Of a stretch of DNA of 64,000 nt, positions 1 to 64,000 are shown one piece after another; positions within the stretch are counted from its first letter, which is position 1, and every line of letters begins with the position of its first letter. The DNA lies in assembly GCA_025594325.1 (NCBI GenBank), contig JANHCV010000005.1:62001-126000 (forward strand), in the 5' to 3' direction. Position numbers and translations under genes: made by a program. The notes below the pieces were generated by a model. That model saw only the letters and a list, made by a program, of their open reading frames with translations. It had not been told where the DNA came from and did not search any database. This DNA comes from Blastocladiella emersonii ATCC 22665. Its lineage: Eukaryota > Fungi > Blastocladiomycota.

Positions 1-3000
1 TCTCGCCCTCTGCGCGCTCCGTCGGCAGCGCGAGCATCTCGCCGACGCGTTCAACGCTTGACATGTCCACTTCGACAAGCGAGTAGACCGTGACCGTGGA
101 CCGCACCGACTCGGCGAGTACGAGCGCGTAGTGCAGCGCGAACCCGGCCCACGCGGGCTCGGCGCCGGGCGACACGAGGAACCCGATCCCGATCGCGAAA
201 CACAGCATCGCCGCGACGAAATCGCCGAGCACCATGAGCCAGCGGTTCGACGCGGCGATGCTAACGTACGGGCGCATCGCGTCGGCGACGGCGCGCGCGA
301 GCACCGCCGACGTGAAGTGCGGGACCTGCGCGAACGCGCGGATGCACCCCGCGCCCGCCTGGAACTCGGTCATGTGCTGCAGCACCGGCGAGTAGAACGT
401 GTTGGTCATGCGCCGCACGTCGCGCGACACGCGGAGGTACCCGCGCCCGAGCCACGCGTACAGCGCGACGAGGGGGAGTGCGAGCAGCAGGAACGTCGGG
501 GAGGCGAGCGCCACGGCGGCCAGCGACGTTGCGTTCGACAGCACCGACGACACGAAATCGTTCACGTCCGGGACCAGCAGCGTGTCGACGTTGCTTAGGT
601 CCTTGCTGAGCCGGTTGATGACGCGCCCGATCGAGTTGTCGTCGAACCAGTCAGTCGGGAACGCGAGCAGCTGCGCGAGGAGCGCGCGGTGGAGCGACTT
701 GGACGCGCGGTGCGACCCGACGAACAGCAGCGTCAGCGTCGCGCCGAGCGTGACGGCTGACGCGAGCTTGAGCAGCGCGAACAGCGTCAGCGAGCCCCAC
801 GACGAGGACAGCCGCTCTCTCGGGTCTGCGGCCGCCGACGCAGACCACTCCTTGAGCGTCAGGTCGGCGCGGAGGTTGAGCGCCTGCACGGCCACGTTGA
901 GCGTCACCGAGGCCACGGCGAGCCGCATCCCGAACGCGCCGAGGTACCGCAGGTAGTGCGTGCGCTGCACCGCGCCCTCGGACCGCTGCTCCTCGGCGGG
1001 ACGACGCTGCGGAGCCGCGGGCGCGAGGAGTGGGGTCTCGGCCGTGGTCTTGATGGCCGTCGTCGCATCCTCGACGATGACACTGCCCGACTCCTTGCCG
1101 CCGTCCTCGTTTTCCTCGCCGTCGTCGCCGCTATCGACGCTACGTGCGCGGACGAGCGTCGGCGAGCTCGCGCCGCTACGCGCCTGCTGCTGGGGGTGGT
1201 GCTGGAGCAGGCCGGCCTGGAGCACCACCGACTCGGGCGGACCACAAGCAGCGATGCGTCCGCCGGGCGCGAGGGCGAGCACGTAGTCGGCGTCCTTGAC
1301 GGCGAGCGCCACGGCGTGCGAGACGAGAATGACGGTCTTGCCGTCGCGTTTCGCCGCGGCCACGAGCGCGTTCTGGTACAGGTAGTTGGAAGTCACGTTG
1401 TCGACCGCGGATAAAACCGAGTCAGCCAGAATGACGGGCGCGTCTGAGTAAAGCGCTCGAGCGAGGGCGACGCGCTGGCGCGTCCCGCCCGACAGCTTGA
1501 GTCCAGCCGACCCGATGACCGTGAGGTCGCGCATCGGCAGCCGCGCAATGTCCGGGGCGAGCGCGCACCGGTCGATCACGTCGGCGAACCGCGCGGGGTC
1601 CCACGGCCGGCCGAACACAATGTTCTCGCGCAGTGTGCCGTGGACGACAAACACGGTCTGCGAGACGAAGGCGGCGGCGTCACGCGGGAAGTGGACGACG
1701 CCGCGGGCGACGGGGAGCTCGCCGAGGAGCGCGAGCAGCGTGCTGGTCTTGCCCGTGCCGAGCTCGCCGACGATCACCGACAGCTTGCCGCGCGGGAACC
1801 GGATGCCGTCGAGGTCGAGGGCGAACCCCGAGGCGGGCCGCTCGATGCGGCACGCGTCGAACCCGATCTCGCCCGAGTCCGGGTTGCGGTTGGGCGAGGC
1901 GCCGCGATGGACCGTGTTGGCGTGGGTGTAGCACTCGGCGAGGAAGGCGCTGATGCGGTCCCACGAGATGCGGCCGACGACAAAGACGCGCGAGTACATT
2001 TCGGGGAACTTGCGCATGGGCCACTCAAGCATGTTGAAGAGGTACAGCGCGGTGAAGACGTCGGCGGGCGGCAGCGGCGCGGCCGGGTGCAGGACCGCGT
2101 GGGCGAGGAAGGCGACGACGGTCACGGCCATGGGCGTCACGGCGGCGAGCAACGTGAGCATCGAGCTCCACACGAGGAACGACAGGATCCACTGCAGCTC
2201 GAGCGTGCGCTCGGCCTCGATCTTGGCGTTGAAGCGCGCCTCCCACACCTGGGTCTTGAGCAGCCGGATCGCCTCGAAGGCCTGCGCCGAGACGGCGAGC
2301 CGCGAGTCGGTGAACTTGACCGAGTTGCGCTGGTGCAGCTTGATGCGGCGCGCGATCCACATGTTGAGCGGGACCGAGACGGCGATGATGGCGGCGCCCG
2401 CGGCGACGGGGAGCGGGCCCATGATCTGGACGAGGGCAACGACGGCAATGACGATGCGGAGCGGGAGAAAGGCCCACGAAGCGCCCGAGCCGACGGCGTT
2501 GCATAGCTTGCGCGCGTCGCCGGCAGCGAGCGAGACGGCGTTGGTGACGGGGTGGGTGGTGTCGAGCAGGGCGCGGCCGATGAGGGCGTTGAACAGGCCC
2601 ATGACGCGGAAGGCGGTGATGCGGGCCCACAGGTAGCAGTGCGACTCGGTGAGCAGGCGCAGGGTGCCGCCGGCGAGGAGCAGCACGCAGTAGGCGTAGC
2701 CGACCGAGAGCGACTCGTGGATATCGTCGGAGGTGCTGCGGTGGCGGCGCTCGAGGAACTGGAGGAACTGGTTCATGGCGAACGGCGCAATGAACCCGCA
2801 CATGATGAAGGAGACGCCGAGGGCGAGCGACAGGAGAATGTCGCGTCGCACGGTGAGTACGGCGGCCCAGCCAACCGAGTACCCGAGGGCGCGGAAGCCG
2901 TTATACTTGGCGAGCGCGTTGGCGGGCACGTCCTCGGGCAAAAAGTCGGCGCAGTCGTGGAGCTCGAGGCGGTTGACGCGGAGAGCGCGGCGCACGGTGG

Positions 3001-3762
3001 GCCACATCCAGCGCAGCGTGAGGCACTCCCACATGGAGGCGGCGGGGAAGCGCGGTGCGCCGGGGAGGTCGACGTAGGACGAACGGCGGGCCCAGGTGTG
3101 CGCGAGCAGGATGCCCGCGAGGGCGACGGCGGCGACAGCATGGGTGTCGGCGACGGGGTCCGGGTAGGCGTCAAAGAAGCGGAACAGGGCCGAGTTGAGC
3201 GAGGCGACGAGGAAGCCGCCGATGACGAAGCCGCGCGAGATGTGCAGGTAGGCCGGCGGGGTCGCGGGCGAGGTCGGGCGGCGACGCAGGACCACTTCGG
3301 CGGCGGTGAGGATCGTGAGACCGGCCTGGAACGAGGGGATTGTCAGGTTCCATGACCGGTGAGGCGCAAGGCGGTCCAACGTACCCAGGCGGCGGCGAGC
3401 GGGTACACGAGGGGACCGTCAAGGACCGGGGTCAGGACGAGGGCCCAGGCGAGGAAGGCGGCCATGGCGAGGGCCTGGGCGGCGCCAACGAGCGTCTCGA
3501 CCGTGGACGGGACGATGGTGGGCGAGGCATCGCGGGGTTCTGCGTGATCGTCGAGGTCCTCGGACTGCTCAAGGGCCGCGTAGCCGTGATGGTGAGCCGA
3601 AGAGCGGGGACGCCAGGCCCAGAGCGCCTGCTGGGCGGCGTAGACGGCGGCGATGAAGGCGAGCCATGCGAGCGGGGCGGCAGCAAAGGCGTCGCGCGAG
3701 AGGAGGGAGCGCAGGAAGGCGTGCAGCGAGTCGTCGCGGTCGGGTTCAGGCAGTTGGTTCAT
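1..3762 (-). CDS. ABCC (MRP-type) ABC transporter, 3'-truncated by window edge
   Basis: ATG at 3762 and an intron at 3326-3384 (GTACGT..CTGAC..CCAG). The frame then stays open to position 1, so it is missing from the ORF track. NBD1 motifs: Walker A IVGELGTGKTS, GTLRENIVFG, signature LSGGTRQRVALARALY, Walker B ILADSVLSAVD. TMD2 follows, including the FDDNSIGRVINRLSKD-type motif near 600-650. Confidence 0.9.
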
Positions 3763-4269
3763 TCAAACAGGCGCGTCTATCGCAGCGGCAGTTGGCTTCA
3801 TGGAGAGTGGTTGATCAAGAGGGGAGAGAGAGAGAAGGAAGCAGCGCGGCAGCGCGTCAGATCGCAGCTTGTTTTCCCGGCGCGCGTGGTGCGCGCGAAC
3901 AAGAAGGGTCGCGGTGACGCAAACCGCGGCGGTCAGCCGGCCCGCTCGAATCGGACAGCGTCAAGGGGCGCGTTGCGCCGAGTTGCGAGGGCCACGAGGT
4001 CGTGCAACGGCGGCAGAGACGCGACGTGGTGAGCGAGAAGGCGGTTCGAGTGGTCACGTTGGCGGTCGCCACGTTGCCGTGAAGCGCGCGTCGGTGGCGG
4101 CGGCGGCCGCGGCGCCCGCTCGCCGTGCCACGCGCGGCCTCACCCTCTCCCTCCTTCGTGGTCGCCGAGTCCGGGCAGGGCCACACAGCACTCGATCCCG
4201 AGTCCATGCAACGCACGCCGGGACTGGCACTCGTCTAACCTCGCCCTGGAACAAACGAACGAACGCACC

Positions 4270-4914
4270 ATGGTGGGTCCCGCCGCAAAGTGGCGCCACG
4301 CCGCGCGAGCTAACCCACCGACGACCAACGCGTAGAACCTGACGCTGTACGCGGTGCGGGCGCTCCTCGTGCTCGACGCGGCGACGAGCGGGCGCGTGCT
4401 GGCCAAGTACTATGTGCCGCCGGCGGGGATCCCCGCGGGGGCGCCGACGGGGGCCGAGCTGGCGACGGTCAAGGAGCAGAAGGCGTTTGAGCGGCGGCTG
4501 TGGGACAAGACGCGCAAGCAGCTCACGGCCGAGGTGATCCTGTTCGAGAACTACGTGGTCGTGTACAAGGCCGTGGCCGACGTGCTCGTGTACGTGGTCG
4601 GGTCGCTCGACGAGAACGAGGTGATGCTCGCGGCGGCGCTGCACACGGTGGTCGAGTCGGTCAACCTGGTGCTGCTCAAGTACCAGTCGACGGACAAGCA
4701 GACGATCGTCGACCACATGGACCTGGTCGCGCTCGCCGTGGACGAGTGCATCGACCAGGGCGTGGTGCTCGAGACGGACCCGGGCACGATCGCGGCGCGC
4801 GTGTCCAAGCGCCCGTCCGAGATGGCCGACATTTCGCTCGGCGACCCGCAGAGCATATCCGACGCCCTCAACAAGGCCAAGGAGCAGTTCTTTGCCGGCG
4901 TGCTGCTCAAGTAG
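4270..4914 (+). CDS. RET3: Coatomer subunit zeta (zeta-COP)
   Basis: ATG at 4270, then intron 4273-4335 (GTGGGT..GCTAAC..TAG), giving M-NLTLYAVRALLVLD...RVLAKYY...KEQKAFERRLWDKT...DENEVML...LALAVDECIDQGVVLETD, a typical sigma/zeta longin adaptor sequence. Confidence 0.92.
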
Positions 4915-5540
4915 CGCTTGCCATTCCTGCATTTGATTGATACACTCTCCCGTTTGACCCTGACCTTCTCGTTTGCGCGCCATGACTCGAGCGTGCGGGC
5001 GCTGTGGCGTCTGCCCTGCATCGGCACCCGGCACCCGACCGACCCGCATCGCATCGGGCGGACTTCGACGCGTCGGCCGCTGCCGTGTGGGCGACGCGTG
5101 CCGGAACCCGCCGACCACCGCCGCCAGCGCTCCTGCCTCCATCAGCATCACTCGCTCTCCGTCGCAGCGATGACGGCACAACCGCCCACGGCATGAGTCG
5201 CGCCCATGTGGCCAAGGGAACCCCGCAGGAATCAAGGCCGCCGTCACGCGCTGCAGGCTGGCCGGCTCATCTCGCCCCCCACGCGCCCCGCCGACGCGCC
5301 CGCACGGTCCCTTCTCTCTGCGACTTCACGCCGACCAGACGCGCTCGCGAGTCGCCGCACTGCTGGCCTGGAATGTATGCAGAGCGCGAGGTCCACGGAT
5401 CGGCCCGGCGCGCGATGCCGCCGGGTCCTCCCGCCCGGCTTGCCTCGCTCGCCTCGTCCCCTCCCTCCCTTGCTGACTCGGCCGCCCTCTCTCTCCCTCC
5501 CGCTCCGCCCTCTAGAACCCATCTCGCAACACCGGCAGCC

Positions 5541-8177
5541 ATGTATCGCGGATTCATTGACGTCGAGGACGACGACCCCGCCGCCGCCACGCTGTCCGCG
5601 GCCGACCTCGACGCCATGCTCCCGTCCGAGCGCCGCGCCTACCAGCAGGAGCTCGACCGCCGCCGCGCCTCGCTGCGCTCCGACCGCTCGGCCGAGCAGC
5701 AGCAGTCGCGCCGCACCGCGTCGCCGCTCGGCATTCTCTTGTCCACGTCGCCCGCGCCCGCGTCGTACGCGTCGGCCTCGGCGTCGGCATCGCCGCTCTC
5801 GGCCGAATTCGACCGCACATCGGCCTTCTTCGCCACGCCCTTCTCGCCCTCCACGCCGCCGCCGCCGCCCGTGCCCGCCCAGCACCGCCCCTACACGCTC
5901 GACGCGGGCATGCGCAGCCTGCCGCGCATCGCCGGCACCCTGTCCACGTCGCCCGGCGCCCTGCCGCACGACCTGCGCCGCGACGACAACTCGGCCGACG
6001 CGGCCACGGCGCTCGGCCACCCGTCCATGTACACCATGTCGCTGCCGCGCCTGCCGGGGTTGGGTTCGGCGTCCGCGTCCAACAGCCGCCCCGGGAGCTC
6101 CGAGCACCTCGCCGTCGCCCCGCCCGCCCGCGGGCCGTCGACCGACTCGCACACGAGCTCCGTCAGCCGCGCCTCGACCGCCGGCGATGCCTCCTTCTTC
6201 CACCTCGAGCTCGCCGACACCCATCCCGCCGAGCCATCCTCGACGGCATCTGCCGCGACCCCGCTCTCGCCCGCGCCCGTGTACCCGACCCCGCCGCCCG
6301 CCCACCCGGCCCTGCACTACGACGAGGACTTTTTCTCCACGCCGTTCCAGGCCTCGACCCCGGCACCCGCCTCGAGCGCGACACCGCCCGGACGCGCCCC
6401 CGGCGGTCCCGCGCGCGCCGCGACCACGTACGTGACGGGCGTCCCGTCGCGCACCTGGCAGGCCACGCCCGACCCGGCCTTCCAGCCGGGCATCTACGAC
6501 CTCTCGCTCGCCCAGGTCCGCCCCAACACGGCCGCCGCTCAGCACACGCACCAGAACCAGCGGCATGCACACGCCTCGGCATCGCCGCCCGCGTCCGCCT
6601 CAGCGTTTACCGCCACGACGCCGCCCGCCGCCCCCATGGCCATCCCGATCCCGCCGCCTCCACCAGAACCCGAGTCGACGGCCGGGAACAACAACAACAA
6701 CAACTACGCCGGCCTGTTCCGCTCCATGTCGCTCCCGCCCAACGCCGCCGTCGGGCCCGGTGGGGCTGGCGCGGGCTCGCTCGACAACTACCTGCTCGAG
6801 GCGGTCGTCGGCGTCGGCGCCTTCAGCAAGGTGCGCCTCGGTATCCACCGCCGCACTCGCGCCAAGGTCGCCGTGAAACTCGTCGAGCTCAAGTCGGACC
6901 TGTCGCGCCGCATGGCCGAGAACGAGGCCCTCGTGTTCCGCACCCTGCAGGGCGGCCACCTCCGCCTCACGCCCTCTTCCTCTTCGGGTGAGTCCACACC
7001 GCCTTCGGGAACGGCCGCGACCGCCGCAGCGGCGGGCCACCCGGCGATCCTGCAGTGCTACGACGTGGTGCACGCGCCCGGGTCGACGGCGCTGATCCTC
7101 GAGTACTGTCCGGGCGGCGACCTGTTCGACCTGCTCGCGTATCGGCACGACGAGGTGGCGCTGCACGACGCGCAGTCGCTCGCGTACCAGGTGTGCAGCG
7201 CCGTCGCCTTCATGCACGCGCACCGCGTCGTGCACCGCGACCTCAAGCTCGAGAACATTCTGCTCGTCGCGCGCGCATCGCCGTTCCGCATCAAGCTGTC
7301 CGACTTTGGGCTCTCGTACGTCCTGCAGACTGACGACGAGCAGCTCGCCACGCGGTGCGGGTCCGAAGAGTACTCGGCGCCCGAGGTCATTGTCGCGTCC
7401 GGCACCCCGTTCGACCCGCGCGCTGCCGACGTCTGGTCCATTGGCGTCATCCTCTACGCCGTGCTCGTCGGCCAACTCCCCTTCTCGCAGGAGGCGCGCG
7501 ACGTGGTCGTCGTCGAGAAGGTCGTCGTCACGTCCCCCGCGACCCCCGCCGCGGGAGCGCCGCCAAAACGCGTCTCGGGCCTGCTGCGCCACCTCGAGGA
7601 CAAGCTGTCCCTCGGCGGCAACAACGGGTCCCACCATCACCACGACTACTCGTCCGCCGCAGCGCGATCCGCGTCCCCGCCGCTCTTGTCGGTCGGCACC
7701 GGCGTCACGGACCTGCCGATCCCCGAGGACCAGGAGGCACCGCCGTCGCCCGTCGTGCACCACGCGCCGCTCGACTCACCCGACGCGGATCCCTCCCCGC
7801 CGCCCGTCGTGCGCAAGATCCTGCGCCGGCGGTCGACGCGCAAGGCCGGGCGCAAGGCGCTGTGGCACCGCATCGCGCGCGCCGAGTTCACGTTCCCCGA
7901 CGAGGCTGTCGAGCTCGCGCCGTCGGCGGCAGCCGCCGCGGCCGCGGTGCCCGCCGAGGAGGAGGTGGTTGAGACGGAACCCGCGAGCGCGCCCGCCGCT
8001 GCCGCCAACGTGCCATCTAACCCGCAGTACCCGCTGCTCACGGACGAGACCAAGTTGCTCGTCCGCACCCTGCTCGACCCGCACCCCGCCCACCGCCCGA
8101 CGGCCGCCGCGTGTCTCGAGATCCCGTGGATCGCCGCGGGCCGGCCAGGCGCGGCCACGTCCGCGGGCGGCGAGTGA
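5541..8177 (+). CDS. Ser/Thr protein kinase (CAMK/CAMKL group, Prr1-like activation loop) with long low-complexity N-terminus
   Basis: Motifs GVGAFSKV, VAVK, HRDLKLENILL, DFGLS, RCGSEEYSAPE, DVWSIGVILY. The likely start is ATG 5541 (gcagccATG); the ORF-track start at 5004 reads like UTR/promoter sequence. Confidence 0.9.
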   Translation: MYRGFIDVEDDDPAAATLSAADLDAMLPSERRAYQQELDRRRASLRSDRSAEQQQSRRTASPLGILLSTSPAPASYASASASASPLSAEFDRTSAFFATPFSPSTPPPPPVPAQHRPYTLDAGMRSLPRIAGTLSTSPGALPHDLRRDDNSADAATALGHPSMYTMSLPRLPGLGSASASNSRPGSSEHLAVAPPARGPSTDSHTSSVSRASTAGDASFFHLELADTHPAEPSSTASAATPLSPAPVYPTPPPAHPALHYDEDFFSTPFQASTPAPASSATPPGRAPGGPARAATTYVTGVPSRTWQATPDPAFQPGIYDLSLAQVRPNTAAAQHTHQNQRHAHASASPPASASAFTATTPPAAPMAIPIPPPPPEPESTAGNNNNNNYAGLFRSMSLPPNAAVGPGGAGAGSLDNYLLEAVVGVGAFSKVRLGIHRRTRAKVAVKLVELKSDLSRRMAENEALVFRTLQGGHLRLTPSSSSGESTPPSGTAATAAAAGHPAILQCYDVVHAPGSTALILEYCPGGDLFDLLAYRHDEVALHDAQSLAYQVCSAVAFMHAHRVVHRDLKLENILLVARASPFRIKLSDFGLSYVLQTDDEQLATRCGSEEYSAPEVIVASGTPFDPRAADVWSIGVILYAVLVGQLPFSQEARDVVVVEKVVVTSPATPAAGAPPKRVSGLLRHLEDKLSLGGNNGSHHHHDYSSAAARSASPPLLSVGTGVTDLPIPEDQEAPPSPVVHHAPLDSPDADPSPPPVVRKILRRRSTRKAGRKALWHRIARAEFTFPDEAVELAPSAAAAAAAVPAEEEVVETEPASAPAAAANVPSNPQYPLLTDETKLLVRTLLDPHPAHRPTAAACLEIPWIAAGRPGAATSAGGE
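6687..6704 (+). repeat. (AAC)6 microsatellite encoding poly-Asn in the kinase
   Basis: aacaacaacaacaacaac, in frame just upstream of the kinase domain. Confidence 0.9.
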
Positions 8178-8298
8178 GGGTTTGGGCCAAGAGCGCGCGT
8201 GGTGCGCGTTGAGCAGGGAGCGAGCGAGTGTCTGTTTGCGCAATCGAACAAGCTAAAATATATACACACAAACGTTTCCTTTCATCACCAATAACACC

Positions 8299-11200
8299 TC
8301 ACGGGCCCTGCGTCGAGTACGCAATCACGCCGGGCCGCACCTGGACCGGCGCCCACGGGCCCGCGGCGCGCACCTCCTCGGGCCGCGGCACCGTCGTGTC
8401 GGCGGGCAGCCCCGCGCGCGACACGTACCTGGGCCGCTGCGGGTCGACGCTGATGGACGGCGGCGCCGACGCCGCGAGCGGGAGCTGCATCGTCGCGACG
8501 CTGGGCGACGCCGGGTGCGAGTGTTGCCGGCGCAGCGGCGGGTCGGGCCCGATCGTCGACGCTGATGAGGCTGGCGTGTCGTTGATGGGGAATGCGACGG
8601 GAGGGACTAGCAGGTGCTCGATCCCGACGGCCGCGGGCGACGCCGTGCGCTGGATGATGTGCGGCGGCGCGAGCGGCGGCGTCAGGTACCCGTGGCCTCG
8701 GCCATCGTCGCCGTCGTCGTCGCTGCTGTCCTCGCCGTCGCTCGCGATCGTGCCCTCGACCACCTTCCACCCGCCGACGACACCGCCGCTTGCGGAAGAC
8801 GACCCGTGCCCGCTCTCGGACCCGCCGTTGACGGTGGTGCTGCCGCCCTCGTAGAAGGCCGTGGCGCCGTAGTAGACGAGGTGCGGGACGACGACCTGCG
8901 CGTGCGCGACCGCGTCGTCGAGGACGTCGGGCGGGATCGCGGACACAACTCGAAAAGTCCACTCGGCGTCGGCCCACGGCTTGCCCGCACCCACGGCCGT
9001 ATCCTGCGGCGCGCGCAGGACGCGCGGGTCGGCCACGGCGTTGGCACACGTCGGGCACGGGTGGTAGTGGACCGACGCGCGGAGCCCGATGCGCAGGTTC
9101 GCGAGCCCGCGGCGGCCGGCGGAGCCGCGGCGACGGTCGGCGGGCGTCGATGGGTCGATGCGGACCTTGGACGGGCGGCGCGGGGTCTCGGCCTCGTCCG
9201 CGTCGTCCTCGGCTTCCTCCTCGTCCTCTTCGTCGATCCGCGATACCGTCGAGGGTCGGAACTGCGGCAGCGACGACATACCCGGCACGTACACGCACAG
9301 GTTGCACGACGGGCAGTGGTGGTGGTCCGCGGACACGCACGTCCGGCACATGGTGCAGTGCCACATGGCGTCGGCCGACACGGTGCACCCGCGGCACAGC
9401 GAGAAGAAGCCGCGCGGGAGGTCCTCGGCCGCGTTCGTGGCGGGAGGAGGCGGCGGCTCGAGTTGCTCGGTGCGGCGACGCGCGCCTGCGAAGAAGGCTG
9501 ATGTCCGCCGCGAACCCGTGGTGTTGCCGCGGAACCGCGCGCTGCCCGAGTTCGACGCCTCCTCGTCCTCGGTCTCGGCGTCCTGGTCAAACGAGTAGTA
9601 CTCGGGGACGGTGCCGCCTGCCGTGCTCGCGATGCTGGCGCGAGTGCTCGCGGTCGCCGTGGTCGCCGTCGCCGTCGAGCTGCTGCGCCGCCGCGCCGCA
9701 TTGGCCGCTGCCCGCCGCAGACTCGCGGTGCGCGACGCGGCGCTCGGGCGGTGCGCGCCCGCGGGCCCGTGGAGCGACGTGATGGGCGGGTGCCGCAGCA
9801 GCCGGTGCGCGGGGATCGTGTTGAGGACCTCGCCGAGCGTCGCGGGATTGCACTCGAAGTTGAGAAAGTCGGTGAAGCACGACGTGAAGATGGGCTTGAG
9901 CGTGCCGAGCAGGTGGTTGCGCCGCGGGAACGTGCGCGACTCGGCGTGCAGCAGGTCCGTCGGCGGGTGGTCGTCGGGCAGGTCCGTCAGCAGGCCGTAC
10001 AGGAACAGCACGTTCAGGATCTGGCGCCGCGCAATCAGGTTCTCCTCGAGCCGCTCGCGCGCACGCACCGAGCCGGGGAGGCCCAGGTCGACCTTGAGCT
10101 CGGCGAGGACGTCGGTCATGGACATGGCGGGCGCCGTAGGTGAGAGCGGCGGCGTCGAGGAGCCGTCCACGTCGGCCACGGCCAACGAATACCCGAGCCC
10201 CGTATCCTCGAGCACCTGCCGCACCAGCGTCGGCGACGGCAGCGCGTGCAGCGTGACGGACGGCGCGGCGACCGCATCCTCCTCCTCGGCGGCAATGGTC
10301 GGCAACGAGGGTGGTGCATCCATGCCCGAGGAACGGCGGCGGCGTGGTGGCGACGGCGGCGCGGACGACGGACCGGGACCCGCAATCTCAGACAGGTCCG
10401 TGGCGCTATCGAGGCGCACGGCGCGGAACCCGCCCTCGAGGTCGGCGAGGGCGGCAGCGCGCGACCCGGCGCGGCGCCGGTGCTCGGGCGCTGCTGGGTA
10501 CTCGCCCGACTCGGGCACGGTCGCCAGATCGGACCCGCAACACTCGCAGGTACTTGCACTGTCAGTCCGCGGCCGCGCGTCGTGGACTCCCGCAAACCGG
10601 TCGTCGTACAGCGGCGTGGGCGGCTCCATGGTCGAAGGGGTCGCGGGCGGCATGTTCTCGGCGCTGACGGACGGCGGGAGCAGGAGACACCGCTCGCAGC
10701 GGACGGGCGCGGCGACGGACCGGTTGGCGAGCGCGACGAGGTCGGACCACGACCACCACGCGCGGACCGGGTTCGTGGCGGCGGGAAACGGGACGGGTAC
10801 GCGCGTCGGAATCAGCGCGATGAGCGAGTCGAGCTCGGCCTGCTCGGCGACCACGAACCACCGCCGCGTGTGCGACGCGACGGCGCCGGGTGTCCAGTCG
10901 TCGCACTCCTGCGCGGCGTGGTACTTGGACAGCGCGCACACGGCGTGCACCGAGAAGGTCGGCGGCGCCGCCATGTCGAAGACGAGCACGTCCTGCCCAC
11001 CGACGTGGTCCTCGTCGCTGTCCACGGGAGCGCGCAGGAGCGAGACGCGCGCGACTCGGTCGAGGGGCAGGTGGATACTGTACGCGAGACTGCCGACAAA
11101 CGAGCGCAGCACCGCGCCGCCCTGGCCGGCGAACCGCCGCGTCGTGCGCGTGAACTCGGCCAGCGGGTGCAGCTTGGTCTCGCGCGGCGGCGCCGCAGAG

Positions 11201-12170
11201 TCCTGGTCCTGGGTCTCGGCGTCATAATCGTCTTCTCCGCTACTCTCCTCGTCGTCGTCGCTCGACGGCAGCTCGCCCTCGCCGTATCCGAGCAGGCGCG
11301 TGTCCCACCGGCGTGGCGTGCGCGGCTCGCCGGGACGGCGCTGGTACGCGAGGTCGGACCGCGCCGGGTCCGCGTCCACATATTGGATCGACAGCGCGTC
11401 GCGGCCGACGACAGACAGGCCGGCGGGAACGGGCGCCGTGCGGAGTCCCGGTGGCCGCGTCGCCGCCGACGTCCAAAGTGAGACCTGGCCTGGGAAGTTG
11501 GACGTGAGCAGCGGGCCCACGTCGAGCGAGACAGCGCCGACCGCGTGGACGAGCGTCGCCTCGAGGCGCTGCCCGAACGTTGGGGTCCTCACGTCGGTGC
11601 ACACGCCGTCAATGTCGGCGGCGGGCGCAGGCGGACACACGGCGCGCGCAGCAGCCACGGGGAGGAGCGGGCGCGGCGGGAACGCGAGGCCGTGGTGCAA
11701 GTGCGACTGCGGGTGCGCCGGGACGTGCAGGCCGAGCGGGCGGGCGACGGGTGGCGGAAGGTCGGTGCTGGCGAGCGGGGCGGCCTGGGCGACGAGCGCC
11801 GCGAGGTGCTCGGGCGTCGATTGCGCGAGCCAGTCGGCGAGTAGGCCGTCGTGGTGGGCGTGAAGGTACGCTTGCATCGCTGTTGTGATAAAGGCGTCAG
11901 TACTTGAGCGTACGGCCGCGCCGATGAGGGCGAGGGCGTACCAAAGTGGACCAGGTGCAGGTCGTTGTCGAGCACGATGCGCAGCATGACGTGCAGCTCC
12001 TCGGGCAGCTGGGCGAGTGCCGCGACGTGCTCGGCGCCGAGGCGGTCCTCGACGTGCTCGTCGGGAAGGAAGCCGGCGCCATCGGCGTCGTCGACCTCGA
12101 CGTGCTCGTCGGGAAGGAAGCCGGCGCCATCGGCGTCGTCGACCTCGACGTGGTACGCGGGGTCCTCCAT
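8299..12170 (-). CDS. Large uncharacterised protein (~1290 aa) with a PH-like segment and a Cys/His zinc-binding cluster
   Basis: Exon 1 (12170-11942) joins the 1192-aa ORF through intron 11880-11941 (GTACGC..CTGAC..ACAG), and the frame is preserved (HF-A-MQA). Contains CRGC-x8-HCTMCRTC-x4-HHHCPSCNLC at ~9295-9400 and a globular segment at ~10830-11100. Confidence 0.75.
12047..12152. repeat. Perfect 48-bp tandem duplication (2.2 copies) in exon 1 of the 8299-12170 gene
   Basis: The unit cctcgacgtgctcgtcgggaaggaagccggcgccatcggcgtcgtcga occurs at 12047-12094 and 12095-12142, with a further 10 bp; it encodes HVEVDDADGAGFLPDE twice. Confidence 0.97.
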
Positions 12171-12608
12171 GGCTGCTAGGGCTGGTGCTGCGGTCTATGT
12201 CGGAGTCGATTGTTCAGGCAATGTGCAAGAGAAGGTTTCATGGGCTGGCCGTTCGAAGCCGAGTTGGGAGTGGGGAGAGCGAGAAGCGCGGGCGGCGAGG
12301 TCGGCGGCGATGTCGCGTCTCCGCCTGCCGGGTCGCGCCGCCGCCACCTTGGAGCAGCGCCACCCGCCGGCCACGCTGGCCATGCAAGGCGATGACAAGC
12401 GCGAGTGCGGATCAAACGAGAACAACTGCGAACCAAACGAGGAGTATTACATGAACGAGAGGGAAACCAAAAAACACGAGAGGAATCACACGAAAGCTAC
12501 TACGACTATTACGACGACGACGCTGCTACGACTTGGGGCTGCTGCCGCTGCTGCTGCTGCTGCGAGAGCTCGATCCCCTTGTACTGCCCAAGAACGATCG
12601 GCTACGGC

Positions 12609-14676
12609 TTAGTTCTTGGACTTCTTCTGCTTGCCACCGGCGGGGGCGGCCTCCTTCTCCTTCTTGGCCTTCTCGCGACGGCCGCCCTTGGCGTCCTCGG
12701 CGGGCTTCTCGACGGGCTCGGACGTGGCCGTGTCGACGAAGAAGTAGTTGCCGGCGAGCTTCTGCTCGCGGTCGAGCTGCGAGTCGAGCTTGTTGATGCG
12801 CGGGCGGAAGTTGGTCGGGTCGCGGCGGAACGTGATGTCGAGCGCCTTGAGGAACTTGTTCATGCCCGTCAGCATCGGCTGCGGCGCGTTGGCGTGCGCC
12901 TTGATACCGGGGGTACCCTCGTACACGATCACGCGGTCCGCGAGGTACGTGGCCATGATGAAGTCGTGCTCGACCAGGAACGCCGTCTTCTTGGCGTGCA
13001 GGATGAACCGCTTGATGACCTTGGCTGCGATGATACGCTGCTCCGAGTCGAGGTACGCCGACGGCTCGTCGATCAGGTAGATGTCGGCCGGCTTGCCGAG
13101 GCACAGGCAGATGGCCACGCGCTGCAGCTCACCACCCGACAGGTGCGTAACCTCCTGGTCGATGATGTTGTCGATGTTGAGGGGCTTGCACACGTCGGTC
13201 TGGAACTGCGGGTGGAGGAAGGCCGCGCGGATGCGCTTGACGAACAGCATGCGCACCGTGCCGGGGAACTTGGGCGCAATCGTCTGCGGCTTGTACGAAA
13301 CAGCCAGTTCAGGCACCTGGGTGTCGCCGTCAGCGGGCATGATGCCGGCCAGGAGCTTGATCTACACGCGTCGGACCAAAAGTCGAAAAGTCAGTTTTCG
13401 CCACCGACAACAACCAACAACCAGGAAAATTTACCAGGACCGACTTCCCCATGCCGTTGCGGCCGAGGAGGACAAGGATCTCCGAGTCGGTGAAGGAACC
13501 ACCGTCGACGGACAGGGAGAAGTCGCCCAGGGTCTTGGTCATGGCCGGGTACGCGAAGCGGCGCATGCGGTCGTGGCTGAACTCCTCGGCCGTCTCGGCG
13601 ATGCGGAACGTGAGCGATTCCTGGCGGAAACGCAGGTTCTCGGTGGGGATGTTGCCGTCGAGGAAAATGTTGATACCCTCGCGAACCGAGAACGGGAGCG
13701 TGACGACACCGTACACCGAGGGCATGCCGTACAGCACGCACACGAAGTCGGACAGGTAGTCGAGGACGGCAAGATCGTGCTCGACGACGATCACGTAGCG
13801 GTCCGAGCCGAGGAGCGAGCGGATCGCGCGCGACGCGTTGAGGCGCTGCTCGACGTCGAGGTACGACGACGGCTCGTCGAACATGTAGACCTGGGCGTCC
13901 TGCACGCACGCCATGGCGATGGCGAAGCGCTGCAGCTCACCACCCGAGAGGACCGAGATGGAGCGGTCGAGGAGCTTGCCGAGCTGGAGCAGGTCGAGGA
14001 GCATGTCCAGGTTGTCGAGCTCCTTCTTGGCGGCGAGGAGCTTCTCGACGGTGCCCGAGACCATGCGCGGGATGTTGTCGACGTACTGGGGCTTGATGAT
14101 GGCCTTGAGGTTCTCCTCGAGGATCTTGGTGAAGTAGTTCTGCAGCTCCGAGCCGCGGAAGTACTTGAGGATCTCGGGCCAGTCGGGCGGGTTGTCGTAC
14201 TTGCCGAGGTTGGGCTTCATCTTGCCGGCGAGGATGCGGAGGGCCGTCGACTATAGACCACACGCGCGCACAATCAGCGTCGTTTCGGGAGATCGAAGCT
14301 CGCGACACAACAGCGGACGATCACGCACCTTGCCGGTACCGTTGGAGCCGACGAGACCGAGGACCTGGCCGGGGCGCGGCACGGGCAGGCGGTGCAGCTT
14401 GAACGAGTTGGCCGAGTAGCGGTGGGTCGTGTCCTTCTCGAGGTTGGTCGGCAGGTTGATGATGTTGATGGCGCCGAACGGGCACTTCTTGGGGCAGATA
14501 CCGCAACCGATGCAGAGCTCCTCGGAGATGAAGGCGATCTTGGAGGTAGCGCCGACCTCGATACACAGCTTGCCCATGCGCACCACGGGGCACGACTTCT
14601 TGCACTCCTGGCGGCACTTCTTGGGCTTGCACTTGTCCTCGGACACGATGGCGATACGGGTGAGCTTGTCCGACAT
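12609..14676 (-). CDS. RLI1: ABCE1/Rli1 ribosome recycling Fe-S ATPase
   Basis: N-terminal Fe-S domain [15 protein letters not shown]...[13 protein letters not shown] and two NBDs with LSGGELQR and DEPS. Introns 14251-14328 and 13362-13434 join the three ORF pieces in frame. Confidence 0.98.
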
Positions 14677-15172
14677 GGTGGGCGAGAACGATCGGGGGGT
14701 CGGTGCGGCGGGTCGGTGGCGTTCGTGGGGCGGGACGGCGGCGCAGAGTTCCGTGGGCAGCGAGAGCGATGCCGTGCGGGTGTAGTGCAGGTACTAAGAG
14801 TTCCGTAGCAAAAGTGCCGTCGTGCGTCCAGCGAGGCGGCCTTAGGATCGGCGATCAAGTCGACGGGGACGCACGCGGCGGCCGGGGTGTGGCGGCAGGA
14901 GCGACCGAAAAAATGAGCGCGTATTTGCTCATGTGAGCGTCACGGCAACGGTTCCCATGCCGTTTCGCCCTAGTCGCCCACCTCAACCACCCGCGATCTA
15001 GCGCCCGAGCCGCACCATAGACTACATGCAATGAAAATATATTACGCCTTGCGCAATGAATCCTCGCTCTTCTTTTCTTGGCTCCTCCCCGACGAGCCGG
15101 GTCATCGCGAGCACACGCGCCGTCGGGGAACGCGAGCCAGCCAGGGTTGACGGGGACTACGACGAGCTTCGC

Positions 15173-15927
15173 TAGGAGGTGGGCACGAACACGCCGATGA
15201 GCACGTTATCGAGCTCGGACGTGTATTTGAACGTGTTGCCGCTGGCGGGATCGTGCAGGCGTCCGTTCAGTTCGAGCTGCTCCGCCCATTCCTTGCCCTT
15301 GGCCATGGCGTCTGGCTTGTAGACCCAGGAAAACAAGGACGTGTTATACCATCTTTCGAACGACTTGAACGACTCGAGCGCGGTTTGCGCGAGTTGGTGT
15401 TCCCCCCCCCCCCTCGACGCCGAGCCCGCAGTTCTTGAGCAACGTTTCGCGTTCGGGATAGTGCAGAAAGAAACGCGACGTCCACTTGACGCTATAGTCG
15501 GCCTTGATGGTGTCGTTTGGGATCGTGTCTTCGTCGCCGTTGATCTAGACGCGGTTGCCGTTGCACTGCCTGCAGTGGTACTTCCACGGCTTGTGCTCGC
15601 ACGTCAGCTGCCCGCCGCCGCACGCCGGGTCCATGCACGAGTGCTTGGGCCGATCGTGCACCGGGCAACACTTGCCCTTGCAGTCGCGTCGGTAGCGCAA
15701 CCGCCGGTACTTAAACAAACGCGGTACCCCTCGCCGCACTAATCGCATGACCGGACCTTGATGCCGTGAGGCTGGCAAACCTGACGGAAGACCTTGTTGA
15801 ACGCATACCGGCGGCATTGAAGGATCTCGGACTCGACGTAGAACGCGGCACCCTCACGCTTCATGGACCGTGGGATCTGGTTGCGGTGAGAGAATAAGTG
15901 CGACGAGGGAACGACGATGCCCTCCAT
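15173..15927 (-). pseudogene. Decayed gene with tandem C-x-H...CxxC-x-G repeats
   Basis: Stitched reading: ...CQPHGIKVRSCD*CGEGYRVC/..RDCKGKCCPVHDRPKHSCMDPACGGGQLTCEHKPWKYHCRQCNGNRV*INGDEDT...; in-frame TAG stops at 15739-15741 and 15545-15547, a frameshift near 15710 and another at the C12 run (15402-15413). Confidence 0.6.
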
Positions 15928-16445
15928 GATAGTAGGTGGTCGATTTGGCGCCCTTGGAGCGGTTGACGCCGTTGAGCTAGACGTGCGCGGCGCCCGTTGG
16001 CCGAGGTGCAGATCTAGTTGCGAAACGCCGCTGACTGTGGCGCTACCAGTCGCCGGCCTAAGACAATCGACTGCGGAATTATAGCGCCTGCTGGAACTTT
16101 TTTAACCTCCTGGACCTTGAGGTCTTCTTCGCACCCCGTCTCGACAGCCGCGGCATTGGCCTCCGCGAGAAGCGTTTGAACTTTTCAGCACTTTTGGTTC
16201 GCGTATACAACAATTGGATGTCTCGGCCTTAGCAGGCCGGACAAACTCTCAACAGGGCCGGGGGAGTCTACAGCCACAGGATCGGTTCCTGCGCTTGGCT
16301 TCAACCTTCTCAACCTCTGTTTCGAGTTTTGCTTCGGTTCACGGATAATTCAGCAGCTGTCACGCACGCACCAAGTTTTTTCGTTTTAAATCGAAGGGAG
16401 TGGAAGTTGTGAAGGCTTGGTGCGCTCAACAGGTGGTCGAGGCCA

Positions 16446-16465
16446 GACGCGACGCGACGCGACGC
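16446..16465. repeat. (GACGC)4 pentanucleotide repeat
   Basis: gacgcgacgcgacgcgacgc in the intergenic island. Confidence 0.9.
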
Positions 16466-17849
16466 GCCACAAGCGTGACCACGCCGCCGCCACACGCAGC
16501 ATTGGCCGCCGTGAAGTGTCGCTCTCGCGAGGGCGGATCAGGTTGAGTTAGACCTGCGTAATGAAGGCTACGGTGAGAAGAGATCCGATGCGTAATTCCT
16601 TGACGCGGACCAGGGTCGTGATCGTAATCGTGCTGCCATACTAGGGCGAGGCGAACGTCGTGACGTGCAAACGATCGCGGTACAAGGCAAGGCATAATGG
16701 CTCAGTCCATGGCCGTATTGAGTCTCCGTCATGAGAGGCGCCGGCCAGTTGCATGCAGTCAAACAGAAGCAGCGCTGGATCACCTGCACTTCAACATGCT
16801 CAGGTCCTGGGTCAGACCGAACTTCAAGCCGCGGGACCTGCGCGGCTCGCTGAGCATAGGCAGACTGATCCTCGTGAAGGTGAGAGTCCTGCCCTTGCTG
16901 CCCCGCCGGCACACGGTAAGCACCCGCGTGTATCCACTCGCGCTGCCCCTGGCCATCCGCTTCGAGCCCAGTCGCCGTGAGAACGGCCCAGGTTGGAGCA
17001 CAACTCGTGCGCTCGCCTTACTCTCTCCTCGTTGCGGTCGTTAGTGCGGTATCCGCAAAGGTTCGGCGAGTGACGCTTCAGGCACACGTCAGAACCCGGC
17101 CGCGCGAGCGCGGATCGCGTCCGACAGCAAGAGTCGCCTGAGGTGGATCCAAGATGCATGGTTCATGAAGCGTTGCTACATCATGTTCACGGCGTCGAAC
17201 GAGGTGCGCGAGGGGAGAGAGAGCGCGCGGCGGCGCGGTGCGGGGGCCTGTCAACGATCCGGCAGAACTCGGGCGCGTGACGAAACAGCGAGTGCGAACG
17301 GAAGCGAACGGCACGTGACGGGGCCCGTCCGCTCAGCGCAGAGTCTGCCGGCAGCTGCTGCCGTCGTCCCCGCGTCGGCCGCGCCTCCTCTCTCCGACAG
17401 TGATGCCCGCCGCTCGTCCTCGGCGCACCACAACGTAGCTCGTCCCACTCGGCGCATCCGACGCACCGCCCTCTGCCGCCGCCGCTGCCGCCGCCCAGCT
17501 CCGCCTCCTCGCGCGAGCCCCGACCGACCCACCGCCCGCTGTCGCCTCCAACTCGACGGCGACCTCCCCACCCTCCCGCGCCCGAGCCAGAGACATCGGC
17601 CCGCCGCCACCCGTTGCTACTTCCATCGACACTCGACTTGTCTTGTTCGGCGCGTTGAGCTCCGTCCCGCCGCCGCGAGTCACTCCTGCCCCCGCCATCA
17701 CCGAGTGCTGGCTGAGTGCGCCTCCACCCCTCGCCTCCTCCTCCTCCATTACCCGTACGTGCGCCGCACCGCGCTCGATCGCCGGACCCCCACGCCGATC
17801 GTCTGCTCACGCTCGCAACCGCACTTCTAGCATCCCCCCGTCCGCCACC

Positions 17850-20800
17850 ATGGACCCGCAGTCGCTCCTCGACTTCTCCTTGCCGCTCAACGTCGCGCTG
17901 TTCGACAATGTCGTCAACACCTTCTACCGCTCGCACGGCGCCGAGCAGCAGCAGGCCCAGCAGCTGCTGACCGCCTTCCAGGAGCACCCCGACGCCTGGA
18001 CCCGCGCCGACGCCATCCTCGAGCAGTCGGCCGTCATGCAGTCAAAGTACATTGCCCTGCAGATCCTCGAGCGCCTCGTCCAGATCCGCTGGAAGGTCAT
18101 GGCCCCCGACGCCCGCCTCGGCATCAAGAACTACATTGTCGCCAAGGTCATCTCCGTCTCCTCCAACGACGCCCTCTCGCGCGACAACCGCCAGTTCCTC
18201 GCCAAGCTCAACCTCGTCCTCGTCCAGATCCTCAAGCAGGACTGGCCCCACAACTGGCCAGACTTCATCCCCGAGCTCGTCCGCGCCTCGCGCACCAACG
18301 TGCCCCTCTGCGAGAACAACATGGCCATCCTCAAGCTGCTGTCCGAGGAGATCTTCGACTTCTCGGCCGAGGAGATGACCCAGACCAAGGCACGCACCCT
18401 CAAGCAGCAGATGTGCGGCGAGTTCTCCGAGGTCTTCTCGCTGTGCCTCGAGGTCCTGCAGGCCTCCAACTCGCCCTCGCTCGTCAAGGCCACCCTCGCC
18501 ACCCTCCTGCGCTTCCTCAACTGGATCCCGCTCGGCTACATTTTCCAGACCGAGCTCATCCCGCTCCTCACCTCGCGCTTCCTCGAGCCCGCCATGTTCC
18601 GCAACCTCACCCTCAAGTGCCTCACCGAGATCGCCGCCCTCGACGTGCCCGCCGGCTCCGACGCGGCGCCCGACCTCGCCGAGCCCTACACGGTCCTCTT
18701 CCGCAACACCATGGACGCCATCGCGCGCGCCGTGCCCGCCACCGCCAACTTCGCCGCCGCCTACGAGAACGGGTCCGACCAGGACCAGGAGTTTGTCCAG
18801 AACCTCGCCCAGTTCCTCGTCACCTTCCTCGCCAAGCACGCCGCCGTCGCCGAGCGCGCCATCCCCGACGCCGCCATCCTCGCCAACCAGTACGTGGTCA
18901 GCATCGCCTACGTCGACGACCGCGAGGTCTTCAAGGTGTGCCTCGAGTACTGGACCAAGTGGGTCGCCGACATGTACGAGGAGATGCAGCAGGCTGCCGG
19001 CAAGGTCGCCGCCGCCTCGGCCGCTGTCGGGAACGGCGCCGGCATCGGCCTGCTCAACCTCGGCACGCCCTCGGCCCCCGCCGCCGCACCCGCCGTCCCG
19101 CGCATCCGCAAGGACGTGTACGCGTCCATCCTGGTCCAGCTGCGCCGCGTCTCCATCGAGCGCATGGTCAAGCCCGAGGAGGTGCTCGTGGTCGAGAACG
19201 ACGACGGCCAGATTGTGCGCGAGGCCATGAAGGAGGTGGACACGATCGTGCTGTACAAGTCGATGCGCGAGGTGCTCGTGTACCTGACGCACCTCGACCC
19301 CTTCAACACCGAGGACATCATGCTCGAGAAGCTGCAGCGCCAGATCGACGGGTCCGAGTGGTCGTGGAGCAACCTCAACCAGCTGTGCTGGGCCGTCGGC
19401 AGCATCTCGGGCGCCATGTCCGAGGACCACGAGAAGAACTTCCTCGTCCAGGTCATCAAGGAGCTGCTCGGCCTCGTCGACCAGAAGAAGGGCAAGGACA
19501 ACAAGGCCGTGGTCGCCGCCAACATCATGTACGTGGTCGGCCAGTACCCGCGCTTCCTCAAGGCGCACTGGCGCTTCCTCAAGACGGTCGTCAAGAAGCT
19601 GTTCGAGTTCATGCACGAGCTGCACGAGGGCGTCCAGGACATGGCGTGCGACACGTACATCAAGATCGCGCAGAAGACGCGCAAGCACTTTGTCGTGCAG
19701 CAGCCCGGCGAGACCATGCCGTTCATTGACGAGATCCTGGCCCACCTCGGCGAGCACACGCAGGACCTGCAGCCGCAGCAGATCAGCGTCTTCTTCGAGG
19801 CCACGGGCCACCTCATTGCGGCGCAGCTCAACCGCCCCGTGCAGGAGCGGCTCGTGCACGACCTCATGGCGCTGCCCAACACGGCGTGGGACGCGATCAT
19901 GGCGCAGGCCGCCGGCGGCGCGCCCGTGCTCGACGACACGGACACGGTCAAGTCGCTCGCCAACGTGCTGCGCATCAACACGGCGGCGTGCTCGGCCATC
20001 GGCGCCGGGTTCCGCAAGCAGATCGAGAAGATCTACCTCGACATGCTCGGAATGTACCGCGCGGCCTCGGGCAGCATCCTGCGCTCGCTGCAGCATGACT
20101 CGGCGACGGGCTTCGCGCGCCCGCTGGTGCGCAGCCTGCGCGCCATCAAGAAGGAGTCGCTGCGCCTCGTCGAGACGTACACGGCGCGCGCCGCGCCCGA
20201 GGACCTCAACGTGCTCGCGACGGACATGGTGCCGCTGCTGCTCGACGCGTGCCTCGGCGACTACGCGGGCAACCCGCCGCAGACGCGCGACGCCGAGGTG
20301 CTGCACGTGATTGCCAGCATCGTCAACAAGCTGGGCCGGCTCATGAACTCGCAGGTCGGGCCGATCCTGCAGTCCGTGTTCGCGTGCACGCTCGAGATGA
20401 TCAACAAGGAGATGGTCGAGTACCCGGAGCACCGCACGGGCTTCTTCAAGCTGCTCGAGGCGCTGGTCAAGCACTGCTTCGACGCGATCGTGCTGCTGCC
20501 GGCGGACCTGTTCCAGCAGGTGATGAACTCGGTGATCTGGGGGTTCAAGCACACGATGCGCGACATTGGCAACCGGTCGCTGGTCATTGTCGAGGACCTG
20601 CTCGAGAACTTCTCCAAGGCGCCCGCGGACGTGGCCAACGCCTTCTACCAGCAGTACTACCTGCAGCTGCTGTCGGACGTGTTCTTTGTGCTCACGGACC
20701 GCGAGCACAAGGCCGGGTTCAGCAGCCAGACCAAGGTGCTCGCGCGGCTCATGTACATTGTGACGTCGGGCCAGCTGCAGGCGCCGCTCGCGCCCGCGGC

Positions 20801-21131
20801 GGCCAACGGCGGCGTGGCGGGCGAGCCCAACATCGCGTTCCTCCGCGGGCACCTCACGACGATGCTGCAGAACGCGTTCCCGCACGTGTCGCCCAAGGCG
20901 ATCAACGTCATCGTCGTGGGCCTGCTTGAGCTCAACGCGGACGCGGCCAAGTTCAAGCCGCACGTGCGCGACTTTTTGATCCAGCTCAAGGAGTACGTCG
21001 GCGACGCCGACGACTTGTACCTCGAGGAGCGCGAGCGCGAGATCGCCCAGCAGCGCCAGGCGCAGCTCCAGGCCGCGCTTCGGATCCCCGGCCTCGTCAA
21101 GCCAAGCGAGCAGGACGACGACGAAGATTAG
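17850..21131 (+). CDS. CRM1: Exportin-1 (CRM1/XPO1)
   Basis: MDPQSLLDFSLPLNVALFDNVVNTFY; FQEHPDAW; QILKQDWPHNW; MVKPEEVLVVENDDGQIVRE; GKDNKAVVAANIMYVVGQYPRFLKAHWRFLKTVVKKLFEFMHE. Intronless CDS, with a probable 5'UTR intron at 17755-17830. Confidence 0.98.
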   Translation: MDPQSLLDFSLPLNVALFDNVVNTFYRSHGAEQQQAQQLLTAFQEHPDAWTRADAILEQSAVMQSKYIALQILERLVQIRWKVMAPDARLGIKNYIVAKVISVSSNDALSRDNRQFLAKLNLVLVQILKQDWPHNWPDFIPELVRASRTNVPLCENNMAILKLLSEEIFDFSAEEMTQTKARTLKQQMCGEFSEVFSLCLEVLQASNSPSLVKATLATLLRFLNWIPLGYIFQTELIPLLTSRFLEPAMFRNLTLKCLTEIAALDVPAGSDAAPDLAEPYTVLFRNTMDAIARAVPATANFAAAYENGSDQDQEFVQNLAQFLVTFLAKHAAVAERAIPDAAILANQYVVSIAYVDDREVFKVCLEYWTKWVADMYEEMQQAAGKVAAASAAVGNGAGIGLLNLGTPSAPAAAPAVPRIRKDVYASILVQLRRVSIERMVKPEEVLVVENDDGQIVREAMKEVDTIVLYKSMREVLVYLTHLDPFNTEDIMLEKLQRQIDGSEWSWSNLNQLCWAVGSISGAMSEDHEKNFLVQVIKELLGLVDQKKGKDNKAVVAANIMYVVGQYPRFLKAHWRFLKTVVKKLFEFMHELHEGVQDMACDTYIKIAQKTRKHFVVQQPGETMPFIDEILAHLGEHTQDLQPQQISVFFEATGHLIAAQLNRPVQERLVHDLMALPNTAWDAIMAQAAGGAPVLDDTDTVKSLANVLRINTAACSAIGAGFRKQIEKIYLDMLGMYRAASGSILRSLQHDSATGFARPLVRSLRAIKKESLRLVETYTARAAPEDLNVLATDMVPLLLDACLGDYAGNPPQTRDAEVLHVIASIVNKLGRLMNSQVGPILQSVFACTLEMINKEMVEYPEHRTGFFKLLEALVKHCFDAIVLLPADLFQQVMNSVIWGFKHTMRDIGNRSLVIVEDLLENFSKAPADVANAFYQQYYLQLLSDVFFVLTDREHKAGFSSQTKVLARLMYIVTSGQLQAPLAPAAANGGVAGEPNIAFLRGHLTTMLQNAFPHVSPKAINVIVVGLLELNADAAKFKPHVRDFLIQLKEYVGDADDLYLEEREREIAQQRQAQLQAALRIPGLVKPSEQDDDED

Positions 21132-21770
21132 GTGGTGTCGTGTACGATGCGTGTGTGTGAATCGGTTTTGAGTATATCATCAGCAAGTACCTTATGGCAT
21201 CCCTCCCTTTGGCTCGGCTATGGTTCGTGTAAGGTTGGTTTGCACGCGCGCGGATCGGCGTTTCAACGCGCTGTGGTTGGCCGCGAACAACACGTCGGAT
21301 CAGTGCGCCCATCACGGCCGCGAGTCGCGCGCGAGCCGATGCAGCTCCTTCAACTTCGACCTCGGCCTCGATGGCCGCCGTGAGCGGACCCCGTTCCTGG
21401 ACCCGCGCGGCGTGCTCATTCCCATGGCCACGGCGATGACTCTCGTCGGGCGTGACCTCGCTTGCCTGCCCGTCTCCGTCGCGCGCGGGAGACCACCGCA
21501 CGCTCACGATGGTCATGGCCCACACATCATCGTCCTCGAAAGAGCGGGACACCCTGTCCCCAACCGATGATGGGATGGACAAGGGCCGAATTCGGTGGGT
21601 CCGCACGTTTTGCCACCGTCGGCCCTGGCCGCGGGTACAAAAGCGCTCCGCCGACCCGATCCCCGCTCTCTCCTCGGCCTCCATTGCATCACGAGCGATT
21701 ACACGGACCAAGTATGGATCAACTAGCGATGCTCCGCCGGCAAATGCTAACGGCGTTGATGTAGTCCACG

Positions 21771-24700
21771 ATGGGAGGCTACCGTCGCGTCACGGGCGCC
21801 GCCCGCCGCGGCTCCGATGCTGCTGGCCACGGCGACGTCAACCAGCAGAGCTCCACGGCCGCTGAACCCGTCCGCGGGTGGCGGTACTGGCTCGGGTCCA
21901 TCTTATTCTTCCAGGTCTCCAAGCTCGTCAAGGACGGGTCCGACGGGACCATCGCGTCCGAGGACATGCTCAACATCACGTACGCGCACCGACAGCCTCG
22001 TTTGAGCCGCGGTGACTGATCCCGCGCGTGCCGTGTAGCAACGAGGAGCGCGCCGACTACCTCGGCAGCCGGCTCGGCGAGATCTGGCACGCCCAGCCCG
22101 CAGGCTCGCGCAGTATGTGGCGCGCGCTGGTACGTGGATCGGTTTGCTCGTGTGCTGCGCCTCATGCAGTCTCGAGATACTAACGGCGGCCACGACGTCG
22201 CGTAGTTCTCCATGTTCGGCGCCCGGTACATTGGCGTGTCGCTGCTGGCCATCCTGGCGTCGTGGTCCAAGCTGTCGGCCGCCATCTTCCTCGGCCAGTT
22301 CATCCTGTTCCTGCAGGATCCAGCGGCCCCGACGCACACGGGCATCCTGTACGGCGCGGCGCTGGGCACGGCCATGCTCACGTTCGCCGTGGTCGAGTCG
22401 CAGTTCATGATCTATTCGACGCAGCTCGGGATCCGCGCGCGCGTCTCGGTGCTCTCGTTCCTATACTCGCACATGCTGGCCGTCAACGCGGCCGACCTGC
22501 CGCCCGCGGGGCAGACGCTCAACGTCGTGTCCAACGACGCGCAGCGGCTCGAGGACGCAGCGCCGTTCCTCATGTTCCTCGTCCTGGCCCCGCTCGAGAC
22601 CGTCACAGCGTTCGCGGCCACCACCTTCTACATTGGCTTCCAGCCCGCACTCGCCGGGTTTGGCACGCTGTCCGCGCTCATTCTGCTGCTTTCGTCCAAC
22701 TCGCGCCTGTTCAACCGACTGCGCCGGCAGCTCGTCGAGGCGCGCGACCAGCGGACCAAGGTCCTTTCAGACATGTTCCGGTCCATGGAGGTCATCAAAT
22801 TGTACAGCTGGGCCGCGCCGTTCGTCGACAAGGTGCTCGCGTTCCGCGCCGTCGAGATGCGCGTCTTCTACAAGTGGTACGGGCTCAAGGGCATCAACGG
22901 CGGCATGTACTGGAGCGCCGTCGGGTTCATGTCCGTGGCCGCCTTCTTCATCTACGTCTTCGTCCTCGACCAGCCGCTCTCGACCGACATTGTCTTCACG
23001 TCCATGCTCCTCTTCACGTCGGTCCGCGAGAACATGGCGTGGCGCATCCCGCGCGCCTTCGAGCTGCTCGCCGAGCTTCGCGTGTCCATGCACCGCCTCG
23101 AGTCGTTCCTCGCCATCTCGGCGCGCGAGGTGCACCCCGCCCCCGCTTCTGCTGCGACCACGGACGGCGCCGACGCGGACACGGTCCTCGAGATCGCCGA
23201 CGCGACGCTCGCGTGGCACCCGAACCGCGCGCCGGTCCTGTCGGGCGTCAACGTCACGGTTCGCCGCGGCGAGCTCGTCGCCGTCGTCGGTTCGGTCGGC
23301 TCCTCCAAGACGTCGCTGCTGCGCGCGGTCCTCGGCCATCTGCACCTCGTATCCGGCACCATTCGCGCCGCGCGCGTGTCGTACGCGCCCCAATCCGTCT
23401 ACGTCGTGGGCGGGACCGTGCGCGACAACATACTTCTGACCAGCGACCCGTCCACCGCCGCCACGGCCGTCGTCGACGAGGCCCGCCTGCGCCGCGTCGT
23501 CGACGTGTGCCAGCTCGCGCCTGACCTCGCGCGGTGGGCCAACGGGCTCGACACGTACCTCGGGAGCCGCGCGCAGTCGGCGTCGGGCGGGCAGCGTGCG
23601 CGGCTCGCCCTCGCGCGCGCCCTGTACCAGCGCGCGGACCTGTACCTGCTCGACGACATTTTCGGCCCGCTGGACGCCAAGACGTCGGCGGCTATTTTTG
23701 TGGGATTGCGCGAGTTCCTCGTCGAGAGCAAGGCGGCCGCGGTCCTCGTCACGCACCACCTCGGCGCCGTCGTCCAGTGCGACGCGGCCATTTACACGGC
23801 GCGCGGCCGCGTGCTCGCGCAGGGCGGGTACCAAGCCGTCGTCGGCGCGGCGGTCCAGCACGAGCCCGAGTTTGCCCGCATGCTCGAGGAGTACGCCATG
23901 GCCGCGGGGTCGGGTGCCGGTGGGCGCGACGCGGGGAACGGGGACGCGGCACCGCGCGACGTTGCCGCCGCTGGTCCACCGGCTGCTGGTCTCGACGGCG
24001 CCATTGACGACGAGGACGACGACGATGCGGACGCGGACGAGGGCGCTGAGACGGCGGCCGCGGGCATGGACTTTTCGCTGTTCCTGCAGTTCCTCAAGCT
24101 CAGCGGGTCCAAGTGGATGCTGACCGGGTCGGTGATCCTCGGCGTGGCTACGTGCGCGGTGCAGGCCGTGGCCGACTGGTGGCTGGCCGAGTGGGCGAGC
24201 GAGCCGACGCGGGCGGGGCAGGTCGACCCGCTGCACTGGACCGTGTTCCTGGCGCTGATCCTGTGCGTGCCGCCGGTCGCGCTGCTGTCGGCGTACGGGT
24301 TCTACGTCGTGATCATCGCGGCGTCGCGCGCGCTGTTCGCGCGCATGATCCAGAACCTCGTCAAGGCGTCGCCGCGCTTCTTCGCCCTCAACCCGCCCGG
24401 CCGCATCATGAACCGCGCCGTCAAGGACGCGTCGCAGGTCGACGAGGTGCTGCCCGACGCCTTTGCCGACGTGCTGCGCCTGTGGATCTACATGCTGACC
24501 ATCATCGTGACGGTGGTGATCGCGGTGCCGTACGTGCTGCTGGCCATCGTGCCCGTGGCCGGCGCGTTCTGGGTGCTGCGCGGCATGTACGTGCGGAGCA
24601 ACGGGCAGGTGCGGCGGCTCGAGGCGCTCAGCCGGTCGCCGCTGTACTCGCACCTCGTCAGCACCGTCGAGGGCCTCACCACGGTCACGGCGCTGCAGCG

Positions 24701-25907
24701 CGAGCGCCAGTACACGCGCACATTCTGCGCCCGCGTTGACGACAACACGCGCGCGCTGCTCTCCTTTTACACGGTCGAGCGGTGGCTGTGCCTGCGCGTC
24801 GACGCGCTCGCGTGCGCCATCATCTACACCGCGGCAGGGCTCATGGTCGCCCTGAAGCCAACTCTCGCGCTCGGGATCGCGTCCTTGGCGCAGATGTACA
24901 TCCTCTCGCTCGTGGATTCTCTCCAGTACAACGTGCGCAAGTCGGCCGAGATGGCGCTCCAGCTGATCTCGGTGCAGCGCATGCTCGAGTACGCGCACGA
25001 CATTCCGCTCGAGGGCGACCAAGCCACGGCCGCGGACGTGCACCTGCCCGCCGACTGGCCGAGCCGCGGTGTGGTCGAGTTCCAGGACGTGACGCTCACG
25101 TACGAGGGCAGCGACCGACCGGCGCTGTCGGGCGTGTCGTTCGCGACGCAGGCGGGCGAGTCGCTCAGCCTGGTCGGTCGCACGGGTTCCGGCAAGTCGT
25201 CCGTGCTCAACGCGCTGTTCCGTACGGCCGAGATCGCGGCGCCGTCGCGGATCCTGATCGACGGGGTCGACATTGCGCGGGTCGGGCTGCACGACCTGCG
25301 GAGCCGACTGGCGATCATCCCGCAGGCCGTGTTCCAGTTCCACGGCAGCGTGCGGTTCAACCTCGACCCGTGCGGGGTGCACTCGGACGCGGCGCTGTGG
25401 GAGGTGCTGTCGCGGGTCGAGCTGCGCGACGTGGTGGCCGGGTACGACGGCACGCTCGACGCCGAGCCGGGGTTCTCGGCGGGCGAGGGCCAGCTGCTGC
25501 AGCTCGCGCGCGTGCTGCTGCGGCCCAACGTGCGGGTTCTGGTACGTTTGATACGTCTCCCTCGCCCGAACCACGCTGACGCTCACGCTCACGACCACGA
25601 CCCCGGATGTCGGTAGGTGCTCGACGAGTGCAGCAGCAACATCGACAAGATCACCGAGGGCGTGCTGCAGCGGACGCTGCGCGAGCAGTTCCGCGAGTGC
25701 ACGGTGATCACGGTCGCGCACCGAATCGAGACGGTCATCGACAGCGACAAGGTGTGCGTGCTTGACCAGGGCCGCGTGCAGGAGCTCGGCGCGCCCGCGG
25801 CGCTGCTGGCGGACCCCGAGTCCAAGTTCCGCAAGATCGCCGAGGAGGGCATGGGGACCGAGAAGCTGGCGCGGTTCATGGCGGGCAAGGCCGACAAGTC
25901 CGAGTGA
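21771..25907 (+). CDS. ABCC (MRP4-like, short type) ABC transporter
   Basis: Introns 21980-22038, 22130-22205 and 25542-25616 give a continuous TMD1-NBD1-TMD2-NBD2 protein. NBD1: GSVGSSKTS, ASGGQRARLALARALY, YLLDD. NBD2: VGRTGSGKSS, IIPQ, FSAGEGQLLQLAR, VLVLDE. Confidence 0.93.
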
Positions 25908-26016
25908 GCGGGCCGATGGGGGGAGACGGACGGTAGTGGAATACACAGAACAGATAGTGATAAAAAATCTACATGGGGTGGAGACAACAGCCGGGGGCGG
26001 GCAGGGACGCTCGCGC

Positions 26017-26160
26017 TTAGACGGCGAGCCAGTTGCCGTAGGCGTTGAAGGCGAACACGGCGCCGGCGAACACGGTCGACGAGACGAGGATCGAGATGTT
26101 GCCCGGGATGTGCTCGGGGGCCATGAGCTGGTGCTGGATGGACTGGAGGAGCGAGGCCAT
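26017..26160 (-). CDS. 47-aa tail-anchored microprotein, Tom6-like (TOM complex small subunit)
   Basis: tccgccATGG start context and strongly biased GC3 codons. The protein is MASLLQSIQHQLMAPEHIPGNISILVSSTVFAGAVFAFNAYGNWLAV*, with one C-terminal hydrophobic helix resembling fungal Tom6. It is below the ORF-track length cut-off. Confidence 0.6.
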   Translation of the reverse strand: MASLLQSIQHQLMAPEHIPGNISILVSSTVFAGAVFAFNAYGNWLAV

Positions 26161-26528
26161 GGCGGATTCAATGACGGGGTGCTGCGGGCGCGCGCGGGCC
26201 GGCGGTTAGCACAAGTGTTCATTGCAGGTAGTCCATGAGCGAATCCATTGCGCACCTTGGCGGTACGGCGCTGCGTTGCGTGGAGGGGCAGCGAGCGGAG
26301 AGGGCCGCGGCCTTGTTGGTCGGCCGGGCAAAGGCGCACGTGTCGCAGCCTGATGCCCGGCCGCGCGTCGATCCCTGCTGCGTCGCTGCGTCGCACGGGC
26401 CGCCGTCCCGCTCGTCGCGTCCCCCTCCCCCTCCCTCGCGCTCCCCACCATCTGATCGGCCCCGCTCGGCGCCGCATGCATCGCTTCTTCCCGGACCGCC
26501 GCTGATCGGCCGACGCACAACTCCCACC

Positions 26529-29301
26529 ATGGCGCACTTCAAGGTCGTCGACGAGGTAGGCGAGACCGTCCGCAACGAGTTTGTCCTCTTCCTGGAAAAG
26601 TACGCCGTGCTGCACCGCCCCGCGTGTGTGCCTCCCCGCTCACCCTCTACCCACGCACAGCTACACCCTGCGCGTGCACAAGCTGCGCCCCGCGCGGGCG
26701 GACGGCGACAGCTCGAACCCGACGTCCGACTTCAACCCGACGTCCGACGCCATGAACCCGACGTCCGACGACGCCTTCGAGTTCATCTATCCGTACCGCC
26801 AGCAGATCAAGGAGCTCAAGGCCACCGAGCGCACCACGCTGCAGGTCGACTTTGTCCACTTCAGCCAGTTCAACGACCGCATCGCGCGCGTCGTGCAGGA
26901 CCACTACGTGCGCTTCGAGCCGTACCTGCGCCGCGCCGTGCAGCTGTTCGTCCAGGCCCACGAGCCCGCCTACCTCTACAAGCCCAACCAGGCCAATTTC
27001 GGGGGTGCCTTTGCGACGGACGCGGCCGCCGCCAACGGGCCCATGCGCGAGTTCTGGGTCAGCTTCTCCAACCTGCCCACCACGTCGCGCCTGCGCGAGC
27101 TGCGCGGCGAGCACGTCGGGAAGCTCGTGTCGCTGTCGGGCACCGTGACGCGCACGTCCGAGGTGCGCCCGGAGCTGCTGTTCGGGTCGTTCGAGTGCGC
27201 CGAGTGCGGCACCGTCGTGGCCGACGTCGAGCAGCAGTTTGCCTTCACCGAGCCCATCATGTGCCAGAGCCCGACGTGCCAGAACCGCGTCGCGTGGACC
27301 CCGCTGCTCAGCCAGTCCAAGTTCTGCGACTGGCAAAAGGTGCGCGTCCAGGAGAACCCGGCCGAGATCCCCTCGGGCGCCATGCCGCGCTCGCTCGACG
27401 TGATCCTGCGCCACGAGACGGTCGAGCGCGCCAAGGCCGGCGACAAGGTCCGCTTCACCGGCACCGTCATCGTCATCCCCGACATCTCGCAGCTCGCCGT
27501 CCCCGGACGCAAGTTCGAGGCCGTCCGCAGCCAGGGCGGCCGCGGCCAGTCGGGCTTTGCTGAGGGCGTCTCCGGGCTCAAGGGGCTCGGCGTCCGCGAC
27601 ATGGGCTACAAGCTCGCCTTCCTCGCGTGCCACGCCGTCCCCGAGACCACCCACGTCGCGACGGGGCTCGGCCACGTCGACCTCGACGACGCGTCGGCCG
27701 ACGAGGTGGTAGCCTCGTTCACGCCCGAGGAGATTGTCGAGCTGCAGGACATGGTCAAGAACACGAACCTGTACAACGACCTGGTGCGGTCGATTGCGCC
27801 GCAGGTGTTTGGGCACGACGAGATCAAGCGCGGCATCCTGCTGCAGCTGCTCGGCGGCGTGCACAAGACGACGCGCGAGGGCATCAACCTGCGCGGCGAC
27901 CTCAACATCTGCATTGTCGGCGACCCGTCCACGGCCAAGTCGCAGTTCCTCAAGTACGTGGCGTCGCTGTCGCCGCGGTCCGTGTTCACGTCGGGCAAGG
28001 CGTCGTCGGCCGCCGGTCTCACGGCCGCCGTCATCAAGGACGAGGAGACGGGCGAGTTCACCATCGAGGCCGGTGCCCTCATGCTCGCCGACAACGGCAT
28101 CTGCTGCATCGACGAGTTTGACAAGATGGACATCCGCGACCAGGTGGCGATCCACGAGGCCATGGAGCAGCAGACGATTTCGATCGCCAAGGCCGGCGTG
28201 CAGGCGACGCTCAACGCGCGCACGTCGATCCTGGCGGCGGCGAACCCGGTGCACGGGCGGTACGACAAGCGGCTGTCGCTGCGGCAGAACATTGCCATGT
28301 CGGCGCCCATCATGTCGCGGTTCGACCTGTTCTTCGTGGTGCTGGACGAGTGCGACATGGCGACCGACATGCACCTCGCCGAGCACCTGGTGCGCGTGCA
28401 CCGGTTCCGCGAAGAGTACCTCGAGCCCGTGTACCCGCTCGAGCGCGTGCAGCGGTACCTGCGGTTCGCGCGCACGTTCCAGCCCAAGATGACCCACGAG
28501 GCCGCGCGCCTGCTGCGCCAGCAGTACAACGAGCTGCGCCAGGAGAACGACCTCAAGGCGCACCGCGTCACGGTGCGCCAGCTCGAGTCCATGGTCCGCC
28601 TGTCCGAGGCCCTCGCGCGCCTCCACTGCGACGAGAACGTGACGGTCCGGTACGTTGGCGAGGCGTTCCGCCTGCTCAAGAAGTCGATCCTGCACATCGA
28701 GACGGCCTCGGCCGATATCGAGCTCAACGACGACGCCGTCATGGCGGGCGCCGGCGGCGACGTGCAGCTGGCTCCGGGCGAGGACGACCTCGCGCAGATG
28801 GCTGCCGCGCAGCAGGCCGCGATGGCCGAGGCCGCCGCGGCCGCTGCTGCTGCTGCCGCTGGCGGCGAGGGTACCGCGCCCGCGGCGCCCACCAAGATGC
28901 AAATCAGCCAGGCGGACCTGCAGGCCATGACCGAGATGTTCGTGCTGCGGCTGCGCAACCGGTCGGACCCGTCGAGCGCCGACGCAGCGGGCGTCGACGA
29001 CGCGGGCGAGGGCGAGGGCGACGAGGGGATCCGGCGGTCGGCGCTCGTGCAGCACTACCTGGAGCAGCTCGAGAACGACATTAGCAGCGAGGCGGACCTC
29101 ATGTACTACCAGCGCAAGGCCGAGCTTGTGATCCGGCACCTGGTCAAGAAGGCGGGCGTGCTGCTCCAGCTCAAGCCCACCGAGTACCGCCAGTCGCAGT
29201 CGCAGCAGGCGGGCGCCGAGCCAGCAGCCTTCGCCGAAGAGGACGACGACGAGAACGACCCGTTCATCGTGCTCAACCCGACGTACCAGTTCGAGCTGTG
29301 A
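26529..29301 (+). CDS. MCM6: DNA replication licensing factor MCM6
   Basis: ATG 26529, intron 26600-26660. C4 zinc finger CAEC..CQSPTC; GDPSTAKSQFLK; SSAAGLTAAVIKDEETGEFTIEAGALMLADNGICCIDEFDKM; SRFD; C-terminal winged-helix region. Confidence 0.97.
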
Positions 29302-29869
29302 TCTATCGGGCGGGTACCTCTTCGCATAATACAATCAATCGCATTCTGCATGACTGACCACGGAGTGAGTCGCGTGTCCAGGGAGCGCGCCGCCACGGCC
29401 GCCGCCGCCACGCGTCGTCCCTGCTGCATGAACTGAACTGAACTCCGTGATGCCCGCTGATCCCGCGAGCCGACGCGTCCACGGTCAGGGACTCGAATGT
29501 AGCGAGGGACTCCCTCGACAACTTTTGTGAGTGAGTCGCGGCGATTTTCAGCGAGGATCACGGTCCATCACAGGTCGGAGAACCGGTGGCCGCCGCCGCC
29601 GCCACGGCCGTGCGCCTCGGGGGCGCCGCCGCGCTCGCAAACACTTCTCTCCCCTGCTCCTCTATATATACGCCGCGCTGCCTGACGAACCTTGCGCTCT
29701 CTCCCTCCATCTGAACGACCACGGGCATCGTTCGTCGTCGCGACCGCAACGCAAAGCCACACGGCACAAGCCCCCCTCCTCTCCGCGCACGACGAGCGTC
29801 GATTCTAGCGCGACCCGTCCCCGCTCCTCGCTGTTCCAGCAGCGTAGATCGCTTGCCCGCCCCGCCACC

Positions 29870-31397
29870 ATGGCCCGCACCTCCAGCAGCAACCTCACCT
29901 CGCGGGCGTTCGTGCTCGCGGCCCTGGCGTCGGTGCTTGTCTTCCTCGCCGGCGTGGCCCACGCGCAGTCGACGGGGACGCCCGCGCGCCAGGCCGCCGT
30001 CAACTGCGCCGCCCTGACCACGTTTGATGCGTGCGACGCGGCGCGCAACGTCACGGCGACCGAGCGGTGCTTCTGGGGAAGCGACTTCAAGTGCACCCGC
30101 GGTACGTCGTGCGCTCCGGTCCGCTGCGGCGACGGCGCACCACCGGCTCGCCCTAACGCACCCTGCGCCCGCACCCTCGCGCGTAGCCATCTACTGCAAC
30201 GCCGACTGCACGGACACGGCCAACTGCGCGCCGTGCGCCGGGTTTGGCGGGCTGTGCCGACCAAAGTCGCTCGGGTGCCCGCCGGCGTGCCCGGACCTCG
30301 TGTCCAAGTGGGACTGCGAGCAGTGGGCGACCAACCGCACCGCCGTCCCGAGCTGCGCGTGGAGCACGCAGGCCGGCAAGTGCTCGCTCGTCAACGCCCT
30401 GACCGCGACCGACAACCGCGCGCCGACGGCGCCCGATGGCGGTGCCGCCAAGTCGGGCGACGGCGGCGACGGCAGCAACCTCGCGGCGACGCCGACGGGC
30501 GCTGCGGCCGCCACCAAGCCCCCACACGCGGACGTGGTCGTGTCGAGCAGCGTCATGATGCCGCTGACGATTGGCGGCGTCGCCGCCGTGGCCATTGTCG
30601 GGTTCGGCGCCATTCTCATCTCCGAGCGCCGCGCCGGGCCCGCGGCACCGCCCACGCTCCCGACCGCCAACAAGCCGCGTGTTGCGGCCGACGGCAGCAT
30701 CGAGCTCGCGGCGCCGCGCCGGCCACGCGGGCCGCGCAAGTCGGGCACCGCGCGCTGGATCACCAACGGCGGCGGCGCGGGCGCACGGAGTCCTGGCATC
30801 GTCGGCGGTGCACCAGGTAACGGCGTCGGTGGGAGTCGCACACCGCGCCGCGGGCCCATGGGCATAGGCAGCCCCGGCGCGGCGGGCGTGTACACGCCGC
30901 CCGTGTCGTCGTCGCTGCGGCCGGTTGTCGAGCACCGCGTCGTGATGCACCACTCGTCGACGAGCCTCGCGTCCGCCGCCGGATCCTCGTCGTCCTCGTC
31001 CATGGGGTACTCGACGCTGCCCACGACCTCGACGGGTCTCGCGCCACCATCTACCGGCGGCCCGCGCCGCCGCTCGCCCTCGCCGTCCCCGCGTCAGCCG
31101 GCCGCGCGCGCTCCGTCGCCGCTCCGGTTCACGCACGTCGCCGCGGCCGCGGACGCGCCGTCGTCCCCTGTCACGTCGCCGACTGGTGGGTCGGCGTCGC
31201 GGCACCTGATGCCGACGAGTGGGAGCAGCACGATCCGGTCGCGGTCCCGGTCCCGGTCGCCGACGCGCGTCCTCGTCCGGCCATCGTCGGCTACGAGCCT
31301 GCGGCAGCAGCCGGGCGGCTCGAGCCCGTCGAGCTCGCCAACCTCGCCCATCGGGCAGACAGCGGAGCTGTTCCACCGCCAGCCCTCCTCGCCCTGA
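29870..31397 (+). CDS. Type I single-pass membrane protein with Cys-rich ectodomain (paralog A)
   Basis: Signal peptide ending AGVAHA/Q. Phase-1 intron 30102-30186. Ectodomain with 14 Cys and two C-x-W motifs, TM helix LTIGGVAAVAIVGFGAILI, and a Ser/Pro/Arg-rich tail. A TATA-like TATATATA lies near 29665. Confidence 0.8.
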
Positions 31398-32066
31398 GAC
31401 CCCATTTTGCCCTCCCCGTTTTGATGAAGAATACAATGATAGAGCACCGCCAGCGTGCGTTTTTCCTGCGGATCTCAAGGCCATCGAATCCTGAATCCTG
31501 TGCGCGGTGCATGGTCGGCAGCCGCTGGGGCTTTCTTTGACTCGCGGCGAGCGGTGGGGCTTGCTGCTGCGCCGCCGCCCGCTTCCTCTCCCCTCCCAGC
31601 GACGACGGCAACGACGTGGTCGGTTCTCTCTGCCCTGATCCTCATAGACTTCTAGACGAGGGTGAGACGCTGCAACCACGCGCACCACGCACCGTCCGCC
31701 CGCTCCAACCGACACAGAGAGCAGCACACGGCTGCAGTGACAACGACGGCGCCCCAGCCAACCCGCGAACTTTCCGCTTCCTAGGTCCGTTCATCCTCGG
31801 GCTGACCGGCTGCGGCCCTCCGCTTCGTCATGGGCGAGGCGGCGGGTCGCGGGCGCAGGAGCAAGGGGTGGGCCGGCGCGGCCGTGGTCGAAGCGAAGGC
31901 TCAGCCACCCGTCGCCGGCCGCTGTGCTGCCGTCGCGAATCATGACCGGGCCACTCACGCTGGCGCGCCCTCGCCTCACCACGGCGACCACGACACCATG
32001 TGTGTGTAGACTACGGCTCGAGCACTAGCGCACCAGGCCCCTCGCCACCGCTCTCCCGCAACAACC

Positions 32067-33758
32067 ATGTTCCCAACTTCCTTCTCGACCCACGCGCGGC
32101 TCCGCGCCGTGATGGGCCTCCTGATCGCCACGCTACTCGTGCTCGCGGCCGCGGTGCCCGCCGTGACGGCGCAGGACGGCGCGGGCGCCAACCCGTGCAG
32201 CGTCGTCAAAGCGCGCGACGAGTGCGAGGCCAAGCAGGTCACGTCTGGCGGACAGTGCTACTGGTCCGAGACGGCGTGCTTTCTCGGTACGATCTGCTGC
32301 CCGCTCGCCCTCTTAAGTCGCTCCGACGGCTAACGCTCCTGCACATCCACAGGCGACGCGTGCGGCTCCGGCTGCTCCAAGCCCGGGTGCGCGCGGTGCC
32401 CGTCGCTCGCGAACCTGTGCTACCCGTCCGTGATCCCGTGCCCGCTGTCGTGCTCGGCGTACACGTACGAGGCCGCGTGCACGGCGTGGGGATCGAGCCG
32501 CCCGGGCGTACCGCGGTGCGCGTGGGCCGACGGCGCGTGCAAGACGGACGCGCAGGGGTTCAAGGGCCCCGCTGACGGTGCTTCCCCGAAAAACGGCACC
32601 ACGGCCGTGTTCGGCGGGACCGGCGGCAGCGTGGATGCCGGCGCGACCGCGCAGCAGCAGGGCGGCAGCGCGGGCTCGTCGGCGCTCCCGATCATCGGCG
32701 GGATCGTCGCCGCGCTCCTCGTCGTCGTGGCCGCGGGCTTCTTTGTCGCCCGCGCGCGCCGCGGCCGCAAGTCGAACGGTGGCGACGCCGAGTCGGCCAA
32801 GTCGCGCAGCATCCCGGCCGCGGCCAAGCCGTCGTCGGGCGGCAGCGGCAGTAGCCCGACCACGCCCGTCCGCTCCGCCGCCATCTCGGCGCCGCAGCTC
32901 GCCAACACGTACGAGATCCGTCCTCCACCCTCTGCCGCCGCCGCCGCCGCCTCGGTCACCTCGCCCGCGCCCGCCGCGACCACGGCCTCGGCCACGACGC
33001 GCATGCTGGCGCCGACACCCACCGCGACGCCCGTCGTAGTGCGCTCGCCCGTGGCGGTGCAAGAGTTCCCGACGATCCAGCGGCACGCGCACTCGTCGGT
33101 CGTGTCGGAGACGGCGTCGACGCTGGACCGCGCTGACGCGCCGATCCCGCGGTCGTGGAACCTCGGGTCCGCCAGCACGAACGGCGGCACCGCGTCGCCG
33201 ATGCGCGCGGCGGCCATGGCGCGGGCCGCGGCCATGACGGCGTCGGTCGTGTCCATGGACGTGCCGCCGTCGGCGTCGAGCGACACGTCGTTTGCGTTTG
33301 CGCGGCCGCGCCTCGACAGCACCAACGTCACCGAGGGCCAGTCGACGCTCGGGTACGTGTGGCCGACCACGGCGAGGCTCACCATGATCTCGCTCGCCGA
33401 CACGGACCGCGAGCTCGACTCCGAGACCGGGTCGGTCCCGCCTACGCCCATGGACGAGGCCGCGTACTACCGGTACGCGACCGAGGGCGAGGTCGAGGCG
33501 GCCGCCGCGGGTCGCGACGGCGAGGAAGAGGTCAACCGCATGCTGCCACAAGGGTCCGCGTCCCAGCAGCACCTCGCGACCCCCGCTACGCCCAACACGC
33601 CCATGTCGCCCTACTCGTTGAGCGATATCGGGTACTACAGCGTCGTCAACGGCGGCGCCAGCGATGTCGGCACGCCCACGTCGCCCGTGCCCGCGGTCCC
33701 AGGTAGTCGCAGTCACGGCGGCCTGAACGTCGCGCCGCGCGACGCGTCCTTGACATGA
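32067..33758 (+). CDS. Type I single-pass membrane protein with Cys-rich ectodomain (paralog B)
   Basis: Signal peptide ending VPAVTA/Q. Phase-1 intron 32287-32352 (GTACGA..GCTAAC..CAG). Same Cys spacing as paralog A, TM helix IIGGIVAALLVVVAAGFFVA, and a Ser/Thr/Pro-rich tail. Confidence 0.8.
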
Positions 33759-34025
33759 TTTCCTTGTGCTAGCAGACGATTTGACACTCATATACAGCCT
33801 TTTTGTGATCCCAGAGCAGCGACTAGTCGGAGACGTGACAAGGATACATATGAAGCAACGACAGAGAGAGTGGATGGGGGACGGCGCGGCAGATGGTGGT
33901 GGATGGCGCTCGCGCGGCGGTGGCGGGGTATAGCAAACAGAGCAGAGGTGCAAGGACAGCGAGGGAGCGAGGGAGCGATGGAGCGTCTATGTACATGTAT
34001 GGGGGAAGGGAAAGTAGCGGTGCAA

Positions 34026-34745
34026 TCACAGCCCGCGCGCGGCCATGTCCTCGAGCGTGGGCACGGCGGCCACGACCACGGCCACGGTCGCGGCGCACGC
34101 GTGCACCTTGTCGCAGCCGGCGCACACAGCGTCGTCAGCGCCCGGCGCGGCCGCGATCATGGCGTGCTGGCGGCGCATCAGCGACTTGAGCGCCATCATC
34201 TCGGCCACGTCCGCGTACCGCAGCCGCGCCACGGGGTCGTCCGAGCACCGGTCGTACTCGTCGGCCGCGTGCATCGCGTACGTCGCCGACACCTCGGACG
34301 CCGCGAACCGCACCGTGCGGCGTGCTTGTGGTCCGACAGCCGGCGCGAGCGCGGGCGGCGCGAAGCAGGACGACGCGCCGTCGAGCTCGTCCTCGTCGTC
34401 CTCGTCCTCGCCGACGCCCGAGTCGGTGGTTGCAACGTCGTCCTCGTCCTCGTCGTCGTCGCCGCTATTGAAGGCGCTGTCGGCCTCGTCGTCGTCGCAG
34501 TCGGCCGTGCACAGCGGCGACTTGCCGGTGGTCGTCGTCGCGCGGCACGCGTGCAGGCACGACGCGAGCTCGGCAATGGCCGACGGCGCCGCGGCGAGCG
34601 CGAGGGCGAGCGGCGCGGACACGGTCGGTGAAGGCGGGAGCGGCGCGGTGGTCGAACACGTTGTCGAGGCCGAGGTCGACGCAGACGCGGGCGCGCACAC
34701 GTGCGACGGATTGGACGCGAGCACGAGGAGCGGGGAGGCGGTCAT
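34026..34745 (-). CDS. Acidic, disordered protein with an RVxF-type PP1-docking motif (Bni4/Afr1/neurabin-like)
   Basis: Asp/Glu tract followed by RRTVRFAASEVSATYAMHAADEYDR and a short helical segment. Confidence 0.6.
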   Translation of the reverse strand: MTASPLLVLASNPSHVCAPASASTSASTTCSTTAPLPPSPTVSAPLALALAAAPSAIAELASCLHACRATTTTGKSPLCTADCDDDEADSAFNSGDDDEDEDDVATTDSGVGEDEDDEDELDGASSCFAPPALAPAVGPQARRTVRFAASEVSATYAMHAADEYDRCSDDPVARLRYADVAEMMALKSLMRRQHAMIAAAPGADDAVCAGCDKVHACAATVAVVVAAVPTLEDMAARGL

Positions 34746-35724
34746 GGTGGTGGTTGTGCAGATGGTGATGGTGGTGGTGGTGGTGGTGCAGTGTGCAATG
34801 GATGCGATGAGCGATGAGGGTCACAAAATCGGGCTACGGGGGGCGCGCCAGCTTGATATACGCGTGGGGATCCGCAGCGGCGGCAGGTACGGTGGCGGGC
34901 GGGGCGACGGGCACGACGAGGGCCGCAGGTGTCGCAGGAAGATTTGACTTCTGGCCGTCGAGGTTGGTCGGCGGTGGCGCACGGTGAGCAGCGGTTGCGC
35001 GGGTTGGGCGTGGCCGACGCGTCGATCGGCGGCAGGGACGGCGGCCGTAGAGTGTGTGCGAGGCAGCGAGCGCGCGAAGCAGCGGCAGCGGCAAGGGATG
35101 AGGATAAGGTTGAGGTTTCCGGTGAACGGCGAGCGGGGAGCGGGGAGGGGACGAGGAGCGGAGACTTTTGAGCGCACGTCGCGGTCGTGGTCGCGTTCTC
35201 GGTCGCCGGTTGGTCTCGCGCGCAAGGTTCCGCAGCGGCAGCGGCAGCGGTGCGTCGTCGAGGGAAGGCGGGGAGGTGGCCGTGGAACGCGGTCTCACGG
35301 CGGCGGGTGGGGAGGGTGCTCGCGCAACGGCCGAGGAGGGGGGCGTGTCTCGCGGCAGGCGGTGCTGCGGCGCGCGGTGGTCGGTGGTCGGGGTCTCACG
35401 CGTTGAAAGCAGGCGCGAGGGATCCTGCACTGCCGTAATAGATCGGGGCAGAGACTACGAGGTCCGAGAGGGGGAGGGAGAGAAAGAATCGACGCCGCCG
35501 TGTTCGAGAGCCTTTTGCAGCGGCGCGAGCTAGGGCAGGCGTTATCTAATTTTCTTCGCGAGGGCGGCGCGCACGAGTGGACGGAAGAAACAAGCACGTT
35601 CGCGGGGCCAATAATCGCGCGTCGATAAGCGAAGCAGCCCCCCACGTGCATGGCGCAGCACTCCTCCCGTCATTCCGCGCCACGGTCCCGTCATCGCACT
35701 CGATCGAATGAAAGTGTATTGCGG

Positions 35725-36846
35725 TCAGAGTTTCAACACCGTGGCCGCGAGCGCCGACAGCGCCGCGTCGACGGCCGCGTCGGTCGCGTCCGGGTCGTGC
35801 AGCGCCGCGTACTCGGCGTCCTTGGCCGCCTGCACGCGCCGCGTCGCGCGCAGCATCTGCCCGACGCCGGGCCCGTTGGTCAGGCCCGTCACGGCCATGA
35901 TGCGCGTGCCGTCGATGCGGTCCTTGACCGGCTTGTTCGCCGCGAGCTCGGCCAGCCACGCCTCGAGCGCGCCGCGCTGCCCAAAGTAGTCGAGCGCCTC
36001 GTCAACCACCTTGGACACCTCCTCAGGGGACACGCGCTCGGGTGGTGGGGATGCTGGCGTGTCGCCGAGCTCGGCGGTCGCGCCCTCGGCCAGGATCGTG
36101 ATCAGCTCGACGTAGCGCGGCCGGATCGCCATGCGCCGGCTCTGCTCGCCCGTCTTGGGCAGCGACGCGAGGAACGCCGCCGGCGAGAAGAACCGGCACC
36201 GCCGCAGCCACTCGGCGAGGTCGCGCGGCGTCGCGAACCCGGCCGCGTGCACCGCGCGGTCGAGCCCGGCAAAGTCGAGCACTGCGAGGTAGTCGGTCGT
36301 CAGCACAAACTCGCGCGGCCGCTGCCCGCTCTGCGGCCCGCCCGGCGCGTTGGCCCGCAGCACAAACCCCGTCTGCGTCAGCTTGAACCCGAACGGCCGC
36401 AGGATCTGGCCCAGCACGCTGCTCTTGTCGCCGTCATCGAACCAGTCGCACGCGAACGCAAACTCGGTCGTTGAGGGGAGCGGGATCAGGTCCACTTGCA
36501 CCCGCGACGGCGCGTCGGGGTCGGTGCTCCCTGCCCTCGCGTCGTGCACGAGGTGCACCTCGAGCGGCGTCGCCTTGAACTCGGCGATAGCGCCCTGCGG
36601 CAGGTGTGGCCGCAGCGTGTCGGGCAGCACGCGGAGGTGGTCCGCGACCTTGCCGGTCGGTGCGGACGGCAGGTGCATGAGGATATCGACGTCGCCAAAG
36701 TCGGACTTGCCGGGCGCCGACCGCGGGACGTGCGTCAGTGCACCCGGGTACGCGGCGAGCAGGGCGCGGGTGTAGGTGGCGACAATGGCGTCGTGCAGCG
36801 CGCGGCCGACGCGTGCCGTTGGTTCGGCAAAGGTGCGGCCTCCCAT
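35725..36846 (-). CDS. Orphan nucleotidyltransferase (Pol-beta superfamily), 373 aa
   Basis: ATG at 36846 (MGGRTF). Catalytic-type motif GKSDFGDVDIL and third-Asp strand RVQVDLI. The C-terminal IDGTRIMAVTGLTNGPGVGQML resembles the tail of CCA-adding/poly(A) enzymes. Intronless. Confidence 0.75.
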   Translation of the reverse strand: MGGRTFAEPTARVGRALHDAIVATYTRALLAAYPGALTHVPRSAPGKSDFGDVDILMHLPSAPTGKVADHLRVLPDTLRPHLPQGAIAEFKATPLEVHLVHDARAGSTDPDAPSRVQVDLIPLPSTTEFAFACDWFDDGDKSSVLGQILRPFGFKLTQTGFVLRANAPGGPQSGQRPREFVLTTDYLAVLDFAGLDRAVHAAGFATPRDLAEWLRRCRFFSPAAFLASLPKTGEQSRRMAIRPRYVELITILAEGATAELGDTPASPPPERVSPEEVSKVVDEALDYFGQRGALEAWLAELAANKPVKDRIDGTRIMAVTGLTNGPGVGQMLRATRRVQAAKDAEYAALHDPDATDAAVDAALSALAATVLKL

Positions 36847-37124
36847 GGTGTTAATTCGTGTCTGGGGGGTGAGGGACACGGCGCGCGCGCAGTCTATTTG
36901 ATGCGACTGCGCCAAGTCGCACGCGGCTTCTAGCGGTGATTCATGGTCGGTGTCGAATGTGTCGCGAGCAGCGTGAGGCCGCGTCGGTCGACGCTGGGAA
37001 GAGGAGTGGCGCAACGTCGAGTCGACTCGATTGGTCGGTCGCACGTCACCAGCCACGTCGGAGCTAGAGTGTCAAACGCCGCACAGCCGTCCTCTCTTGC
37101 TCTCCCCCACCTCGATTATTTACC

Positions 37125-38424
37125 ATGTCGGTCAGTATCCTGCTATGTAACGCTTCCCGGCGACGCTGCCGCTGCCGTCGTCCACGAATTTTCGCGCAGC
37201 TCGCCGCCCGCGACCTCGGTCGGATTTCCGGCGGGCTGCCCTCCGCGACGACGACGACGACGCTGCTGCGAAAATGCCCCGCGAACGTGTGACTGACGAG
37301 GTTGCCACCCGCTTCCATCCACCTCGCAGGCCGCTCGCCCCGTTGTCAACGTCCACGGCGATAAGAAGGTTGTGGGCTCCCTGCCCCTCCCCGCCGTCTT
37401 CAAGGCGCCCATCCGCCCCGATGTCGTCAAGGCCGTGTACAAGAACATCGCCAAGAACAAGCGCCAGGCGTACGCCGTCTCGACCAAGGCCGGTCACCAG
37501 ACCTCGGCCGAGTCGTGGGGTACCGGTCGCGCCGTTGCGCGTATCCCCCGTGTCGGCGGTTCGGGCACCCACCGCGCCGGCCAGGCCGCCTTCGGCAACA
37601 TGTGCCGCGGCGGTCGCATGTTCGCCCCCACCAAGGTGTGGCGCCGCTGGCACGTGCGCACCAACGTCAACGAGAAGCGCTTCGCCGTTGTCTCGGCCCT
37701 CGCAGCCTCGGCCATCCCCGCCCTCGTGATGGCCCGCGGTCACCGCGTCGAGCGCGTTGCCGAGGTCCCCCTCGTCATTGCCGACGCTGCCGAGTCGCTC
37801 ACCAAGACCAAGGACGCCGTGGCCCTGCTCCGCAGCCTCAAGGCCTACGACGACGTCAAGAAGGTGATCCACTCCAAGAAGCTCCGCGCCGGCCAGGGCA
37901 AGCTCCGTAACCGCCGCTTCACCCAGCGCCGCGGTCCCCTCGTTGTCTACGGCAACGACAACGGCATTGTCCGCGCCTTCCGCAACATCCCCGGCATCGA
38001 GCTCGCCCACGTCTCCCGCCTCAACCTCCTCCAGCTCGCCCCCGGTGCCCACCTCGGCCGCTTCATCATCTGGACCGAGTCGGCCTTCAAGGCCCTCGAC
38101 TCCATCTTCGGCACCTTCGCCGAGAAGTCGCAGCAGAAGACCGGCTACTACCTGCCCCAGGCCATTATGGCCAACGCCGACCTCGCCCGCATCATCAACT
38201 CGGACGAGATCCAGTCGGTTGTCAAGGCCGCCGGCGCCAAGAAGACCAAGCGCCCCTTCTCGCAGAAGAAGAACCCGCTCAAGAACAACGGCGTCATGAT
38301 CCGCCTCAACCCCTACGCCGCCGTTGTCAAGCGCACCGAGATCCTCGGCAAGGTGTCCAAGAAGACCACCAAGTCGAAGGCCCGCGCCTCGCCCGCCTTC
38401 GTTGCCCAGCTCAAGGCCCTGTAA
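37125..38424 (+). CDS. RPL4: 60S ribosomal protein L4 (uL4)
   Basis: ATG-TCG at 37125-37130, intron 37131-37329, then [57 protein letters not shown]. Confidence 0.99.
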
Positions 38425-38721
38425 GTCGCTCCACCGACTTCAGTATCCCGCGCTGGTGGTGCCGCCGTGTTTTGGTTGTGAGCGGGAGCGATGCCCCGGT
38501 GTCGTTGACTGCGTGTGACGAATACATGAGCTTGTCCCCCCTTGAATCCCTTTGTCGTCTTTGCCCTCGGTCTTCTAGAGGTGAGCTTCCTTCTGCTTGA
38601 GCACTCTCGTCATAGTCCCCCTGCTCTCGACCAGCATCGCCTTGCCATGTCGAAGGTTGCCAAGGGAGACCTGCAGAGAGACCAGAGACACAAAAGCACA
38701 TATGTATTAGTCGAATCAAAG

Positions 38722-40025
38722 CTACTCGTCATCCTCCTCGTCGTCACTCTCACCCTGCGCGGCCTCCTCGTCATCCTCGTCATCGTCCTCATCCTCGTCA
38801 TCGACCTCGCTCTCATCCGACTCGTCGCCCTGCTCGGCGAGAATGGCGCGGATCGTGTCCTCGAGACCCGCGAGCATCTCGGCGTCGACAGCGTCGGGAG
38901 CGTGCTCGGCGGCCTTCTTGAAGTAGGCGACGGCCATCATGTAGGCGTTGGCGACCTTGTCGGCGTCCTCGTCGAGCATCTCGGCCACGGCGCCCTGGTT
39001 GACGCACGTCTCGGCGAGCGGCAGGAAGTTGGCCTCGTTCGGGTGGTCGTCCGTGTCTCGGGCCTTGGCGAGGAGGGTGTGGGCTACAGGCGCGTGTGTT
39101 CGAGGAATGAGCGGTTGAATCGACACGGCGGCTGCGAGAAGCGAAAGGTACCCGTGTCGAGCAGCTCGGCGGCGATCAGGAGCTTGTTCTTGTCGACGGG
39201 CTTGTCGGCCTCGGCGCGCTCGCCCTGCTCCTCGACGACGGCGGTGGCCTTGAGCAGGAGCACCTGGCCGACGCCGAGGTGCTTGACGGACGAGTCGTTG
39301 TCGAGCGTCTGCCACAGGGCCTCGACCGTGTCGATCGACGGGACGGCGGGCTCGTCGGCCTCCTCGTCGTCGTCGCCGTCCTTGTCGGCTGGCGTCAGAC
39401 GGCGGTGCGCGATCCACGCAATCGCCTCGCGGTCGGCGTGCGGGACGGCGTCGGCGTACACGTCGAGGTCCTTCTGGGCGATCTTGGTCCCGGCGAGCAG
39501 GGCGCCGCCGACCTTGAGGACGGCCTGGACCGCCGCGCGGGTGGGCGCGTGCGCGATCGCAGCGGACGGCGCGGGCACGGTGGCGGGGACCTCGGCGAGC
39601 GTGTCGCGGGCAATGTCAAGGAACTCACCAGCGTGCTTGGCCTCGTCGGCGCCGTACGCGGCGGTCCAGAACAGCGCGAGCGCGTAGACGAGGCGCAGGA
39701 CGGCGTGGTCGCCGGCGGGCAGCAGGTCGGCGTCCGCGGCGGCGAGCCCGAGCTGGCGCGCGGCCTCGTGCACGGTGCCGCGCAGGAGCGTGCGGCCCTG
39801 GTCCGCGTCACCCGCGGCGATCCGCGACGTGGCCGCGTGCAGCATGGCGGCGACCTCGGCCACCTCGTGGTCCTCCTCGACGTCGCCGACGAACAGCGTC
39901 TGCGCGTTCTCGGACGGATCGGCCGCCGAGGCGTCGGCAGCGGGCGAGGCGGTGTCGCCGCGCGCGCGCTTCGAGGCGGGCTCGGCGGTGCTCTTCTTCA
40001 GGCCCTTGGCGCGCTTCGGTGGCAT
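38722..40025 (-). CDS. ETT1: Ett1/Nro1-like nuclear TPR-helical protein
   Basis: Basic NLS-like start MPPKRAKGLKKS; acidic EEDHEVAEV; LLRGTVHEAARQL and LVYALAL match the Ett1/Nro1 pattern (GIVHECDRLL..FALAL). Intron 39084-39151; acidic C-terminal tail. Confidence 0.6.
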
Positions 40026-41329
40026 GGTTGTTGATACGTTGCAGGGGTGGGTGTGCTGAGGGGAGAGCGAAAGGGACGGACGAGCGAGATCAGAGTTTTT
40101 GCTCGTCTCGCGGCACACGTGTGCCTTGCAGCTGAGCTCGCTCTTCGCTTCCCCCCCTACTCATCCGACCTCCACGGCAGACCCGCGACCTCACCGTGCG
40201 GCAACTTGATGCATTCTACGCGCCAGCACCACGCAGCGCGATAGGCCGGGTCCCAGCGCTGGACACCCTCAAGCGGCCGCAGATCGCCGCCCTTCCCGCC
40301 ACTTGCGCACCCGCGGCCACGTCGAGAGCCAGGCCGCTTCGCTGTCCTCGGCACCATGCCGACTCGAGCGTTGACGACACGCTCGAGCGTGGACGGAGTG
40401 TGGCGGCGGACGCGGCGGCGCACAAGCCGGCGGCCCCGTTTCATTAGGCGGCAGGGCCACATGACGCGCCTGCGTTTCGGCCTGCTTGCGTCGCCACCCG
40501 CGCTTCACTTCATTTCAGGAACCGTTGTTGCTGCCGTTCCATGCAGCGCGACGCGGGGTAGCTAGCCCCATAGTGCTTGCGCCTTGGCGCGCCATGATTC
40601 GTCGCCTGCGGTGCCACACTCCCTCGGGCCCGACGGCATCCCCCGCAGACGTCGCCTCGCGCTCGCTCTCTCTCCTCCGCTCGCACACGCACCCGCCCTT
40701 CCCTGCAACGTATCGTCCTGCAGCTCGCTGCACGCACTACCGCCGGTCCACCCGCCGCGCTCGATCCACGATCCCCTCTGCCGACGGCCCCTCGCACCCG
40801 TTGCCGCGTACTCGTCGGACTCGTGTCCGTGGTGGTAAGTGCCTGCTCGCTTTTCTCCGGGTGGATCCCTCAGGATCGATCTGCCTGCCTTTGGTCGCAT
40901 CCATCGCTGCCACCTCGCCGCGTCCGCGTCGCGCGACACGGTCCCGCTGTGGTGGTGGTGGCGGCGGCGCCCATCGAGGCGGCGGCGGAGGCGCAAGGGC
41001 AAGCCTTGACCATGGCCGAAGCCTCGCTTCCTGGCAAGCCCTTGCTCGTTGCAGGATCCCGAGGGACCCGCTCGCTCGCTCGCCGTGACGCCTCGTCGTC
41101 ATTGTGGCGGCCGGCTTCGCGCCATCGTCAGCGTCCGTTGCGGTTCGCTAACCTGACCCTTCCTTCCTGCTGCTCCCTCGCCGCGCGCCGTGTTAGACGT
41201 CCATAGACACTTAGAATAGACCGACGACCACCCGACCTGCGCACGCGCCGAGCCACACTGGCCCATCTCGCTCCTCGCTCTGCTGCCGCTATCGCCACCC
41301 GCATCTTCATACCACCGTCCATTTCCACC

Positions 41330-44085
41330 ATGCGCGCACCAGCAACACCAAGAGCCGGCCTGCTCGCCGCTGGCCTACTCGCCGCCGCCCTCATCGCCGT
41401 GCTCGTTGGCTCGGCCCGCGCCGCCGAGTACAAGCTCGGTCTCGCGCTCCCGCTCACGGGCCCCGACCGCGAGCTCGTCACCGCCATCAAGGAGGTCATC
41501 GAGCTCGGCATGGAGGACGTGAACGCGTGGGCGCGCACCGACTTTGCCGGCAACACCTTCTCGCTCAAGGTGTACGACACGCAGGACCACGAGTCGGCCG
41601 CCGTCGCCGCCATGTTCGACGCGTCGCGCACCGGCATCCTCGGCATGATCGGCGAGTTCGACTCGTCGCCCACCATCCCCATGGCGCTCGCCGGCAACCA
41701 GTTCAACATGTGGCAGTGCTCGGGCTCCGTCACCACCCCAACGCTCTCCGACAAGTCCGAGTACCAGCGCTTCTTCCGCACCCTGCCCGCCGACCACAAC
41801 CAGGGCGCCGTCCTCGCCTACTGGGTCCGCAACATGGGGTGGCGCAGCTGCGCCATCCTCGCCGTCTCCAACAGCTACGGCGAGGGCATCACCCAGCGCT
41901 TCCTGCAGACCGCCAGCGAGGTCGGCATCCGCGTCGAGACGGTCCAGAGCTTCACGCCCAGCAACAACGCCCTGTCCAACGGGTACAAGGTGCCCATCGA
42001 CGGCATCAAGAACTCGGGCACCCGCATCGTCCTCTTCTTCGGCTCCGAGGGCGACCTCATCGACATCTCCAAGGAGGCCCGCAAGCAGGGCATCATGGGC
42101 AACAAGGAGTGGGTCTGGATCGGGTCCGACGGCATCGCCACCATCGCCCAGGACTCGGCCAAGGCCCGCTTCACCGCCGCCGAGCTGTCCGTGACCGACG
42201 GCATGTTCTACCCGTTCTTTGCCGAGAAGGGCGCCAGCTTCCTCTCGTTCCTCGACCGTTACAAGCAAAAGTACAAGCGCTCCGACACCCCCTTCTTCGG
42301 CACCACCACGCTCGACTGCGCGCACGGCCTCGCCCGCGGCCTCGCCGCCATGACCAAGCGCAACGGCGAAAACGCGACGCTGTCGCGCGACTACCGCAAC
42401 GCGTCCATCAAGGACTTCCTCGTCAACTTCACCTCGCCCACCACCGGCACCGTCAACTTTGACGCCAACGGCGACCGCGTCGGGCCCTACTACGTCTACA
42501 ACGTGTTCGGCGGCAAGATGTCGGTCGCGTACACGGTCGACGCCGCCGCCAAGTCCATCACGCCGTCGCCCGACTACAAGGCCAAGTTCTTTGGCGGGTC
42601 GACCGACGTGCCGCTCGACCGCCCCGTGCAGTCGCGCAAGTACCCGGTCTACACCGACTTCGGCGCCATCATCGTCCTCGCCCTCACGGCAATCCTCGCC
42701 ATCACCATCGTCGCCACCGTCGGCTACCTGTTCGTGCACCGTGGCCACAGCAACGTCAAGAACATGTCGCTCCCCTTCGTCGTCATGATCGCCGTCGGCC
42801 TGCTCTTCGTGCTCGCGTCCACGGTCCTCTGGATCGGCGAGCCCTCGGCCGCCACGTGCGGCGCCGGCCGCTGGACGTTTGCTCTCGGCTACGAGCTCGT
42901 CGTCAGTGCGACTGCTGCGGTACGTTCTCCCTCGTGTTGCTCGTCCCGCGAATTGTGTGCTGACCCACGTCGCCGTTTCTCCCTTCGTAGAAATCCTTCC
43001 GCATCTATGCCATCTTCGACAACAGCACGCTGCGCAAGCTCAACAAGCTGACCAACTCGTACCTGCTCCTCGGGTGCTCGCTCATCGTCGCGGTGCAGAT
43101 CGGCATTCTCGTCGTGTGGTCGGTGATCGCGCCGCTCCGCCCGCGCCAGCGCAGCACCTTCACGTCCTACTATTTCGAGTGCGCGTCCGACTCGGCCAAC
43201 CTCGACCAGGCCTTCTACATCGTGTCGCTCGTCTACAACGGCCTGCTGCTCGTCGTCGTGTCGTACCTCGCCTACAAGACGCGCAAGGCGTACTCGGCGT
43301 TCCGCGAGTCGCGCTTCATCTTCTACTCGGTGCAGAACATTTTCCTGTCGGGGCTCGTCGTCTCGCCGTTCCTGTTCATCGTCGGCGGCGACTTCAACCT
43401 CGGCGCGTATTACATCCGGTCCGCGACCATCCTGTACGCGGTCGGGTTCACGTACGCGTGCCTGGTCGGGCGCATCGCGCTCGGCCTGTACATGGCCATC
43501 ACCAAGTCGTCCAACACGGGGGTCAAGATGAACCTCAGCAACGGCGGCAGCTCCAGCGGCGGCGGGATCAGCACGGGCGAGGTGATGCCCGGCAAGCCGC
43601 AGACCATGGCGGGCAAGTACCCGATCAAGCTCGGCAACCGCCTGTTCGAGACGTGGCACACGCACCGGCTCACGCTGTTCGCGCTCGAGGGGTACCTCGG
43701 CATGACGCGGCTCACCAACAACACGGAGCAGGGCAAGCTGTTCAAGCTGCGCTCGATCCAGTTCGACCCGACGCCGTCCGCGTACCCGCTCTGCATCGAG
43801 ATCCGCGCCGACTCGACCTCCTACATTGTCCAGTTCAACAAGGAGGACGACAAGGCCAAGTGGGTCCGCGCCCTCTCGGTCCACTGCCTCGTCATGTCCA
43901 AGTCGTCGGCTAACAAGTCGACCATGGGGCCCAACGGACTCTCGACCGCCGGACCTGCGGGTACCCTCGGCGGCGGCGCAGCTACCTCGCGCATGCAGTT
44001 CTCCATGGCCGGCGCCCACGGTCACGGCGCCACGAGCCAGATCACGTCCCAGTACGGCGGCGGGTTCAAGTCGACCAACGGCTAG
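41330..44085 (+). CDS. Class C (GABA-B/glutamate-like) GPCR: signal peptide, Venus flytrap domain, 7TM, C-terminal PH-like domain
   Basis: VFT motifs LGLALPLTG, GEFDSS, PTLSDKSEYQRFFRTLPAD, GWRSCAIL..YG. Intron 42920-42990 restores TM3 ...ATAA-KSFRIYAIF. Seven hydrophobic helices; ECL2 Cys (YFECAS); TRKAYSAFRES before TM6. No cysteine-rich linker. Probable 5'UTR intron at 40835-41196. Confidence 0.93.
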
Positions 44086-44199
44086 ACGGCGCCGCGTTGC
44101 CGCCGCCCCCGCCATCGCTCAGGTGCAGGAGACTCGGTCGTGTAGATTATTGTCATCAATCAGTATATGTCCCATTAGTGTGTCGTGAGCTCGCCCCGA

Positions 44200-45700
44200 A
44201 TCACTGGCTGAAGAAGGGCCGACGCAGCTGTTTGCGCTCGGAGCAGTTTTGGCAACGCGAATTGAGCTGCGGCCGTCGCGACTGCGGCCATGGCCATCGT
44301 CGGTACCAAACTCCATGGCCGCGGTGCTAGCACACCGTTTGCGGATACACGGCCTGAGCACGCCGATAAAGCTCATGCACTAGACTGCGCCCACATTTCC
44401 TTCGATTCAAGCGATGGAAGGTACAATCAGGGGATGCAATCGACCACACTGCTGCGTTTTTTTCTAGCAGGCCGAAGGCAGGATCAACGGGAACAAGGGC
44501 GTCACGGACAGCAACATCGGGTAAGGTCGATGCTCCCGCATGATGGCCCGTACGTTCACCTCCCCTTGAAATGTGCCCAGGAAAAAGCTGACCCATCGAT
44601 CGTCGCGGGGCTAGGGACTCGGCTTCACTACTGCTGCACCATGGGATCATGTTCATTCTCGGACTTTTTCAGCCCATGTACGTAGGTTGCCTCGAGAGGA
44701 GCCAGCACACTCATCGTTGCACGCACGTAGAAAGCGCGCTCGCTTCTTGTCATATTATATAAAATCATCTGGTCATCGTACTTGACGCCGTGACCAACCG
44801 AACCTCGTAGCTGCAGGCGTTCAAGCGCTCGGGTAGCTCCGTCTCGTGTTACTGCACGCCTCATCTCGCATAACTGAAAGTACAACTCGTTGAGCCCTCG
44901 CAGCTCCGAGGAGAGCCTCTGGACGTTGAGCGAGCGGGAGAGGATCAAGCGCAGTGCCGTAACAAGGTCGAGGGCCGCGCCTTACCACGCGAGAAAGTTA
45001 CGAGGGATATCCCGCCCTGCATGTCGCGCTTGCGCGTCCATCTCCGGCTCCCAGCGCTGCGCAACCGTTGTCACGAGCCATCAATGCGCTACATGGCTGC
45101 CGCTTAGGTTTCACTGCGGCGGTCGGACGCGCTTTTCGTCCGACCATCAGCCCAGCCATCACGAGCACGCTTGTCACCGATCCCTGCCGTGCTCACTTTT
45201 CATCGCGAGGAGCGGTTTGATCATGTCACTGATGACGATTGAACTCGGTTTCCACATCGTGTCAGCGGCATTCACCACGGAAATGTTTGAAGGGCGGCAT
45301 GGCACCGAGGGCAGGTCGCTCGGAACTGCCCAGCTGAGTACAGCAAGATCCCCACAAGGATACCGCCCAAGGCGAAAGCGGCGGTCGCGTCGTACGTCGA
45401 AGTTGATATATAAACGCGACGCGTGCCACTGCAAAGACAACGAGAACTGCTGCACCAGTCAAACTGCGTGCGATTTCCATGGCTGCAGCGCAGCACTTGA
45501 ACTATCGGTCTGGAGGCGGAACGAACTCTGGGCCGTTGACAATTTCGTAGCGCATGTTTCGCACCAGGTAAGGTAGCGAGACAATCAGCGCCAAGTGCGC
45601 ACGGATGCATACGACGACGACTGACATTCCAACAACAGTCCCGCAACGTGGACGTAGTCCCGCTCGCGAGCATAAACGTTCAAGCGCCGCTGCACGTGGT
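44200..45700 (-). pseudogene. Decayed coding-like remnants in AT-shifted DNA
   Basis: Several ~70-130 codon protein-like stretches in collinear frames, interrupted by stops (six between 45176 and ~44980 in one frame). No recognisable family. Confidence 0.25.
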
Positions 45701-45852
45701 GGCGCAACGCGTCTCTATTCGATCGCGACAGCTACTCACCTCTTGCTTTCTGGTCGAATTCGACACAATAAACTCGCGAAAGAATGTAATGGATTGCTGA
45801 ATGCGATAAATTCCCTGATGCACACAGAGTGACTCGGCCAACTGAGTCGGTC

Positions 45853-47559
45853 TCAAACGCTCAGCGCCGGTGCAGCAGCGAGGAGCGTTCCATCCAGCTC
45901 ATTGCTGACACCAAGGCTGAGAAGCTTCGGGATGTGAACAGTCATGGAGCTTGACTGATCACTCGGAAGCGTGTACGTGAACGGCGCCACGAGTCGCACG
46001 AGCGCAGGCGCGGCGCGTGCAAGCCCACACATGTCCTCGGAAAGTACGAGCGACCACGACTTGACCCGCGCGAAATCGTGCACGATTTCGAGGCTTTGCA
46101 GGCGCGGCAATCTTGGAAGGGAGGCAAGTCGAACGATCGGGAAGCGGTCCGTAGCCGTATCGGTGATCGTGCGGCGACAAACCTGGCCAAAGTCAGGGAG
46201 CTTGGGATACTCGGTCAGGTCGATGCGAATAATCAACGACTCGAGCGCTGAAAGAGATTCGGGCCCAAACGCCCAGCTGGCACGGTCGACGAAGATGCTG
46301 CGGAAGCACGGTAGGGTGAGCTCGAGCGAGCGCAAGGAAGGGAGCGCGACCCGGAACCGGTTTGGATGGGATGACGAGAAAGCATTGTTGCCTCTTGGGA
46401 TCAACTTCAGCTGCTCGAGGTGGGGATGGACGAGAAGCTCGTCGACGCGCGCAAAGTGGCCATCGGAAAAGTGGGACCGCAGCGTCAAGGAGGTGACGCG
46501 GCGAAAGGCGCGGAATGGGAACGCCTTTGCGCGACGCGGGGTTCTGGGTGCGGCCCAATCCGGTTCGGCGTCGCTGCCGACAACGTGATAGCCGCCGGTC
46601 TCTTTACTTGGGATCGCGACTTGATCGATAGGGTCTCCAACCGTGTAGCCAAGTCTGAGCTCCTGCGCTTGGTGAATCTGCACCTGGGTGAGCCGAAGCG
46701 CGTCGATTGCAGGGCTGGCTCGATGCCCGAGTTGTTCAACGGTTAGCTCGATGTTTGTGGTGCCGAGCGGGAACGCAAAATGAGAGAGGCCGTCAACGCC
46801 GACAAAGAAGCGAGAATCGGCCGCGGATGGGAACATGCGCGCGAGCGCGGTGATCAACGGCAATGCGGAACCGGGAACTCCTTGAACAGAGAGTCGGTTC
46901 GGGGAGAGCGATTTGAGGAAGGGCAGCTTGAGCCAGTCGCGGCCGCCGACCGCAGCGGCCATGTCAAAACGCGCGTGGGAAGTGCCGAGAATTGCGATGG
47001 ACCGGACGAATTGCAGCGGGTAAGGCACGAGGACGAGGTTGCCAGCGAGAATGCAGGGCGGCAGGACCGGCAAGGCGCGGTCGTCGAGGATCAGCGACCA
47101 AAGCGACGCGACACCGCGCTGAATACGGGCGCAGTCCTCGTCTGCGCGCGCCAGCGAGGGAAAGTAGAGCTTTCCACCGACGACGACGAGCGGAAACAGC
47201 GCCGGGACCTCCGATACCGCACTAACGCTGTCTGACTTGAGCGATTCAAGTTCATGGGGAAGACTGACCGAATGGCGTCGCGTGTGCGGCAGGCGGAAGC
47301 CAAGGAAGAGGTCGGCGAACAAGTGCGGACGCGTCGCGGCGTAGGCGACGCGGCACAGGTTCCCGATATGGAGAAGGTCCCAGCGCCAGCCGCTCGCTGG
47401 ATCCTTGCACCGGGTGCCGCCGTCAAGGACCCAGTCGAGGATGAGCTCCCACAGCTCGAGGGGCAGGTCGCGGGCTGCCGATCGCGTCGCAGGTTGCATT
47501 GGTTGCGTCGGCGGCGTTCCGAGAGAGATACATGAGATGCGTCCAGTGAGAAGATCCAT
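45853..47559 (-). CDS. F-box protein with LRR-like C-terminus (paralog A)
   Basis: Likely ATG at 47559. F-box-like DLPLELWELILDWV..LLHIGNLCRVAYAATRPHLF; LxxLxL repeats (LPSLRSLEL, LSALESLII, LPRLQSLEI). Intronless. Confidence 0.75.
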   Translation of the reverse strand: MDLLTGRISCISLGTPPTQPMQPATRSAARDLPLELWELILDWVLDGGTRCKDPASGWRWDLLHIGNLCRVAYAATRPHLFADLFLGFRLPHTRRHSVSLPHELESLKSDSVSAVSEVPALFPLVVVGGKLYFPSLARADEDCARIQRGVASLWSLILDDRALPVLPPCILAGNLVLVPYPLQFVRSIAILGTSHARFDMAAAVGGRDWLKLPFLKSLSPNRLSVQGVPGSALPLITALARMFPSAADSRFFVGVDGLSHFAFPLGTTNIELTVEQLGHRASPAIDALRLTQVQIHQAQELRLGYTVGDPIDQVAIPSKETGGYHVVGSDAEPDWAAPRTPRRAKAFPFRAFRRVTSLTLRSHFSDGHFARVDELLVHPHLEQLKLIPRGNNAFSSSHPNRFRVALPSLRSLELTLPCFRSIFVDRASWAFGPESLSALESLIIRIDLTEYPKLPDFGQVCRRTITDTATDRFPIVRLASLPRLPRLQSLEIVHDFARVKSWSLVLSEDMCGLARAAPALVRLVAPFTYTLPSDQSSSMTVHIPKLLSLGVSNELDGTLLAAAPALSV

Positions 47560-47927
47560 GGTTCCGATGCATGTCGAGTGGGGGAGAGAGGAGCGGGGAG
47601 TGCGGGGGTATGGGAAACGGCGAGGCGGGCGGCTGGGCGGGCGGCGGACGGCGACCGCGCGAACTCGGCGCCGCGCGCTCGCCGTTCCGCCACTCCTCTC
47701 CCCTCGGTGCTCCCCGCGACCGCGTCTCAACGTACCACTCACTTACTGCAACTAAACCAGCTGAGGTCGTCCTAGGCCTCGGTCGGGACGCGGCCCCCGC
47801 GCTCCTCGAAGCTGGCATAGGGCCAAGCCGGTGGAGTGTGGCGCAACGCGACCGGTTTCAGGTTGGTCGACGCCACTCGCCAGTGGAGAAACTGCTCAAA
47901 ACTGCTTGTATGGATTGTGGGGGGCGT

Positions 47928-49586
47928 CTAAAGGGAGCCACGGACCGCTGCCACGCGGTCGAGGGTATCAATGAGGAACATCATGAGGGCCATGGCGGAG
48001 CGCGTCGACTCGGAGACGTCGGCCCACGCCTTGCCGCCAGCAAACGGGTCGACCTGCGTCAGCTGCATCACAGCGACGGCAGCCACGGCGCGGTTCCGCT
48101 CGGTGATCGGCATGGGCAGCAGAAGAAGCCGTTCCCGCACCCGCCCGAGGTACCAGAAGTAGCCCGCCAGGTCCTCGGCCAGCTGCTCGGTCCCGAACAG
48201 CTCGAGCGCGTGCTCGACAAACTCGGCGTCGAGCGCGGCGATCGCCGGGGCAGTCGCACTGGGCGACGGGTCGAGGTAGCTGTCAAAGTGCGGCATCCCG
48301 CGGTCGAGCGACCACATGTGCTGCGACATGGCCGCCGCGTGCTTGGACACGAGATCGAGCAGTCGCGCCATGGTGTCCTCGGTCAGCATGGGCGCCGGGA
48401 GGCTGCGGAGCCAGACGCCCATCGCGTCGACGAGCACGTCCGGCGCGTGCGTCTCGATGCCGCGGAGAAGCGAGATGTACCACCGCGACTCGCGCTGCTT
48501 AGTCGTGCGGCGCAGCCCGAGGATGCCCTTGGCCGCGTCCTGCTTGACCTCGATGCTCCGGCCCGGCGCGCCCGACAGCCACGAAGCGGGACGCGGGTCG
48601 GCGGAACGGTCGCCGTGCTCGGCCATGGCTTCGAGAAGTCCGGCGACGGTGTCGTCGAAGTCCGGGTGCGAGAAGATACGAGGCAGCGACAGCGTCTTGG
48701 AGTCGCCGCTCTTGGACGACCGCACGGCGCGACGAACCGCCGCAGAAGCGCGCGAGCCCGTCGCAGCCGCGCGGGACTTGACGTTGCGGACCCACCGCGG
48801 AAGCGCGAGCCAGGCCGCGTCGCGCGAAAGGTTGCTGCTGCCCGTGATGGATGGTGTTGAGGAAGACTCGGTGTTGGTGGAAGCGACGGATGACGGGTCC
48901 GAGTTCTCGAGGTTGCTACACATGAGAACAAGGCGTTAGACACTGTCGACGACGATCGAGCTCCTCGACCTGCGACGTACATAGCAGGCGCGTCCGCGCT
49001 CGTCTCGATGGAACGGTTGAGGTTGGCGTCAGACTTGGCCGACTCGAGGGTCGACACGGCGCCCTTGGTGAAGCCGGCCGTGCCGTGCGCCGAAAACTCC
49101 TTGACGGCCTCGGTCCATGAGATCTTCTCATTGAGCGGGTCCGACGAGCTGGTGATGGGCGTCGCGACGAGGACAGCCGAGTCGACGGCAGGAAGCGCCC
49201 GCTGCTTCATCGCGTCGGCGATGGCCGGCGACGGAAGCGAGGTTGAGGGGTCCGACTTGGACGTGCCGCGCACGATGGCGACCTTGGATGCTCTGGACAT
49301 GGTTGCAGCGAGTTCATCAGTTTTCCATCGAGGTGCGGGCGGGGGAGTGCGAGGTGTGCGTTCACGGCCGCCGCGAACACGCGCGTACGCGTGGCACAGC
49401 GCAAGCGATGGACGACCGCGTGTCCGGGACGATGGAGGAGAAATCGTACTTGGCGGCGGCGCGCTTGCGGTGCTGCTCGGACTTGGTCGTCTCCATGTAC
49501 GTGTGCGGGTTGATGGCGCCCGTGGCGAGAAGCAGGCCGTTGGCGAGGCCCTTGAGCCCCGCCGCGATCACGGACATGAGCTTCAT
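47928..49586 (-). CDS. Divergent RhoGAP-like protein
   Basis: Proposed exons 49586-49450, 49292-48981 and 48915-47928; both phase-2 junctions restore the frame (alternative start ATG 49300). DVLVDAMGVWLRSLPAPMLTEDTM resembles the RhoGAP core helix (xxxKxWLRELPEPLLT). Confidence 0.55.
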
Positions 49587-49922
49587 CTTTCGACGCCGAG
49601 GATGGATGGTTGGCGGAGATGTTGAGGGTCGTCGAAGATGACTTGGGGGCTGGTCGAATGAATTACGTTGCAAACGCTGGAGTGTGGGATCAGAGAGCGG
49701 GAGGATCTCTCGAAACTCTTGAGCGAGGGGGGCTGCAACTGGAGACAATTCCTCAACTCGCCCTCTGACATCGAATCATGGACGTGTCTCCCACTGTGAA
49801 ACCAACCGAAAACGCGTTTCGCGGGTTTTCGCGCGCGCACGCGGTACACATGACTGATTGGGAGACTGTTGGTGCATCAGCGAGATGACGGCGATCACAG
49901 TCCTTCGGTGAAAGCAGTACCC

Positions 49923-50340
49923 TTAGGTCTCGAACGCGACTTCAAGTTGGCGCCGGAGCGATAGCGCGCCCAGCGTAGTCCACCTTTCTAGTGGATCAAA
50001 CGATGTAGGCGACTCTGGTCGGAGTACAGCGTAAGCAAACTCATCAGGTCCAAAGAATCTCATCAGATCCGAAGAATCTAAGAGGAAAGTGTGCCGCCAT
50101 GCTCTGGGATCGACGGCCACGGGACGGTTCGCCAACCTCGTCCGCACGTTCGCGGCGCACTCCTTTATTCTAGCACTTATCGATTCATGTACTGGAATCC
50201 ATGGATCATTGTCCGGCATGCTCAAAGGATCGATCAATCGAGAGGGAGGACGGGTCCGTCCAAGCCTGACTGTCGAGTCCGCAGCGCCAAGGTCCCCTCG
50301 CGATGCCGCCTTTGTCTTTCACGGTCGACCGGCCTGTTGC
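49923..50340 (-). pseudogene. Frameshifted remnant with weak resemblance to the adjacent RhoGAP-like gene
   Basis: GRSTVKDKGGIARG versus GRSIEVKQDAAKGILG; GRTRPPSRLI versus LRSLPAPML; FFGPDEFA versus LFGTEQLA. A frameshift and a stop lie between the blocks. Confidence 0.25.
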
Positions 50341-50553
50341 AAGGAGTCGATGGCGGGAGACCGTGAGCAACGGATCGCCGCCGAGCTCAACGAGTCACGG
50401 CCAGGAGTGGGCGGCGGAGGTGTTCGGCCGACGCGTTTCAGGACGCGTCGCGGTCACGTGCGAGGTGAGAGACAGTGCGAGACACTCTTTTGGCCGACGC
50501 GTTTGACCGACGAGCAGCTCAAGGGATAACAGATAGACAAGAACAAGATAAAT

Positions 50554-52809
50554 TTAAACGCCAAGATCGCGAACCGTGAGCTTCTTGACCGACGCGAGCG
50601 CGTCCGCGACCTCCGGCTTGAGCGTGCCACCTGGCGCGTACACGAACACGTCCTCGAGGCTGGGCCAAAGGTCGACCGGAACCCGCTCAACGGCGCCGTA
50701 CGTCTTGATCTGGCGCAGCGCGGGTAACGCAGTCTCGGCAAGCACGCCAAGCAGGCTCGCGTCAACGTCCATGACCTGCAGTTTGGGGAACGCGAGTTTG
50801 CCAGCTGCAATCGGTGCCGACTCGGAGCAGGTGAGGGGAGCGATCAGCTGCTCGAGACCAGGGGCAATCTCCTCAAGATCAAGCAGGTCGGCCGCTTCAA
50901 TGAGCGACCACGTCCCCGTACCATTAATGTCGCGCTTGATCTCGAGTCGCCGGAGATTCGGGAGGCCGGGCCATTGGCGAAACTCGATGCATGGGCGATA
51001 CATGCGGTAGTGGCCCGTCTCGACGTCAAAGTCGTAGTTTCCGGTCACATCGAAGCCGGGTTGAGCTTCCCACTCGGCAATGTCAATGACAAATGTGAGA
51101 GACTCAAGCAGCGGAAACGAGCCGTTAGAAAAGATCCAAGTTCGGTCCAAGGAGAAGATGCTGTGGGCCGCGGTCAGCGAAAGCTCAAGCGAGCGAAGCG
51201 CAGGGAGGGCAACCCAGAACAGGCCACCGGCGGGAAGGATGAAGCCGTTGTGACCCGTCGGAAGCAACGAGAGTCTCTTGAGGTGCGGATGGACGAGTAT
51301 CTCCTTGATCCGCTGGAAGCGCGAGTTGCCATGCGCGCTGCGAATCGTAAGAAAATCCAGGCGGCGGTAGGCGCGCACTGCGGAAGCGCCGGCCGGCCAC
51401 GCCGGGCGCGGGGCCGCCCACGCAGGCTCGCCTTGGTCATCGATGTTGCCCGTTCGGCCGAGAACCATGTCCACCACATCCGGTTCTTCGGTCTCCGGCG
51501 CAACGGCGTCAATCGGGTCGCCGATGAGCGCGTCAAGTCCAGTCTCGCGCATGCGGCGGATCTGCGGCTCGGTGAGGCGGAGCGCATCGATGGCTGGATT
51601 GACATGTGCGTCCATCTTGGGGGTAAGGTAGTGGAGGTCGCGCACGCCGAGCGGGAAGGAAACCTTGGGGTGGCCGATGCGGTCGATTTCGAGGTGGAAG
51701 TCGGAAACGGTGGGCAGGATGCGCGCCAGCGCCGTGATGGCGGGAAGCGAGCTGCGTGGAACGTCGTGTACGGCGACGCGGTCCAGCTTGAGCTGCGCGA
51801 GGAAGGGAAGGTTTCGCCAGTCTCGGCCGCTGACCGCTGCGACTAGGTCAAAGGGCCCGTCCCACATGCCAAGGACGACCAGAGAGCGTACGAGACCGAG
51901 CGGGTAAGGCACGAGGACGAGGTTGGCGAGAAAAGCGCACGGCGGAAGGGCTGCGAACTCGGTGTCACCAAAAGTAAACGACCAGAGCGACGCGAGTCCG
52001 CGCTGGACCGTTTCGAGGCTGTCGTCCGCGCGCCGCGGGGAGGAGAGGTACAAGTTTCCGTCGTGAACGACAAGCGGGAAGATGGACGGGACCTCGAGCT
52101 GGTGCGGGTTCGTGGGCGCGGGCGTGCGGTAGTTTGGGAACGGGAAACGCGCGAGCATTTCGCTCTGGTTCGCCGACCGAAAGACGCGCTGGCCGTTGCG
52201 GAAGCAGAGGACGAGGTTCGTGAACAGTCGCGGGCGCGTCGCGGCGTACGCGGCGCGGCACAGCTTGCCAACGTGATGGAGATCCACGAGTGAGTTGTCG
52301 TCGGGGACCGAGCTCGCGTCGCGGCCCAGCACAAAGTGGTCGACAATGAGAGCCCAAAGCTCGACGGGAAGGTCCGCGACGGGCGCGAGCGGTGGAGGCG
52401 GGGTCGGATGCCGCGGCGGCGGGGCGTCCACAGCAAACGGGATCGCGGGGAACTGTGGAGGAACCGTGGACGAGCCAAAGCAGGACGTCGGTGGCGGCAT
52501 CGGCGGAGGTGGGCTCCAAGGGAGCGGCGTGAAGGGCGCTGTGGCCGGCAGCGGGTTCAGCGCCGCAGCTGGCGAGAAGTCGGCGAACGGCTGCGGCGGC
52601 GGAAGCATCGGGGTCAGGAGAAGCTCGCCAAAGCTCTCGGCGAACGGTTGCGGGAACGGCGTCCAGCCCGAGGGCCGAGTGATGATCGGCACCCGCGTCG
52701 GCTCGGTGGACGTGTCGTGCGGCGTCCATTCGTCCACGTCGTCGTAGTTGGGCACGGGGACGGGAGGGATCGGCGCGGCAGCATAAACGGAGCGTGTTGG
52801 GTCATTCAT
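50554..52809 (-). CDS. F-box protein with LRR-like C-terminus (paralog B), Pro-rich N-terminus
   Basis: DLPVELWALIVDHF..LHHVGKLCRAAYAATRPRLF; EVPSIFPLVV..LPPCAFLANLVLVPYPL, clearly homologous to 45853-47559. Intronless 751-aa ORF. Confidence 0.8.
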   Translation of the reverse strand: MNDPTRSVYAAAPIPPVPVPNYDDVDEWTPHDTSTEPTRVPIITRPSGWTPFPQPFAESFGELLLTPMLPPPQPFADFSPAAALNPLPATAPFTPLPWSPPPPMPPPTSCFGSSTVPPQFPAIPFAVDAPPPRHPTPPPPLAPVADLPVELWALIVDHFVLGRDASSVPDDNSLVDLHHVGKLCRAAYAATRPRLFTNLVLCFRNGQRVFRSANQSEMLARFPFPNYRTPAPTNPHQLEVPSIFPLVVHDGNLYLSSPRRADDSLETVQRGLASLWSFTFGDTEFAALPPCAFLANLVLVPYPLGLVRSLVVLGMWDGPFDLVAAVSGRDWRNLPFLAQLKLDRVAVHDVPRSSLPAITALARILPTVSDFHLEIDRIGHPKVSFPLGVRDLHYLTPKMDAHVNPAIDALRLTEPQIRRMRETGLDALIGDPIDAVAPETEEPDVVDMVLGRTGNIDDQGEPAWAAPRPAWPAGASAVRAYRRLDFLTIRSAHGNSRFQRIKEILVHPHLKRLSLLPTGHNGFILPAGGLFWVALPALRSLELSLTAAHSIFSLDRTWIFSNGSFPLLESLTFVIDIAEWEAQPGFDVTGNYDFDVETGHYRMYRPCIEFRQWPGLPNLRRLEIKRDINGTGTWSLIEAADLLDLEEIAPGLEQLIAPLTCSESAPIAAGKLAFPKLQVMDVDASLLGVLAETALPALRQIKTYGAVERVPVDLWPSLEDVFVYAPGGTLKPEVADALASVKKLTVRDLGV

Positions 52810-53324
52810 AGCGATTCATTCAGTGGCCCGTCCGGGTCGGTTGGGGGGAGAGCGAGGACCGCCCGCGGTGCCGTGATCCCACTTGACGACGGTCGCTCAC
52901 GGCTCCGCCATCCATGGCAGCTGCTGCTCAACGTGCGCAAGAAGCTCACCTCGCTCAAGTCGAAGCCGGGCCTCGCACTCGTTCAAGGCCGCGGAGCCGC
53001 TGCGGGCACTGCAGGGCGAGCGCAGTCGAGTCGGCCGTGGCGCGACGCGATCCGTTTCAGGTCTCATTCGCCATGCAGAGGCTCTCCATTCGCTTCGTAT
53101 GTGGTGTTCGCGAGGAGGGTGGAGTTCCTCGTCGGGGAACGCGGGGGGTCGACTAGCGGAACATCGACGCGGCTCGGAGCCGGCTCGGAGCCGCCCGACT
53201 TGGCGCCATGCTTGGCGCCCGGCAGCAGCGACTCGCTCCCCCTCCCTCATCGCTCGCCACCCGCCCATGAAAAAACTGCCCGCGCGAACCTGATCCAACC
53301 AAAACTGCGTGCAACCAATCCACC

Positions 53325-54707
53325 ATGACCTCCGCCGACGACCCGCACCCGCCGAGCGACCCGTCGGTGCTGACCCGCCTGCGCACCGCTCTCGCCTCGC
53401 CATGGCGCCGCTCGCGCAAGGCGTCGGGCGGGAAGCGCAGCACGTCGGCGCCTCCTCCCGCGGACCGCCGCCCGCGCCGCGCCAGCGGAGACGCCGACGA
53501 GGTGGACATGGCCGCGTCGGTCGGCGCCCTCGTCCCCGTCGCTGCCGAGCCGGCCCCGCCACGGGTCTCTCCCGAGACGCGCGCGGCGCTCGAGTCGCTG
53601 CGCGATGCGCTCAACGGCGTGCTGCTCGTTCAGCCCGCAAAACCGACCGAGGAACCCGGCCTCGGACTCCCAGCTTCCGCCGCAGTCGCGACCACGGCGC
53701 TCGAGCTGCACGCGCTCCCCGCCGCGACGGACCTCGACGCGGCCCCGTCGGGCGTCGTCGCCGACATTGTCGCCGAGCACGTCGAGTACCTGTACACGGC
53801 CGTCTCTTCCGTGCGCGGCTCCGCGTCGCTGCTCCTGCCACCCGGCGCGCTGGACGACGACCCGTCGGCGTCGCCCGCGGCGCGCTTGTGGTCGCTGCTG
53901 GGCCACCTGCTCGCACAGGCCGTGCAGACGGCCGACTCGCCGCACGTCGCTGTCGCGTTCCTCGTCGCGTACCTCCGCCTGCTCGCCGCGGGGCTCCACC
54001 TGCGCGCCGCCGAAATGCACCGCCAGCTCGCCGCCCTCGACCTCGCTAAGCGCCAGGAAGAGGTCGCCGCGGTCCAGGCTGCCGCAAGCGCCGTTGCGCG
54101 CGACGCGCAGGACGTGGCGGCATCGCTCGCCGCGTGCGCGTCCGCAACATCGTCGGAGGGCGAGTCCGAGACCGCGTGGTCCGCCGCGCTGCGCCAGGCC
54201 GCCGACGTGGTCCCGCGGCTCGTCGCGGTACACGACCAGGTCGACGCGTGCACCGCGGCTGTCGACCGCGAGATCCGCGACACCGAGGCACGGCGCAGCG
54301 CGCTCAAGATGTACGCGGCCGCGGGGCTCGGCGTCGCCGCGCTCGCGTCGGGCGGCGCGCTGCTGGCGGCGGGCATGCTCGGGTCCGCTGCGACGTCGGC
54401 GACAGCTATGGCGGCGATCGCGGCAGCGGATGGGACCGCGATGGCGGGCGGCGCGCTGACGGCGGCGAAAGCCGGGTCGTCGGTGTCGGCGCTCACGCTG
54501 ACCACGGTCGCGGCGGTCACGGGCGTCAGCGCCGCGGTGACGGGGACACTCGGCCCGCACGTCGAGGCGGCTGTCGTCGGCCCGACCGAGAAGGTGCTGC
54601 GGTCCATGCACCTGTGGCGGACCCAGCTTTTCGTGTCGCGGATGACGACCAAGCGCGCAGCGTGGGAGCTGGCCGTGGTGATTGACCGCATCCTCGAGAC
54701 GGCGTGA
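53325..54707 (+). CDS. Uncharacterised Ala-rich helical protein with coiled coil and C-terminal hydrophobic Gly/Ala segment
   Basis: 460-aa ORF with accATGA context and host-like codon bias. A long amphipathic helical region is followed by AAAGLGVAALASGGALLAAGMLG...TVAAVTGVSAAVTG. Confidence 0.75.
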   Translation: MTSADDPHPPSDPSVLTRLRTALASPWRRSRKASGGKRSTSAPPPADRRPRRASGDADEVDMAASVGALVPVAAEPAPPRVSPETRAALESLRDALNGVLLVQPAKPTEEPGLGLPASAAVATTALELHALPAATDLDAAPSGVVADIVAEHVEYLYTAVSSVRGSASLLLPPGALDDDPSASPAARLWSLLGHLLAQAVQTADSPHVAVAFLVAYLRLLAAGLHLRAAEMHRQLAALDLAKRQEEVAAVQAAASAVARDAQDVAASLAACASATSSEGESETAWSAALRQAADVVPRLVAVHDQVDACTAAVDREIRDTEARRSALKMYAAAGLGVAALASGGALLAAGMLGSAATSATAMAAIAAADGTAMAGGALTAAKAGSSVSALTLTTVAAVTGVSAAVTGTLGPHVEAAVVGPTEKVLRSMHLWRTQLFVSRMTTKRAAWELAVVIDRILETA

Positions 54708-54759
54708 GTGTGGGGGAGGCGGGCAACTTGTATATATAGCTTATTCGCTCAGTGTTACA

Positions 54760-56440
54760 TTACGCCTTGCTCGACGCAAGAATCTCGTCGTCGGGCACGA
54801 CGCGGCCGCGCAGCGAGTCAACCAGCGTCTCCATGTGGTCGGCCACGTCCTGGAGCACGACCACGGCGCCACAAGACAACTTCACGGCCTTGGGCAGGAG
54901 CCCCTGGTTCGCCGTCGCGGTGCTGCCGGGCTGCTGCTGCTGCTTCTGCCGCGCTGCTGCGCGCGCGAGAGCCGCGTCTGGGTCCGTCATCGCGAGCTCG
55001 TCCTCATCGTCGGCCTCGTTCGACGACGACGCGCGCGGGGCGATCGCGGACCCGGCGGCCCCCGGCTCGGCGTCGGCCGACGAGTCGAGGAGGTGGATGA
55101 GCGACGCGGCGATGCGCTTGTACATGCCGCGCACGGCGCCGAGCAGCGGGGCGCCGCCGGTGGTGCTACGGTGGTCGGCGCCGTCGTCCAGGACGCCCGA
55201 CTCGGCCAGCTGCGTGCGCAGGGCCCGCGCCTGGTCGAGCGCGGCGGACGCGGCGGTGCACCCGGCGAGGAGCGACGCCTCGCCCGAGTCCTGGGCGGCG
55301 TGCGGCCACGCGCCCTCGCCGGTGCCGTCCGTGTGCCCCGGCGCCAGGATGCGGTAGTGCAGCGTGGCGCGGAGCACGTTGGCGTGGGTCACGGCGTGGT
55401 CGGCGAGCTCGTCGGCGAGCCGCGCGAGCGTGTCGCGGGACGCGGCGCGGTACTCGGTGCGCGACAGGCGGCGGGTCTCGGCGACGGCGGCGTGCGCGGC
55501 CGCCGTGCGCGACTTGAGTTTCTGCACCGTGCCCGCCAGCAGGGTCCCGGCCTGCGCAATGGCGCGGTCCGCGCCGCGCAGGTCCGTGGCGGCCGCGTTC
55601 AGGGCGTCCGACAGCGCGCCGGCGTGGGCGTAGACGGTCTCGGCGGTCGCGTCGTGCTCGAGGCCGGACCCGGCGCTCGACGCGATGCGGCGCGCCGTCT
55701 CGGCCGTGTGCTTGACGGCCCACGCCTTGGACTGCAGGCGGCCCTGGTGGCGGAACAGAAAGTCGCGGTGCGCGGCCCGCCGCAGGTCCAGGAAATCGAC
55801 GGCGGCGTCGATCTTGGCCAGCACGGCGGGCAGGCGCGCGGCCGTGTCCGAGGTGTGGCACGCGAGCGGGCGCGGCCACGCCGACAGGTCGATGGACAGC
55901 ACGCCAAGCTGGTGCTGGCACGCGTCGAGGCGCACGGCGTAGTACACGACGGCCGCGGCGAGGAGGGCGCCTACGGGGGTACAGACAGGGTTAGGGACAC
56001 GTGCAGGAACAGGGGGAGGGCCAGAGCGTACCCTGAGCGACGAGAAGCCAGAGCTTCCAGGTGCCGAGCGACGTGACGCGGCGGACGGCGCGGCGCGCGG
56101 ACACGGCGAGCGTTCCCGCAGCAGTTGCGGGTGCGGGGCTCGGCTTGGGCGAGTTGCTCTCGCGCTTGAGGAACGACGGCGACCGCGCGCGCGACCGCGG
56201 CGTCGACGGGACGCTGCCGGGAGACTCTTTTTGAACAGTCGCCGCCGGCTTCTTGAGCAGGGGCGACGCCTCGGTTGGCTCGCCGCTGCTGCGCGGTTCG
56301 TCATGGAGAAGCTGGGCCATGGTGGACGACGAGGGCGAGGTGGCCGAGGGCGGGGGAGAGGCGAGGCTGCTCGCGCCCGCGCCGTCCTTGTCCGGCTTGC
56401 GCGCGGCGGTCGGCCGGATCGACGGCACCTTGAACTCCAT
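54760..56440 (-). CDS. Type II single-pass membrane protein with coiled-coil ectodomain
   Basis: ATG 56440; intron 55971-56031 (GTACGC..CTAAC..TAG) joins WKLWLLVAQ-G-ALLAAAVVYYAV into one TM helix. Ser/Pro-rich N-terminus; Ala/Leu heptad-rich C-terminus. Confidence 0.75.
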
Positions 56441-56719
56441 GGCGGGCGGGCGTGTGCTCTCGGTGAGGGGGGCGGGAGAGTGGGGTGATCTTCAGGGGTC
56501 CCTTCGGCAGGGCGGTGTGCGCGAGCGAACGGCGGCGAGAGCGAACGGGCGGAAAGCGGAAGGCGCGCGATCGGGCGGTGGGAACGCGTCGACGCGTCGG
56601 GCACGTGGGCGGCTGCGCGTCAGCTGACCGCGCCGCCGATCGTCGGGGCTTCGCTGTCCTGTCGCCGACGTGTGGTCTCCCCTCCATGCCAGCATCGCCA
56701 CGAAGCGCAACGGAACTCT

Positions 56720-59700
56720 ATGCAACCTGACGATCCCATGAATCCGCCTGCCGAGGCCGGGCCCGCACCCGCTGGCGGCCCCACCAGCCTGTCGGGCATG
56801 CCGCAGATCCCATCGCTGTCCAGCGAGATCCTGCTCACCATCTTTGAGCTGGTTGCCGACTCGCCGCGCACGCTCTGCCAGCTTGAGCGCGTGTGCAAGG
56901 AGTTCCAACGGTTTGCATCCATGTCCTTTGACTCCAAATCCGACCGCTCACCCTCCGATTCAATAGCCTCCTCCGCGAGAATACCGTCTGGCGCGCCGCC
57001 TTCATTGCGTGGAACCGCGGCCTCGCCAAGGACCACCTGGGCCGCCTCCCGACCGTGAGCGACGTGCCCATCCCGTGGCGCGACCTGATGCGCGACCAGC
57101 TCCGCTTCCACAGTCTGTGGCCGCGCTCCGCCAAGCCCTCGTTCCCCTTTGCCAACCTCTCGCCCACGTCGCCCGCCTCGGTCGCCGCGCGCTTCGCCGT
57201 CCAGGCCTCGGCCGCGCCCAACATCTCGCTCCGCGCCCAGCTCGCCGGTTTGTCGGCGACTAAGCCGGGGCTCGAGGAGTGGGACGCCGCGCCGACCGCG
57301 TTTGACACCATCGCCCTCAATTTTAAGCTCGGGCCCAACGACACGCTACGCGCCTTCAAGTGGGTCGTGCAGGACTTTCCGTCGAGCACCGAGCCCGCCG
57401 ACGCCGACGACCCAGGCGTCATTGCCATCCTCACCGAGTGGACGCGCCCGCTCCCGCAGCCCGAGACCCCCGAGGTCCCGACCCCTGGTCGCCCGTTCCG
57501 CCGCCGCCACGAGACCTTCTACGCCGTGTTCATCGTCACGTCGGACGTGTGGATGGCCCGCGTCTGCCACTGCCTGACCGCCTCGGCGCCGCGCGCCACC
57601 CCCGACAACCCGGACCCGGAGAGCATCCCGTACGGCCAGGGCCGCGTCGTCAAGCTGCTCGCCGTCGACCGCAAGGCCCGCAAGTACTGGGTGTGCGACT
57701 GGGACCACTCCAACCACACGCAGCTGATCGTCCGCTCGTTCGACACCCCGCACGAGGAGGAGCTCGCCGAGGAGGCCTACTCGTTCGACTCGCAGATCCA
57801 CTCGCAGGAGCTGTTCCAGACCCCCGACGGCAACCTGCGCCTGCTCTACATTGACCCCGACACGCTCGAGGGCAAGCAGACGGTCCTCGACCAGGACCTC
57901 CGCCCGCTCGCGTCATCGACGTTCCCCGGCCGCGTCACCCACTTCCACTACGACGCCGCCTTCCCCGACTATTTGTTGACGTCCACCATGGATGGATACA
58001 CGCAGGTTTGGTCGCTCGCCAACGCCGATGCGCCCGCCCTGCTGCACTCCAAGGAGGTCATGTTCGACTTCCCCGTCGAGCTGTCCGTGTGGCGCCCGTG
58101 GTGCCGCCCCGCCCTCGCCCGCAAGCTCCTCGCCTCGGCCTCGGCCTCGTCCGCCAACGGCGCCCGCGCGAAGCCGTTCTGGCAGGACGAGCGGTGGCTG
58201 CAGTCGCTGTCGGTGACCATGGAGCACATGCCGCTCGACGGCATCTCGCTGCAGGCCGCCGGGTCGGTCGTCAGCCTCGGCGGCGCGCCCGCCGCGCCCG
58301 GCAGTAGCACGGACCTCGAGCTCGGCGCGACGACGGGTCCCGGCGCCGCCGCTGGCACGGGCCCCGCGGACGTCCGCAACGTCCTGCGGTACCTCGACTT
58401 TTGGGCGTGCCTGCTCGGGTACCACGCGGTGCTGCTGCTCGATTCCAAGGGCGACGTGTGCGTGCGCGACCTCGCGACCGGCGAGTCCCTCGGCGTCCTC
58501 GCGTCGCTCGACGCCACCGCGTGGCAGCAGTTTACGGCGGCCGGCGAGCCCGAGCTCGTGGCCAAGTCCAAGGCGCCGCTCCTGTACGTTTTTCAAACTG
58601 GTCCGCGGCCCGAAGCGTGGCACTGATGTGGATTACGAATGTAGTCACGGTCCGTCGGTCAAGCAGACCAACTACCGGAGCAAGGGCAAGTCGTGCGTCA
58701 CGCCGCGCGCGCCGCCGCTGCGCCGCCAACCCGCGCCCCCGCCTGCGGCGCCGCTCGCGCCGCTGGCCGACTCGGGGTCGGATGACGACGACGACGACGA
58801 GGACGGGACCGACGGCAGCGATGCCGATGCGCCGCCGCCGCCGCCAGCGGCTTTCGCGAACCCGGCGGTGCCGCCCGCACTGGGCGCGCTCGGCCACAAC
58901 ATTGTGCAGAACGCGCAGCAAATCACGGCGCAGGTCCAGGTCGCGACCGCGCAGATGGGCTCGATCATGTCCGGGCTGCTCGCGCTGCACGGGACCATGG
59001 ACGGTGTCGCCGCCGCGGCCACGGCCGCGCTCACGCAGGGCACGGGGCTGCCCGGAGTCCACACCAGCATGGCCGAGGCCCTCAGTACAATCGAGGGCGT
59101 CCTCGCCGCATACACGCAGCTGCAGGGCGCGGTCGGGCTCGCGCACGCTGCCGGGTTCGCGGCGCCCGCCACGCTCCAGCTCGCGGGCCAGGGTATGACC
59201 GCGATCGGGTCCCTCACCCAGGCGCTCGCCGATCTCGCGGGCGCAGCGCTCCCGCCTGCGCAGGCTACCGTGTTCACGGGGCTCGCTGAGGCCGCGCAGG
59301 CGGCGGTCGCGGCGGCGTCGGCGGGGGCGCCGGCTGATCCAGCTGCTGCTGCTGCTGCAGTACCTGCGGCGGCGGTTCCGGTGGCCGAGGCGGGCGGTTT
59401 GGTCCAAAACGACGCGCAAGCAGGACCAGCACCGGCGACGCCCGCGCCCGCAGCAGCGGTACCTCCCGCGGTCGTCGCAGGCGACACAGACGATGAGGAG
59501 GGCGAGGGCGACGTGCACCACCTCGGGACACACGACGATTTCGATGAGGACGAGGACGGGCACGACGATGAGGACGGCGACAACCTGATGCACCATTTCG
59601 TGGACACGCAGGGCACGCCGTTCGGCGACCTCGTGTGGCTCGGCGACGGGTGGGACCGGCTGCTGGCGTACCGCGGGAGCAGGCTGTGCATCCTGGTGCC

Positions 59701-59722
59701 GAGCGAGCGCGAGAGCGAGTAG
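56720..59722 (+). CDS. F-box / beta-propeller (WD40-like) protein, ~960 aa
   Basis: F-box SLSSEILLTIFELV..LCQLERVCKEFQ-R-LLRENTVWR through intron 56911-56966. A second intron 58584-58644 (GTACGT..CACTGAT..TAG) fuses ORFs 57055-58626 and 58628-59722 in frame. WD-like YLLTSTMDGYTQVW. Confidence 0.75.
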
Positions 59723-59760
59723 TTTTGACGAAATATATATAACCGTAGCGAATCTAACCC

Positions 59761-60378
59761 CTACATTTGCCCGGGCCGCACAACCTCGATCTGCACGTTG
59801 TCGAGGCGGTCGAGGTCGAACGTCTCGGAAGCCTTGTCCCACGACACGTTCATGGCGAACTGGTAGCGGCGGACGCAGTCGGTGATCCCCTTCTCGAGCT
59901 CGGACACCTCGGCGAAGGCGCGCTGCTGCGGCGACGCCATCCCGCGCACGGCCTCCCCCGGCACCTTGGGCTGGGTGACGGCGTGCATGGACTCGACGTT
60001 GAGGTCGGGCCGCGACGCGAGGTAGCGGTCCCGCGCGGCGCGCGCGTCGGTGCAGGCGTGCTCGGCGATGCAGTCCTTGAGCGGGGTGCGCACGTACCCG
60101 CACTCGCGCATCATGGCCATGATCAGCACGTTGTCGGCGCGCCGCTTCAGCTTGGCCGCGTCGCCCCGCGCGCCCGCCGCCGACGCCCGCTCGCTCGCGG
60201 CCATCAGGTCCCGATAATCGGGCGCGTCCTTGCCCGACGTGATCGACCGCCGCGAGCACCGGACGAACTTGACGAATAGGTCCGCGCACTGCGCCACCAC
60301 GGCCGCGACGCCTGGGTCCGCCTTGGTCGGCAGCGCGAGATGCACGGGCAGGGGTTGCTGCGGTTGCTCAGATGCCAT
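59761..60378 (-). CDS. Uncharacterised helical protein (~205 aa)
   Basis: ORF with gccgccATGG context and host codon bias; no motif recognised. Confidence 0.65.
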   Translation of the reverse strand: MASEQPQQPLPVHLALPTKADPGVAAVVAQCADLFVKFVRCSRRSITSGKDAPDYRDLMAASERASAAGARGDAAKLKRRADNVLIMAMMRECGYVRTPLKDCIAEHACTDARAARDRYLASRPDLNVESMHAVTQPKVPGEAVRGMASPQQRAFAEVSELEKGITDCVRRYQFAMNVSWDKASETFDLDRLDNVQIEVVRPGQM

Positions 60379-60760
60379 GGCGGCGCTAAGATGATTCATG
60401 GGCCGTCAGCCTGCGTCAGACGGGATTGCATCGAGTGGCATTACATTTTGCAACGGTGGAGCAGAGGATTCGAGAAGCGAGAACGAGGAGAGACACGCGC
60501 GAGACAGATCGCGATGTCGGGGCTCGCGGAAACGTGACCCCGATGATGCACGCGCGATACACGGTGACGCGTCGCGCGTCATTGGCTGGGAAACCGCGGG
60601 TTTCACGTCACGGGCGCGCACGCCGGTGGTCAAAACCCGCGAAGCGCCGCGCGCTTCTCTTCGCCCGCCGACCTCCGCCCGATCCCGCCTCCGCTCCCCG
60701 CTAACCCAAGCTCGGCTCGTCTGACACTCTACGCAAACAACAACCACAAGCACCACCAAG

Positions 60761-61066
60761 ATGCTCTCCCGCGCCGCCCTCGCCGCCCCCACTCGCGCCA
60801 TCGCCATGCGCGCCGCCGCCGCCCGCGCCTACACCGACGACGCCGGCTCGGTCCGCGCCGCCAAGGGCTCGTTCGCCAAGCGTGAGGCCGCGCAAGAGGA
60901 GCAGTTCTTCCGCAAGCGAGAAAGTATCGTTTTATTCGTGCTTCCCGGCGTCTGCTAACCCTCCGTGTCCCTTTAGAACGCCGAGAAGGTCGAGCACCTC
61001 GACGAGGAGCTCAAGGAGCACTATGGCAAGGACGCCGAGAAGGCCGCCGAGAAGAAGGACGAGTAA
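60761..61066 (+). CDS. INH1: Mitochondrial F1Fo-ATPase inhibitor IF1
   Basis: Arg/Ala-rich presequence followed by GSVRAAKGSFAKREAAQEEQFFRKR (IF1 core). The second exon NAEKVEHLDEELKEHYGK..* starts at 60977; joining it in frame needs an intron at 60920-60976. Confidence 0.85.
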
Positions 61067-61247
61067 GCGTTGTTACCCGCCGTCCTCGTCGTTGTCGCCG
61101 CCCGCGCGCAGTTTGTGAATACATCTCAGTTCCCCGTGCACCGACCGTGTGTGATCTGTTGCGAGGCGCGCCACCGATCCTCTCTCCCGCAAACCATGCA
61201 ACTCTATCAGTCTCTCATGCATCGCCGTTGACGAGCTTCTTGCGGAC

Positions 61248-62512
61248 ATGTGCATCGTCTTTTTCGCGTTCGGCGCCGGCATCCACTCCGACTACCGCCT
61301 GTGAGTGCCCTCCTCTCCACCGCGTCGCGGCCCACGTCTCTCACCTCGCGCCTCCGGCAGTATCATTGCGTCCAACCGCGACGAGTACCTCGCGCGCCCG
61401 ACCCACCGCGCCCACCCGTGGCCGCTCGACCAGCACGACGGCCACGTTGTCGTGTGCGGCGTCGATCTCGAGCGCGAGGGTACGCCCGCCCCGATCCCCA
61501 CGATCCTCGCTGCGCCCTGACCCTTTCGCGAGAGTAGAGCGCGGCACCTGGCTCGGCATCACGTCGCACGGCCGCTTCGCCATCGTGACCAACTTCCGCG
61601 AGGACGTGCGCGCGCGCCTCGCCCTCGACGGCAAGGCCGCCTTCACCGACTACCTGTCGCGCGGCCGCCTCGTCTCCGATTTTCTGCGCGGCACCATGTC
61701 GCCCAGCGAGTACATCAACGCGCTGCGCGAGACGGCCTCGGCGTCCGCGACACCCTGGCTCGGATTCAACCTCGTCCTCGGCACGCTCTCGCCCGACGCG
61801 TGCGACGTCTACTACGTGACCAACCGGTCCGCCGCGCCCGAGCGCGAGGCCGCGTCGCCCGCTGCCGGGACCCACGCGTTCGGCCACTCGCTCGCCTCTT
61901 GTAAGCTCGCCGACGGGATCTGGGGGCTGTCGAACGGGACCCTGGTCCCCGCTGAGCGGCTGGGCGGTGGGGACACGGCGGCGCTGAGCCCCGACCTCAT
62001 GGTCCCCGCGTGGCCCAAGGTGCGCCGCGGCGCGACCCGGCTCGGGCGGCTGCTCGCGCACAGTCCGGCGCTCGGCGAGGAGAAGCTTGTCGAGCAGCTG
62101 TGGTGCCTGCTCAAGTACGTTCCCGCGCGCACGCCCTCGCTGGGATGGCCACTCACTCCCGCGCCTCCAACGTAGCGACCCAACCCGCGCCGACCCGGCA
62201 GACCTGCCCGACACCGGTGTCGCGCGCCACATCGAGCTCGGCCTGTCGTCCATCTTCGTCCCTGCGTCGTGCACCGCGACCGAGACCCCCGCCGACTACG
62301 GCACCCGGTCCTCGACCATCGTTTTGGTGAGACCGCAGGGCGACACCGTGTACCTGGAGCGCGAGTGGACCGGCGCGCCGCCCGTGCGCGCGCCCAACTC
62401 GGTGCTCGGCGACGTCGACCGGACCGACGTCGCGCGGCGCCGCGTCGACCAAGACGCGAATGTGGTCGAGTGGCGGTTCCAGATCACTGCCGCGCAGCAG
62501 TCCCGTAGATAG
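61248..62512 (+). CDS. TANGO2: TANGO2 / NRDE-family protein (DUF833)
   Basis: MCIVFF..YRLIIASNRDEYLARPT..RGTWLGIT..GRFAIVTNFRE..SRGRLVSDFL..GFNLV..GLSNG..WPKV..YGTRSSTIVLV. Introns 61301-61360, 61480-61537 and 62115-62175. Confidence 0.95.
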
Positions 62513-62556
62513 ATCGTGTCTCGCAGAAGACGCACGCAGTCTGTATACATCCCCCT

Positions 62557-64000
62557 TCACCCGCGCTTGACGCGCAACACCCCGCTCTCCGCAATCTCGC
62601 CGTCGATCGCGGTCCGCACCCACCCGTCCTTGGTCCCGCGCGCGCCCGTCCCCGTGCTCGTGCGCACCCACACCTTGCCGCGGCGGTGCGCGGCCTCGGC
62701 CTCGTCGCCCGCCACCAGCTTGAGCTCGGCGTGCGTCAGGACCGCGCCGACCGTCGTCCACCCGTCGGTTTCCGGGTGCGCGATCACGCCCGCGCCCGCC
62801 GTCATGCTCGTGCACCCGAGCACCGCGCGCGGGCCCCACGCGCGGACCACGCTGACGCCTGCGAGTGCCGCCCACGTCTCATCGTCGCTGTCGGTCCCCG
62901 CGACGTCGTCCTCGTCGAGCAGGTAAACGACCTCGCGCAGCCACTCGCCCGTCGCCTTTCCGCGGAACGACTCGCCGAACGCGAGCCGCTGCAGCGGGAG
63001 CATTTCGGCGTACGTCGGCCGCACGCCCGCGCGGCGCACCGCGGACAGGTGCTGCCGCGCGTACGCCGACAGCGGCCACGTCAGCGACGCGAGGTGAGAC
63101 GTCGGGAGCGAGGCCAGGGATTGGGAGAGCGCGGAGCGGCCGGCAGAAGTCGAGGTCACGGCGAGGTGCGGCGCGCGCGAGGTCAGGAGCGCGGGCGAGA
63201 TGGGGTCGCGCGTCAGCAGGATCGACGGACCGCGCGAGAGGAGGCACATGAGGTAGATCGTCGACGACTAGACACCGCGGGGTTAGTCTGGGCGTCGCTG
63301 TGCACGAGAGCTTCGCAGCGTACCATGGTCGACTTCTCCGACCGCTCCACGAGCGTGAGATACCCCTGGCCCAGCTGATCCGCGCGCATCGTCGCCGCCG
63401 CCACGCCCGCAAGCGCAGCCAGCGCGTCGGCCGCAACAAAGTCGTTGACCCACTTGTCGCGCGGCGCGAGCGGCGTCGGCTCGCGCACGCCCGAGGCCGG
63501 CGCGGCCGCGGCGAGGGTCTCGAGGACCGAGACGGACGCGAACCCCGCGGGAACCGTCTCCGATTGCGGGATCACGACTGGGACGTGCTGCAGCGACGCG
63601 GCGGCGAGAACGGCGTGCGCCGAGGCCGGCGCGAGGATCACGGCGGGACGTTCCGAAGCGGTGGCGGCAAAGTACGCTACGAGCGCGGCGGGCGTGATGG
63701 GCTCGGCGGGGACGAGCTGCGACAGGCCGTACCCGATGCACGCTAGGTTCGCCAGCTCGGAGCCCAGCGTGCCGGGCGCGAGGAGGTTGAGGACGGGCGC
63801 GCGCGGCGTGGCGTCGTCGTTGTCGGTGTTGCCGACGAGGGCGCGGAGCGCCGAGCCGAGGTTCTTGACCTGCGTGTACAGCTCGTCTACGGATCGTAAG
63901 CCAGTCGTGTCGCGGTACCCTCAAGCGACGATCACGTACTGTAGGTCAGCGGCTTCCCAGCATCACCAACGACCTCGACCGTCTCGTTGGTCCCGGGCGT
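62557..64000 (-). CDS. Degenerate AMP-binding (long-chain acyl-CoA synthetase-like) protein, 5' end outside window
   Basis: After splicing (introns ~63889-63947 and 63268-63323): A1-like LTYNELYTQVKNLGSALRAL, and a C-terminal VGAVLTHAELKLV..GKVWVR..DGWVRTAIDGEI..GVLRV that parallels ANL motifs A6-A8. Confidence 0.6.

What the first reader, a model, noticed from the sequence alone, without database searches (positions are those of the whole stretch)
41330..44085. Class C GPCR with a PH-like domain fused to its cytoplasmic tail
Seen: after TM7 and a Gly/Ser linker there is a compact ~95-aa beta-rich segment (43600-43890): GKYPIKLGNRLFETWHTHRLTL..GYLGMTRL..GKLFKLRSIQF..LCIEIRADSTSYIVQFNKEDDKAKWVRALS. 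Its features fit a PH fold: K..W..R in beta1/beta2, and a final strand followed by an amphipathic helix with the invariant Trp. Known: animal class C GPCRs (mGluR, GABA-B) have no PH domain; class C receptors occur in zoosporic fungi but not in Dikarya. The flytrap keeps Ser/Thr at the positions that bind the amino-acid backbone (GEFDSS, CSGSVT) and has no Cys-rich linker, as in GABA-B. Inference: an amino-acid or nutrient chemoreceptor with a built-in phosphoinositide- or G-beta-gamma-binding effector module, possibly used in zoospore chemotaxis. I do not know of this architecture being described.
Basis: partly seen in the sequence, partly recalled or inferred. Interest (0 to 1): 0.8.

Follow-up and report, generated by a model that had tools for sequence, protein, structure and literature searches.

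The report
Fungal class C receptor with PH tail
This gene of the water fungus Blastocladiella emersonii encodes a glutamate-receptor-type (class C) cell-surface sensor, probably for amino acids, whose inner tail carries a genuine PH docking domain, a design shared by dozens of receptors across its phylum and not found described in the papers searched.

Summary
Observation confirmed. Window 41330-44085 (+) is a two-exon gene (71-nt GT..AG intron at 42920-42990). Its 894-aa product is identical to the hypothetical protein H9P43_004687 of Blastocladiella emersonii ATCC 22665.

Layout: signal peptide, Venus-flytrap domain (ANF_receptor, E 8e-42), no Cys-rich domain, class C 7TM (7tm_3, E 2e-42), a ~30-aa Gly/Ser linker, a PH domain (aa 738-835, window 43612-43905) and a 59-aa low-complexity end.

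The PH call rests on several results:
- A weak Pfam PH hit here (20 bits, cut-off 25.1), and 32 bits in a Catenaria paralogue.
- A family profile that finds only PH domains in the PDB.
- An AlphaFold2 model (pLDDT above 90) with seven strands and a C-terminal helix.
- Foldseek's top 50 matches are all PH; VIA Z reaches 12.3.

All named receptors carrying this tail are from Blastocladiomycota (five genera), about 40 sequences in all. In the closest subfamily the PH domain is the best-conserved part (63-88% identity, against 37-61% for the rest).

The flytrap keeps all five alpha-amino-acid-binding residues of mGlu receptors. The canonical phosphoinositide motif is not kept: both beta-2 basic positions are His. 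I therefore favour a protein-docking adaptor over a specific lipid sensor; this is inferred, not shown.

No paper found describes the fusion. The scan noted the same architecture at other places in this genome. Verdict: new variant of a known kind.

The parts
41330..42919 (+). Exon 1 (aa 1-530): signal peptide, flytrap, stalk, TM1-TM3
   Evidence: ORF list; Pfam ANF_receptor 55-392 and 7tm_3 profile positions 5-89; 100% identical to P0001.
42920..42990 (+). Intron, 71 nt, GT..AG with a CTGAC branch-like site at 42960
   Evidence: Sequence. Removing it restores the frame and the continuity of 7tm_3, and the spliced CDS equals P0001.
42991..44085 (+). Exon 2 (aa 531-894 plus stop): TM3 end to TM7, linker, PH domain, C-terminal tail, in one unbroken ORF
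   Evidence: 364/364 identical to P0001:531-894.
41330..41425 (+). Predicted signal peptide (aa 1-32; hydrophobic core, then ARA just before the mature end)
   Evidence: Read from the translation; not run through a predictor.
41429..42514 (+). Venus-flytrap ligand-binding domain (aa 34-395). Alpha-amino-acid signature residues: S112 (41663), T135 (41732), D155 (41792), Y183 (41876), D267 (42128)
   Evidence: Pfam ANF_receptor E 8.4e-42 and Peripla_BP_6 E 9e-19. phmmer alignment to mGlu4/6/8 is identical at all five columns. The residues' role is taken from PMC2680970.
42515..42646 (+). Cys-free stalk (aa 396-439); no Cys-rich NCD3G domain
   Evidence: 0 Cys in 44 aa; no NCD3G hit.
42656..43515 (+). 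Class C seven-helix bundle (aa 443-705; interrupted by the intron)
   Evidence: Pfam 7tm_3 E 1.7e-42. The AF2 model shows the helices at pLDDT 80-95. PDB hits are mGlu2/3, GABA-B2 and CaSR at E 1e-11 to 1e-8, with the KTRK..F.E..FI stretch conserved.
43516..43611 (+). Gly/Ser-rich flexible linker (aa 706-737)
   Evidence: pLDDT below 50 for model residues 277-304 in the 7TM+PH model. 70-76% identical in the three closest relatives, 30-49% in the rest of the close subfamily, and 7-19% in the distant paralogues.
43612..43905 (+). PH domain (aa 738-835): seven strands plus a C-terminal helix. Family-invariant W752 and C798; near-invariant K743, G764, G778, Q811 and W821
   Evidence: Pfam PH E 9e-4. 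Family profile against the PDB gave 20 of 20 hits in PH domains. AF2 pLDDT above 90. Foldseek top 50 all PH. VIA Z up to 12.3. Column statistics.
43906..44082 (+). Low-complexity Gly/Ser/Ala/Thr C-terminal tail (aa 836-894), ending in a short motif conserved in close relatives (SQ.xSQY)
   Evidence: Alignment A1; pLDDT below 50.

Best explanation
The gene encodes a class C (glutamate-family) G-protein-coupled receptor of Blastocladiella emersonii with a PH domain built into its cytoplasmic tail.

Shown: the layout is signal peptide, Venus flytrap, Cys-free stalk, 7TM bundle, flexible linker of about 30 aa, PH domain, and a disordered end. The PH tail is shared by about 40 receptors, and every named one is from Blastocladiomycota.

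Inferred mechanism: an L-amino acid or a close derivative is held by the five conserved backbone-binding residues (S112, T135, D155, Y183, D267) and closes the flytrap of a receptor dimer. The 7TM bundle rearranges and activates a heterotrimeric G protein, as in mGlu, CaSR and GABA-B receptors. The PH domain hangs on its linker just under the bundle and the inner leaflet. It most likely acts as a built-in docking adaptor that holds a conserved cytosolic partner at the receptor (G-beta-gamma, a G-alpha, a small GTPase or another effector), helped by a modest positive charge (+5) towards the membrane.

My odds for the PH role are about 0.45 for a protein adaptor, 0.25 for a specific lipid sensor, 0.1 for an intramolecular regulator, and the rest other. 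A role in amino-acid chemotaxis or settlement of zoospores is plausible but untested.
For: Gene model: the spliced CDS equals P0001, 894 aa.

Class C identity: ANF_receptor E 8e-42 and 7tm_3 E 2e-42. The best PDB matches are mGlu, CaSR and GABA-B receptors for both the flytrap and the 7TM.

Amino-acid site: in the phmmer alignment to mGlu4, all five positions are identical. Their spacing in the mGlu4 chain (23, 20, 28, 82) equals that of mGlu1 S165/T188/D208/Y236/D318, which PMC2680970 names as the alpha-amino-acid motif. 18 of 20 alignable full-length paralogues keep S, T/S, D, Y/F, D/E (the N-terminally truncated P0003 keeps the three it covers). Allomyces zoospores are chemotactic to amino acids, and that paper names no receptor (bioRxiv 10.1101/165027).

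PH fold: Pfam PH E 9e-4 here and 32 bits (above the 25.1 cut-off) in paralogue P0016. The tail alone finds a fish ACAP2 PH at E 7e-6 among 1.84 billion proteins. A family profile hits 20 PDB sequences, all PH domains (ASAP1, TAPP1, GRK2/3, ACAP1, CERT). AF2 gives pLDDT above 90 with seven strands and a helix. Foldseek's top 50 are all PH. VIA Z is 10.7-12.3.

Adaptor rather than lipid sensor: in the close subfamily the PH is the most conserved segment, 63-88% identity against 37-60% for the flytrap and 44-61% for the 7TM. The canonical basic residues are missing.

Flexible tether: the linker has pLDDT 29-34 in the 7TM+PH model.
Against: No ligand, G-protein coupling, partner, localisation or expression data exist for this protein or any relative. 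The Pfam PH score of this copy is below the gathering cut-off. High conservation alone does not prove a protein partner. K743 is nearly invariant, and several basic residues (R747, K782, R784) and two His sit near the usual lipid-binding end, so non-canonical or pH-dependent lipid binding is not excluded. Structural matches include lipid-binding and protein-binding PH domains with tied scores, so they do not discriminate. The signal peptide and the dimerisation are assumed from family knowledge.
Confidence: 0.8

Rival explanations
1. The PH domain is a specific phosphoinositide sensor or anchor. It binds PI(4,5)P2, PIP3 or another anionic lipid and so sets where in the zoospore membrane the receptor sits or whether it can signal.
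For: Closest sequence and fold matches include lipid-binding PH domains: ASAP1 with PI(4,5)P2, TAPP1, DAPP1, ArhGAP9, Akt. K743 at the end of beta-1 is kept in 37 of 41 members. The domain has net charge +5 plus 3 His. The tether keeps it next to the inner leaflet.
Against: The K-Xn-(K/R)-X-R motif is not met. The residue after W752 is His in 16, Arg/Lys in 10 and Ile in 5 of 41 members. Two residues further, where TAPP1 and ASAP1 have Arg, it is His in 23 and Asn in 7 of 41. The position that my gap-free counting from the helix Trp (Akt sequence recalled from memory, not aligned with a tool) equates with Akt Arg86 is Tyr/Trp/Phe in 37 of 41. Lipid-binding PH domains usually conserve only the pocket, whereas here the whole domain is 63-88% conserved.
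Confidence: 0.25
2. The PH domain is an intramolecular regulator. It docks on the cytoplasmic face of its own or the partner protomer's 7TM bundle and blocks or gates G-protein access until the flytrap closes.
For: Covalent tethering about 30 aa from TM7. The linker is 70-76% identical in the three closest relatives. Class C tails are known regulators (general knowledge).
Against: In the AF2 model of 7TM + linker + PH, the linker has pLDDT 29-34, and the PH pLDDT falls from above 90 to 68-86 rather than rising, so no confident docked pose is predicted. This is weak evidence: the model is a monomer and no PAE was available. The linker is not conserved in distant paralogues (7-19%), although the PH is kept.
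Confidence: 0.1
3. The tail is an annotation or reading artefact: two genes merged, or a tail that is not translated with the receptor.
For: Some relatives clearly are mis-modelled. P0016 has a second tail copy at its N-terminus, P0038 is 2664 aa, and several Allomyces models are truncated.
Against: Here TM3 to TM7, the linker and the PH lie in one uninterrupted ORF (42991-44085) with no stop or splice needed. The same order 7tm_3 then PH is found in 37 homologues from five genera.
Confidence: 0.02

Closest known systems
Metazoan metabotropic glutamate receptors and CaSR (class C GPCRs)
   Same: ANF-type flytrap with the same five alpha-amino-acid-binding residues. 7tm_3 bundle with the conserved K..RI..IF (TM3/ICL2) and KTRK..F.E..FI (ICL3/TM6) stretches.
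   Different: No NCD3G Cys-rich domain between the flytrap and TM1. The tail carries a folded PH domain, whereas animal class C tails are, to my knowledge, largely unstructured and use short docking motifs instead. Sequence similarity is only E 1e-16 to 1e-11.
GABA-B receptor subunits
   Same: The flytrap joins the 7TM directly without a Cys-rich domain. GABA-B1 aligns over nearly the whole of exon 1 (query 16-523, E 4e-10). An Allomyces relative is even named 'GABA-B receptor subunit 2' by its source.
   Different: GABA-B tails carry, to my knowledge, a coiled coil for heterodimerisation, not a PH domain. The ligand-site signature here is the full alpha-amino-acid one. The 7TM is no closer to GABA-B2 than to mGlu2/3.
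Blastoclad and chytrid 'Glutamate family' GPCRs catalogued by Krishnan et al. 2012 (PMC3251606)
   Same: This gene belongs to that expansion (78 members reported in Allomyces macrogynus). That paper already reported ANF-type N-termini and the absence of NCD3G outside Metazoa.
   Different: That survey and later ones (PMC3971589; eLife 2025, PMC12716839) analysed N-terminal or extracellular domains only. None mentions a PH domain in the tail.
GRK2/GRK3 C-terminal PH domain
   Same: A PH domain working at an activated GPCR. The family profile hits GRK3 (E 0.004) and GRK2 PH (E 0.03), and VIA gives Z 11.3-11.5. De Mendoza et al. do not list Fungi among the lineages with GRK-like proteins, so a receptor-borne PH could fill a related niche.
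   Different: In GRK2 the PH is part of a soluble kinase recruited in trans by G-beta-gamma and PIP2. Here it is covalently part of the receptor and no kinase is attached. G-beta-gamma binding is untested.
Oomycete and Dictyostelium GPCR-bigrams (GPCR-PIPK/RpkA, GPCR-AC, GPCR-TKL, some with DEP)
   Same: A 7TM receptor of a zoosporic or amoeboid microbe fused at its C-terminus to a cytosolic signalling domain; lineage-specific and expanded (PMC6033456, PMC5784254).
   Different: Bigrams are defined by a catalytic accessory domain. PH is not catalytic, and neither bigram paper mentions a PH tail, class C or glutamate-family receptors, or blastoclads or chytrids.

Membership tests
Class C (glutamate-family) GPCR | 7tm_3 (PF00003) seven-helix domain above Pfam's gathering score | tested here: met
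   146.3 bits against a cut-off of 33.5, aa 443-689. The AF2 model shows the helices.
Class C (glutamate-family) GPCR | Extracellular periplasmic-binding-protein-type flytrap (ANF_receptor) | tested here: met
   143.9 bits against a cut-off of 25.4, aa 55-392.
Class C (glutamate-family) GPCR | Actual G-protein coupling and obligate dimerisation | not testable with these tools
   Only conserved ICL2 and ICL3 motifs were seen.
mGluR/CaSR/T1R subgroup | Cys-rich NCD3G domain between flytrap and TM1 | tested here: not met
   No NCD3G hit; 0 Cys in the stalk aa 396-439.
mGluR/CaSR/T1R subgroup | Five-residue alpha-amino-acid recognition motif (mGlu1 S165, T188, D208, Y236, D318) | tested here: met
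   S112, T135, D155, Y183 and D267 are identical to mGlu4 at the aligned columns, with matching spacing.
GABA-B receptors | C-terminal coiled coil for heterodimerisation | tested here: not met
   After TM7 the model shows a disordered linker and then a beta-sandwich PH; there is no long helix.
PH domain (Pfam PF00169, clan PH-like) | Pfam PH score above the gathering cut-off (25.1 bits) | tested here: not met
   This copy scores 17.1-20.1 bits, E 0.008 to 9e-4. Paralogue P0016 scores 32.0 bits, and 8 of 30 family members match at E 0.01 or better.
PH domain (Pfam PF00169, clan PH-like) | Fold: seven-stranded antiparallel beta-sandwich capped by a C-terminal helix | tested here: met
   AF2 gives strands 22-31, 40-47, 52-57, 66-69, 73-76, 85-90 and 93-98 and helix 102-115, with pLDDT above 90. 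Foldseek's top 50 are all PH at probability 1.00. VIA Z is 12.3, rmsd 2.6 over 95-97 residues.
PH domain (Pfam PF00169, clan PH-like) | Conserved Trp in the C-terminal helix | tested here: met
   W821 is kept in 39 of 41 family members and aligns with the Trp of TAPP1 and ASAP1.
Phosphoinositide-binding PH subclass | K-Xn-(K/R)-X-R motif in beta-1/beta-2 | tested here: not met
   The sequence is K743-X9-H753-X-H755. The final Arg of TAPP1 and ASAP1 aligns with His755, which is His in 23 and Asn in 7 of 41 members.
GPCR-bigram | C-terminal catalytic accessory domain | tested here: not met
   The only domain after the 7TM is PH; there is no catalytic Pfam hit. Definition taken from PMC6033456.

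The most novel reading that the evidence does not exclude
The receptor-borne PH domain is a new transducer element of GPCR signalling. It binds G-beta-gamma or another G-protein-pathway component directly at the receptor. Blastoclad class C receptors would then carry in cis the recruitment function that animals supply in trans through GRK2-type PH domains or Homer-type scaffolds. The roughly 40-member family would be the long-sought amino-acid chemoreceptor set of zoospores.
Probability: 0.2. Interest if true: 0.8.

Novelty: new variant of a known kind. Interest (0 to 1): 0.6.

Why it matters
I found no GPCR described in the papers searched with a folded PH domain in its own tail. Here that design is fixed across a fungal phylum, expanded into dozens of paralogues, and in one subfamily more conserved than the ligand-binding or membrane domains. 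Strong selection therefore acts on something the tail does.

It offers a natural experiment on how receptors can hard-wire a downstream docking step. GRK-like kinases were not listed for Fungi (PMC3971589).

It also supplies concrete candidates for the amino-acid chemoreceptors of blastoclad zoospores. That behaviour has been known since Machlis 1969, and the paper I read on it names no receptor (bioRxiv 10.1101/165027).

Practically, Pfam-threshold surveys miss the domain: it scores below the cut-off in most members. That probably explains why it has gone unremarked.

Tried and rejected
1. Reading the region as one ORF. The first ORF runs to a stop at 43051 and the second is in another frame, so a 71-nt intron is needed.

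2. Long antisense ORFs (41375-42748 and 42889-44115, minus strand). I treated these as the usual by-product of 65% GC coding DNA. I did not search them, and the plus-strand gene explains the region fully.

3. A single-sequence PDB search with the tail gave only a weak, non-PH top hit (Diels-Alderase, E 0.004) and a PH hit at E 0.9. The family profile was needed.

4. Searching with the flytrap and the 7TM found only 9 and 12 proteins, because the word index reaches close relatives only. No chytrid or non-blastoclad full-length relative could be compared this way.

5. Looking for an OpuAC-type receptor next to AMAG_14327 to test the PH tail on another ectodomain. The locus held only two ANF-type tandem genes, so that lead from earlier scan notes stays untested.

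6. Fixed docking of the PH on the 7TM: not supported by the AF2 monomer model.

7. Supplementary tables of the genome paper are not held, so I could not see whether its GPCR table lists this gene's domains.

8. dN/dS between B. emersonii and B. britannica was not attempted, as I expected synonymous sites to be saturated. Per-domain amino-acid identity was used instead.
Full report
**Gene and organism.**
The ORF list shows a 573-aa ORF from 41330 and a second ORF in another frame ending at 44085. The sequence between them holds a 71-nt intron, 42920-42990, with GT..AG ends and a CTGAC branch-like site. Splicing gives 894 aa. The flytrap half is 100% identical to P0001, 'hypothetical protein H9P43_004687 [Blastocladiella emersonii ATCC 22665]'. 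Exon 2 is 364/364 identical to the same protein, and the spliced CDS translates to it exactly. Across the junction the Pfam 7tm_3 match continues from profile position 89 to 93.

**Receptor part.**
- Pfam gives ANF_receptor (aa 55-392, E 8e-42), Peripla_BP_6, and 7tm_3 (aa 443-689, E 2e-42).
- There is no NCD3G hit, and the 44-aa stalk has no Cys. This agrees with Krishnan et al. 2012, who found NCD3G absent from all non-metazoan members and reported 78 glutamate-family receptors in Allomyces and none in Dikarya (PMC3251606).
- Against solved structures the flytrap is nearest to mGlu4/6/8, CaSR and GABA-B1 (E 1e-16 to 1e-10). The 7TM is nearest to mGlu2/3, GABA-B2 and CaSR (E 1e-11 to 1e-8). 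It is therefore a deep class C branch rather than a member of one animal subgroup.
- In the alignment to mGlu4, S112, T135, D155, Y183 and D267 are identical to the receptor's Ser, Thr, Asp, Tyr and Asp.
- Their spacing in the mGlu4 chain (23, 20, 28, 82) equals that of mGlu1 S165, T188, D208, Y236 and D318. PMC2680970 describes these as the five main residues that hold the alpha-amino and alpha-carboxyl groups of the ligand.
- 18 of 20 alignable full-length paralogues keep S, T/S, D, Y/F, D/E (the N-terminally truncated P0003 keeps the three positions it covers).
- An amino acid or a close derivative is thus the most likely ligand. This is inferred, not shown.

**The tail is a PH domain.**
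- Pfam PH matches this copy only weakly: 20.1 bits and E 9e-4 on the tail alone, against a cut-off of 25.1.
- phmmer of aa 714-850 against 1.84 billion representative proteins gave 31 hits. All but one are blastoclad proteins; the exception is the PH region of a fish ACAP2 at E 7e-6.
- One Catenaria paralogue (P0016) passes Pfam's PH cut-off with 32 bits. UniRef calls three short fragments of the family 'PH domain-containing protein'.
- A profile of 29 tails hits 20 PDB sequences at E 1 or better, and every one is a PH domain: ASAP1, TAPP1, GRK3, GRK2, ACAP1, CERT, DAPP1, Tiam and others.
- AlphaFold2 on that alignment gives pLDDT above 90 for residues 21-120, with seven strands and a C-terminal helix.
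- Foldseek's first 50 PDB matches are all PH domains at probability 1.00.
- VIA-align gives Z 10.7-12.3 at 2.3-3 Å rmsd for compact PH domains.

**Distribution.**
- With a profile of the tail, every class C relative I had fetched carries it after the 7TM, except one 705-aa Catenaria protein that looks like a shortened gene model and one 601-aa Allomyces cluster member. In total 37 sequences have 7TM followed by PH.
- The sources are Blastocladiella emersonii and B. britannica, three Allomyces species, Catenaria anguillulae, Sorochytrium milnesiophthora and Coelomomyces lativittatus.
- Apart from the fish ACAP2 PH and one unnamed Logan contig, nothing outside Blastocladiomycota reached E 1e-3.
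- Every full-length member checked is of the ANF type. The A. macrogynus entries without a flytrap look like truncated gene models, because their cluster-mates from other Allomyces species are full length.
- Tandem pairs occur, for example AMAG_14326 and AMAG_14327.
- Notes from this scan report the same tail at other places in this genome, including on receptors with betaine-type or sugar-type ectodomains. I could not test those.

**What the PH domain is likely to do.**
Three observations bear on this.

1. Conservation. Among the nine closest relatives the PH domain is 63-88% identical to this protein. The flytrap is 37-60%, the 7TM 44-61% and the far C-terminus 13-45%. In distant paralogues the PH domain falls to the level of the rest (23-37%).

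2. The lipid pocket.
   - K743 at the end of beta-1 is nearly invariant.
   - The two beta-2 positions that are basic in TAPP1 (KRR) and ASAP1 (QRR) in the HMMER alignments are His753 and His755 here.
   - Family-wide, the first of these is His in 16, Arg/Lys in 10 and Ile in 5 of 41 members. The second is His in 23 and Asn in 7 of 41, with Arg rare.
   - The K-Xn-(K/R)-X-R signature, which is established knowledge for high-affinity phosphoinositide binders, is therefore not met.
   - Counting back from the helix Trp without gaps, using the Akt1 sequence as I recall it and not a tool alignment, the position matching Akt Arg86 is aromatic in 37 of 41 members.
   - Net charge is +5 with three His, so weak electrostatic or pH-dependent membrane contact remains possible.

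3. The tether. In a model of 7TM + linker + PH the bundle is confident (pLDDT 80-95), but the 28-residue linker scores 29-34 and the PH domain gains nothing. No fixed docking is predicted.

Taken together, I favour a tethered protein-docking adaptor. A specific lipid sensor comes second and an intramolecular gate third. None of these is shown.

**Context.**
Allomyces zoospores swim to and settle on sources of amino acids, and the paper I read on this names no receptor (bioRxiv 10.1101/165027). De Mendoza et al. list GRK-like proteins only for Holozoa, dictyostelids, heterokonts and haptophytes (PMC3971589).

**Novelty check.**
- The surveys of non-metazoan GPCRs analysed N-terminal or extracellular domains. 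None mentions a PH tail: PMC3251606, PMC3971589 and PMC12716839.
- The GPCR-bigram papers list catalytic C-terminal domains and DEP, not PH.
- The B. emersonii genome paper speaks generally of GPCRs diversified by domain recombination. Its main text mentions neither PH nor pleckstrin, and its supplement is not held.
- A full-text search for GPCR + 'pleckstrin homology' + Allomyces found nothing.
- The parts are known and the receptor family is catalogued. The fusion appears undescribed, but it is visible to automated annotation in a few members.

**Verdict.**
The functional interpretation is plausible but untested, and the phosphoinositide option is weakened. I class it as a new variant of a known kind, interest 0.6.

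Noticed in passing
window 44041-44082 (aa 881-894): The otherwise low-complexity C-terminal end finishes in a short motif (SQ.xSQY, then K-S-T-x-G). It is shared with the Catenaria relative and partly with the B. britannica one. It may be a trafficking or docking motif.
   Followed up: no
P0016 (Catenaria, 986 aa) residues 48-138; P0038 (B. emersonii H9P43_002530, 2664 aa): P0016 has a second copy of the PH tail before its flytrap. P0038 carries the receptor only in its last ~850 aa. Both look like neighbouring genes merged by gene prediction in tandem arrays.
   Followed up: partly
L002:2874-5373 (Allomyces macrogynus GG745362.1): There is an unannotated 2.5-kb gap upstream of AMAG_14326, whose model (627 aa) lacks a flytrap. 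Its A. arbusculus cluster-mate (896 aa) has one, so the missing exons probably lie in the gap.
   Followed up: no
P0051-P0054 (Allomyces, 921-982 aa): In this sub-clade the PH tail matches the profile in two pieces about 20-45 aa apart, i.e. an insertion about halfway through the profile (around positions 58-62). The flytrap has lost two of the five amino-acid-binding residues, Asp155 to Asn and Asp267. These may be split-PH receptors for a different ligand.
   Followed up: partly
L001:4001-7188 (B. britannica MU624603.1): The closest B. britannica relative spans 3188 nt for 886 aa, implying roughly 500 nt of introns, against a single 71-nt intron in B. emersonii. Its listed neighbours (Peptidase_M48, Arf, TPT, Peptidase_M3) were not compared with this window.
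   Followed up: no
window 41375-42748 and 42889-44115, minus strand: Long antisense ORFs (457 and 408 aa) overlap the gene. This is typical of GC-rich coding DNA, and they were not examined further.
   Followed up: no
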